Source: Squalus acanthias
Taxonomy: Eukaryota
Direction of reading: 5' to 3'
Assembly: GCA_030390025.1 (NCBI GenBank)
Contig: CM059431.1
Coordinates: forward strand, 152,336,001-152,400,000
DNA: 64,000 bases
Every line of letters starts with the position of its first letter. Position 1 is the stretch's first letter. Shown here piece after piece: positions 1-64,000 of the stretch. The position numbers and the translations under genes were made by a program. Below the pieces are notes generated by a model. That model was not told the origin of the DNA and made no database searches. It worked only from the letters and a program-made list of their open reading frames with translations.

Positions 1-202
1 GTTGGGAGCTGGGGGCGTGGCGGGGGGGGGGGTGGAGGGGAGAGTCTATTTGTGAAGTGAATCCCATGGGAGGCAGTGACATTGTGTTTGTGAGTGAAAT
101 GCGCTGTACAGACGGGATGACGGCAGAAGGAAATGCAGAATGTGAACGTTGTAGTGGTCAATGACAACCGGGTTAGGTCTTTTTACAATATTAAAGATGT
201 GA

Positions 203-276
203 GCCCGGATATCTCAGACGGTAGAGCATTCAGCCTTTTAATCTTCGGGTCCAACTTTCAAGTTTCTGTTTAAGCG
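203..276 (+). pseudogene. Degenerate tRNA-Lys(UUU) gene copy
   Basis: gcccggatatctcagacggtagagcattcagccttttaatct...ttcaagtttctgtttaagcg aligns by eye to vertebrate tRNA-Lys-TTT (gcccggatagctcagtcggtagagcatcagacttttaatctgagggtccagggttcaagtccctgttcgggcg) with several stem mismatches. Confidence 0.75.
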
Positions 277-649
277 CTGCTTATAAACGAAGATTTTTAA
301 TTCCTACTTACATGCAGCCCCGTAAAACATGACCAATTCACCATGACCGTTCCTGCTGTCTGAACAAAACCGGTTGATGTATTTCGAAACTTTGCAAGAA
401 AGCCTGAATCTTTCTCAGTCCTGAAAGGTTCAAAAGTCCAAGCTTCCAGAATCATTTTGAGGACTGATTACCAGATTTATAACAACCCTCTGTGTGCTAG
501 AAAGCTTCATGAATTCGCTCCTCAATGACTTAGAACTAATTTTAAAAGCATTTCCCATTGAGAATAAGAGTCCAGATTTCTAATAAATTGTGTGCGAGCA
601 AGTGCGTCCAAATTTCAGCCAGGGTAGATCTCTACATGGCATTATCTGA

Positions 650-712
650 TCGCGGCTAGCTCAGTCAGTAGAACGGCAGGCTTTTAATCTGAGGTTCCCA
701 GGGTTAAAACTA
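650..712 (+). pseudogene. Degenerate, 3'-truncated tRNA-Lys(UUU) copy
   Basis: ggctagctcagtcagtagaacggcaggcttttaatctgaggttcccagggtt. Confidence 0.65.
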
Positions 713-1000
713 GTGCTTTAAAAATTAAAATTCTGAATTACCTCTACGGGCAACGCCTTATAACAGGAGTAATTTCTGCTGATCTCACAACGGTGATTGC
801 TGGAGGTACATTGAGCGGTATTTTTCGAGATGATCAATTCTCACTTTAATGCAGCCCTATGAGACACGAGTATTTCAAGCTGATCTTTCCTGCTGTCTAA
901 TTAAAACTCATTAATAAATGTTGAACGTCTGTCATCGCACCTGATTTTTCAAAGATAAAACATTTTCTAATATATTCTTCATATGTTTTAAAAATTTTCA

Positions 1001-1974
1001 ATGGATCAGGGAGTCGGATGCAGCATTTCCAAATTTGCAGACGACACTAAACTAGGAGGGGGGGTGGGCTCAGAGGAGGAGACCAGGAAGCTCCAGAGCG
1101 ATTTGGACAGACTGGGTGATTGGGCGGATAAATGGCAGATGCACTATAATGTGGACAAGTGCGAAGTTATCCACCTTGGGTGCAGGAACGGGAGGGCAAA
1201 TTATTATTTAAATGGCAATAAATTGGGAGAGGGGGAAGTACAGAGAGACCTGGGTGTTCTTGTACACCAGTCACTGAAGGCGAGCATGCAGGTGCAGCAG
1301 GCGGTCAAGAAGGCAAACGGTATGCTGGCCTTCATAGCAAAAGGGTTGGAATACAGGAACAGGGATACCTTGCTGCAGCTGTACAGGGCACTTGTGAGAC
1401 CACACCTCGAGTACTGTGTACAGTTTTGGTCGCCTCATCTGAGGAAAGATGTTCTTGCCATGGAGGGGGTGCAGCGGCGATTCACCAGGCTGATACCAGG
1501 AATGGCGGGATTGACCTATGAGGAGAGACTATGTAGTTTAGGGATGTACACACTGGAGTTTAGAAGATTGAGAGGGGACCTCATAGAAGTGTATAAAATT
1601 CTGACAGGTCTAGACAGACTAGATGCAGAAGGAATGTTTCCCTTGGCGGGTGAGAACAGAACTAGAGGACATAATTTAAGGATAAGGGCTAAACCATTTA
1701 GGACAGAAATGAGGGGGAATTTCTTCACTCAGAGGGTGGTGAACCTGTGGAACTCATTGCCACAGAGGGCAGTGTACGCCAGCTCATTAAATATATTTAA
1801 GAGGGAATTAGATATATTTCTACAGGCAAAAGGGGTTAAGGGTTACGGAGAGAAGGCGGGGACGGGATACTGAATTGGAGGATCAGCCATGATCTCATTA
1901 AATGGTGGAGCAGGCTCGAAGGGCCGGATGGCCTACTCCTGCTCCTATCTTCTATGTATCTATGTATCTATGTA
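1001..1974 (+). mobile_element. Young 5'-truncated CR1 LINE (3' end of ORF2 plus 3' UTR)
   Basis: Uninterrupted 290-aa ORF with KFADDTKL (RT), RPHLEYCVQFWSPH and FFTQRVVNLWNSLP; 3' UTR ends in a (tctatgta)n tail; interrupts the tRNA cassette spacer. Confidence 0.92.
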
Positions 1975-2057
1975 TATCAGACTTTTTTTTATAGGTTATT
2001 TTCTAATGGCACCGTTTTCAAGTGTGAACTGGGTCATGTTTTCATTGATGAGAGCAA

Positions 2058-2110
2058 CGCCCAAACAGGGACCTGAATCCTGGACCCTCAGATTAAAGTC
2101 TGACGTGCTA
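2058..2110 (-). pseudogene. Partial tRNA-Lys(UUU) copy (3' two-thirds)
   Basis: Reverse complement reads tcagactttaatctgagggtccaggattcaggtccctgtttgggcg. Confidence 0.7.
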
Positions 2111-2229
2111 TTATTGGACTTCTTATTAACATTAAACAGGTGTACAACATCGGGACCATCCCTTTGTACCAGACAATCATTCCGTTAATAGTTTTAGCTG
2201 CAACAATTAAATTCATCATGAAAGACAAT

Positions 2230-2992
2230 TCCCAGAAATTCGGCTTTCCGGCTTCCTGCTGGTGCAAGCATCGCGCACGTACTTGCCCACCGCGCCAGCA
2301 GTTGTGTTTTGGGCCCAGGAGAACTTCAGGTCCTGGGTCTCCTCCAGCTGCCGGCGCGCAGTGCTTGTGTATCCCAGGGGCGCAGCTAGTTAGAAGCGGC
2401 CCCTGAGATCACGTGGGCCATGGAGAGCAAATCCTAGAAGGGCATTTTCATTCATAGATTTCACAGGAAGACCTGTCAAATCTATGAATAGAGATCGGCC
2501 CCAAAGCCACACTTAAACTTCAGATAAATTCTTAAAAAAAGAATCACATTTTTAAAATAAATATAAGTTAAATAAATTAACTATTTTACATAAAATTTTT
2601 AATTTTAAAAAACGAATTATACTTTGTAATGGTGCTAAATATAAACTTACCTTTCTTTAAAGTATCTAAAAAAGATAAACCTGTTGAAATTTTTTTAAAT
2701 TGTAATTAATTAACCACTTACTTTGTTAAAAACAGGCCTTGCGCCTCCTTTTTAAAAGCGCAGCTTCTTCATACTTACCCTCACGGAGAAAAATGAAAAA
2801 AAAATCGAAGTTCGCTGCGTGCGCGTGGCCTCTCCCGCGCACGCGTTCGACTTCTGAACCCCTTCCTTCAGGGGAACGGAAGTTCCGGTTTTCCCGTGCA
2901 TGCGCAATACATGCAGAAAACCGGCACTTCAGATGGCCTTACGGATGAGTACACAGCGAGTACTCAACCGACAACAGACGAATTTCTCTCCC
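2230..2992. mobile_element. Probable non-autonomous DNA transposon (MITE-like) insertion
   Basis: Ends carry the inverted motif agaaattcg (2234-2242) / cgaatttct (2979-2987); the flanks catcatgaaagacaat and attgttattattcagt are nearly adjacent in the paralogous cassette at about 4225-4262. Confidence 0.55.
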
Positions 2993-3024
2993 ATTGTTAT
3001 TATTCAGTGATATTGTGCATGGTC

Positions 3025-3640
3025 CATGTCTCTGCAACATTTACAGCAGGCACCTCAAATCACTGGAGAGGTACCACCAACGCTGCCTCAGCAAGATCCT
3101 GCAAATCCATTGGCAGGATAGGCGCACTAACGTCAGTTTTCTCGCTCAGGCCAACATCCCCAGCATCGAAGCTTTGACCACACTCGATCAGCTCCGATGG
3201 ACGTGTCACATCGTCTGCATGCCCAATATGAGACTCCCAAAACACGTGCTCTATTCGGAGCTCCGACACGGCAAGAGACACACAGGTGGGCAGAGGAAAG
3301 GCTTCAAGGACACCCTCTAAGCCTCCTTGAAAAAGTGCAACATCCCCACTGACACCTGGGAATCCCTGGCCCAAGACTGTACAAAGTGGTGGAGAAGTAT
3401 TCGGGAAGGCGCCGAACACCTCGAGTCTCTTCACCGGGAACAAGCGGAAGCCCAGCGCATACAGTGGGAGGAGCGCACATCAACCCAGACACCCCACACA
3501 CCCGGCCCTTCATCCAATGTCTGCCCCACCTGTGACAGAGACTGTAGGTCCGACATCAGGCTCATCAGTCACCTGAGAACTCATGTTTAGTGTGAAAGCA
3601 AGTCACCCTCGGTTCCGAGGGACTGCCTAAGATGAGAAGA
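3025..3640 (+). mobile_element. RTE-clade LINE 3' fragment, degenerate
   Basis: Peptide LERYHQRCLSKILQIHWQDRRTN...QLRW..HI...RLPK.VLYSEL..GKR..GGQRK.FKDTL, then a C-terminal CxxC...HLRTH zinc finger; in-frame stop at 3318-3320. Confidence 0.8.
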
Positions 3641-3738
3641 TTGACAAACGGGATTACTGCAGAAGGAAATCCAGAATATGAACGGTGTAATGTTCCATGT
3701 TAGCCACGGTAGGTCGCTGCGCAATCTTGAAAATATGA

Positions 3739-3810
3739 GTCTGGATAGCTCAGTCAGCTGAGCATCAGAATTTTAATCTGAGGTCCATGGTTCAATTCCG
3801 TGTTCGGGCG
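3739..3810 (+). pseudogene. Degenerate tRNA-Lys(UUU) copy
   Basis: gtctggatagctcagtcagctgagcatcagaattttaatctgaggtccatggttcaattccgtgttcgggcg. Confidence 0.8.
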
Positions 3811-4082
3811 CTCCTTTGAAATTAAAATCTTCAATTCTATATCTCAAGCAACACCCGTGAAATTTGAGGCTTTCAGGATGAACTTTTCTGCTGACGCAAT
3901 AAAGCTCATTAATATCTGCTCAACGTTTACCACAGCACAGATTTTTTAAATATAATGAATTTTATAATATTATCTTTATATGTTTCAAAACTCTGCAAGC
4001 AAAGCTGATTTTTTGACAGGTTATTTTGAAATGGCACGGCTTTCAAGTGGAAACTAGGTTTTGTTTTCATTAATAAAAGCGA

Positions 4083-4133
4083 CGCCCGAACAGTGACTTG
4101 AATCCTGGACCCTCAGATTAAAGTCTGAAGCTC
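4083..4133 (-). pseudogene. Partial tRNA-Lys(UUU) copy
   Basis: Reverse complement reads tcagactttaatctgagggtccaggattcaagtcactgttcgggcg. Confidence 0.72.
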
Positions 4134-4825
4134 CATTTTTGGATTCATTCAACATTAAACAGCTTTGCGACATTGTGATCATTCGTTTGTCCGATACAAC
4201 CATTCTCTTACGAGACTTTAAGCACATCATGAAATACATTAACCAAATTGTTATTATTCAGTTCCCCTGTGCAATCTCTCCTTTAACATTTATTAGCTTT
4301 TAGAAATTAAAGTTTGCTATGTCGCCCTTGACATATAGTAATCTATTGAACTTCAAAAAACTGGTCAAGAATGCCTTCCTTAAATCCTATACAGAATATG
4401 AATTGCACAAAGCCTCTTCAGAGAAACTTACAGCACAGAAGGAGGCCAATCGGCCCATTGTGTCTCTGCTGGTTCTTAGAAAGAGCAGTCGTGCTTATTC
4501 CCACATCACCGCTTTTTTGCCCATAACCCTAAAGGTTCCTAATTCTCAAGTGTCTGTCCAACTCCCTTTTAAATTTATTCACAGAATTATTTTCCACAAC
4601 ATTTTAAGTTGTTCACATTCTGCAATTCTTTCTGCAGTAAACCCGTCTGTGCAGCGTATTTCTCTCGCACACCCACTCTCACTCCCTCCCACAGGCTTCA
4701 CTTCACAAATACCCTCTCCCCGCAAACCCCCGCCATGCACTTTAATATTTTGTTTTTATGCGGTTGCATGAGTGAAAGTATAAATTGATCTTGAGCTAAC
4801 TGCAACTGTAGAGCCAGTGAAAAGA

Positions 4826-6262
4826 TAGAATTATAGAAATCATAGAAATTTACAGCACAGAAGGAGTCCATTCGGCCCATCTTGCCGCTGCCGGCCGACA
4901 AGGAGCTATCCCACTTTCCAACACTTGGTCGGCAGCCCTGTAGGTTATGGCACTCAAGTGCATATCCAAGTACTTTTAAACTGTGATGAGGGTTTCTGCC
5001 ACGCCACCATTTCAGGCAGTGAGTTCCAGACCACCATCGCCCTCTGTGTGAAAAGATTCCCCTCAACTCGACTCTAAACCTCCGATCAATTACTTTAAAT
5101 CTATGCCACTTGGTTATTGACCCTTCTGCTAAGAGAAATAGGTCCCCCTTATCCACTCTATCTGGGCCGCTCATAATTTTATACACCTCAATTAGGTCTC
5201 CCCTCAGCCTCCACTGTTCCAAAGAAAACAACCCCAGCCGATCCAATCTTTCCTCCAGCTAAAGTTCGTCAGCCCAGGCAACATCCTCGTAAATCTCCTC
5301 TGCACCCCCACTAGTGCAATCACAAAATTCCCGTAATGTGGTGATCAGAACTGCACGCAGTATTCGAGCTGTGGCCTAACTTGTGTTCCATACATTTCAA
5401 GCATAACCTCTCTGCTATTATATTCTATGCCTCGGCTAATGAAGTCAAGAATCCCTATGCCTTCTTAACCAGCTTATCTACCTGTCCTGCTACCTTCAGG
5501 GATCTATGGAAGTGCACTCCAAGGTCAATCTGATCTTCTGCACCATTTTGTAGTTTATTCCCTTGTTTTTCTAGCCCTCCCTAAATGCATTACCTCATAC
5601 TTCTTCAGATTTAATTCCACTTGCTACTGTTCTACCCACCTGACTAGTTCATTGATATCTTCCTGCATTGTGCAGCCTTCATCCGCATTCTGAACCACAC
5701 TGCCAATTTTTCTCTCATCTGCAAGCATCTTAATCATACTTCCTATATTCAAGTCCAAACCATGGATATATACCACAAAAAGCAGAGGACCCACTATTGA
5801 GCGCTGCGGTACCCCAATGGAAAAAGCGTTTCAGTCACAAAAACACACTTTGACCATTACCCTCTGTTTCCTGCCTCTGAGCCAATTTTGTATCCAATTT
5901 GCCACTTTGCCTTGAATCCCATGGGATTACACTTTCGTTACCAGTCTGCATTGCGGGACTTTATCAATAGCCTTGCTAAAATCCATATACACGACATCAA
6001 ACGAATTACCCTTATCGACTTTCCTTGCAGCCTCCACAAAAACAAATCAGTCAAGTTAGTCAGACACGATCTTCCGTTGACATATTCATGATGACTGCCC
6101 CTTATTAATCCCCGTCCTTATCAATGATGATTTGTCCTGTCCCTCAGGAATTTTTCCAATAAATTTCCCACCACCGAGGTTAGGTTGACTGGCCTGTAAT
6201 TACTAGATCTATCCCTTTTTAACTTTTAAACAACGGTACCACGTTAGCAGTCCTCCACGATG
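4826..6262 (-). mobile_element. Degenerate CR1 LINE (RT region to 3' tail)
   Basis: ORF fragment RLGLFSLEQWRLRGDLIEVYKIM; tail seen as atagaattatagaaatcatagaa; frameshifts present. Confidence 0.85.
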
Positions 6263-6555
6263 TGCAATGTATGTAAGTAGCAGACCGTTTCGGAAATACT
6301 TTCAAATGTGTGTGCTGGGAACTGATAGATTAAGACTAAACACGGACGGTTGGAAAATGCAAACACAGCTTCAAAAGCAACCCTGTGCGAAAATGGGAGA
6401 AGAGCATAAGAACATAAGAAACTGGAGCAGAGTAGGCTAGACGGCCACTCGAGCATGCTCCACCATTCAATATAATCATGGCTGATCTTCGACCTCAACT
6501 CGACCTTCCCGTCTGATCCCCATATCCCTTGATTCGCTTCGAATCCAAAAAGCTA

Positions 6556-6800
6556 CCAACAACAACAACTTGTATTTATATAGCGCCTTTAATATAGTAA
6601 AACGTCCCATGCCGCATCACAGGAGTATTAAAAGACAAAATAATTGACACCGAGCCACATAAGGAGATATTAGAGCAGGTGACAAAAAGTTTGGTCAAAG
6701 TGGTAGGTTTTAAGGAGCGTCTAAAAGATGAAAAGATAGGTAGAGAGGCGGAGAGGTTTAGGCAGAGAATTAAAGAGCTTCGGAACTAGGCAACAGATCT
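6556..6800 (-). mobile_element. LINE 3'-end fragment (L2-like tail)
   Basis: (caa)n then cttgtatttatatagcgcctttaa...gacaccgagccacat; related copies at about 22010-22145 and 60360-60800. Confidence 0.5.
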
Positions 6801-7084
6801 TAGCCTGAATATACTCAACGACTAAGCATCCAGAGCACTCTGCGATAATTAATTCTAAAATTTCACAAGTCATTGAGTGAAGAAATTGCTTCTCATCTCA
6901 GTCTTAGGGGGGAGTGGTAAGGTGAGGGGACATTTAGAAATCTACAGAGGTAGGTCAAGGCAATAGAGCAGTTCCTCGATTCGGGTAAAAATAAGCAGAT
7001 TGTGACAGGAAGGGACAGAGAGTTTAATGTAGCAGTGCAGCAGAGAATACGGTCAAAGCAGGGAATAATGGTAAAAAAAAATTA

Positions 7085-9025
7085 AAGCCTCTTTATCTGA
7101 ATGCATGAAGCGAGATAGACGAACTAGTGGCACAAATAGAGACAAATGGGTTTGATTTAACAGCCATTACAGAGACATGGTTGCAAGGTAGCCAAGGTTG
7201 GGAACTAAATGTTCCAGGGTACTTGACGTTTCGAAAGGACAGGCAGATTGGAAAATGAGGGGTAGTAGCCCTGATAATAAAGGATGACATAAGGACAGTA
7301 GCGAGGAAGGATCTCGGCTCGGAAGATCAGGAAGTAGAATCAGTGTGGGTGGAGATTATGAATAACAAGGGGCAGAAAACACTGCTAGGAGTAGTATGTA
7401 TGCCGCTAACAGTAGCTATACCGTTTGACAGAATATTAATCAAGAAATATTTGGAGCTTGCAAAAAAGGTAATGCAATAATCTTGGGGAAATGTAATCTT
7501 CATATAGACTGGAGAAACACAATTAGCAAATGTAGTCTGGAGGAACATTTCATGGAATGCATTCGGGACAGTTTACTAGGACAATATGTCATGGAACGAA
7601 CAAGGGAACAGGCTATATTAGATCTTGTATTGTGTAATGAGACAGGCTTAATTAACGATCTCATAGTAAAGGATCCTCTGGGGCAGAGTGATCATAATAT
7701 GATAGAATTTCACCTTAATTTTGAGAGTGACATGCCTCCGTCCGAAACTAGAGTCTTAAACTTAAATAAAGCCAATTACATAGGCACGAGGGGCGAGTTG
7801 GCTAAGGTAGATTGGAAAAATAGATTAAAAGGTATGGTGGTAGATAAGCAGTGGCTTGCATTTAAATAAATATTTCATAATACTCAACAAAAATTCATTC
7901 CATTGAGAAACAAAAATTGGAAGGGAAAAGTGATCCAACCGTGGCTAACTAAAGAAGGTAAAGATAGCATTAGATTGAAAGAATAAGTTTATAATCTTGC
8001 AAATAGTAATAGTAAGTCTGGGGATTGGGAGAATTTCAGAAACCAGCAAAGGTTGACAAAAAATTGATTAAAAAGGGAAAGAAATAGAATATGAGAGAAA
8101 ACTAGCAAGAAATATAAAAGCAGATTAAAAGAATGTCTACAGGTATGTAAAAAGGGAAAGAGTTGCAAAGGTTAACGTTGGTCCCTTAGAGGCTGAGACA
8201 ACATAAATTATTATGCGGAATAAGGAAATGGCAGAAATGTTAAACAAATATGTTGCATCTGTCTTCACAGTAAAATACACAAAAATGGTAGGAAAACAAG
8301 AGTCTAATGAGGGTGAGGAACTTAACGTATTTAATATAAGAAGAGAAAAAGTTCGAGAAACTAATGCGACTAAAAGCCGACAAATCCCCTGGAGTTGACG
8401 GCCTCCATGCTCGGGTTCTAAAAAAAGTGGCTGAAGAGATAGTGAATGCATTGGTTTTCATCTTCCATAATTTCCCTGGATTCTGGAATGTTCCCAGCTG
8501 ATTGGAAGGTCACAAATGTAACACTGATATTCGAGAAAGGAGGGACAGAAAAAACAGGAAACTACAGGCCAGTTAGACTGACATCACAATTCGGGAAAAT
8601 GCTGGAATCCATTTCTAAGGAAGTGGTATCAAGTCACTTAGAGAAAGTCAGAACATGATTAGGCAGAGTCAACATGGTTTCATGCAAGGGAAATCATGTT
8701 TGACAAATTTATTAGAGAGTTTTGAGGATATAACTAGCAGGGTAGATAAAGGGGAACTAGTGGATGTAGTATATTTGTATTTCCAGAAGGCATTCGATAA
8801 CCTGGCACATAAAAGTTTATTACACAAGATACGGACTCATGGGTTTGGGTGTAATATAGTAGCAGGTATAGAGGATTGGTTACGGACAGAAAACAGAGAG
8901 TAGGGCTAAACGGATCTTCTTCAGGTTGGCAAGCTGTAAGTAGTGGGGTGCTGCAAGGATCAGTGTTGGGGCCTCAGCATTTTACAATCTATATTAATGA
9001 CCTACATGAAGGGATCGAATGTAAT
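7085..9025 (+). mobile_element. Degenerate CR1 LINE ORF2 (APE endonuclease to start of RT)
   Basis: Fragments AITETWL, ILDLVLCNE..SDHNMIEF, GNYRPV, QHGF..GKSCLTNL, QGSVLGP; many stops and frameshifts. Confidence 0.85.
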
Positions 9026-11797
9026 GCACTCCAAGGTCCCTTTGTTCCTCTACACTACTCAGTGTCCTACCATTTAATGTGTATTCCCTTTCCTTGTCAG
9101 CCCTCCCCAAATGGATAACCTCACACTTCTCCGGATTGAATTCCATTTGACAGTGTTCTGCCCACCTGACCAATATATTGATATCCTCCTGCAGTCTACA
9201 GCTTGCTTCTTTAGTAGCAACAACACAGGCGATTTGAGTATCATCTGCAAACTTCTTAATCATACCCCTTATATTCAAGTCTAGATCATTGACATATACC
9301 ACAAGAAGCAAGGTACCTAGTACTGAGCCCTGCGGAACCCCACTAGAAACAGCCTTCCAGTCACAAAAACACCCATCAATCATTACCCTCTGCGTCCTGT
9401 CTCCGAGCCATTTTGAATCTAAATTGACACTTTGCCCTGGATCCCATGGGCTTTTAACTTGGTTACCAGTCTGTCATGCGAAACTAAACAAAAGCCTTGC
9501 TAAAGTCCATATAAAGGCACTACCCTCATCTACCCTCCTTGTTTTCTCCTCAAAAAAATCAATCAAGCTTGTCAGACACGCCCTTCCCTTAACAAATCCG
9601 TGCTGACTATCCTTGATTAATCCGTGTCTTTCTAAATGAAGATTTATACTGTCCTTCAGAATTCTTTCTATTAATTTTCCCACCACCGTGGTTACGCTGA
9701 CTGGCCTGTAATTACTGGTTCTATCCGTTTCACCTTTTTAAAACAAGGGTACCGTTTAATCTGTCCTCCGGTCCTCCGGCACCACACCTGAAGCCAGAGA
9801 GGATTGAAAAATGGTGGTCAGGGCATCTGCTATTTTTTCTTTTGTTTCGCTTAACAGCCTGGGATACATTCTTCCGGGCTTGGGGATTTATCCATTTTTA
9901 AAGCTGCTAATCTCCTTAATACCTCCTCTCTCACTATGTTTATTTCATCTAATATTTCACACTCCTCCCCCCTGATACCAATGTCTGCTTCGCCCCTCTC
10001 CTTTGGGAAAACAGGCGCAAAGTAATCAGTAAGAACCCGACCGACGTCTCCCGCCTCCGCATGCAGATTACACTCATGATCTCCAATAAGCCCAACCCTT
10101 TCTTTAGTTATCCTATTGTTCTTAATATATTTATACAACATCTTTGGGTTTTCCTTGATTTTACCTGCCTAAAATGTTTCATGCTCTGTCTTTGCTTTCC
10201 AAGTATCCTTTTTAATTGAACCCCTGCACTTTCTGTACTCCTCTAAAGATTGTGTAGTATTTAGCCCTCGGTATCTGTCATACGCCTTCCTTTTTTTTAA
10301 TCCTACGTTGTATGTCCCTAGACATCCAGGGGGCTCAAGCTTTGTTAGTCCCATCTTTTTTCTTTAAGGGCACATATTTGGTCTTACTCCTCCGGATCTC
10401 CTCCTTGAATGCCTCCCACTGCTCTGACACTGATTTTCCTTCAAGTAGCTGTTTCCAGTCCACAATGGCTAAATCCCCTGTCAGTTTAGCATAATTTGCT
10501 TTTCTCCAGTTTAGAATTTTTATTCCTGGTCTGTCCTTGTCCTTTTTTCCAGAAGTACCTTAAACCTAACAGAATTATGGTCACTAGCAACAAAATGCTC
10601 CCCCACTGATACGCCTTCTTTATTCCCTAAAACTAATTCCAGAACCGATCGCTCCCTTGTTGGGCTTGCTACATCCTGACTAAAAAGTTCTCCTGGATGC
10701 ATTTTAGGAATTCCTCTATACCCCAAACACTAATTTTATCCCAGTTAATATTGTGGTAATTGAAATCTCTACTAGTACTGCCCTATATTTTTGCACTTCT
10801 CAGAAATGTATCCACATATTTGTCCTTCTATCTTAACTCTCACTTTTTTGGGGTCTATAGTACACTCCCAGCAGTGTGATCGCCCATTTTTTGTTTTTCA
10901 ATTCGACCCATATGGCCTCGTTTGATGATCCCTCCAACAGAATTTCCCTCCTCACAGATGTAACAATTTCTTTAATCAACCATGAACCCCCCTCCCTTTT
11001 CGCCTCGCTCTCTCTCCAGTCTGAAAATACTGTAACCAAGAATGTTGAGCTGCCATACCTGCAACTATTTTAGCCACGTCTCAGTAATAGCTATAATATC
11101 ATAGTCCCAAGTATCTACCTGTAACCTCAGCTCATCTTCCTCTTTCGCTATACTCCTTGCATTTAAATATATACCATTTAGTACAGGCAAACCTCCTTGT
11201 TGACTACTGTCTAACCCTTGATTCCTCTGTCCTTCCAATTTACTTTCTATGTTTTTGTTTTCCAATTCCTCCTTATTGAATCTATACTTAGATTCCTATC
11301 ACCCTGCCAAGCTAGTTTAAACACTCCCAACAGCACTAGCATAACCTCTCGTGAGGATATTGGTCCCGTTCCCGTTGAGGTGCAACCCGTCTGGCTTGTC
11401 GAGGTCTCAACTTCCCCAGAAACGGTTACAATTCCTCAGGAATCCAAAGCCCTCCGTCCTACAACATCTCTCCAGACACGCATTCATCTGCGCTATCTTC
11501 CTATTTCTGTTCTCACTAGCACGGGGCACTGGTAGAAATCCGGAGATTACTGACTCTGAGGTCCTGCTTTTTAACCTTTTTCCTAGCTCCCTAAAATCTG
11601 CCTGCAGGACCTCATCCCTCTTCCTACCTACGTCGTTGTTACCGATATGGACCACGACCTCTGGCTGTTCACCCTCCCCCCTCAGAATGTCCTGCAGCCG
11701 TTCAGTGACATCGTTGACCCTGGGACCAGGGTGGCAACATACCATTCTGGAGTCACGTCTTTGGCCGCAGAAACGCCTGAATGCTCCCCTAAGTATT
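9024..11797 (-). mobile_element. CR1 LINE with part of ORF1 (SGNH-esterase-like) and ORF2, degenerate, truncated at both ends
   Basis: ORF1-like RMVCCHPGPRV.DVTERL..ILRGEGEQPEVVVHIG.NDVGRKRDEVL; ORF2 YLNARSI...IAITETWL, QGSVLG, KFADDT. Confidence 0.88.
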
Positions 11798-12718
11798 GAT
11801 GTAACTAGCAGGGTAGATAAAGGGGAACTTTTGGATGTAGTATATTTGGATTTCCAAAAGGCATTCGATGAGGTGCCACATAAAAGGTTATTGCACAAGA
11901 TTCGTTCTAATGGGTTTGGCGTAATATAGTAGCATGGATAGAGGATTGGTTAACGGGCAGAAAACAGAGAATAGCGAAAACGGGTCTTTCTCAGGTCGGC
12001 AGGCTATAACTAGTGGGGTACCGCAAGGTTCAGTGTTGGAGCCTCAGCTATTTGCAATCCATGTTATTGAGCTAGCGTGTAATGTATCCAAGTTTAGTGA
12101 CGATACAAAGCTAGGCGGGACAGAAAGTTGTGAGAAGAACACTACGAGTCTGCAAAGGGATATAGATAGACTGAGAGAGTGGGCAGTAAATTGGCAGATG
12201 GAGGATAATGTAGGGAAATGTGATGTTATTCACTTCTGTAGGAAGAATAGAAAAGCATAATATTTTTTAACGGGTGAGAATCTTTTAAATGTTGGTGTTC
12301 AGAGAGATTAGATTGTTCTCGTGCAAGAAACACAGGAAGCTAGCATGCAGGTACAGCAAGCAATAAGGAAGGCAAATGGCATGCTGGTTTTATTGCAAGG
12401 GGGTTGGAGTATAAGAATAAGGATGTCTTGCTACAATTATACAGGGCCTTGTTTAGATCACACCTGGAGTACTGTGCACAGTTTTGTTCTCCTTATCTAA
12501 GAAAGGATACACTTGCCTTATAGGCGGTGAAACAAAAGGTTCACTAGATTGAATCCTGGGATGAGAGGGCTGTCCTATGATGAGAGATTGTGTAGAATGG
12601 GCCTATATTCTCTGGAGTTTAGAAGAATGAGAGGTGATCTCATTGAAACACACAAGATTGAGAAGGGGACTAACACGGGGGTAAATGTTCTCCTGACTGG
12701 AGAGTCTAGAACTAGAGG
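11798..12718 (+). mobile_element. Degenerate CR1 LINE (RT to C-terminal region)
   Basis: DVVYLDFQKAFD.VPH.RLL, SGVPQGSVLEP, GLYSLEFRRMRGDLIE. Confidence 0.85.
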
Positions 12719-12723
12719 AGCTT

Positions 12724-12797
12724 GTCCCGGATGCTATAGTCGGTAACGCGTCCGACTTTTAATCTGAAGGTCCAGGGTTCAAGTCCCTGTTGAGAGG
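12724..12797 (+). pseudogene. Degenerate tRNA-Lys(UUU) copy
   Basis: cccggatgctatagtcggtaacgcgtccgacttttaatctgaaggtccagggttcaagtccctgtt; B box intact. Confidence 0.78.
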
Positions 12798-13197
12798 CTG
12801 CTTTTAACAGTGAAGACAACACGTAAGTTTACACTTGAAAGCAATGACATCAGAAAATACCCCATCCAAAGAATCATACGTTTACTTGCAACGGTTTAAT
12901 ATAGATTAAGTAAATACTAGAAAATGTAATATAGTTCAAACTTCAGGTGTTGTGACAAACATGCAACGCATATTAACAAGTTTTATTCAGACAACAGGGA
13001 AGAGCAGCTTGAAATGTTCGTGTTTCATGTGGCTGCATGGACATAGAAATTGACCATCTCGAAACTACCGCTCAATGTACCTTAAAGCACCGCCACGATG
13101 ACAAAACTTTCAAATACGTTAATGAGATCAGAATGGACGGTTTTTGCTTCAGGGGGTTGCCTTAAAGATGGAATTGAGAATCTTGATTTAAAAGCAG

Positions 13198-13269
13198 CGT
13201 TCGTACAGGAACTTGAAACCTGAACCACAGATTAAAAGCCTGATGTTTCAACGACTGAGGAATCTGGGC
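13198..13269 (-). pseudogene. Degenerate tRNA-Lys(UUU) copy
   Basis: Reverse complement reads gcccagattcctcagtcgttgaaacatcaggcttttaatctgtggttcaggtttcaagttcctgtacgaacg. Confidence 0.7.
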
Positions 13270-13299
13270 TCGCGCCTTTTATTTATAACCCAGCGACTT

Positions 13300-16200
13300 T
13301 CAGTGGGTTTCACTTAACCTGGCAGGGAGATGGGCACCATCATGTAGGAGTAGAATAGAGCAATAAGGTGCATAAAATATTGCGTGTGTTGGAGAAGATA
13401 TTGTACGGGAGGCGGAAGTAACCATATTAGATAATAGCAGACTAAGAAATACTAGAAAAAATTCAAAAAATATTTTTGCATGCATGTACGTAAACGCACA
13501 AGCTGCGATGAATAAGTTTGGTGAGCTTTATGCAGAATTAGTCCTGTGGCAATATGATGTTGTGTCAATAATGGAAACGTGGCTTAACAACGGCGAGGAC
13601 AGGACGCTTAACATTCAAGGGTGCACGGTGTTCAGAAAAGATAGGGAAGGAAAAAAGGAGGTGGGGTGGCAGTGCTGATTAAGGAAGAATTTGTAGTGGT
13701 GGAAAGGGAGGATGTTTCTGAGGCGACAAGGACAGAATCCATTTTGTTAGAGTTGAGGAGCAACAAGGGTATGATCACGCTAATGGGGTATTCTGCAGGC
13801 CTCCAAATCTTGAGAGGAAGGTAGAGGAGCAATACTGCAGGTAAATCGCTGAGATATGCAAGAGCTATAGAGTGGTCATATTGGGCAACTTTAATTGCCA
13901 ACATATCGATTGGGATAATGCTCGGGTACAGGGAAATGTGGGGGAGGAATTTCTGAAATGTGTTCAGGAGATTTTCCTTGACCAGTATGTGTTTGGTCCA
14001 ACTAGGGAGGAGGCATTGCTGGATCTGGTGCTGCGGAATGAGGTGAGCCAGGTCGACCAAGTGACTGTGGGAGACCACTTGGATCCGATTGATTATCATA
14101 TCATAAGATTTAGATTAGCAATGGAACGGAGCAAGGAACAATCCAGATTGGAACTTCTAAAGTGGATTTGAGCTAACTTTAATGGTATGTGAAAAGTTCT
14201 AACCAGGGTAAGGCTGACAGGAAAATCTATAAGGGAACAATGGGTTAACTTTAAGGAGCATTTGTTCCAAATACAGGCTAGGTACATTCAAACAAGAGGG
14301 AAGGGTAAGGGAAGCAAAGCAATGGCTCCTTGGATGACGAGGGAGATAGAGAAGATGATGAATCAAAAAAAGAGGTTTTATGATGCATGTCAGGTGGATT
14401 CTTCAAGGAGGAAAGAGACCAAATAAAATTACTTCAGAGGGGAAGTGAAGATGAAAGTAAGATTGTCACAGAGAGAATATGAGAATAGAATAGCGGTTAA
14501 CATAAAATGGAGCCCAACAATCTTCTCCTGGCATGTAAATAGTAAGTGGGTAGGAAAAGGCGGGGTAGGGCCTATTAGATTCAAAGAAGGCGATATATGC
14601 TTAGAGGCGCAGGACAAGGCTAGAATACTCAGTGAGTACTTTGTATCGGTGTTTACTAAGGAGGTGGATTTTGACACAATATCGGTAGAAGTGGTAAAGT
14701 TATAAGCAATGGAAGGGCTGCGAATTGATAGACAGGATTTACTAGAAAGGCTGGGTATATTTATAGTGGAAAAGTCACCTGGTCCAGATAGTTTGCAACC
14801 CAGGTTGCTACGGGAATTGGGGGAGGAGATAGCGGAAGGTCTCGCCATAATTTTCCAGTCTTCCCTCGATGCAGGGGATGTGCCTCAGGATTGGTAAGTG
14901 GCAAATGTGACACCATTGTTCAAGAAAGCGTGTAAGTAAAATTCGAGTAACTAAAGGCCGGTCAGTTTAACACCAGTGGTGGGAAAAGATTTAGAATCAA
15001 TAATCAAGAAAAAAATTAACAGGCACTTACATAGAACATAGAACAAAGAACAGTACAGCACAGTACAGGCCCTTCGGCCCTCGATGTTGTGCCGAGCATT
15101 GTCCGAGACCAAGATCAAGCTATCACACTCCCTATCACTCTGGTGTGCTCCATGTGCTTATCCAATAATCGCTTGAAAGTTCCTAAAGTGTCCGACTCCA
15201 CTATCACAGCAGGCAGTCCATTCCACACCCCAACCACTCTCTGAGTAAAGAATCTCCCTCGGACATCCCTTCTATATCTCCCCCCATGCAGCTTATAGTT
15301 ATGCCCCCTTGTAACAGCTGCCTCTACCCGAGGAAATAGTCTCTGAACATCCACTCTATCTATCCCCCTCATCATCTTATAAACCTCTATTAAGTCGCCT
15401 CTCATCCTCCTCCGCTCTAAAGAGAAAAGCCCCAACTCCCTCAATCTTTCCTCATAAGACCTCCCCCCCAAACCAGGCAGCATCCTGGTTAATCTCCTTT
15501 GCACTCTTTCCAATGCTTCCACGTCCTTCCTATAGTGAGGTGACCAGAACTGCACACAATATTCCAAATGTGGTCTCACCAAGGTTCTGTACAGTTGCAG
15601 CATAACCTCACGGTTCTTAAACTCAAACCCTCTGTTAATAAACGCCAACACACCATAGGCCTTCTTTACTGCTCTATCCACTTGAGTGGCATCCTTCAGA
15701 GATCTGTGTATATGAACCCCCAGATCCCTCTGTTCCTCCACGTTCCTCAGAACCCTGCCGTTGACCCTGTAATCCTTATTCAAATTTGCCCTACCAAAAT
15801 GAATCACCTCGCACTTATCAGGGTTAAATTCCATCTGCCTTTTTTCGGCCCAGCTCTGCATCCTATCAATGTCTCTTTGCAGCCTACAACAGCCCTCCAC
15901 CTCATCCACTGCTCCACCAATCTTTGTGTCATCAGCAAATTTACTGATCCACCCTTCAGTCCCCTCCTCCAAGTCATCGATAAAAATCACAAACAGCAGA
16001 GGACCCAGCACCGACCCCTGTGGCACACCGCTGGTAACTGGTCTCCAGTCCGAAAATGTTCCATCCACCACCACCCTCTGCCTTCTATGAGATAGCCAGT
16101 TACTTCTCCAATCGGCCAAATTTCCCTCTATCCCACAACTCCTTACTTTCTTCATGAGCCGACCATGGGGAACCTTATCAAACGCCTTACTAAAATCCAT

Positions 16201-17145
16201 GTATACGACATCAACCGCTCTACCTTCATCCACACACTTAGTTACCTCCTCAAAGAATTCAATCAAATTTGTTAGGCAAGACTTACCCTTCACGAATCCG
16301 TGTTGACTATCCCTGATTAAGTTGCCCCTTTCCAAATGGTCATAAATCCTATCCCTCAGGACCTTTTCCATTATCTTACCAACCACCGAAGTAAGACTAA
16401 CCGGCCTATAATTACCAGGGTCATTCCTATTTCCTTTCTTGAAGAGAGGAACAACATTCGCCACTCTCCAGTCCTCTGGCACCATTCCCGTGGACAGTGA
16501 GGACCCAAAGATCAAAGCCAGAGGCTCTGCAATCTCCTCCCTTGCCTCCCAAAGAATCCTAGGATATATCCCATCTGGCCCAGGGGACTTATCGACCCTC
16601 AGGTTCTTCAAAATTGCTGAAACATCTTCCCTCAGAACATCTACCACCTCCAGCCTATCCACCTTTATCACACTCTCATCCTCAAGAACATGGCCCCTCT
16701 CCTCGGTGAACACTGACGAAAAGTATTCATTCATCACCTCTCCTATCTCTTCTGACTCCATGCACAAGTTCCCACTACTGTCCTTGACCGGCCCTACCCT
16801 CACCCTGGTCATTCTTTTATTTCTCACATAAGAGTAAAAGGCCTTGGGGTTTTTCTTGATCCGACCCGCCAAGGACTTCTCATGCCCCCTCCTAGTTCTC
16901 CTAAGCTCTTTTTTTAGCTCATTCCTTGCTACCTTGTACCCCTCAATCGACCCAACTGAACCTTGTTTTCTGATCACTTGGAGAGGTTTAAGTACATTAA
17001 GAAGTGCAAACACGGATTTGTAAAATGCTGATCGTGTTTGACTAATCTAATTGAATTTTTAAATGAAGTAACAGAGAGGATTGATGAAGGGAATGCATTG
17101 AATGTTGTCTACATAGATTTTCAGAAGGCGTTTGACAATGTACCA
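13300..17145 (+). mobile_element. Old CR1 LINE ORF2, split by a younger CR1 at 15029-16974
   Basis: APE motifs (MYVNA..., METWL, ALLDLVL) and KSPGPD.L.PRLLREL; resumes at 16975 and continues toward DFQKAFD; the uninterrupted paralog is at about 40500-42400. Confidence 0.82.
15029..16974 (-). mobile_element. Young 5'-truncated CR1 LINE with an intact RT reading frame
   Basis: Stop-free frame with NYRPVSL, QHGF, DFSKAFD, GVPQGSVLGP and FADD; (ttctatg)n-type tail at 15029-15050; flanked by the direct repeat CACTT (15024-15028, 16975-16979); no APE domain. Confidence 0.95.
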
Positions 17146-17445
17146 GAATGGTTCCGGGAATGGGGGATCTTATCTACAAGGACAGGTTGGAGAAGCAGGA
17201 TCTGTTTTCATTAGTGCAAAGGAGGTTGAGGCCTGATTTGATAGAGGTGTTCACGATTATGACGAGTTTGGATAGGCTAGCAATGATTACGTTCAGCCGG
17301 GGAAAGCAGCAGACATCTAACACCCGGCACAAAATGGAAGAAATGTTTCCTGATACCTGTTCATTTTCTTAACCATAATCTAATTTTCGTCACAACTGAA
17401 AGAACGTCATTCTAAAAGGGAACACAATCTGCAATTAAGCTCTAG

Positions 17446-18374
17446 TTAGGATAGGAAACTCGGGTTTGATCTTCCTATTTTCTTAACCAAGTTCCGAATC
17501 AATGTCCAGGGAGATTTCACTAATCTCACCAGCTCTTCCCTGAATTTGGTTTGGGTCGCTGCATAAATGCACGTGTTAGTACAGGAGCTCAAATACATGA
17601 GCATAAATCCGGTTGCAGATGCGATGTATGCAGGAGATGTATAATCGATTCGGTCATGAATGACCAGGGAGTTAATTAAATAACTAACGATAGATGTCAG
17701 CCACAACACTATAAAACTGCCCGTTACACTGAACAGTAAAATGATGGATTTCCTCCTGTTCACCATCTCTGGATCGCTCTGATTCTCACTGCTGTGTCCC
17801 CGGAGTCGCCTGCGGGCTCTACTGGCCACTAAAATACGTCTGACTGTCAAAAAATTAAACAGAAATATCAAAGCGAAAGGAAGCCATGCAATTAAAAAAC
17901 TTTCTAACCAGATGAATGCTGTACCAGCAGACGTGGTAAAAAAGCCCATTTTCAAGCGGCAACCCCAGTGAATATTGTTAATTATTCGTTCAGTTTCATA
18001 TGCAAACGAATAGGGGATATTGTCCAAACAGAGCAGAACAGAGACCGTTGTTAAGACGGCGGCCGCAGTTCTGACTGTGCAATATTTCATTTTAAACTTC
18101 TCACAACTTATCGCGACATAGCGGTCGAATGTGAAGGTGACGGTAAACCACACGGACATATCGAGGACAGCAGCATTCAAGTATATAAGCAACCTACAGA
18201 CGGCAGTGAAGTTGAGGAATGAATGTGGAAAGTGATATGTAAAAACGCGGTACAGCAACACATTGATGATCATGACCAGTAGATCTGCTGTAGCCATGGC
18301 CACCATGTAGACCGAGATACCTTTGGAAAGACCGCAGTTTCCTCCGGAGAGAATCACGATTGTCAGTAGGTTCG
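17446..18374 (-). CDS. GPR139/GPR142-like class A GPCR, coding exon 2
   Basis: Acceptor ctctttcttacag|CG; ANLLTIVIL (TM1), MATADLL (TM2), FTFDRYVAI (DRY), WLPFALI, SCTNTCIY (TM7); joins exon 1 in phase 1 to give 332 aa. Confidence 0.9.
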
Positions 18375-19272
18375 CTGTAAGAAAGAGGCACAAGCGGTCA
18401 GTAACGGGCACAATCGGATAAATCTCACACCATATTGTGGGGAAAAGTTCAGATGTGTCCCTGTACAGGCGGATTTTTATTTATATAGGCGATCGTTCAC
18501 GAAACGATTTTAAAAATAAACATTGAACACTCAATATAGAGGGACTGAAATTCCGCCGCCTTTCCCTGCAGACTTCAGACAGCCATCGTCAAATATGAAA
18601 TATAATTTCGCAGCAATTACTGCAAAGATATAAATTCAAACGAAACATACAGTTGAGAGAACATCATTGAATTTAGGTCGAAACTCTTCGCTTTTTCTAT
18701 GTACAATCGCCCTGGAGTGGGGTGGAGGACGGGCTTCGGGGGTGGGGGAGTGTGGGGGGGGGGGGGGGGAGTGGGGAGCGGTGGGGACTGGGAACTGCTC
18801 GATAACAGAGCAGGAGCTTGTGGAGACGCGAAGGTTCTTTGCAGCCGAGGGGAGTGGAGCAGCTCCCTGAGCGGCAACTGTTGCTCAAAGTATCTTTCAA
18901 AGTCCCCTGTTGGTTGGAGGTGGCTGCAGTTCGAGCAATTATCAACGAAAAATAAGCAGGGTACAAGTGTAAAACTGATGTGATTACTATCCACAAAAAG
19001 CAACACAGCCTGTACTGATCTCTATATTGTTGGAGGGGCCGGGATAGTCAGCTTCGCCCTCCCTCAGTAAAGGGAGGAAAGGCGAGCTTCCGGCACACAT
19101 GAGCTACCGACCAGCCTCACCAGCCGCGTGGACTGGTTCGATTCCCACTGAAATTCACCAACTTATCCCAATGGATAAGTGAATCTACAATGAGGACATT
19201 CTGGGAATCATTACATAATCATTAACACTGAGATAGTCAACAGCCATTAGACAACATGATTCACTGACTTAC

Positions 19273-19342
19273 CGGGAATGCCAAAGGCTGCGAGAGCAGG
19301 ATAGTAAATGATGCTGACCATTTGAATTGTTGGCAGTAACAT
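19273..19342 (-). CDS. GPR139/GPR142-like GPCR, coding exon 1
   Basis: ATG at 19342 reads MLLPTIQMVSIIYYPALAAFGIP plus G, followed by donor gtaagt; 70 nt; YY...G.PAN.LT matches the TM1 pattern of the GPR139 family. Confidence 0.88.
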
Positions 19343-19420
19343 TTTTTTAGAAGAATATGTGACTTCTGTCCTGCAGTATGGTTAGCGTCAGAGTGTTCAT
19401 GCGATCCATAAACACTCTCC

Positions 19421-19427
19421 ATTTATA
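19421..19427 (-). promoter_or_regulatory. Candidate TATA box of the GPCR gene
   Basis: TATAAAT on the minus strand about 80 bp upstream of the ATG; supported by position only. Confidence 0.35.
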
Positions 19428-19754
19428 GAAAACTCGGTGCCCCGGGGAGAATATTAGTCACACGACAATTGGCGTTAGTTACAGTCACTTAACCAACAAG
19501 GCAAGATTTTCCGCTTCAGTGTGCCTGGGACAACAAATTGGACTTTTTACAAATCCTTTCATGAAACTCCATCAATTCAAATAATTGAACGGGAACTCAT
19601 AGCAGAAGGAATGTACTGCGCACAAGCACCGTGATTCCCGAAGGGAACTGCCCACACGGGCACTGCGTTAGGTGACTGCTTCTTCGTAATAATTGGTGAA
19701 ATCTAAACTCATCCATTAGACAGTTAAATGTAGCTTTGCACCATGATGAAAAAT

Positions 19755-20700
19755 GGAGTTGACCCGAGTCTAACCTTACTGGTGGTGACGCAACTGTAAC
19801 CTCACTGGTGGTGACCCTACTCTAACATTACTGGTGGTGACTCTACTCAAACCTTACTGGTGGTGACCCTACTTTAACATTACTGGTAGTGAAGCTACTC
19901 TAAACTTAGTGGTGGTGACTCTACTCTCACCTTACTGGTGGTGACCCTACTTTAACATGGTGACTGTACTCTAACATTACTGGTGGTGAACCTGCTCTTA
20001 ACTAAGTGGTGGTGACTCTACACTAACATTACTGGTGGTGACACTACTATAACATTACTGATGATGACTGTACTCTAACATTACTGGTGAATACCCTACT
20101 CGAACATAACTGGTGATGACTCTACTCTAAGATTAATAGTGTTGTTCCTACTGCAATATTACTGTTTGTGACTTTGCTCTAACATTACTGTTGGTGACCC
20201 GAATCTAACATTACTGTTGGTGACCCTACATTACAATACTGCGGTGTCCCTACACTATCATTACTGGTGATGACCCTTCTCCAACATTAATGGTGGTGAC
20301 TCTACTCTATCACTACTGGTGGTCATGATGTGGACAAATGTGAGAAGTCGCACAACACCAGGTTATATTCCAACAGTTTTATTTGAAATCACAATCTTTC
20401 GGAGCGCTGCTCCTTCGTCAGGTGAAGTCTGATGAAGGAGCAGCGCTCCGAAAGCTTGTGATTTCAAAAAAAACTGTTGGACTATAACCTGGTGTTGTGC
20501 GACTACTGGTGGTGTCCATCCTCTAACATTATTGTTGGCGACTCTACTCCAACGTTACTGTGGATGACACTACAATATCATTTCTGATGATGACCGTGTT
20601 CCAACGTTACTGTTGGAGTGCTTTATCTGGTTTTATTTTATGTGACTCGACTGTAATGTTTTTCTGGAGATGATCCTTCTCTGGGTGTGCCCGTATTCTA
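19755..20700. repeat. 26-bp minisatellite (ttactggtggtgaccctactctaaca), decaying to the right
   Basis: actggtggtg recurs at 19804, 19830 and 19856; interrupted at about 20325-20504. Confidence 0.9.
20346..20504. mobile_element. Inverted pair of Penelope-type terminal-repeat fragments, each with a minimal hammerhead ribozyme core
   Basis: 76-bp arms (20346-20421 and 20429-20504) around a 7-bp spacer; each arm reads CTGAYGA-aggagc-agc-gctcc-GAAA. Confidence 0.75.
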
Positions 20701-21324
20701 TTAATATGTGTGGTGACTGCACGCTGCATCTACGTTCTGGTGATCGAGCTCCACCATTATTGGTGGCGATTTTGCGATCACATTATTTTTGCCAAGGCTC
20801 GAGGTTTGACTGGGCTTACTTGTATTAATATTTCTATGTTTCTAATCTATCGCATCATCCCTCAGCTCAAAGTTTACACATCTATAAATATGCTAGCTCT
20901 TTTCTGACATCTTTGAACAGCCTAACGTTACCTGTATTAAAGGTTTATGTCTTTATCAACTTGAGTTATGCCATATTTTCAGAATGAATTCCGTTTCCGC
21001 AGATATCTTTAATGCATGTTCCATATCGTCCACTGGTACGGCTTGATTCTGACTTACACCATCATTTATATTTTCAACCTAAGGAAAATATTATATAAAT
21101 AAACCATGCCTTCATCTTCCTCCATCATATCGGCACCGTCACTGCCCAGAAATCCTATCCGTTCTCTCACGGTATTTCCAGCGAAAGTTCCACTTTAGAT
21201 GGGGTTGTAAAAGTGGCCGTAGAGGATCGTCCGCCCATTAAACACCGCGCCCGATTTTACATTGTGATTGTCCAAAGCCATTTTCTGATCCTTCCGCAGT
21301 TGAAAATTATAAAAACACCTCACT

Positions 21325-21508
21325 GGGGATAATTCTAGCTTTCAGCGATTATGTAAAATGGCCGGTATAGAAATGTTCGCCTAAATTATGCCCCTCCCAA
21401 TTTTCCACTCCACTGAATTCAAAGCGAAGGAAAATCGACCTTGGTGTGTAACGAGCGGCCAATTCGGTATCGTTCATGTTGACCAACGCTCAAAGTTAAA
21501 ATCACCCC
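21325..21508. mobile_element. 184-bp MITE, PIF/Harbinger-like
   Basis: Imperfect TIRs GGGGATAATTCTAGCTTTCAGCG / GGGGTGATTTTAACTTTGAGCG and a 3-bp direct repeat ACT on both sides. Confidence 0.6.
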
Positions 21509-22182
21509 ACTATTTATATCAAACTTTATATCAAGAGCAGTGATGCCAATGACTATGGCAGATGAATCGATTCTCCATATATTAATTTTATTACTTCATT
21601 ACCTTGCGTAGATTGGCCAACTGCTTCATTGCTGCCAAATTTACTCAATACCCTGCATGGATTGAGCGTTTTTTTTTATTTTAGGGGACTGGTTTTTAGA
21701 TCGATATGTTTAGAAAGAAACTAATCAGTGTTTCTTGTATAATCAACTTTTCAGTTTTGAAATACAACATGATTAATTATATTAAAGTAAAGCACCACCG
21801 TTTACTGATGGCGTGCATTGTCTGCTTGGCAGTATAAGAAAATTCATTCATTAGATAATTTGCCTAGTGTTTATAATGGGTTTCCAATAAAATTGCAAAC
21901 CTCGTGAATTGCAATAAGTAAAAAAAAGGAAAAAAAGCTGCTGTCATAAATCAGAAGCAAAACCAGAAAATGTTGCAAACATTCATCATCTGTGGATAAA
22001 ACAGACACAACAACAATAACAAATTAAATTTCTACATCGACCATAACGTCGTAAAATGTCCCAAGGCGTTTCACAGGAGCGTCATCAGACAAGCATTTGA
22101 CACCGAGCCACATAAGGACATATTACCAAAAGCTTGGACCAAAAGGTCTTTCTGTCTGTCGCTCTCCTTCTCTCTGCTGTTC

Positions 22183-22240
22183 TCTGGAGTGGGACTTGAA
22201 CCCACAACCTTCTGACTCAGAGGCGAACATGTTACCGTCT
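22183..22240 (-). mobile_element. tRNA-derived SINE head fragment
   Basis: Reverse complement reads cgcctctgagtcagaaggttgtgggttcaagtcccactccaga; same family as the SINE at 60060-60310. Confidence 0.65.
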
Positions 22241-23149
22241 GAAAGTAAACCTCCTCTAGTTCCCTCTCAGAGGCCTTGGCATCATTGCTAAAGTGTGAAG
22301 TCCAGAATTAACCACAATACTACAGGTCTGGTGAAACCAGTGTTTTATGAAGGTTTAGCATTCCCCTCAATAGTCTCTCATCAGAGAGAAGAGATCTTCA
22401 CCCCTTGTGTCTGTTAAGCATTAAGACCATGTCCCAGATTTGAAAAATATATTTTGCTATTTTTAAGATTGGGTGCTTACACAACCGTGAATATAAATGT
22501 TCTTCTTGCAACTTCATCGAGTGCTCTTTGCACAACCCAATAAACACAATCACCAAAATCTGAAAAGCTATTGTTTGCACACAGCAAACATATCCCGTGG
22601 AGTTTGATGGTCATTTTCACATCCGAACTGCACACTGAGTCAAGCAGCAAAACCTCCAACATTTCTGCTGATTAAATATTGTCATCTGACGAATCACCAG
22701 AGGAGAACCAGAAAACCTGGGATGGTGCTTTAATACTGAGATAATATGATAATATTAAACTCATTGTGTAAGACTGCGATAACAATAAACCAGTTCACTA
22801 TTTGAAGGTTAAGAGTATTCTGGAGAATTGCAGCATTGTATTAATGAGGTAGGTTTTCATTTACCTGAGATCATTGGTCTGATTTTTGATTTTGCTGAAA
22901 AGTTTATGGAAGCTAATGCGATACCCAGTCCTAAAAAGGGATCACGTGTCCAATTCGGGTTCAGTCGATGCAGAGGGAGTCCACATCAATTTCAATACCT
23001 TAAAAGCTGATATTTATATGGAGGATCGACAATAACAATAGAATATAGGAAAGCTACGAGAGACTAACAGAGCAATAAATAAAGACATAGTACAATCAAA
23101 ATGGGCATTTTATAGGCACAATACTAATAAGAGGACATACGATTTAATA

Positions 23150-25555
23150 ATTTATATAAATGACCTGATCTTGGGTGTACAGGGCATCATTTCAGAGATT
23201 GCAAATGCCACGAAACTTTGAAATGTAGTAAACAGTGAGGAGGATAGTAACAGACTTCGAGAGGACACAGACTGGCGAAATGGGCAGACACAATGCATAT
23301 GGAATTTAATGCAGAAAAGTGTTAAGTGATTCATTTTGGATGGATGTAGGAGGAGAGGCAATATAAACTGAATGGGACAAATTAAATGAAGTGCAGGAAC
23401 AGAAAGGTGGAGTTACACAAATCTTTGAAGCTGGCAGGACAAGTCGATAAAGCTGTCAAAAAAGCATACGTGAATCGTTGGCTTTATAAATAGAAGCAGA
23501 GATTACAAAAGCAAGGATGTTATGGTAAAAATTTATAAAGCACAGGTTAGGTCTCAACTGGAGTTTTTTGTGCAGTTCTGGGCAGGTAAATTTAGGAAGG
23601 ATGCCAAGGCCTTAGAGAGGGTACAGAAAAGATTTAATGGAATGCTCCGAGGGATGAGGGACTTCAGTTGTACGGAGGGACTGGAGAAGCTGGGGCTGTT
23701 CTTCTTAAAAGAGGAAAGGTTAAGGGCAGGTTTAAACGAACAGTTCAAAATAATAAGGCGTTTTGCTCGATTAAATAAGGATAAACTGATGCCATTGGCA
23801 GGAGGATCGGTATGCAGAGGACACAGATTGACGGGAATTGGCATAAGAACCAGAGCGGGAGAAGATTTGATTTTTTTATGTAGCGAGCTGTTATGATTAT
23901 GATTGCACTGCCTGAAAGGGCGGTGGAAGCAAATTCAATAATAACCTTCAAAAGGGAGTTAGGTATATACTTCAAAGGGCGAAAAATGCAGGGCTATGTG
24001 GAAAGAGCAGCGGAGGAGTGGGATTTATTAGTCAGCTCTTTCAAAGAGCCGCCACACGCAGAATGGGCCGAATGGTCTCCTTCCGTGTATCCTGATTCTA
24101 ATATTGTATAAGATAACGGTGAGGCAATTCAGAGATGAAGGTGGAACGTTTTATAGTGGAGATCGAGGGCATTATTTCGACACGGAATGCATGATTCTCT
24201 GATTAGATGGTTCACGTGGGGTGATACATTCACACAATGCACTGATCGGGAAATTGAAGGGCCGAATGCCATGGGTCTATTGGTTAAAACGACAGAAAAT
24301 CATGGGCTGCCGGGACACGTGTACTGAAGCAATGGCCACTGACATTAAACAAATATATTGCCTCAGTTTCCACAGAGGTGCTGTTACTGGGTTTGGAGTG
24401 TAAATTGATGCATTTAGGAAGGAAGAATGAGGAGAGGCAATATAATCTAACTGGTCCAATTTAAATGAGGTGCAGGCACAGTGAGGTGGACGTACACACA
24501 TCCTTGGCAGGAGGATCGGTAAGCAGAGGACACAGATTTAAGATAAATTGTTTGCAGTGGCAGGAGAGTCAGTAACCAGAGGACACAGATTTCACGTAAA
24601 TGGCATAAGAACCAGAAGCAGTGAGTTGTTATGATCTAGACTGTACTGCCTGAAAGAGTGGTAGAAGCAGATTCAAGAACAACTTTCCAAAGCGGAACAA
24701 TTTGCATAGCTATGTGGAAAAGGCAAATGAATTGGATAGCTCTACCAAAAGAGCCGGCACGGGTGCAATGTCCCGAATGGCCTCCTTCTGTGCTGTATCA
24801 TTTCACGATTATATGAACATGCTTGATCAAGTGCATCGAGTACAGAGGGACCTGGGGGTGCATGTACATAAATCATTCATTCTGGCAGGGAAGTTCAAAA
24901 TGCTGTTCATAAAGCATATGGGATCCGTGACTTTATTAATAATGGAATGGAACACAAAAGCAAGGAAATTATGCTAAACTTTTATAAAGCACCACTTAGT
25001 ACTCAGCTGGATTATTGTGTTCAGTTTTGGGAAAAACACGTTCGGAAGGATTTCAAGTCCTTAGAGAGGGTGCAGAGGAGATTGACTAGAATGGTACCAG
25101 GGATGATGGATTTCAGTTATGTGGAGACTGGAGGGGCTGGGATGTTTCTCCTCGGAGCAGACGTGTTTGAGAAGAGATATGATAGAAGATTCCAAAACCA
25201 TGAAGGGTCTTGATAGAGTAAATAGGGAGAAACTCTTTCTAGTGGCAGGAGGATCAGTAAACAGAGGACACAGGTTTAAGGTGATTGGAAAAAGAACCAG
25301 AGGCGACATGAGGAAACATTTTTTGCACAGCGAGTTTTTGTGATCTGGAGTGCACTGCCTGAAAGGGTGTTGGAAGCACATTCAATAGTAACATTCAGAA
25401 TGGTATTGGTTAAATACTTGAAAGGAACAGCATTGCAGGGCTATGGGGAAAGAGCAGGGAAGTGGGACTAGTTGGATAACTCTGCCAAGGAGGAAGCACA
25501 GGCACGCTGGTTTGAATGGCCTCCTGCTGTGCTGTATCATTCCATGCTTCTATGA
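23150..25555 (+). mobile_element. Several tandem degenerate CR1 3' fragments
   Basis: QLEFFVQFW, LEKLGLF and QLDYCVQFW peptides; repeated gaatggcctcc..ctgtgctgt 3' UTR motifs. Confidence 0.8.
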
Positions 25556-25889
25556 TCAAGATGTTAAAGGAAATGCTTGCTTCTATATCTAAATACATAA
25601 AATGCTAGTAGCGAGATCTCGGGTTGTACGAGGCCTTATTAATGTCCAGTTGCAATATATTGACAAGTTTTGGTCATCCTGCTATAGACCGGTTATTAAA
25701 GCAATGGAAAAGTGGCTGCATTTATTAACTAGGTTTTTGCTCGGAATGAAAACTTGCAGTCATGAAGACTACGAGGAGATGCTTTTTTCCACTGGAGGTG
25801 GAAACACTATCAGGTAATTTGCTAGAGTTCTGTTAGATCATGAGGGGTGACCCGTAATACATTCATCCCACTGGTTAAAAACGTAAGAA

Positions 25890-27530
25890 CAGAAGGACAT
25901 AAGAATTAGGAGCAGGACTAGGCCATAGGGCATATCGAGTCTGCTGCAGCATTCAATAAGATCATGGCCGGTTTTCGACCTCAACTCCACTTTCCTGCCC
26001 TATCCCCATCTCCCCTGATTATCTTAGTTTCTAAAAAAATCTATCGATCTCAGCCTTGAATATAATCAATGACGGAGCATCTACAGCCCTCTGGAGTACA
26101 GTATTCAAATGATTCACAAATCTCTGAGTGAAGAAATTTCTCCTTAACTCATTCATAAATGCTTGAACCCTTATCCTTAGCATATGACCCCTAGCTGTAG
26201 ACCCTGCAGCCAGGGGAAACAACCTCTCAGCATCTACCCTGTCAATCCCTCAAAGAATTTTATACATTTCAATGAGATCACCTTTCATTCATTTAAACTC
26301 CAGAGAATAATGGCCCATTCTACTCAATCTCTCCTCATAGGACAGCCATTTCATCCCAGGAATCAATCTAGTGAACCTTCGTTTCACCTCCTCTAAGGCA
26401 AGTATATCCTTCCTTAGATAAGGTGATCATAACTGTACACAGTACTCCAGGCGTGTTCTCAACAAAATCCTATATAATTGCAGCAAAACTTGCTTTCTCT
26501 TATATACCAAACGTTTGCAATAAAGGCTGATATACCATTTGTCTTCCTAGTTGCTTGCTGCACCTGTGTGTTAACTCTCTGTGATTCATTTACAAGAACA
26601 CCCAAATCTCTCTAGAATAACAACATTTACTGGTCTCTCACCTTTCAAAAGAAATTGCTTTTCGCTTCTCCCTACCCAAGTGGATAATTTTCATATTTCC
26701 CGTCATTATACTCCATACTCCAACTTCCTGCTCAATCATGTAACTGGTCTATGTCCCTTTGCAGGCTCTTTTAGCCCTCCTCAGAGCTTACTTTCCCACC
26801 TAGCTTTCTATAGTCAGCAAACCTGGATATATTACACTCGGTCCCCTCATTTAAGTCATTGATATAGATTTAAATAGCTGAGGCCCAAGCACTGTTACTT
26901 GCGGCATTACACTATTTACATCTTGCCATCCCAAAAATGACCCGTTTATTCCTACTCTCTGTTCTATGTCCGTTAAACAATCCTCAATCCAAGCCAATAG
27001 CGTACCTCCAACACATGGTCCCTAATCTTGTGTAACAGCCTCTTGATTGGTATCTTATCGAATGCCTTCTGAATATCCAAATATATTACATTCACTGTTT
27101 CTCCCTTATCAACTTTTTCAGTTGCATCCTCAAAATACTCCAAAGGATTTGTGAAACACAATTTGCTTGACATAAAACCATGTTGACTCCGCCTAATCAT
27201 TTAATGATTTTTTTTAGGTTCCCTGTTACTATTTCCCGAATAAAAGATTCTAGCATTCTCCCTACCACCGATTTCAGGCGAACTGATCTTCAGATCCCTG
27301 TTTTCGCTCTCCCTACTTACTTGAACAGCGGGGTTACATTTGCTGCCTTTCAATACACGGAGATTGTTGCAGAATCTGGGGAATTCTGGAAGGTCCAAAC
27401 CAATGCATCCACTATCTCTGCAGCCACCTCTTTGGAAACCCTAGTTTGTAGGCCATCAAGTCCAGGGTATTTTCGGCTTTTAGTCCCATTAATTTATCCA
27501 GTGATTTTCATTTACTTATATTAAAAACTT
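25890..27530 (-). mobile_element. Degenerate CR1 LINE
   Basis: SQHGF...YLDIQKAFDK and RRNFFTQR.VN peptides; 3' UTR at about 25890-26030. Confidence 0.82.
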
Positions 27531-27599
27531 TAAGTTACTCACTCTGGTTTGCCTTGCCCATTCCACAACTATTATGAGAGAAAGCCTGCATGAATGTGT

Positions 27600-28855
27600 A
27601 AAAGTTAAGTAATGTCTAACGAAGCTAATTGATTTTCTTTGAGGTGTTAGGTAACGTTGTCGTTAATCATTTTGCTAATATGCTATTTATATGAACTACA
27701 GAAGGCATTGCCAAGGTTGCACATAATACACTGTTAACTAAGATGAGTGCGCAAGGAATTGGAGACAAAGTTTTGGCTTGGATAGGCCATTGGTCAGGAG
27801 ATCGGAGACAGAGTGTAGGGATAATGGGTATATGCTCAAATTGGCAGGATGTGACGAGTGGTGTCTCCCTGGGATCGCTACGTAGCCTCAGCTTTTCAAT
27901 ATATTTATAAATGAGTTGGACGAAGGAAAAGAGAGCAATATATCTAAGTTTGCTGACGATGCTAAGTTAGGTCCCATAATAAATAATGCAGATGAGAGGA
28001 GAAAGTTGCATGGGGTCATTAATAAATTAAGTGAGTGGACAGAAATGTGGCAGATGCAGCTTAACGTTGGAAAATGCGACGTCATCCACTTTGGACAAAA
28101 CAAATGCAGATCAGAGTGTTTTCTAAATGGTGAGATGTTAGCAAGCTAGCATCTGCAGATGATCAGAGAGATTCAGTGGTCCAAGTACTGAATTCACTGT
28201 AAGCTCGTGGACAGGTACAAAAAATAATTAAAAAGGCTAATGTAAATTTGGTTTTATCTCAAGAGGGTTGGAGTACAAGGGGTGGTATTTATGTTACAGT
28301 TGTAGAGAACTCCGGTAAACCCCATCTGGAGCACTGCGCGCAGTTCTGGGCACCGCACCTCAGGAAGGATATATTGGCCTTGGAGGGGGTGCAACGCAGA
28401 CTCACCAGAATGATACCAGGGCTAAAAGAATTAAATTGCATTTAATGCAGAAAATTAAGTGTCGATCTAAGTGAGTTGTTTAAGATGATCAAAGGAGTTG
28501 ATTGGGTAGATAGAGAGAAACTCTTCCCTCTGGTGGAGGGAGTCTAGAACAAGGGGGTATAATCTTTAAATTAGAGCTAGGCCGTTCAGAGGTGATGTCA
28601 GGAAGTGGTTCTTCATACAAAGATTACTGGAAATTTGGAACTCTCTCACCCAATAACTAGTTGAGGGTAGTTGAGGTCTATTGAAAATTTAAAAAAAAAT
28701 GAGATTGAAAGATTTTTGTTAGGCAAGGGTATTAATGTTAACGGAACCATGGTGGATTAAAGGAGTTAAGATACAGATCAGCCATGATCTAATTGAATGG
28801 TGAAACAGGCTCGAGGGGCTGAATGGCCTCCTCCTGTTCCTATGTTCCTATGTCT
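27600..28855 (+). mobile_element. Degenerate CR1 LINE
   Basis: ISKFADDAKLG and PHLEHCAQFWAPHLRKDI; (ttcctatg)n tail. Confidence 0.82.
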
Positions 28856-29082
28856 ATAGAGTGAAAGAGTGAGCGAGAGAGATAGAGAGCGATTGAAAGT
28901 GGGAGTGAGAGCAAGAGCGGGAGACAGAGAAGAGAATGAGAGAGAGAAAGAGTGGGAGAGAGAGAAAGCGCAGGAGAGAGAAGGTGGGAGAGAGAGAAAA
29001 AAAGGGAGAGAAAGAGAGAGAGATAGAAAACAGGGGGAGAGAGAGAAAGAGAGTAAGCGGGAGAGAGAAAGCGGGAGAGGGA
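28856..29082. repeat. Imperfect (GA)n polypurine microsatellite
   Basis: About 225 bp composed almost entirely of A and G. Confidence 0.9.
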
Positions 29083-31280
29083 GCCATGTGTTTGTAAATG
29101 AAGATTTACCCTGTCACTCAATTTTTTTTCCAATAATTTTCCCAACAGCGAGGTTAGGATGACTGGCCGATAATTACTCGGTCTATCCCTTTCTCCCTTT
29201 TTAAACACGGGTACCACATTAGCAGTCCTCCAGTCCTCCAGCACCACACCTGCAGCCAGAGCGGATTGAAAAAAAATGGTCAGGGCCTCTGCTATTTCCT
29301 CTTTTGCTTCGCTTCACAAAAAGGCAGAGACCCAGTACTGAGCCCTGCGAAACCCTACTGGAAACAGCCTTCCAGTCACAAAAACACACATCAACCATTA
29401 TCCTTTGCTTCCTACCTCTGAGATAATTTTGAATTCAACTTGCCACTTTGCTCTTGATCCCATGGGCTTTTATTTCGTGACCAATCTGCAACGTGGGATC
29501 TTCTCAAAAGCCATGCTAATGTCCATATAGACTACATCAAACGCACTACCCTCATTGATCCTCATTGTTAACAACTCAAATATTTCAATCAATTCAGACA
29601 CGACTTTCCCTCTTAAATCCCTGCTGACTGTCCTTGATAAATCCGTCTCTTTCTAAATGAAGATTTATCCTCTCCCTCAAAATTTTTTCCAATAATTTTC
29701 CCAACACCGAGGTTAGGATGACTGGCCTATAATTAGTCGGTCTATACCTTTCTCCCTTTTTAAACAAAGGTACAACATTCCTCCAGTCCTTCGGCACCTC
29801 ACCTGTTGCCAGAGTAGATTGGAAAATAATGGACAGAGCTTCTGCTATTTCCTCTTTTGCTTCTCTTAACAGCCTGGGATACATTTCACCCGGGCTTGTG
29901 AATTGATGTACTTTAAAAGCTGCTAGGCCCCTTAATAAATCCTCTCTCACTATGTTTATTTCATCTAATTTTTCACACTCCTCCACCCTGATTGCGATGT
30001 CTGGATCGCCCCTCTCTTTTGTGACAATAGACACAACGTAAGAAACATACCCATGTCTTCCGCCTCCACACACAGGTTACCTTCATGGTCTCTCATTGGC
30101 CGTACTCTTTCTTTAGTTATCCTATTGTTCTTAATGTAGTTGGTGGCGGGACAAATATTTGTGAAGTGATGCCTGCGTGAGGCAATGAGTGTGTGTGTGT
30201 GAGAAAAGCCCTGTACAGGAGTGATCACTGCAGACGGAAATGCAGCATTTGCACGATGAAATGTTCCATTGCAGCCAGGGTAGGTCACTGCGTTATGATA
30301 ATGATTTGCGGCCATGTAGCTCAGTCGGTATATATTAATGTTCCCCACCATTTTTGTATGCTTTTGGTGTCTTCTACTGTGAAGACAGATACAAAATATT
30401 TTTTTAACGATGCTGCCATTTCCTGATTTCCCATAATAATTTCTCCTGGCTCAACCTCTAATGGACCAACGTTTACTTTTGCTACGCTCTTCCTCTTTAC
30501 ATAATTATCGAAGCTCTTACAATCTGATTTTTTATATTTCTTGCCATTTTTCTTTCATTCCATTTTTTCCGTTTTATCAATTTTTAGGACATCCTTTGCT
30601 GGTTTCTGAAACTCGTCCAATCCTCAGGCTTACTACTATTCTTCGCAACATTACAAGCTTCTGCTTTCAATTTAATGCGAACCTTAACTTCTTTTGATCG
30701 CCATAGATATATCACTTTTTCCGTGGAGTTCTTGTTTCTCAATGGATTGTTTTTTTTTTGAGTTTTATGAAATATTTATTTAAATGCAAGCTACTGCTTA
30801 TCTACAGCTTTTAATCTATTTTCCAATCTACCTTAGACAACTCGTCCCTCATACCTGTATAATTGTCTTCTTTTCAGTTTAAAACACTAGTTTCGGACTT
30901 AGGCATGTCATTCTCAAACTGAACGTGAAATTCTATCATATTATGATCTCTCTGCCCCGGAGGATCCTTTACTATGCGATTGCGAATTAACCCTATCTCA
31001 TTACACTATACACGATCCAAAGTACCCTGTTCCCTCGTTGGTTCCTGAGATACTGTTATAGGAAACTATCCCGAAAGCATTCCATGAACTCGTCCTTCAG
31101 ACTACCTTAGCCAATTTTTTTTGTCCAATCTATATGAAAATGAATGTACCACACGATTATTGCATTAACTTTGTTGCAAGTTCCTTCGATTTCGTGATGA
31201 TATACTGTCCAACTGTACAGCTACTGTTAGGGGTCCATTAAACTAATCCTACCAATGTTTTCTGACCCTTGTTCTTCCTT
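29083..31280 (-). mobile_element. Several CR1 ORF2 fragments, with a tRNA-cassette remnant between them (about 30140-30335)
   Basis: NYRPVILTS occurs twice; APE-region remnants at 30340-31280; gcggccatgtagctcagtcggta at 30308-30330. Confidence 0.7.
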
Positions 31281-31541
31281 TATTTAGAATGACATTTCTT
31301 GAACCGTTTTTGATGTTCAGTAGATTAAGATATGTGATGGGCGACATATTGAACATTAATTTCTGCAGCTAATAAACGGTAAAGGGAAGTACAGTAAAAC
31401 TGAATAATAACAATGTCGTTGATGTCTCTTATGATGACTTTAATTCGAGAGCTAAAAACTAGTAAGTGAATTATTGTATGGTACAAAGGAATGCTCAGGA
31501 TGTTGTAAAGTTGTTTAATGTTTAATAAGTTCAATAATTCT

Positions 31542-31592
31542 GTATCAGAAGTTTAATCTGATGGGTCCAGTGTTCAAGTCCCTGTTTTTGCG
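31542..31592 (+). pseudogene. Partial tRNA-Lys(UUU) copy
   Basis: atcagaagtttaatctgatgggtccagtgttcaagtccctgtttttgcg; flanks are the reverse complement of those around 2058 and 4083. Confidence 0.65.
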
Positions 31593-32274
31593 TTGCTTTT
31601 ATCAATGAAGACCACACACACATTACACTTGAAACAGTGCCAATAGAAAATACCCTGACAAAGGAATCAGGCTTGCTTGGAAAATCTGAAGATATATTAA
31701 AAAAATATAAGGAAATAAATTGTAATTGAAAAATCAGTTCTTGTGGTAAACATTTAACACGTAATAATGAGTTTTATTGGCACAGCAGGAAAAGGCCTGT
31801 TTCTGTGCCGTATATCCTATGAAACATCAGCCATGATCATATTGAATTGCTGAGCAATCTCGAGGGGCCGTCTGGCCTACTCCTGCTCCTATTTCTCGGG
31901 TACATTTTGAAGCTTTGCTCACCCAGTACCCATTGCACGCATTTGGACGGATTTCCGAATGGGTCTGCTGCTGACAGTTTAAGCACATATTCGCACTTAC
32001 CTTTAAGTTGCAGTTAGCTCAAGATTACCAAATGTTTCCCTTCACTCGCTCAGCCCCGTTAAAAGCAAAACATAAATGTGCGTGCAGATGGTAGTGTGCG
32101 TGTGCGGAAGAGAGTCTTTGTGAAGTGAAGCCAGTTTGATGCAGTGAGAGTGGGAGTGTGAGTGAAATGCGCTGCACAGACCGGGTGACTGCAGAAGGAA
32201 ATGCAAAATGTGAACAGTGTAATTTTCAATATCAGTCAGGCTAGGTCGTTGTTCAACGTTAAGCGTTTGGTCGT

Positions 32275-32337
32275 AGTTTGCTTAATCGGTGGAACATGGG
32301 ACTTTTAATCTGATGGTTCAGGGCTCATGTCCCTGTT
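32275..32337 (+). pseudogene. Highly degenerate tRNA-Lys(UUU) copy
   Basis: gcttaatcggtggaacatgggacttttaatctgatggttcagggctcatgtccctgtt. Confidence 0.55.
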
Positions 32338-33035
32338 ATTCAATGAAGCCGAAACCCAATTTACACTTGAAAGCCTTGGCTTTGGAAAATACCCTATCAA
32401 GTGCACCTGCCAAATTTTAAAATGTCGCAAGATAATATCAGAATATATATTACATTTGAAAAAAACTGCTTTGTTGTGGCAAATCAAGGGATATCAGATT
32501 CGGGCGTGGAAATGGAGTTGAGGTCGAAGATCAACCATTATTTCATAGAATGGCGGAGCAGGCTCGACGGGCCGTATGGCCTACTCCTGCTCCTAATTCT
32601 TAGTTTTTACGCTCTTTTCCCATTTTCGCACAGGGTTGCTTTTGAAGGTTTGCTTGTATTTGCACCACGGCCGTGTTTAGTCTTGGTCACCCAGTTCCCA
32701 GTGCACGCTTTTGGAAGGGTTTCCGAATGGGTCTGATACTAACATACATTGCAAAATTTTGCACTGGCTCTAAAGTTTCAGGTTAGCTCAAGATTTTCAA
32801 CTTTTACTTTCACCCACGCAACCCCATAAAACCCAAAATATTGAAGTGCCTGTAGATGCTGTGGAAGGGTGTGTGAGAGTATTTATGAAGTGAAGCCTTT
32901 GGTAGGCAGTGAGAGTGGGTGTATGAGAGAAAATCCCTCGATAGAAGGGATCACTGCAGCAGGAAATGCAGGATGTGAACCATATAATGCTCCATAACAA
33001 CCGGTGAAGGTCGCTGTGTTATACTGAGGGTGAGA

Positions 33036-33108
33036 TCCAAGATCGCTCAGGCGGTTGAACATCCGACATTTAACGTGAGAATCCAAGGTTGAAGTTTCTG
33101 TTTGGCCG
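33036..33108 (+). pseudogene. Highly degenerate tRNA-Lys-like copy
   Basis: gatcgctcaggcggttgaacatccgacatttaacgtgagaatccaaggttgaagtttctgtttggccg, with cassette flanks. Confidence 0.5.
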
Positions 33109-33939
33109 ATGCTTTTAAAACAAAATTCTCAATTTCATCTTTCACGCAACTCCTTAAACACAATCAATTCACGTGGATCCCATTAACACATCCTGATGAT
33201 TTAAATAGAGCTTGTTTTCCAAAAGCGGTGCGTTCAGGGACATTGAGCTGCATTTTCGAGATGATTAATTCTTATTTTCCTGCAGCCCCACGAAACACAA
33301 GTATCATAGACTCATATTGGCACAAATTGAAGATGATTGTAATTTTTTTTTTACACAATGAGTTATTGTGAGCTGGAATGCACTGCCTGCAAGTGTGGTT
33401 GGAGCAGATTCAATAGTAACATTCAAAAGAGAATGAAGTGCATTCCAGATCATAACAACTCAGTGTGTACAACAAGTTCTCCTCATGTCACTGCTGGGTC
33501 TTTTGCCTATCTCCTGACGTCTGTGTCCTCTGGTTATCCATCTATCGAAAACTGGAAACTGATTGTTCTTATTTACTCTGTCAAAACGCCTCATAATTTT
33601 GAACATTGAAATTAATCTTTTAACCATCTCTGCTCGAAGGCGAGCAATCCAAAATTCTCTCGTCTCCCCACATAGCTGAAGTCCCTCTTCCCTGGTACCA
33701 TTCCCGTAAATCTCCTCTAAACCCTAAATCCTTCCTAAAGTGTGGTGCCCAGAATTGGACACAATACTACAGCTTTAGGCTCAGCAGTGTTTTATAAAGG
33801 TTTGGCTTTTCTACTTGATACCTCTGACAATAATAACAAAGATCCCATATGCTGCTTTCTAATTTTTGCACATGTGTTGCCTTTCAAGCTTCGCTTGCAT
33901 TTCACCCCCCGACCCCTGTCCGTGTTCCGTCTTGCTCTC

Positions 33940-34480
33940 CCAGTTGTGTACAATTTTGGTCTCCTTATCTAAGGAAGGATATACTTGCCATAGTTGGAGT
34001 GCAACGAATGTTCACGCAATTGATTCCAGGGATGGCGGGAACGTCGTATGAGAAGAGATTGAGTAAACTCGGCCTATATTCTCTTGAATTCAGAAGAATG
34101 AGAGGGGATCTCATTGAATCATACAAAATTATTACAGTGATTCATAGGTTGGAATCTGGGAGAATGTTTTCCTTGGCTGGGGAGTCTAGAACTAGGGGCC
34201 ACAGCCACAGGATAAAGGGTAGGCCATTCAGGACTGAGTTGAGATGAAAATTCTTCACACAGAAGGTGGTGAATCTTTGGAGTTATCTACCCCAGAGGGC
34301 TGTGGGTACATTCAAAACAGAAGTCGATAAACTTCTGACTAGTAAGGGCATCAAGGGATATGGCGATAAGTCCGGTGAATGGAATTGAGGCAGAAGATCA
34401 GCCATGAACTCATTGGATGGCGGTGTAGGCTCGAGGGGCCGAATGGCCTACTTCTGCTCCAATTTATTTTGTTCTTATTT
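33940..34480 (+). mobile_element. CR1 LINE 3' fragment
   Basis: CVQFWSPYLRKDIL...GLYSLEFRRMRGDLIE followed by a 3' UTR. Confidence 0.85.
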
Positions 34481-34799
34481 TCTTTTGTTCGCAGTGCATG
34501 CTTTTGGAGAGATTTCCTAATGGGTTTGTTACTGACATGTTGTGCACATCTTTGCAGTTACCTTAAGAGTAGCAGTTAGCTCAATATTATCAATTTTTCC
34601 TTTCAGTCACGCAGCCCCACAGAACAAAACATTTTAGAGCATGTAGGTATTGGATGTGGTGCGGGGGCAGTCAGGGTATCTGTGAAGTGTGGGTGTGCGA
34701 GAAAATGCGCTGTACTGAAGTGTTCAATACAGAAGGATATCAACGATGTAAGGTTCACTGTCGGCTGGTGAATGCCTCTGTGTTACATTCGATGCATGA

Positions 34800-34871
34800 G
34801 ACCGGATAACTCAGTCGGTATAACATCAGCCTTTTAATCTGAGGGAAAGAGCTCAAATCCCTGTTATGGCG
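34800..34871 (+). pseudogene. Degenerate tRNA-Lys(UUU) copy
   Basis: gaccggataactcagtcggtataacatcagccttttaatctgaggg...tcaaatccctgttatggcg. Confidence 0.7.
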
Positions 34872-35041
34872 TTGCCTTTTGCCAATTAATACAACACATC
34901 AATTACACTTGAAAGCAGTGAATTTAGAAAATAACCTATCAGAAGAAGCAGGCTTGCTTGCAAATTTTTCAAATATTTTAGGATAATATTAGAATTATAT
35001 ATGAAAAAACAGTTGTTGTGACAAACATTCAACAAATATTA

Positions 35042-35182
35042 TGTTATGTTGGTTGAGGGATAAATATTGGCCAGGACACCGGGGATAACTCCACTGCCCT
35101 TCTTCGAAATAGTACCATGGGATCATTTACGTCCACCTGAGAGAGCAGACAGGGCCTCCGATTCACGTCTCATCTGAAAGAC
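35042..35182 (-). mobile_element. Deu-domain SINE fragment (SacSINE1-like)
   Basis: Reverse complement reads gtctttcagatgagacgtgaatcggaggccctgtctgctctctcaggtggacgtaaatgatcccatgg...tcctggccaatatttatccctcaaccaaca. Confidence 0.7.
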
Positions 35183-35184
35183 CG

Positions 35185-38100
35185 ATGGAATGGCTTTCAT
35201 CTTCCAAAATTCCGTAAATTCTAGAACGGTCTCAGTGATTTGGAAGGTAGCAAATGTAACACCGCTATTCAAGAAAGGAGGGTGGGTTGAAACCAGGGAA
35301 CTACAGGACAGTTAGCCTGACATGAGTCGTTGGCAAAATGCTGGAAACCATTGTTAAGAAAGTGGTGTCAGGGCAGTTAGAATATCATAACATAATTAGG
35401 TAGAGTCAACATGGTTTTATGAAAGGGAACTCGTGTTTGACAAATGTATGAGAGTTTTTGATGATCATATAATCATAGAATCATCGTAAATTACAGCACG
35501 GAAGGAGGCCATTTCGGCCCATCGTGTCCACGCCAGCCAACAAAGAGCTATCCAGCCTAATCCCAATTCCCAGCTCTTGCTCCGTAGCCTTGCAGGTTAG
35601 AGCATCCCAAGTGCACATCCAAGTACTTTTTAAATGTGGTTAGGGTTCCTGCCTCTACCACAATTTCAGGTCGTGAGTTCCAGACCCCCACAATCATCTG
35701 GCTGAAGAAATTTCCCCTCAAATCCCCTCGAAACCTTCCACCAATTACTATAAATCTGTGCCGCCTGGTTTTTGACCGCTCTGCTGAGGGAAATAGGTCC
35801 TTTCTATCCACTTTATCTTTGACCCTCATAATTTTGGACACCTCAATAAGGTCTCACCTCAGCCTCTTCTGTTCCAAGGAAAACAGACACAGCCTATCCA
35901 GTCTTTCGTCATAGCTAATATTCTCCACTCCCGGCAAAATCCTTGTAAATTTCCTCTGTACCTTCTCTAGTTCAATCACATTTTTCCTGTAATGCGGTGA
36001 CCGGACTTGGACACAGTACTCCAGATTAGGCACAACCAGCGTTTTATACAGTTGAAGCATAACCCCCCTGCTCTTGTATTTTATGCCACGGCTAATAAAG
36101 TTAAGCATTCCGTGTACCTTCTTAACCACCTTAACTACCTGGACTGCAAACTTCAGCGATCTGTGGACATGCACTCCAAGATCCCTTTATTCCTCCACAC
36201 TACTCAGTTTCCTACCATTTAATGTGTATATCCTTTCCTTGTTAACCCGCCCCAAATGGATGACCTCACACTTCCGGATTGAATTCCATTTGCTTCTGTT
36301 CTGCCCACCTGAACAATTTATTGATATCCTCCTGCAGTCTACAGCTTCCTTCTTCAGTATCAACAACACAGCCGATTTTAGTATCATCTGCAAACTTCTT
36401 AATCACAGCCCCTATATTCAAGTCTAGTTCATTGACATATACCACAAAAAGCAAGGAACCTATTACTGAGCCCTGTGGAACCACACTGGAAACAGCCTTC
36501 CTGTCACAAAAACACCCAACAACCATTAGCCTCTGCTTCCTGTCTCCGAACCAGTTTTTAATCCAAGTTGAAACTTTGCCCTGGATCCCATGGGCTTTTT
36601 ACTTCGTGACCAGTCTGACATGTGGAAACTTATCAAAAGCCTACCAAAATCCATGTAAACTACATCAAACGCACTACCCTCATCTACCCTCCTTGCTCCT
36701 TCCTCAATAAATTCAATCAAGTTTGTCAGACACGACCTTCCTTCAACAAATCCGTGCTGACTATCCATGATTAATCCATGTCTTTCTAAATGAACATTTA
36801 GACTGTTATTCAGAATTCTTTCCAATAATTTAGCCACCACCGAGGTTAGGTTGACTGGCCTGTAATTAGTTGGTCTATGCTTTTCTCCCTTATTAAACAA
36901 GGGTACCACATAAGCAGTCCTACTGTCCTTCGGCACCAAACCTGAAACCAGAGAGGATTGAAAAATTATGTCAGGTTATCTGCTATTTCCTCTTTTGCTT
37001 CGCTTAACAGCCTGGGATACATTCATCTGGGCCTGGGGATTTATCCATTTTTAAATCTGTTAAACCCCTAAATACCTCCTCCCTCAATATGTTTATTTCA
37101 TATAATCTTTTACACTCCTTCCCCCTCATAGAAATGTCTGCTTTGCCCCTCTCCTTTGTGAAAACAGACGCAAAGTAATCATTAAGAACCCTACCGACGT
37201 CGCCCGCCTCCACACTCAGATTACCCTCATGAACTCTAATAGTCCCAACACTTTCTTTAGTTATCCTCTTACTATTAATATATGTATACAACATCTTTGG
37301 GTTTTCCTTGATTTTACTTGCCTATAATTTTTCATGCTCTCTCTTTGCTTTCCTAAAATCCTTTTTAATTGCGCCCCTTCACTTTCTGTACTCCTCTAAA
37401 GATTCTGGATTATTTTCACCTCGGTGCATTTCATACGCCTCCTTTTTTTCTTTATCCTACCCTGTATGTCCCTGGACATCCAGGGGGCTCGAGATTTGTT
37501 AGACCCACCTTTTATCTTTAAGGGCACATATTTCGTCTGAACCCTCCGGATCTCCTCCTTGAGTGCCTCCCACTGCTCTGACACTGATATACCTTCAAGT
37601 AGCAGTTTCCAGTCGACAATGGCTAAATCTCCTCTGAGCTTAGCAAAATTAACTTTACTCCAATCTAGAATTTTTATTCCTGTTCTATCCTTGTTCTTTT
37701 CCATAACTACCTTAAATCTAACAGAAGTATGGTCACTAGCACCAAAATGCTCCCCCACTGATACGTCTTCTATTTCCCCATATTCATTCCCTAAAACTAA
37801 GTCCAGAACCGCCCCCCCCCCCGCCCTTGTTGGGCTTCCTGCAAACTGACTAAAAAGTTCTCCTGGATGCATTTTAGGAATTCCGTACCCTCTATACCCT
37901 TCACACTAATTTTATCCCAGTTAATATTGGGGTAGTTCAAATCCCCTACTATTACTGCACTATAGATTTTGCACTTCTCAGAAATGTGTCCACATATTTG
38001 TTCTTCTATCTCCCTCTCACTGTTTGAGGGTATGTAATACACTCCCAGCAGTGTGATCGCCCATTTTTTGTTTTTCAATTTAACCCATATGGCTTCGTTT

Positions 38101-39925
38101 TATCCCTCCAACATATCATCCCTCCTCACAGCTGTAAAAGATTATTTAATCAATACCGCGACCACCCCCTCCCTTTTTACCTCCCTCTCTATCCCAGCTG
38201 AAAATCCTGTAAACAGGAATGTTGAGCTGCATACTTGCCCTCTTTTAGCCACGTCTTTATAATAGCTATCATATCTTAGTCCCAATTATCAACCTGTGCC
38301 CTCAGCTCAACTGCCTTTTTCGCTATACTCCTTGCATTGAAGTACATAACATTTAGGACAGGAAAACCTCGTTGTTGACTATTATCTAGCCCTTGATTCC
38401 TCTGTCCATCCAATTTACTTTCTACGTTTTTGTTTTCCAATTCCAGTTTTTCTTCCCTCCCTATTAACTCTATACTTAGATTCCCAACACCCTGCCCAGC
38501 TTGTTTAAACACTCCCCAACAGCACTAGCAACCCGTTCCGTGAGGATGTTGGTCCCGTTCCCGTTGAGGTGCACCCATCTGGCTTGCAGAGTTCTCACCT
38601 CCCCCAGAAACGTTTCCAATACCTCAGGAAACTAAAGCCCTCCCTCCTACACCATCTGTACAGCTTTGCATTAATCTGGGCTATTTTACTATTTCTGTAC
38701 TCAATAGCACGTGGCACTGGTATTAATCCAGAGATTACTAACTCTGAGATACTGCTCTTTAAACTCTTCCCTTGCTCACTAAACACTGACTGCAGGATCT
38801 CATCCCTTTTCCTACCTATGTCGTTGGTACCGATATGGACCACGACCTCTGGCTGTTCATCCTCCCCGCTCAGAATGTCCTGCAGCTTTCAGTGACATCG
38901 TTGACCCTGGAACCAGGGAGGCAACATACCATCCTGGAGTCACGTCTGCGGCCGCAGAAACGCCTGTCTGCTCCCCTAACTATTAATGTAACTAGCAGTG
39001 TAGATAAAGGGGAACTAGTGGATGTAGTATATTTGGAATTCCAAAAGGCTTTCGAAAAGGTGCCACATAAAATTTTATTGCACAAGGTAAGTTCTCATGG
39101 GTTTGGGGTAATATAATAGCATAGATAGAGGATTGGTTAACGGACAGAAAAAATAGATTTGGAAAAACGGTTCTTTTTCAGGCAGGTAGGCTATAACTAG
39201 TGGAGTACCGCAAGGTTCAGTGCTGGAGCCTCAGCTACTTGCAGTCTATGTTTTTGACCTAGATGACGGGACCGAGTGTAATGTATCCAAGTTTACTGAC
39301 GATACAAAGCTAGGCGGGACAGTAAGCTGTGAGGAGAGCACAACAAGTCTGCAAAGGGATATAGATAGACTAAGTGAGTGGGCAGTAAGTTGCCAGATGG
39401 AGGATAATGTCGGGAAATGTGAGGTTATTCACTTTTGTTGGAAGAATAGAAAAACATAATATTTTTCAAGTGATGAGAATCTTTTCAATGATGGTGTTCA
39501 GATAGATTTTGGTGTTTTCATGCAAGAAACACTGAAAACTAGCATGCAACTGCAGCAAGAAATAAGGAAGGCAAATGGCATGTTGGTCTTTATTGCAAGG
39601 GGTTTGGAGTCAAGAGTAAGGCAGTCTTGCTTCAATTGTACAGGGCCTTGGTGAGACCACACATGGAGTACTGTGCACAGTTTAGATCTGCTAATCTACG
39701 GAAGTACATACTTGCCTTGGAGGCGGTAAAAGAAAATGTTCACTGGATTGATCCCTGAGATGAGAGGGCTGTGCTATGATGAGAGATTCTATAGAATGGG
39801 TCTGTACTCGCTGGAATTTAGAAGAATGAGCGGTGAACTCATTGAAACATACAAGATTGAGAAAGGGATTGACAGGGTAGTTGCTGAGAGATTGTTTATG
39901 CTGACTGGAGTGGCTGGAACTAGTG
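35185..39925 (+). mobile_element. CR1 LINE split by a nested antisense CR1 (35466-38984)
   Basis: Breaks after gagtttttgatgat (35465) and resumes at atgtaactagcagtgtagataaagggg (about 38986); these sequences are contiguous at 8716-8755. Confidence 0.8.
35466..38984 (-). mobile_element. Near full-length degenerate CR1 LINE (part of ORF1, ORF2, 3' tail)
   Basis: VHIGTNDIGRKRDEIL (ORF1), YFNARSI, NYRPV, KFADDTKIG, LEYCVQ; tail at the left end. Confidence 0.88.
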
Positions 39926-39931
39926 GATGTA

Positions 39932-40004
39932 GTCCTGGATAGCACAGCCTTTAGGGCATTCGATATTTGATCTGAGGGTCTAGACTTCAAGTCCTGTTGG
40001 GGTG
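39932..40004 (+). pseudogene. Degenerate tRNA-Lys copy (paralog of 12724-12797)
   Basis: cctggatagcacagcc...tctgagggtctagacttcaagtcctgttggggtg, with flanks matching the 12724 copy. Confidence 0.6.
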
Positions 40005-40401
40005 CTGCTTTTAACAATGAATAAAACACTTAAGTTTACACTTAAAAGCAGTGACATCAGAAAATACCCCAATCAAAAGAATCATGCGTTTACTTGCAAC
40101 GGTTTAATATAGATTAAATAAATACTAGATTGTAATAGATTTCAAAATTCAGGTGCTGTGACAAATATGCAACACATATTAAGCAGTTTTATTGAGACAA
40201 CAGGGAAGAGCAGCTTGAAATGCAGGTGTTTCTTGGGGCTGCATCAACATAGAAATTACCATCTCGAAACTACAGCTCAATGTATTTAAAGCACAGCCAC
40301 CGTGACAAATCTTTAAATTACGTTAATGAGATGAGCATGAACGGTTTGTGCTTCAGGGGGTAACGTGAAAGATGGAATTGAGAATTTGGATATAAAAGCA
40401 G

Positions 40402-40474
40402 CGTTCGTACAGGAACTTGAACCCTGCAACCTCAGGATAAAAGCTTGATGTTTCACCGACTGAGCTATCGGGGC
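40402..40474 (-). pseudogene. Degenerate tRNA-Lys(UUU) copy (paralog of 13198-13269)
   Basis: Reverse complement reads gccccgatagctcagtcggtgaaacatcaagcttttatcctgaggttgcagggttcaagttcctgtacgaacg. Confidence 0.72.
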
Positions 40475-40499
40475 TCGCGCCTTTTTCTTATATCACAGC

Positions 40500-42520
40500 G
40501 TCTTTCAGTTGGTTTCACCTAACTTGGCAGAGAGATGGGCACCATTATGTAGGAGTAGAATAGAGGAATAACTTGCATAAAAGAGTGAGTGTGTTGGAGA
40601 AGAAAGTAGTACGGGAGGCGGAAGTACTACCATATTAGTTAGTAGCAGATTAAGAAATCCTACAAAAAAATAAAAACTGATTTTAGAATGCATGTAAGTA
40701 AATGCAGAAGGCGTGATGAATAAGGTCGGTGAGCAATAAGCAGAATTAGTCGTGTGGCAAGATGATGTTGTGGCATAAATGGAAACGTGGCTTAAAAACG
40801 GCGAGGATAGGGCACTTGACATTCAAGGGTGCACGTTGTTCAGAAAAGACAGGGAAAGAAAAAATGGAGGTGGGGTGGCAGTGCTGCTGAAGGAAGACAT
40901 TGTAGTGGTGGAAAAGGAGGATGTTCTTGAGGCGACAAGGACATAATCCATTTTGTTGGAATTGAGGAGCAACACGGGTATGATCACGCTATTGGGGGCA
41001 TTCTACAGGCCTCCAAATAGAGAAAGGGAGGTAGAGGAGCAAATCTGCCGGTATATCGCAGAGATATGCAAGAGCTGTAATGTGGTCATATTGGGCGGCT
41101 TTAATTACCCACATATCGATTGGGATGATGCTAGGCTAAAGGGAAAGGTGGGGGAGGAATTTCTGAAATGTGTTCAGGAGATTTTCCTTTACCAGTATGT
41201 TTTTGGCTCAACTAGGGATGAGGCATTGCTGGATCTGGTGCTGGGGAATGAGGTGGGACAGGTCGACCAAGTGTCTGTGGGAGAACACTTGGGGCCGAGT
41301 GATTATTACATCATAAGTTTTCGATTAGCAATGGAATGGAGCAAGGAACAATCTGGAGTGGAACTTCTAAACTGGATTAGGGCTCTCTTCAATGGGCTGT
41401 GAAAAGTTCTGACCAGGGTAAGGCTGACAGGAAAAAGTTTACGGGATCAAGGGTTATCTTAAAGGAGGAGATGTTCGAAGTACAGGCTACGTACATTCCA
41501 ACAAGAGGGAAGGGTAAGGGTAGCAAAGCAAGGACTCCTTGGATGACGAGGGAGATAGAGAAGATGATGAAATAGAAAAAGAGGTTTTATGATGCATATC
41601 AGGTGAATTCTTCAAGGAGGAAGGAGACCAAATACAATAAGTTGAGAGTGGAAGTGAAGATGAAAATAAGATTGGCAAAGAGAGAATATGAGAATAGAAT
41701 GGCGGTTAACATAAAAGGGAGCCCAAAAATCTTCGATTTGCTTGTAAAGAGTAAGTGGTACGAAGAGGCGGGGTAGGGCCTATTAGAGACAAAGAAGGCG
41801 ATATATGCTTAGAGGCGCTGGACAAGGCTAGAATACTCAATGAGTACATTGTATTGGTGTTTACTAAAGAGATGGATGTTGACACAATATCGGTAGAAGT
41901 GGTAAAGTTATAAGCAATGGAATGATTGCGAATTGATCAACATAATGTACAAGAAAGGCTGGGTATATTTATAGTGGAAAAGACACCTGGTCAAGAAAGT
42001 TTGCATCCCAGGTTGCTAAGGGAATTACGGGAGGAGATAGCGGTAAGGTTTACCTTCATTTCCCAGTCTTCCCTAGATGTAGAGGATGTGCCTGAAGTTT
42101 GGGGAGTGGCAAATGTGACACCATTGTTCAAGAAAGGGTGTACGGAGAATCCTAGTAGCTACAGGCCGGTCAGTTTAACATCATTGGCGGGTCAAGTTTT
42201 AGAAACAATAATCAAGGAAAAATTAACAGGCACTTGGAGAGGTTTAAGCTAATTAAGGAGAGCCAACACGGATTTTTAAAAGGCTGATCTTGTTTGACGA
42301 ATCTAATGGAATTATTTAATGTAGTAACATAGAGGATTGATGAAGGGAATACATTGGATGTTGTCTACATAGATTTTCAGAAGGCGCTTGACAAAGTGCC
42401 AGAATGGTTCCGGGAAAGGGGAATCTTATCTAAAAGGACAGGTTTTGTTTTTATTAGTGCAAAGGAGGTTCAGGGCTGATTTGATAGTGGTGTACAAGAG
42501 TATGACGGTTTGGATAGGCT
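40500..42520 (+). mobile_element. Old CR1 LINE ORF2 (paralog of 13300-17280)
   Basis: GAFYRPPN, GFNYPHIDW, ALLDLVLGNE and YRPVSLTS peptides. Confidence 0.82.
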
Positions 42521-42687
42521 AGAAACGATTATGTACACCCGGGGAAAGCAGCAGACATCAAACACACCGCACAAAATTGAAGAAATATTTCCTGAAACCT
42601 GTTCATTTTCGCAACAATAATCTCGTTTGCGTCCCAACTGAAAGAAGGCCATTCTAAAACGGAACACTATCTGCAATTAAGCTCTAG

Positions 42688-43612
42688 TTAGGATAGGACG
42701 CTCCGGTTTGATCTTCATATTTTGTTATCCAAGTTCCGAATCAATGCCCAGGGAGATTTCACTAATCTCACAAGCTCTTCCCTGAATTTGGTTTGGGTCG
42801 CTGCATAAATGCACGTGTTTGTACAGGAGCTCAAATACATGAGCATATATCCGCTTGCAGCGGCGATGTATGCCTCAGATGTATAATCGGGTCGTTCAGA
42901 AATGATCAGGGAGTTAATCAAATAACTAACGGCAGCTGTCAGCCACAACAATATAAAACTGCTCGATACACTGAACAGTAAAATTATGGATTTCCTCCGG
43001 CTCGCCATCTCTGGATCGCTCTGATTCTCACTGCTGTGACCCCGGAGTCTTCTGCGGGCTCTACTGGCCACTAAAATCCGTCTGACTGTCAAACCATTAA
43101 ACAGTAATATCAAAGCAAAAGGAAGCCCTGCAGTTAAAAGAGTTTCTAACCAAACAAATGCTGTACCTGCAGGCGAGGTGAAAAAGTCAATTTTCAAGCG
43201 GCAACCCAAATATTCTCAATGATTCGTGCAGTTTCATATGCAAACGCATAGGGGATATTGTCCATCGAGAGCAGAACAGTGACCGTTGTTTTGACGGCGG
43301 CCGCAGTTCTCACTGTGCAATATTTCGATTTAACCTTCTCACAACTTATCGCGACATAGCGGTCAAATGTGAAGGTGACGGTAAACCACACGGACATATC
43401 GAGGACAGCAGCATTCAAGTATATAAGTAACCTACAGACGGTAGTGTAGCCGATGAATGAATGTGGAAAGTGATATGTAAAAACGCGGTGCAGCAGTACA
43501 TTGATGATCATGACCAGTAGATCTGCTATTGCCATGGCCACCATGTAGACCGAGATACCTTTGGAAAGACAGCATTTTCCTCTGGAGAGAATCACGATTG
43601 TCAGTAGGTTCG
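42688..43612 (-). pseudogene. GPR139-like GPCR pseudogene, exon 2 only
   Basis: Colinear with 17446-18374; net 4-nt deletion near 43208 splits the ORF; GGA>TGA stop at 42715-42717; acceptor retained; no exon 1 visible. Confidence 0.88.
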
Positions 43613-44086
43613 CTGTAAGAAAGAGGGACAAGCGGTCAGAAACGGGCACACTCGGATAAATCTCACCCCATATTGTGGGGAAATGTGCAGATGTGTACCT
43701 GTGCAGGCGGATTTTTAATTATATAAGAGATCGTTAAGGAAAAAGGGTTTCAAAATAAACATTGAACACTCAATATAGAGGGACTGAAAATCCGCCGCAC
43801 TTCCCTGCAGACTTCAGAAAGCCATCGTCAAAAATTAAATATAATTTCGCAGCACAAACTACAAAGATATGAATGTAAACGAACCATACAGTTGCGAGCA
43901 CATCATTGAATTTAGGTCGAAACTCTGCGCTTTTTCTATGTACAATCTCCCTGAAATGTGGTGGATTAGGGGGTCTGGGGTTGGGGATGGGGGGAACTGG
44001 GAGCTGGTCGGTAACAGAGCGGGAGCTGTTGGAGACGCGAAGGTTCTTTGCAGCCGAGGGGAGTGGAGCAGCTCCCTGAGCGGCAA

Positions 44087-47000
44087 CTGGGCGAGAAGTG
44101 AGTGGAGCAGCGAAGCTATTAAGCCTGCGGTATCCAGATGGCCACTCTTATTACAGTGGCGGACCTGGGCGAGAAGTGAGTGGAGCAGCGAGGCTATAAA
44201 GCCTGTGGTATCCAGGTAGGCCCCTCTTTTACAGCGGCGGACCTGGGCGAGAAGTGAGTGGAGCAGCGAGGCTATAAAGGCTGCGGTATCCAGGCAGGCA
44301 CATCTTTTACAGCGGCGGACATGGGCGAGAAGTGTGTGCAGCAGCGAGGCTATAAAGTCTGCGGTATCCAGGAAGGCCCCTCTTTTACAGCGGTGGATCT
44401 GGGCGAGAAGTGCGTGCAGCAGCGAAGCTATAAAGCCTGCGGTATCCAGGTAGTCCCCTTTTTTAGAGCGGCGGACCTGGGCGAGAAGTGAGTGGAGCAG
44501 CGAGGCTATAAAGCCTGCGGTATCCAGGTAGGCCCCTCTTTTACAGTGGCGGACCTGGGCGAGAAGTGAGTGGAGCAGCGAAGCTATAAAGTCTGCGGTA
44601 TCCAGGTAGGCCCCTCTTTTACAGCGGCGGATCTGGGCGAGAATTGAGTGGAGCAGCGAGGCTTTAAAGCCTGCGGTATCCAGGTAGGCCCCTCATTTAC
44701 AGCGGCGGACCTGGGCGAGAACTGTTTGGAGCAGCGAGGCTATAAAGCCTGCGGTATCCAGGTAGGGCCCTCTTTTACAACGGCGGACCTGGGCGAGAAG
44801 TGAGTAGAGCAGCGAGGCTATAAAACCTGCGGTATCCAGGTAGGCCCCTCTTTTACAGCGGCAGACCTGGGCGAGAAGTGAGTGGAGCAGCAAGGCTATA
44901 AAGCCTGCGGTATCCAGGTAGGCCCCTCTTTTACAGCGGCGGACCTGGGCGAGAATTGAGTGGAGCAGCGAGGCTAAAAAGCCTGCGGTATCCAGGTCTG
45001 CCCCTCTTTTACAGCGGTGGAGCTGGGCGAGAAGTGAGTGAAGCTGCGAGGCTATAAACCCTGCGGTATCCAGGTAGGCCCCTCTTTTACAGCGGCGGAC
45101 GTGCGCGAGTAGTGAGTGTAGCAGCGAGGCTGTAAAACCTGCGGTATCCAGGTAGGCCCCTCTTTTACAGCGGCGGACCTGGGCGAGAAGTGAGTGGAGC
45201 AGCGAGGCTATAAAGCCTGCGGTATCCAGGTAAGGCCTCTCTTTTACAGCGGCGGACCTGGGCGAGAAATGTTTTGAGCAGCGAGGCTATAAAGCCTGCG
45301 GTATCCAGGTAGGCCCCTCTTTTACAGCGGCGGACCTGGGCGAGAAGTGAGTGGAGCAGCGAGGCTATAAAGCCTGCGGTATCCAGGTAGGCCCCTCCTT
45401 TACAGCGGCGGACCTGGGCGAGAAGTGTGTGCAGCAGCGAGGCTATAAAGCCTGCGGTATCCAGGTAGGACCCTCGTTTACAGCGGCGGACCTGGGCGAG
45501 AAGTGAGTGGAGCAGCGAGGCTATAAAGCCTGCGGTATCCAGGTAGGCCCCTCTTTTACAGCGGCGGACCTGGGCGAGAAGTGATTGGAGCAGCGAGGCT
45601 ATAAAGCCTGCGGTATCCAGGTAGGCCCCTCTTTTACAGCGGCGGACCTGGTCGAGAAGTGAGTGTAGCAGCGAGGCTATAAAGCCTGCGGTATCCAGGT
45701 AGGCCCCTCTTTTACAACGGCGGAACTGGGCGAGAAGTGAGTGGAGCAGCGAGGCTATAAAGCATGCAGTATCCAGGTAGGCCCCTCCTTTACAGCGGCG
45801 GACCTGGGCGAGAAGTGTGTGCAGCAGCGAGGCTATAAAGCCTGCGGTATCCAGGTAGGCCCCTCGTTTACAGCGTCGGACCTGGGCGAGAAGTGAGTGG
45901 AGCAGCGAGGGTATAAAGCCTCCGGTATCCAGGTAGGCCCCTCTTTTACAGCGGCGGACCTGGGCGAGAATTGAGTGGAGCAGCGAGGCTATAAAGCCTG
46001 CGGTACCCAGGTAGGCCCCTCTTTTACAGCGGCGGACCTGGGCGAGAAGTGTTTGGAGCAGCGAGGCTATAAAGCCTGCGGTATCCAGGTAGGCCCCTCT
46101 TTTACAGTGGCGGATCTGGGCGAGAAGTGAGTGGTGCAGCGAGGCGAAAAAGCCTGCGGTATCCAGGTAGGTTCCTCTTTAACAGCGGCGGACCTGGGCG
46201 AGAATTGAGTGGAGCAGCGAGGCTATAAAGCCTGCGGTATCCAGATAGGCCCCTCTTTTACAGCGGCGGACCTGGGCGAGAAGTGAGTGTAGCAGCAGAC
46301 CTATAAAGCCTGCGGTATCCAGGTAGGCCCCTCTTTCACAGCGGCGGACCTGGGCGAGAAGTGAGTGGAGCAGCGAGGCTATAAAGCCTGCTGTATCCAC
46401 GGCTGTCCCTCTTTTACAGCGGTGGAGCTGGGCGAGAAGTGAGTGAAGCTCCGAGGCTATAAACCCTGCGGTATCCAGGTAGGCCCCTCTTTTACAGCGG
46501 CGGACGTGGGCGAGTAGTGAGTGGAGCAGCGAGGCTATAAAGCATGCAGTATCCAGGTAGGCCCCTCCTTTACAGCGGCGGACCTGGGCGAGAAGTGTGT
46601 GCAGCAGCGAGGCTGTAAAGCCTGCGGTATCCAGGAAGGCCCCTCTTTTACAGCGGTGGACCTGGGCGAGAAGTGAGTGGAGCAGCGAGGCTATAAAGCC
46701 TGCGGTATCCAGGTAGGCCCCTCTTTTACAGCGGCGGACCTGGGCGAGAAGTGAGTGAAGCATGGAGGCTATAAAGCCTGCGGTATCCATGTAGGCCCCT
46801 CTTTTACAGCGGCGGACCTGGGCGAGAATTGAGTGGAGCAGCGAGGCTATAAAGCCTACGGTATCCAGGTAGGCCCCTCTTTTACAGCGGCGGACCTGGG
46901 CGAGAATTGAGTGGAGCAGCGAGGCTAAAAAGCCTGCGGTATCCAGGTAGGCCCCTCATTTACAGCGGCGGACCTGGGCGAGAAGTGTGTGCAGCAGCGA

Positions 47001-50000
47001 GGCTATAAAGCCTGCGGTATCCAGGTAGGCCCCTCGTTTACAGGGGCGGACCTGGGCGAGAAGTGAGTGGAGCAGCGAGGCTATAAAGCCTGCGGTATCC
47101 AGGTAGGCCCTTCTTTTACAGCGGCGGATCTGGGCAAGAAGTGAGTGGTGCAGCGAGGCTATAAAGCCTGCGGTACCCAGGTAGGCCCCTCTTTTACAGC
47201 GGCGGACCTGGACGAGAAGAGTTTGGAGCAGCGAGGCTATAAAGCCTGCGGTATCCATGTAGGCCCCTCTTTTACAGCGGCGGACCTGGGCGAGAAGTGA
47301 GTGGAGCAGCAGACCTATAAAGCCTGCGGTATCCAGGTAGGCCACTCTTTTACAGTGGCGGACCTGGGTGAGAAGTTAGTTGAGCAGCGAGGCTATAAAG
47401 CCTGCGGTATCCAGGTAGGCCCCTCTTTTACAGCGGCGGACCTGGGCGAGAAGTGAGTGGAGCAGCGAGGCTATAAAGCCTGCTGTATCCACGGCTGTCC
47501 CTCTTTTACAGCGGTGGAGCTGGGCGAGAAGTGTGTGCAGCAGCGAGGCTGTAAAGCCTGCGGTATCCAGGAAGGCCCTCTTTTACAGCAGTGGACCTGG
47601 GCGAGAAGTGAGTGGAGCTGCGAGGCTATAAAGCCTGCGGTATCCAGGTAGGCCCCTCTTTTACAGCGTTGGAGCTGGGCGAGAAGTCAGTGAAGCTGCG
47701 AGCCTATAAACCCTGCGGTATCCATGTAGGCCCCTCTTTTACAGCGGCAGACGTGGGCGAGTAGTGAGTGGAGCAGCGAGGCTATAAAACCTGCGGTATC
47801 CAGGTGGGCCCCTCATTTACAGCGGCAGACCTGGGCGAGAAATGAGTGGAGCAGCGAGGCTATAAAGCCTGCGGTATCCAGGTAGGCCCCTCTTTTACAG
47901 CGGCGGACCTGGGCGAGAATTGAGTGGAACAGCGAGGCTAAAAAGACTGCGGTATCCAGGTAAGCCCCTCTTTTACAGCGGCAGCCCTGGGCGAGAAGTG
48001 TGTGCAGCAGCGAGGCTATAAAGCCTGCGGTATCCAGGTAGGCCCCTCGTTTACAGTGGCGGAACTGGGCGAGAAGTGATTTGAGCAGCGAGGCTATAAA
48101 GCCTGCGGTATCCAGGTAGGCCCCTCTTTTACAGCGGCGGACCTGGGCGAGAAGTGAGTGGAGCAGCGAGGCTATAAAGCCTGCGGTATCCAGGTAGGCC
48201 CCTCTTTTACAGCGGCGGACCTGGGCGAGAAGTGTGTGGAGCAGCGAGGCTATAAATCCTGCGGTATCCAGGTAGGCCCCTCTTTTACAGTGGCGGACCT
48301 GGGCGAGAAGTGAGTGGAGCAGCGAGGCTATAAAACCTGCGGTATCCAGGTAGGCCCCTCTTTTACAGCGGCAGATCTGGGCGAGAAATGTTTTGAGCAG
48401 CGAGGCTATAAAGACTGCGGTATCCAGGTAGGCCCCTCTTTTACAGCGGCGGACCTGGGCGAGAATTGAGTGGAGCAGCGAGGCTATAAAGCCTGCGGTA
48501 TCCAGGTAGGCCCCTCTTTTACAGCGGCGGACCTGGGCGAGAAGTGTTTGGAGCAGCGAGGCTATAAAGCCTGCGGTATCCAGGTAGGCCCCTCTTTTAC
48601 AGCGGCGGATCTGGGCGAGAAGTGAGTGGAGCAGCGAGGCTATAAAGCCTGCGGTATCCAGGAAGGCCCCTCTTTTACAGCGGCGGACCTGGGCGAGAAT
48701 TGAGTGGAGCAGCGAGGCTAAAAAGCCTGCGGTATCCAGGTAAGCCCCTCTTTTACAGCGGCGGGCCCGAGCGACAAGTGTTTTGAGCAGCGAGGCTATA
48801 AAGACTGCGGTATCCAGGTAGGCCCCTCTTTTACAACGGCGGACCTGGGCGAGAAGTGAGTGGAGCAGCGAGGCGATAAAGCATGCAGTATCCAGGTAGG
48901 CCTCTCCTTTACTGCGGCGGACCTGGGCGAGAAGTGTGTGCAGCAGCGAGGCTATAAAGCCTGCGCTATCCAGGTAGGCCCCTCATTTACAGCGGCGGAT
49001 CTGGGCGAGAAGTGAGTGGTGCAGCGAGGCTATAAAGCCTGCGGTATCCAGGTAGGTCCCTCTTTTACAGCGGCGGACCTGGGCGAGAATTGAGTGGAGC
49101 AGCGAGGCTATAAAGCCTGCGGTATCCAGGAAGGCACCTCTTTTACAGCGGCGGACCTGGGCGAGCAGTGTTTGGAGCTGCGAGGCTATAAAGCCTGCGG
49201 TATCCAGGTAGGCCCCTCATTTACAGCGGCGGACCTGGGCGAGAAGTGAGTGGAGCAGCGAGGCTATAAAGCCTGCGGTATCCAGGTAGGCCCCTCTTTT
49301 ACAGCGGCGGACCTGGGCGAGAAGTGAGTGTAGCAGCGAGGCTATAAAGCCTGCGGTATCCAGGTAGGCCCTCTTTTACAGCGGCGGACCTGGGCGAGAA
49401 GTGAGTGGAGCAGCGAGGCTATAAAGCCTGCGGTATCCAGGTAGGCCCCTCTTTTACAGCGGCGGACCTGGGCGAGAAGTGTTTTGAGCAGCGAGGCTAT
49501 AAAGCCTGCGGTATCCAGGTAGGCCCTCTTTTACAACGGCGGACCTGGGCGAGAAGTGAGTGGAGCAGCGAGGCTATAAAGCATGCAGTATCCAGGTAGG
49601 CCCCTCCTTTACAGCGGCGGACCTGGGCGAGAAGTGTGTGCAGCAGCGAGGCTATAAAGCCTGCGGTATCCAGGTAGGCCCCTCGTTTACAGCGGCGGAC
49701 CTGGGCGAGAAGTGAGTGGAGCAGCGAGGTTATAAAGCCTGCGGTATCCAGGTAGGCCCCTCTTTTACAGCGGCGGACCTGGGCGAGAATTGAGTGGAGC
49801 AGCGAGGCTATAAAGCCTGCGGTACCCAGGTAGGCCCCTTGTTTACAGCGGCGGACCTGGGCGAGATGTGTTTGGAGCAGCGAGGCTATAAAGCTTGCGG
49901 TATCCAGTTAGGCCACTCTTTTACAGTGGCGGACCTTGGCGAGAAGTGAGTGGAGCTGCGAGGCTATAAAGCCTGCGGTACCCAGGTAGGTCCCTCTTTT

Positions 50001-53000
50001 ACAACGGCGGAGCTGGGCGAGAAGTGAGTGGAGCAGCGAGGCTATAAAGCATGCGGTATCCAGGTAGGCCCATCTTTTACAGCGGCGTACCTGGGCGAGA
50101 AGTGTGTGGAGCAGCGAGGCTATAAATCCTGAGGTATCCAGGTAGGCCACTCTTTTACAGCGGCGGACCTGGGCGAGAAGTGAGTGTAGCAGCGAGGCTA
50201 TAAAGCCTGCGGTATCCAGGTAGGTCCCTCTTTTACAGTGGCGGACCTGGGTGAGAAGTGAGTGGAGCAGCGAGGCTATAAAGCCTGCGGTATCGAGGTA
50301 GGCCCCTCTTTTACAGCGGCGGACCTGGGCGAGAAGTGAGTGGAGCAGCGAGGCTATAAAGCCTGCGGTATCGAGGTCTGCCCCTCATTTACAGCGGTGG
50401 AGCTGGGCGAGAAGTGAGTGAAGCTGCGAGGCTATAAACCCTGCGGTATCCATGTAGGCCCCTCTTTTACAGCGGCAGACGTGGGCGAGTAGTGAGTGGA
50501 GCAGCGAGTCCATAAAAGCTGCGGTATCCAGGTGGGCCCCTCATTTACAGCGGCAGACCTGGGCGAGAAGTGAGTGGAGCAGCGAGGCTATAAAGTCTGC
50601 GGTATCCAGGTAGGCCCCTCTTTTACAGCGGCGGACCTGGGCGAGAAGTGAGTGGAGCAGCGAGGCTATAAAGCCTGCGGTATCCAGGTAGGCCCCTCTT
50701 TTACAGCGGCGGACCTGGGCGAGAAGTGAGTGTAGCAGCGAGGCTATAAAGCCTGCGGTATCCAGGTAGGCCCCTCTTTTACAGCGGCGGACCTGGGCGA
50801 GAATTGAGTGGAACAGCGAGGCTAAAAAGACTGCGGTATCCAGGTAAGCCCCTCTTTTACAGCGGCAGCCCTGGGCGAGAAGTGTGTGCAGCAGCGAGGC
50901 TATAAAGCCTGCGGTATCCAGGTAGGCCCCACGTTTACAGTGGCGGAACTGGGCGAGAAGTGATTTGAGCAGCGAGGCTATAAAGCCTGCGGTATCCAGG
51001 TAGGCCCCTCTTTTACAGCGGCGGACCTGGGCGAGAAGTGAGTGGAGCAGCGAGGCTATAAAGCCTGCGGTATCCAGGTAGGCCCCTCTTTTACAGCGGC
51101 GGACCTGGGCGAGAAGTGAGTGTAGCAGCGAGGCTATAAAGCCTGCGGTATCCAGGTAGGCCCCTCTTTTACAGCGGCGGACCTGGGCGAGAAGTGATTT
51201 GAGCAGCGAGGCTATAAAGCCTGCGGTACCCAGGTAGGCCCCTCTTTTACAGCGGCGGACCTGGGCGAGAAGTGAGTGGAGCAGCGAGGCTATAAAGCCT
51301 GCGGTATCCAGGTAGGCCCCTCTTTTACAGCGGCGGACCTGGGCGAGAAGTGTGTGGAGCAGCGAGGCTATAAATCCTGCGGTATCCAGGTAGGCCCCCT
51401 TTTACAGCGGCGGACCTGGGCGAGAATTGAGTGGAGCAGCGAGGCTAAAAAGCTTGCGGTATCCAGGTAGGCCCCTCTTTTACAGCGGCGGACCTGGGCG
51501 AGAAGTGAGTGGAGCAGCGAGGCTATAAAGCCTGCGGTATCCAGGTAGGCCCCTCTTTTACAGCGGCGGACCTGGGCGAGAAGTGAGTGGAGCAGCGAGG
51601 CTATAAAGCCTGCGGTATCCAGGTAGGCCCCTCTTTTACAGCGGCGGAGCTGGGCGAGAAGTGAGTGGAGCAGCGAGGCTATAAAGCTTGCGGTATCCAG
51701 GTAGGCCCCTCCTTTACAGCGGCGGACCTGGGCGAGAAGTGAGTGGAGCAGCGAGGCTATAAAGCCTGCGGTATCCAGGTAGGCCCCTCTTTTACAGCGG
51801 CGGACCTGGGCGAGAAGTGAGTGGAGCAGCGAGGCTATAAAGCCTGCGGTATCCAGGTAGGCCCCTCTTTTACAGCGGCGGAGCTGGGCGAGAAGTGAGT
51901 GAAGCAGCGAGGCTATAAACACTGCGGTATCCAGGTAGGCCCCTCTTTTACAGCGGCGGACCTGGGCGAGAAGTGTGTGCAGCAGCGAGGCTATAAAGCC
52001 TGCGGTATCCAGGTAGGCCCCTCTTTTACAGCGGCGGACCTGGGCGAGAAGTGAGTGGAGCAGCGAGGCTATAAAGCCTGCGGTATCCAGGTAGGCCCCT
52101 CTTTTACAGCGGCGGACCTGGGCGAGAAGTGAGTGTAGCAGCGAGGCTATAAAGCCTGCGGTATCCAGGTAGGCCCCTCTTTTACAGTGGCGGACCTGGG
52201 TGAGAAGTGAGTGGAGCAGCGAGGCTATAAAGCCTGCGTTATCCAGGTAGGCCCCTCTTTTACAGCGCCGGACCTGGGCGAGAATTGAGTGGAGCAGCGA
52301 GGCTAAAAAGCCTGCGGTATCCAGGTCTGCTCCTCTTTTACAGCGGTGGAGCTGGGCGAGAAGTGAGTGAAGCTGCGAGGCTATAAACCCTGCGGTATCC
52401 ATGTAGGCCCCTCTTTTACAGCGGCAGACGTGGGCGAGTCGTGAGTGGAGCAGCGAGGCTATAAAACTTGCGGTATCCAGGTGGGCCCCTCATTTACAGC
52501 GGCAGACCTGGGCGAGAAGTGAGTGGAGCAGCGAGGCTATAAAGCCTGCGGTATCCAGGTAGGCCCCTGTTTTACAGCGGCGGACCTGGGCGAGAATTGA
52601 GTGGAACAGCGAGGCTAAAAAGACTGCGGTATCCAGGTAAGCCCCGCTTTTACAGCGGCAGCCCTGGGCGAGAAGTGTGTGCAGCAGCGAGGCTATAAAG
52701 CCTGCGGTATCCAGGTAGGCCCCTCGTTTACAGCGGCGGAACTGGGCGAGAAGTGATTGGAGCAGCGAGGCTATAAAGCCTGCGGTATCCAGGTAGGCCC
52801 CTCTTTTACAGCGGCGGACCTGGGCGAGAAGTGAGTGGAGCAGCGAGGCTATAAAGCCTGCGGTATCCAGGTAGGCCCCTCTTTTACAGCGGCGGACCTG
52901 GGCGAGAAGTGTGTGGAGCAGCGAGGCTATAAAGCCTGCGGTATCCAGGTAGGCCCCTCTTTTACAGCGGCGGACCTGGGCGAGAAGTGAGTGGAGCAGC

Positions 53001-56000
53001 GAGGCTATAAAGCCTGCGGTATCCAGGTAGGCCCCTCTTTTACAGCGGCGGACCTGGGCGAGAAGTGAGTGGAGCAGCGAGGCTATAAAGCCTGCGGTAT
53101 CCAGGTAGGCCCCTCTTTTACAGCGGCGGACCTGGGCGAGAAGTGAGTGGAGCAGCGAGGCTATAAAGCCTGCGGTATCCAGGTAGGCCCCTCTTTTACA
53201 GCGGCGGACCTGGGCGAGAATTGAGTGGAGCAGCGAGGCTAAAAAGCTTGCGGTATCCAGGTAGGCCCGTCTTTTACAGCCGCGGACCTGGGCGAGAAGT
53301 GAGTGTAGCAGCGAGGCTATAAAGCCTGCGGTATCCAGGTAGGCCACTCTTTTACAGCGGCGGACGTGGGCGAGTAGTGAGTGTAGCAGCGAGGCTATAA
53401 AGCATGCAGTTTCCAGGTAGGCCCATCCTTTACAGCGGCGGACCTGGGCGAGAAGTGTGTGCAGCAGCGAGGCTGTAAAGACTGCGGTATCCAGGTAGGC
53501 CCCTCTTTTACAGCGGCGGACCTGGGCGAGAAGTGAGTGAAGCATGGACGGTATAAAGCCTGCGGTATTCAGGTAGGCCCCTCTTTTACAGCGGCGGACC
53601 TGGGCGAGAATTGAGTGGAGCAGCGAGGCTATAAAGCCTGCGGTATCCAGGAAGGCCCCTCTTTTACAGCGGTGGACCTGGGCGAGAAGTGAGTGGAGCA
53701 GCGAGGCTATAAAGCCTGTGGTATCCAGGTAGGCCCCTCTTTTACAGCGGCGGACCTGGGCGAGAAGTGAGTGTAGCAGCGAGGCTATAAAGCCTGCGTT
53801 ATCCAGGTAGGCCCCTCTTTTACAGTGGCGGACCTGGGTGAGAAGTGAGTGGAGCAGCGAGGCTATAAAGCCTGCGTTATCCAGGTAGGCCCCTCTTTTA
53901 CAGCGGCGGACCTGGGCGAGAAGTGAGTGGAGCAGCGAGGCTATAAAGCCTGCGGTATCGAGGTCTGCCCCTCATTTACAGCGGTGGAGCTGGGCGAGAA
54001 GTGAGTGAAGCAGCGAGGCTATAAACCCTGCGGTATCCAGGTAGGCCCCTCTTTTACAGCGGCAGACGTGGGCGAGTAGTGAGTGGAGCAGCGAGGCTAT
54101 AAAACTTGCGGTATCCAGGTGGGCCCCTCATTTACAGCGGCAGACCTGGGCGAGAAGTGAGTGGAGCAGCGAGGCTATAAAGCCTGCGGTATCCAGGTAG
54201 GCCCCTCTTTTACAGCGGCGGACCTGGGCGAGAATTGAGTGGAACAGCGAGGCTAAAAAGACTGCGGTATCCAGGTAAGCCCCTCTTTTACAGCGGCAGC
54301 CCTGGGCGAGAAGTGTGTGCAGCAGCGAGGCTATAAAGCCTGCGGTATCCAGGTAGGCCCCTCGTTTACAGTGGCGGAACTGGGCGAGAAGTGATTTGAG
54401 CAGCGAGGCTATAAAGCCTGCGGTATCCAGGTAGGCCCCTCTTTTACAGCGGCGGACCTGGGCGAGAAGTGAGTGGAGCAGCGAGGCTATAAAGCCTGCG
54501 GTATCCAGGTAGGCCCCTCTTTTACAGCGGCGGACCTCGGCGAGAAGTGTGTGGAGCAGCGAGGCTATAAATCCTGCGGTATCCAGGTAGGCCCCTCTTT
54601 TACAGCGGCGGACCTGGGCGAGAAGTGAGTGGAGCAGCGAGGCTATAAAGCCTGCGGTATCGAGGTCTGCCCCTCTTTTACAGCGGTGGAGCTGGGCGAG
54701 AAGTGAGTGAAGCAGCGAGGCTATAAACCCTGCGGTATCCAGGTAGGCCCCTCTTTTACAGCGGCAGACCTGGGCGAGAAGTGAGTGGAGCAGCGAGGCT
54801 ATAAAGCCTGCGGTATCCAGGTAGGCCCCTCTTTTACAGCGGCGGACCTGGGCGAGAATTGAGTGGAGCAGCGAGGCTATAAAGCCTGCGGTATCCAGGT
54901 AGGCCCCTCTTTTACAGCGGCGGACCTGGGCGAGAAGTGAGTGTAGCAGCGAGGCTATAAAGCCTGCGGTATCCAGGTAGGCCCCTCTTTTACAGCGGCG
55001 GACCTGGGCGAGAAGTGAGTGGAGCAGCGAGGCTATAAAGCCTGCGGTATCCAGGTAGGCCCCTCTTTTACAGCGGCGGACCTGGGCGAGAAGTGAGTGG
55101 AGCAGCGAGGCTATAAAGCCTGCGGTATCCAGGTAGGCCCCTCTTTTACAGCGGCGGACCTGGGCGAGAAGTGAGTGAGCAGCGAGGCTATAAAGCCTGC
55201 GGTATCCAGGTAGGCCCCTCTTTTACAGCGGCGGACCTGGGCGAGAAGTGAGTGGAGCAGCGAGGCTATAAAGCCTGCGGTATCCAGGTAGGCCCCTCTT
55301 TTACAGCGGCGGACCTGGGCGAGAAGTGAGTGAGCAGCGAGGCTATAAAGCCTGCGGTATCCAGGTAGGCCCCTCTTTTACAGCGGCGGACCTGGGCGAG
55401 AAGTGAGTGGAGCAGCGAGGCTATAAAGCCTGCGGTATCCAGGTAGGCCCCTCTTTTACAGCGGCGGACCTGGGCGAGAAGTGAGTGGAGCAGCGAGGCT
55501 ATAAAGCCTGCGGTATCCAGGTAGGCCCCTCTTTTACAGCGGCGGACCTGGGCGAGAAGTGAGTGGAGCAGCGAGGCTATAAAGCCTGCGGTATCCAGGT
55601 AGGCCCCTCTTTTACAGCGGCGGACCTGGGCGAGAAGTGAGTGAGCAGCGAGGCTATAAAGCCTGCGGTATCCAGGTAGGCCCCTCTTTTACAGCGGCGG
55701 ACCTGGGCGAGAATTGAGTGGAGCAGCAAGGCTATAAAGCCTCCGGTATCCAGGTAGGCCCTCCACGTTTACAGCGGCGGACCTGGGCGAGAAGTGAGTG
55801 GAGCAGCGAGGCTATAAAGCCTGCGGTATCCAGGTAGGCCCCTCTTTTACAGCGGCGGACCTGGGCGAGAAGTGAGTGTAGCAGCGAGGCTATAAAGCCT
55901 GCGGTATCCAGGTAGGCCCCTCTTTTACAGCGGCGGACCTGGGCGAGAAGTGAGTGGAGCAGCGAGGCTATAAAGCCTGCGGTATCCAGGTAGGCCCCTC

Positions 56001-59000
56001 TTTTACAGCGGCGGACCTGGGCGAGAAGTGAGTGAGCAGCGAGGCTATAAAGCCTGCGGTATCCAGGTAGGCCCCTCTTTTACAGCGGCGGACCTGGGCG
56101 AGAAGTGAGTGGAGCAGCGAGGCTATAAAGCCTGCGGTATCCAGGTAGGCCCCTCTTTTACAGCGGCGGACCTGGGCGAGAAGTGAGTGGAGCAGCGAGG
56201 CTATAAAGCCTGCGGTATCCAGGTAGGCCCCTCTTTTACAGTGGCGGACCTGGGTGAGAAGTGAGTGGAGCAGCGAGGCTATAAAGCCTGCGGTATCCAG
56301 GTAGGCCCCTCTTTTACAGCGGCGGACCTGGGCGAGAAGTGAGTGGAGCAGCGAGGCTATAAAGCCTGCGGTATCGAGGTCTGCCCCTCATTTACAGCGG
56401 TGGAGCTGGGCGAGAAGTGAGTGAAGCAGCGAGGCTATAAACCCTGCGGTATCCAGGTAGGCCCCTCTTTTACAGCAGCGGACGTGGGCGAGTAGTGAGT
56501 GGAGCAGCGAGGCTATAAAACCTGCGGTATCCAGGTAGGCCCCTCTTTTACAGCGGCAGACCTGGGCGAGAAGTGAGTGGAGCAGCAAGGCTATAAAGCC
56601 TGCGGTATCCAGGTAGGCCCCTCTTTTACAGCGCCGGACCTGGGCGAGAATTGAGTGGAGCAGCGAGGCTAAAAAGCCTGCGGTATCCAGGTCTGCCCCT
56701 CTTTTACAGCAGTGGAGCTGGGCGAGAAGTGAGTGAAGCTGCGAGGCTATAAACCCTGCGGTATCCAGGTAGGCCCCTCTTTTACAGCGGCGGACCTGGG
56801 CGAGAAGTGAGTGGAGCAGCGAGGCTATAAAGCCTGCGGTATCCAGGTAGGCCCCTCTTTTACAGCGGCGGACCTGGGCGAGAAGTGAGTGGAGCAGCGA
56901 GGCTATAAAGCCTGCGGTATCCAGGTAGGCCCCTCTTTTACAGCGGCGGACCTGGGCGAGAAGTGAGTGGAGCAGCGAGGCTATAAAGCCTGCGGTATCC
57001 AGGTAGGCCCCTCTTTTACAGCGGCGGACCTGGGCGAGAAGTGTGTGGAGCAGCGAGGCTATAAAGCCTGCGGTATCCAGGTAGGCCCCTCTTTTACAGC
57101 GGCGGACCTGGGCGAGAAGTGATTTGAGCAGCGAGGCTATAAAGCCTGCGGTATCCAGGTAGGCCCCTCTTTTACAGCGGCGGACCTGGGCGAGAAGTGA
57201 GTGGAGCAGCGAGGCTATAAAGCCTGCGGTATCCAGGTAGGCCCCTCTTTTACAGCGGCGGACCTGGGCGAGAAGTGAGTGGAGCAGCGAGGCTATAAAG
57301 CCTGCGGTATCCAGGTAGGCCCCTCTTTTACAGCGGCGGACCTGGGCGAGAAGTGAGTGGAGCAGCGAGGCTATAAAGCCTGCGGTATCCAGGTAGGCCC
57401 CTCTTTTACAGCGGCGGACCTGGGCGAGAAGTGAGTGGAGCAGCGAGGCTATAAAGCCTGCGGTATCCAGGTAGGCCCCTCTTTTACAGCGGCGGACCTG
57501 GGCGAGAAGTGAGTGGAGCAGCGAGGCTATAAAGCCTGCGGTATCCAGGTAGGCCCCTCTTTTACAGCGGCGGACCTGGGCGAGAAGTGAGTGGAGCAGC
57601 GAGGCTATAAAGCCTGCGGTATCCAGGTAGGCCCCTCTTTTACAGCGGCGGACCTGGGCGAGAAGTGAGTGGAGCAGCGAGGCTATAAAGCCTGCGGTAT
57701 CCAGGTAGGCCCCTCTTTTACAGCGGCGGACCTGGGCGAGAAGTGTGTGGAGCAGCGAGGCTATAAAGCCTGCGGTATCCAGGTAGGCCCCTCTTTTACA
57801 GCGGCGGACCTGGGCGAGAAGTGAGTGGAGCAGCGAGGCTATAAAGCCTGCGGTAACCAGGTAGGCCCCTCTTTTACAGCGGCGGACCTGGGCGAGAAGT
57901 GAGTGGAGCAGCGAGGCTATAAAGCCTGCGGTATCCAGGTAGGCCCCTCTTTTACAGCGGCGGACCTGGGCGAGAAGTGAGTGGAGCAGCGAGGCTATAA
58001 AGCCTGCGGTATCCAGGTATGCCCCTCTTTTACAGCGGTGGAGCTGGGCGAGAAGTGAGTGAAGCAGCGAGGCTATAAAGCCTGCGGTATCCAGGTAGGC
58101 CCCTCTTTTACAGCGGCGGACCTGGGCGAGAAGTGAGTGGAGCAGCGAGGCTATAAAGCCTGCGGTATCCAGGTAGGCCCCTCTTTTACAGCGGCGGACC
58201 TGGGCGAGAATTGAGTGGAGCAGCGAGGCTAAAAAGCCTGCGGTATCCAGGTAGGCCCCTCTTTTACAGCGGCGGACCTGGGCGAGAAGTGAGTGTAGCA
58301 GCGAGGCTATAAAGCCTGCGGTATCCAGGTAGGCCCCTCTTTTACAGCGGCGGACCTGGGCGAGAAGTGTGTGGAGCAGCGAGGCTATAAAGCCTGCGGT
58401 ATCCAGGTAGGCCCCTCTTTTACAGCGGCGGACCTGGGCGAGAAGTGAGTGGAGCAGCGAGGCTATAAAGCCTGCGGTATCCAGGTAGGTCCCTCTTTTA
58501 CAGCGGCGGACCTGGGCGAGAATTGAGTGGAGCAGCGAGGCTATAAAGCCTGCGGTATCCAGGTAGGCCCCTCTTTTACAGCGGCGGACCTGGGCGAGAA
58601 TTGAGTGGAGCAGCGAGGCTATAAAGCCTGCGGTATCCAGGTAGGCCCCTCTTTTACAGCGGCGGACCTGGGCGAGAAGTGTGTGAGCAGCGAGGCTATA
58701 AAGCCTGCGGTATCCAGGTAGGCCCCTCTTTTACAGCGGCGGACCTGGGCGAGAAGTGAGTGGAGCAGCGAGGCTATAAAGCCTGCGGTATCCAGGTAGG
58801 CCCCTCTTTTACAGCGGCGGACCTGGGCGAGAAGTGTGTGGAGCAGCGAGGCTATAAAGCCTGCGGTATCCAGGTAGGCCCCTCTTTTACAGCGGCGGAC
58901 CTGGGCGAGAAGTGAGTGGAGCAGCGAGGCTATAAAGCCTGCGGTATCCAGGTAGGCCCCTCTTTTACAGCGGCGGACCTGGGCGAGAAGTGAGTGGAGC

Positions 59001-59172
59001 AGCGAGGCTATAAAGCCTGCGGTATCCAGGTAGGCCCCTCTTTTACAGCGGCGGACCTGGGCGAGAAGTGAGTGGAGCAGCGAGGCTATAAAGCCTGCGG
59101 TATCCAGGTAGGCCCCTCTTTTACAGCGGCGGACCTGGGCGAGAAGTGAGTGGAGCAGCGAGGCTATAAAGC
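44087..59172. repeat. 78-bp satellite array, about 193 units, about 60% GC
   Basis: Unit ctgggcgagaagtgagtggagcagcgaggctataaagcctgcggtatccaggtaggcccctcttttacagcggcggac, repeated head to tail up to the gap. Confidence 0.98.
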
Positions 59173-59672
59173 NNNNNNNNNNNNNNNNNNNNNNNNNNNN
59201 NNNNNNNNNNNNNNNNNNNNNNNNNNNNNNNNNNNNNNNNNNNNNNNNNNNNNNNNNNNNNNNNNNNNNNNNNNNNNNNNNNNNNNNNNNNNNNNNNNNN
59301 NNNNNNNNNNNNNNNNNNNNNNNNNNNNNNNNNNNNNNNNNNNNNNNNNNNNNNNNNNNNNNNNNNNNNNNNNNNNNNNNNNNNNNNNNNNNNNNNNNNN
59401 NNNNNNNNNNNNNNNNNNNNNNNNNNNNNNNNNNNNNNNNNNNNNNNNNNNNNNNNNNNNNNNNNNNNNNNNNNNNNNNNNNNNNNNNNNNNNNNNNNNN
59501 NNNNNNNNNNNNNNNNNNNNNNNNNNNNNNNNNNNNNNNNNNNNNNNNNNNNNNNNNNNNNNNNNNNNNNNNNNNNNNNNNNNNNNNNNNNNNNNNNNNN
59601 NNNNNNNNNNNNNNNNNNNNNNNNNNNNNNNNNNNNNNNNNNNNNNNNNNNNNNNNNNNNNNNNNNNNNNNN
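59173..59672. other. Assembly gap (500 N)
   Basis: Run of N of round length. Confidence 0.99.
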
Positions 59673-59684
59673 CCCGACCCTTAC

Positions 59685-59905
59685 CGTCCTCGGTGATCCT
59701 GCTGACGTCGGACTCCCGCTTGCGCCGCACGGCTCGCTGCTTCTCCTCCAGCCGCTGCTTCTCCATGTTGGCCTCGTCCCACCTGCCGTTCTCCATCAGC
59801 CTCTGGTCGGGCCGCAGGCGGCTGTCGGTGGGGGCCACCCCATCCTCCGGCTCATTCAGGGTCAGGGCCAGCTCCGAGAAGTAGTACATGGTCTCCGCGT
59901 GTTCC
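59685..59905 (-). CDS. OSBP: Oxysterol-binding protein (OSBP; OSBP2 not excluded), internal exon near the C-terminus
   Basis: Acceptor ctcctgtcccgccag, donor gtaagg; EHAETMYYFSELALTLNEPEDGVAPTDSRLRPDQRLMENGRWDEANMEKQRLEEKQR...ITEDG; 221 nt, phase-compatible with the upstream exon. Confidence 0.88.
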
Positions 59906-60059
59906 CTGGCGGGACAGGAGGGAGCAGAGGTGTTTAATCCCGCATCCTCGGATTCAGAGCCCCCCCCACCCCCGCCCCTCTACCAAAGCACACTCACTCT
60001 ATACAGACGCCCCGCGCTCCTGCCCAGGTTAGACACAGAGTAAAGCTGGGATTTTTTTC

Positions 60060-60310
60060 GTGATGTTGGTTGAGGGATAAATATTGGCCTCGAATACCGG
60101 GGAGAACTCCTTCTGCTCTTCTTCCAAAAGTGGCCGTGGGATCTTTCACGTCTACCTGAGGGGGCACCTCAGACGGTGCAGTGCTTCCTCAGTACTGGCA
60201 GAGGGAGTGTCGGCCTAGATTATGGGTTTCAAGTCAGTGTAGTGGGACTCGAAACCACAACCCTCTGACTCAGAGGGCGAGAGTGCTGCCCACTGAGCCA
60301 CGGCCGACAC
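60060..60310 (-). mobile_element. tRNA-derived Deu-domain SINE (SacSINE1-like) in the OSBP intron
   Basis: Head gtgtcggccgtggctcagtgggcagcactctcgccctctgagtcagagggttgtggtttcgagtcccact, plus a Deu domain ending caatatttatccctcaaccaaca. Confidence 0.75.
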
Positions 60311-61008
60311 CCATTGTTGCCCCTTGAGAAGTTGGTGGTGAGCCTTCTTCTTGAACAGCTCCCATTTATACAGCACCTTTAACCTCGTCAAAACGCCCCA
60401 GGTTGCTTCACAGGAGCAATTAGCAAATTAAAGTCGACACCGAGCCACATCAGCAGACATCAGGACAGATGGCCAAAAAGCTTGGTCAAAGAGGTAGGTT
60501 TTGAGGAGAGTCTAAGAGGCGGAGAGAGAGAGAGAGGGGGGGGGGGGTTTAGGGAGGGAATCCCGGAGTTTAGGGCCTTCGCAGCTGAAGGCACGGCTGC
60601 CAATGGTGAGCGATTAAAATCGGGGGGTGGGGGGGTGCGCAAGAGGCCAGAATTGGAGGAGCGCAGAGATCTCGGAGGGATGCAGGGCTGGAGGAGTTTA
60701 CGGAGATAGGGAGGGGGGGGCGAGGCTATGGAGGAATTTGAAGACAAGGGTGGAGAATTTCAAAAAGCGAGGTGTTGCCGGACCGGGAGTCAATTCAGGT
60801 CAGCACCGGAGGAGGAGGGCTGATGAAGTGGTGCAGTCCGTGCTGTGCTCCCGGAGTGCTGTCGGGAAGGGGAGTTCAAGGATTTGGACCCAGCGGCAGC
60901 GAAGGACCGGCCGATATAGCTCCAAGTTGGGATGGTGTGGACCCGGAGTGGGGAGTGTCTCTCGGAGGTTGAGGGGCGCTCGCGTGCGCCTGCCTGGGAA
61001 CAACTCAC

Positions 61009-61193
61009 GGGGCTTTGTGCCTCTTCCACAGCTCCTTCCCCCGCAGGGTCTCGTACACCGTCTTCTGCCTCCCCTCCGTGCCGTTCTCCCCTTTGCTGCT
61101 GTGCAGGACCCGCGAGTAGTCCATCTTCTCGTCCCACGTCCCCGAGAGGATGTAGTGAGCTTTGCCCCCGATGTCAGTCACAACACCAGTGAC
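61009..61193 (-). CDS. OSBP: OSBP-family internal exon
   Basis: gtcgtag|GTC...CC|gtgagt; VTGVVTDIGGKAHYILSGTWDEKMDYSRVLHSSKGENGTEGRQKTVYETLRGKELWKRHKAP; 185 nt, ends in phase 2. Confidence 0.86.
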
Positions 61194-61349
61194 CTACGAC
61201 CCCAGCGATTAAAAAACCCAAAAACAACAAAAGAAGTCAGACGTCAGGCAATCGCTCCACATCTCAAACCGCACACCCATAAGTTTCCAGCACCCGGTGT
61301 TTATGTTTTGGTTATCGTGTTTAATTCACCATCAGCAATGCCCCAACCA

Positions 61350-63960
61350 TCGTAGAATCTCTCAGCCCAGAAGGAGGCCATTCGGCCCATCGTGCCTGTG
61401 CCGGCTCTTAGGTAGAATTATCCGATCAGTCCCACTCCCCCGCTGCCCTTTCCCCACAGCCCCGCAAATTTTTTTTACCTTCATGTATTTATCCAATTCC
61501 CTTTTGAAAGTTACTATTGAATCTGCTTCCATCGCCCTTCCGGGCTGTGCATTCCAGATCACAACAACTCGTTGCTTAAAAAATGTTTCCTCATCTCCCC
61601 CTCTGGTTCTTTTGCCAATCACCTTAATTCAGTGTCCTCCGGTTATCGACCCTTCTGCCACGGGAAGGAGCTCAGAGACGATTCACTGGGTTAATTCCAG
61701 AGATGAGGGGGTTTGACTTATGAGGAAAGGTTGAGCAGGCTGGGCCTCTACTCATTGGAATTTAGAAGAATGAGAGGTGATCCTATTGAAACATAAAAGA
61801 TACTGAGTGGGCTCGACAAGGTAAATGCAGAGAGGATGTTTCACCTCGTGGGGGAATCTAGAACTCAGGGGCATAGTTTCTGAATAAAGGGTCGCCCTTT
61901 TAGAACTGAGATGAGGAGGAATTTCTTCTCTCTGAGGGTTGTAAATCTGTGGAATTCTCTGCCCCAGAGAGCTGTGGAGGCTGGGTCATGAAATACATTT
62001 AAGGTGCAGATAGACAGATTTCTGCAAGATAAGGGAGTGAAGGGTTATGGGGAGCGGGCAGGGAAGTGGCTTTGAGCCCAAGATAAGCCCTGATCTTATT
62101 GAATGGCGGAGCAGGCTCGAGGGGCCAAGTGGCCTATTCCTGCTCCTAGTTCTTATGTTCTTCTGGAAACAGTTTCTCCTTATTTACTCTACCTAAACCC
62201 TTCATTGATTTTTGAACACCTCTGTCAAATCTCCACATAACCTTCTCAGCGCCAAGGAAAACAACCCCAGTTTCTCCACATGACTGAAGTCCCTCATCCC
62301 TGATACCATTCTCGTAAATCTCTTCTGCCCCCTCTCCAAGGCCCAACTTCCTTCCTCAAGAAATCTCCACTATCCATCTCTGCGTGCAACATTCTTGATT
62401 TTAAGTGTTGGCGCGGTAAGTATTTGCCTTCGTCACTGTAATGATGCGCAGTGATATAGTTTGTTGAGCTGCTCGATTTGCGAGCAGCATCTGCCCAATG
62501 CTGGCATGTCCTTACATGTTGCCTGTTCCTAGTTGCTCTGAGGGGGATCAAGAGTAAACCACGTGGTGCGCATTTAAGAGGAAGCTAGATAAATACATGA
62601 GGGGGAAAGGAATATAGAGGGTTCTGCTGATGGGGTGATATGAAGAAGGGTGGGGGGGAGGCTGGTGTGGAGCACGAACACTGGCACGGACCAGTTGGGC
62701 CAAATGGCCTGTTTCTGTGCTGTACATAGAAACATAAAAATAGGAGCAGGAGTAGGCCATTCGAGCATAAGAGCATGGCTGATCCTCTATCTCAATCCCT
62801 ATTCCTGCTCTCTCCCCATACCCCTTGATGGCTTTTGTGTCTAGAAATCTATCTATCTCCTTCTTAAATATATTCAGTGACTTAGCCTCCACAGCCTTCT
62901 GTGGTAGAGAATTCCATAGGTTCACCACCCTCTGAGTGAAGAAATTTCTCCTCATCTCAGTCCTAAATGTCCTCCCCCGTATCCTGAGACTGTGACCACT
63001 CGTTCTGGACCCCCCCAGCCAGGAGAAACATCCTCCCTGCATCCAGTCTGTCTAGCCCTGTCAGAATTTTATAAGTTTCAATGAGATCCCCTCTCATTCT
63101 TCTAAACTCGTACAATCTATGTAATTCTATGTAAGTACTTATCCAATTCCCTTTTTGAAAGTTACGATTGAATCTGCTTCCACCACCCTTTCAGGCAGTG
63201 CATTCCAGATCATAACTCGTTGCAGACATTTTTTTCCCCCTCATGTTGCTTCTGGTTCTTTTGCCGACTACCTTAAGTCTGTGTCCTCTGGTTACCGACC
63301 CTCCTGCCACTGGGAACAGAGTCTGCCTATTTACTCTGTCAAAACCCTTCACGATTTTGAACACCTCCATCAAATCTCCCCTTAAGCTTCTCTGCTCTAA
63401 GGAGAACAACCGCAGCTTCTCCAGTCTCTCCACATATTGAAAGTCTTTCATCCCTGGTACCATTCTGGTAAATCTCCTTAGCGGGCACGGGGGGGTGGGG
63501 GTGGGGGGGCTACAAGAACAGAGGGACTTGGGGGTGCATCGTCACAAATCTTTGAAGGTGGCAGGGCAAGTTGATAAGGCGGGTAAGAAAGCGCTTGGAA
63601 TACTTGGCTTTGTAAATAGGGGCATTGAATACAAAAAGAAGGAAGTCATGCTGAACCTTTACAAATCATTGATTAGGCCTCAGCTGGAGCATTGTGTCCA
63701 ATTCTGGGCCCTGCGTTTAAGGACATCAAGGCCCTGGAGAGGGTACAGCGGAGGTTGACCAGGGTGCTCCAGGGATGAGGGACTTCAGCTCTGTGGAGAG
63801 ACTGGAGAAGCTGGGGTTGTTCTCCTTAGAGCACAGAAGGTTACAGGTATTCAAAATTTAAAAAGGGGTTTTTGATCGAGCAAGTAGGGAGAAACCGTTT
63901 CCTCTGGCAACCGGGTCGATAACCAGAGGTCACTGATTTAAAATAATTGGCACAAGAACA
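61350..63960. mobile_element. Cluster of nested CR1 3' fragments on both strands (intronic)
   Basis: A minus fragment (61350-61662 and 62160-62350) is split by a plus fragment; further pieces at 62570-63145, 63150-63480 and 63510-63960 with RGDL.EVFKI and RPQLEHCVQFW. Confidence 0.8.
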
Positions 63961-64000
63961 GGCAATTGGATGTGTACTTGTAGAGGACTAATTTGCAGGC

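Follow-up and report, generated by a model that had tools for sequence, protein, structure and literature searches.

Penelope-like elements (PLEs) leave insertions of a characteristic anatomy: an inverted, shorter pseudo-LTR adjoins the element, a tail of 31 bp stands on one inverted end and the target is duplicated over 8-10 bp (Arkhipova et al. 2013, PMC3846280). In that paper the head-to-head order is the commonest PLE arrangement and is explained by self-priming, and terminal repeats alone are enough for mobilisation in trans; a later account describes this anatomy as the general one among PLEs (Craig et al. 2021, PMC8557442). The minimal hammerhead ribozymes (min-HHRs) of these elements form opposite-strand pairs 100-700 bp apart and also occur as thousands of solitary motifs from truncated PLEs; as monomers they do not cleave and as dimers they cleave poorly, according to the survey that defines them (Cervera and de la Pena 2014, PMC4209133). 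Two supplementary files of that survey contain no shark term; the repeats of the whale shark include Penelope (PMC8455134). The protein of PAc, a Poseidon element of the green anole, cuts and extends both target strands, and the tail lies between two reverse transcriptase (RT) start sites (Frangieh et al. 2024, PMC11167929). The same study adds that the ribozyme was dispensable for insertion in vitro, that RNA reads with an end at the cut were not found and that AT-rich targets are preferred.

Here we describe a palindrome with two opposed hammerhead cores in 64 kb of Squalus acanthias DNA (the window, to which all positions refer). With insertions of endonuclease-bearing (EN+) PLEs it shares the head-to-head inverted repeat, the one arm that is shorter at its 5' end and the one-sided tail, and its target duplication is 9-12 bp against the published 8-10. 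It differs from them in that no ORF and no full pseudo-LTR lie between the arms, which have only 76-105 bases each, and in that the tail measures 22 bases (about 47 in other copies of the family) against the published 30-40. With metazoan PLE min-HHRs it has in common the core letters, the unpaired base before stem II and G10.1-C11.1 and, on one arm each, a short stem I (minus arm) and the palindromic positions 15.2-16.2 (plus arm), but its cores lie 7 bases apart, its stem II has 5 bp and each copy lacks one stem. Two RT starts bounding the tail together with priming on both strands, as described for PAc, would yield the anatomy of the palindrome. The ORF of PAc begins in stem II, whereas no open reading frame runs through the arms of the palindrome, and the nearest coding relatives that we found have a Cys-rich linker of the Neptune/Nematis type. 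Non-LTR retrozymes of animals, as portrayed in a preprint (bioRxiv 10.64898/2026.07.22.740005), are likewise ORF-less, derived from a PLE terminal repeat and equipped with a type I hammerhead; they are head-to-tail tandems that permit dimer cleavage, whereas the palindrome is head to head, with its two cores on opposite strands.

We consider it very probable that the palindrome is an old single insertion of an abundant endonuclease-bearing PLE, reduced to two 3' ends set head to head and devoid of an ORF. The arrangement has already been described in other animals, and the locus is an ordinary one, one of very many dead stumps.

Anatomy of the insert

The two arms, 20346-20421 and 20429-20504, pair at 72 of their 76 positions, with mismatches at 20368/20482, 20381/20469, 20395/20455 and 20417/20433, and the palindrome folds as RNA with z = -24.85, a stability reached by none of 200 shuffles. 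With one core on each strand, this agrees with the initial annotation, which had recognised two opposed minimal hammerhead motifs in a palindrome inserted in a minisatellite. The sequence was compared with sequencing contigs, those of four of 19 runs aligning to 20200-21100 at 85% likeness: X1 and X2 (organism A, DNA, two studies), X8 (organism C) and X17 (organism A, guessed to be RNA). The features of the locus are as follows.

17446..19342, minus strand: rhodopsin-family receptor gene, with predicted exon 1 at 19273-19342 and predicted exon 2 at 17446-18374 (Pfam 7tm_1, E 2.8e-19; exon 1 and splice sites read from the sequence)
19760..20620, no strand: host 26-bp minisatellite, interrupted by the insert and back in phase after it (unit spacing)
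20312..20323, no strand: left copy of the target-site duplication, or 9 bp at 20315-20323 if the three shared bases are assigned to the element (12-mer unique to 20312 and 20502)
20324..20345, minus strand: remnant of the one-sided 3' tail (no right-arm partner; loose-end consensus before 20330 in four of four runs)
20346..20428, minus strand: left arm, the 5'-truncated 3' end of the terminal repeat, beginning 7 bases before the hammerhead core (pairing and loose ends)
20389..20425, minus strand: minimal type I hammerhead with 4-bp stem I, core and 5-bp stem II, its stem III palindrome broken at 20395 (pattern and fold)
20429..20504, plus strand: right arm, the corresponding end of the terminal repeat, cut short precisely at the first base of the core and lacking the tail (pairing and contigs)
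20429..20461, plus strand: minimal hammerhead core with stem II and the stem III palindrome intact, lacking the 5' strand of stem I (pattern and fold)
20502..20513, no strand: right copy of the target-site duplication, its first 3 bases shared with the arm end (12-mer)

The insert is wider than the palindrome: it occupies about 181 bp, from 20324 to 20504, and is flanked on both sides by a target-site duplication of 9 bp, or up to 12 bp, 3 bases being common to the arm end and the target. The duplicated 12-mer occurs in the window at 20312-20323 and 20502-20513 only. The units of the minisatellite are spaced by 26 bp throughout, with a single gap of 190 across the palindrome; when these 190 bp (the insert and one duplicate) are removed, the phase is restored, which bears out the insertion, and 86-89 of 104 bases fit the minisatellite (three placements), as against 54/104 and 57/104 for cuts that ignore the duplication. 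The target site is not AT-rich. The insert is asymmetric, 22 bases (20324-20345) standing on the left arm only, and the arms meet at 20428|20429 with no filler. The seven central bases, 20422-20428, are element sequence of the left arm, since loose ends behind 20428 in all four runs, and before 20429 in X8, supply the same seven bases. The 159-bp unit previously delimited here must therefore be redrawn as an asymmetric insert of about 181 bp plus duplicated target, with no separate loop.

A relaxed hammerhead core pattern matched twice in the 64 kb, at 20394-20421 (minus strand) and 20429-20456 (plus strand), where 0.01 matches were expected; two matches were reached in none of 100 shuffles, and the pattern scan found no core in the surrounding 26-bp minisatellite. 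Each arm has the core CUGANGA...GAAA...UH, the extra base before stem II and G10.1-C11.1. Stem I, of 4-5 bp in min-HHRs, has 4 bp in the minus arm and two wobble pairs only in the plus arm. The self-complementary stem III tetramer (palindromic 15.2-16.2) is kept in the plus arm, as in the majority of the family, and is non-palindromic in the minus arm. The defects had been correctly described as a plus copy with palindromic stem III that lacks its stem I arm, and a minus copy with the reverse. Cleavage is predicted at 20393/20392 on the minus arm and at 20457|20458 on the plus arm. An Rfam covariance search, proposed earlier as a check of the hammerheads, did not recover them: no hammerhead family stood among the 9 + 3 matches up to E 10. 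The top matches were plant miRNA hairpin models, far below gathering scores, and reflect the palindrome only.

The repeat family and its head-to-head joints

Summed contig depth, which is not copy number and includes diverged subfamilies at the 85% threshold, was on average 10,687 times (X1) and 14,273 times (X2) higher in four arm bins than in 17 flank bins. In these two runs the six insert bins held 0.4-2.9 million and the 17 right-flank bins 35-308; in X8 the insert held 1.1-9.2 million and the flank almost none. The arms, with a contig depth some 10,000-fold that of the flank, thus belong to an abundant repeat. They represent the 3' end of this interspersed family, which occurs under at least two species labels. 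The putative RNA run X17 also contains the family sequence; its right flank has no cover, and the run is uninformative on expression. No data set listed for the stretch was labelled as RNA. The family sequence runs on 5' of the centre on both arms, in one direction. Within the window blastn found no further copies. None of the listed contigs spanned the junctions of this insert, so that X1 and X2 give no independent confirmation of it, and a true empty allele was not seen among them. Three X1 pieces with 13-18 differences lose their match at 20504/20505 and in this weakly resemble related empty sites. The 26-bp minisatellite (19760-20620) is itself a high-copy dispersed family, with summed depth up to 7e5 (X1) and 1.8e5 (X8) over 20262-20323.

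At 20368, 20395 and 20469, 85-100% of the family depth in all four runs agrees with the opposite arm (among the 40 of 140 differences listed). Three of the four mismatches between the arms, that which breaks stem III among them, are therefore private to the palindrome copy. The remaining mismatch lies at the free position N7 and is absent from the 40 of 140 differences listed. The initial annotation had attached a meaning to the complementary defects of the two arms, which finds no support here: the plus arm is simply truncated at the core, and the minus base, 20395, is private to this copy, differing from the family letter in 92-100% of the depth. In other copies of the family the one-sided extension is 25 bases longer, about 47 nt (among the 24 of 676 loose ends listed), and the palindrome copy has lost 25 tail bases between two 5-bp direct repeats. 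As a separate observation, the cleavage-site base 20393 varies in 36-38% of the depth in organism A and almost never in organism C; 20473 is also polymorphic, so that the family comprises several subfamilies.

Among the best-supported 15 of 167 joints, 14 join a left arm to a right arm, no two of them at the same pair of points, and two of these 14 are symmetric within 2 bases. Counted by coordinates, both cores are kept in none of the 14 joints and the first core box in one of the 28 arms, which is an undercount, as one joint holds a variant core in between and near-complete palindromes appear as gapped pieces. Three of the 32 listed pieces cross the centre of the palindrome, with 3, 6 and 7 gap letters, and one only has 31 letters on both sides. 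Palindromes recur in the family, two-core ones included; their centre is variable and the cores are often lost.

Several joints reach a depth of 100-535, where single-copy contigs in X2 stand at about 30, and four of the 14 joints between arms recur in each of the three DNA runs, which carry two organism labels. Such joints above single copy could point to a mobile, non-autonomous mini-element, that is, a preformed head-to-head unit transcribed and then re-inserted whole by a PLE protein acting in trans, and the sufficiency of terminal repeats for trans mobilisation (PMC3846280) speaks for the same reading. However, the 14 listed joints all differ and their symmetry is rare, the pieces that cross the centre depart from the locus by their 3, 6 and 7 gap letters, and repetition of the centre of this palindrome was not seen among the pieces listed. 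Joints can moreover come to be shared when duplicated DNA contains an old insertion, or when joining recurs at the two local palindromes. We thus regard a mobile mini-element as highly unlikely and keep to the reading of a single truncated insertion.

The starts of the arms are not evenly spread. In right-arm coordinates, 13 of the 28 arm starts of the best 15 of 167 joints fall at 20455-20461, around the predicted cut 20457|20458; the cluster is 9 of 24 when four starts are left out at which the alignment may have broken at the private base 20395, with a binomial probability of 8e-4 if starts were uniform and independent, which they are not. The arm starts of the stumps might be set by the hammerhead cutting the RNA of the element in vivo, RT running off at the cut, so that tens of thousands of stumps would record the cut. 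We hold this to be unlikely: (i), a 6-bp local palindrome is centred at 20454|20455, 3 bases from the predicted cut, and a second cluster, of 7 of the 28 starts, lies on another palindrome at 20444|20445 where there is no cut site, so that joining at local palindromes accounts equally for both clusters without cleavage; (ii), the starts scatter 3 bases either way; (iii), the palindrome locus itself is not truncated at the cut; and (iv), the basis is the deepest 15 of 167 joints. If cleavage were nonetheless the cause, the genome would testify, through the start cluster, that a minimal PLE hammerhead is active in vivo, evidence that is called lacking in PMC4209133 and that the RNA reads of PMC11167929 did not show. 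In the literature outside Repbase, Dfam and most subscription journals we found no account of the palindrome family or of truncation at a cleavage site.

Coding relatives of the hammerhead

An exact core-pattern scan found two loci in metagenome contigs (L001 and L002) and no match in viral contigs and genome contigs. The arms match L001 and L002 at 30/33 and 34/39 bases, in the hammerhead only; the stems are the same, and loop II and the cleavage base differ. As the likeness is limited to these 33-39 nt, L001 and L002 belong to another family. These marine metagenome sequences (L001 1-1050 and L002 1-1470) represent one PLE family of an animal, sharing 677 bp at 99.6% identity; their inverted junctions differ, and in both the minimal hammerhead is intact, with a stem I of 5 bp.

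The L002 hammerhead is placed about 750 bp downstream from a frame that combines a Cys-rich linker with motifs of the GIY-YIG type; that of L001 adjoins an RT piece in inverted orientation (RVT_1, E 1.8e-5, below the cut-off). With the L002 frame as protein query, two of 92 candidates were matched, P0002 and P0003, and each of them also aligns with the RT piece of L001 (E 1.7e-14 and 5.9e-34). The two pieces match the same RT and endonuclease proteins, with E from 1e-14 to 1e-37, which indicates that RT and endonuclease are joined in one protein type. P0003 is above the RVT_1 cut-off and had no meaningful match among solved structures; for P0001, Pfam gave no family up to E 0.1. The GIY-YIG assignment is based on a weak match of P0002 (E 0.0086, below the cut-off) and on a reading of the motifs. 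The Cys-rich linker motif is present in L002, P0002 and P0003, all outside the family of the palindrome, and no trace of PLE protein was detected in the 64-kb window (best tblastn E 0.32).

By sequence, then, the hammerhead type is tied to PLEs, but no RT or GIY-YIG frame is tied to the palindrome's own family. The Penelope link drawn in the initial annotation holds for the hammerhead, shared with RT/GIY-YIG contigs, and for the insertion anatomy; it does not extend to an ORF tied to the family of the palindrome.

These data also bear on whether the insert is a MITE-like DNA transposon with long terminal inverted repeats or a fold-back artefact of the assembly. The insert is short, ORF-less and built of inverted arms with a flanking duplication, as a MITE would be, and the length of this duplication is like that of hAT or Mutator transposons. 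However, its ends are asymmetric, with the 22-base tail on one side only, the centres vary so that there is no fixed unit, the hammerhead of the arms is shared with RT and GIY-YIG elements, and other family copies continue 5' of the centre in one direction. A fold-back artefact predicts identical arms and no target duplication, where four mismatches and a duplication of 9-12 bp are observed. Transposon and artefact together retain a negligible probability and are already largely refuted, which leaves the truncated PLE insertion as the preferred explanation.

Folding, the receptor gene and the origin of the palindrome

The insert lies 982 bp from the predicted start codon of the receptor (19342, minus strand), confirming the distance of about 1 kb upstream given before. 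Directly downstream of the receptor, 15115-17046 is a 643-codon stop-free LINE-type reverse transcriptase frame, which we take to be CR1/L2-like, and many similar fragments are scattered across the window. The second exon of the receptor and part of its intron have an 88% identical paralog at 42542-44089, split over two frames and likely a pseudogene. The first exon of this paralog was not found in the window, the copy being cut off upstream by a 78-bp satellite; the likeness ends at 18880/44089, and the window contains no paralogous empty site for the insert. The satellite covers 15 kb (44087-59172; 193 copies of the 78-bp unit, 93% matches) up to a 500-N gap, has two minus-strand frames that are stop-free up to 780 and 493 codons and contains no hammerhead core.

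Could the insert have been co-opted for the receptor 1 kb away, as a regulatory hairpin, a source of dsRNA or siRNA, or a conditional ribozyme, possibly by complementation in a plus/minus dimer? Read-through RNA of either strand would form a near-perfect 76-bp hairpin, the family sequence occurs in the run guessed to be RNA, and the enzyme half of the minus arm with the substrate half of the plus arm could, on paper, give stem I and two stem III pairs. However, in read-through RNA the hammerhead fold is predicted to be 45.5 kcal/mol costlier than the hairpin, stem II has, on either strand, a pairing probability that rounds to 0, and transcription in both directions reaches the antisense arm ahead of the core. 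The suggestion that such a transcript could fold as a long hairpin or as a hammerhead is therefore not supported for read-through RNA. The damage also looks unselected: by chance alone, four differences spread over 152 bases would spare all 22 core letters with a probability of 0.54, so that their absence from the core is no sign of selection, and one of them breaks stem III. To this are added the inactive monomers and poor dimers of min-HHRs described in PMC4209133, and the abundance of the family, from which a copy near a gene is expected. Co-option is thus extremely unlikely. The locus is most likely inert, with both hammerheads, according to the folding model, buried in one 76-bp hairpin of any read-through RNA. 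The initial annotation had placed three options side by side; the inert insertion scar stands, and neither a mobile mini-element nor a dsRNA source for the receptor was shown.

For the single, truncated PLE insertion that we favour, the following course may be proposed. An RT-endonuclease would nick both target strands 9-12 bp apart, and RT would begin at two internal start sites bounding the tail, one per end, so that one product includes the tail and the other begins at the inner start. Both cDNAs would stop after about 80-130 bases and then join at their truncated ends, head to head; fold-back self-priming would also lead to this product. The arms would have been near-identical at first, the four differences and the tail deletion having gathered later, although the deletion may date from the insertion. 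The hammerheads would be passengers of the terminal repeat and would serve, if anything, the RNA of the parent element.

The locus is a clean example of its kind, with a target duplication, a one-sided tail and a filler-free head-to-head junction within 200 bases, and its anatomy fits the two-strand, two-start-site priming seen in vitro for the Poseidon element. The abundance of the family would permit a genome-wide map of such junctions, which would help to understand how PLE inversions form and whether minimal hammerheads cut in vivo.
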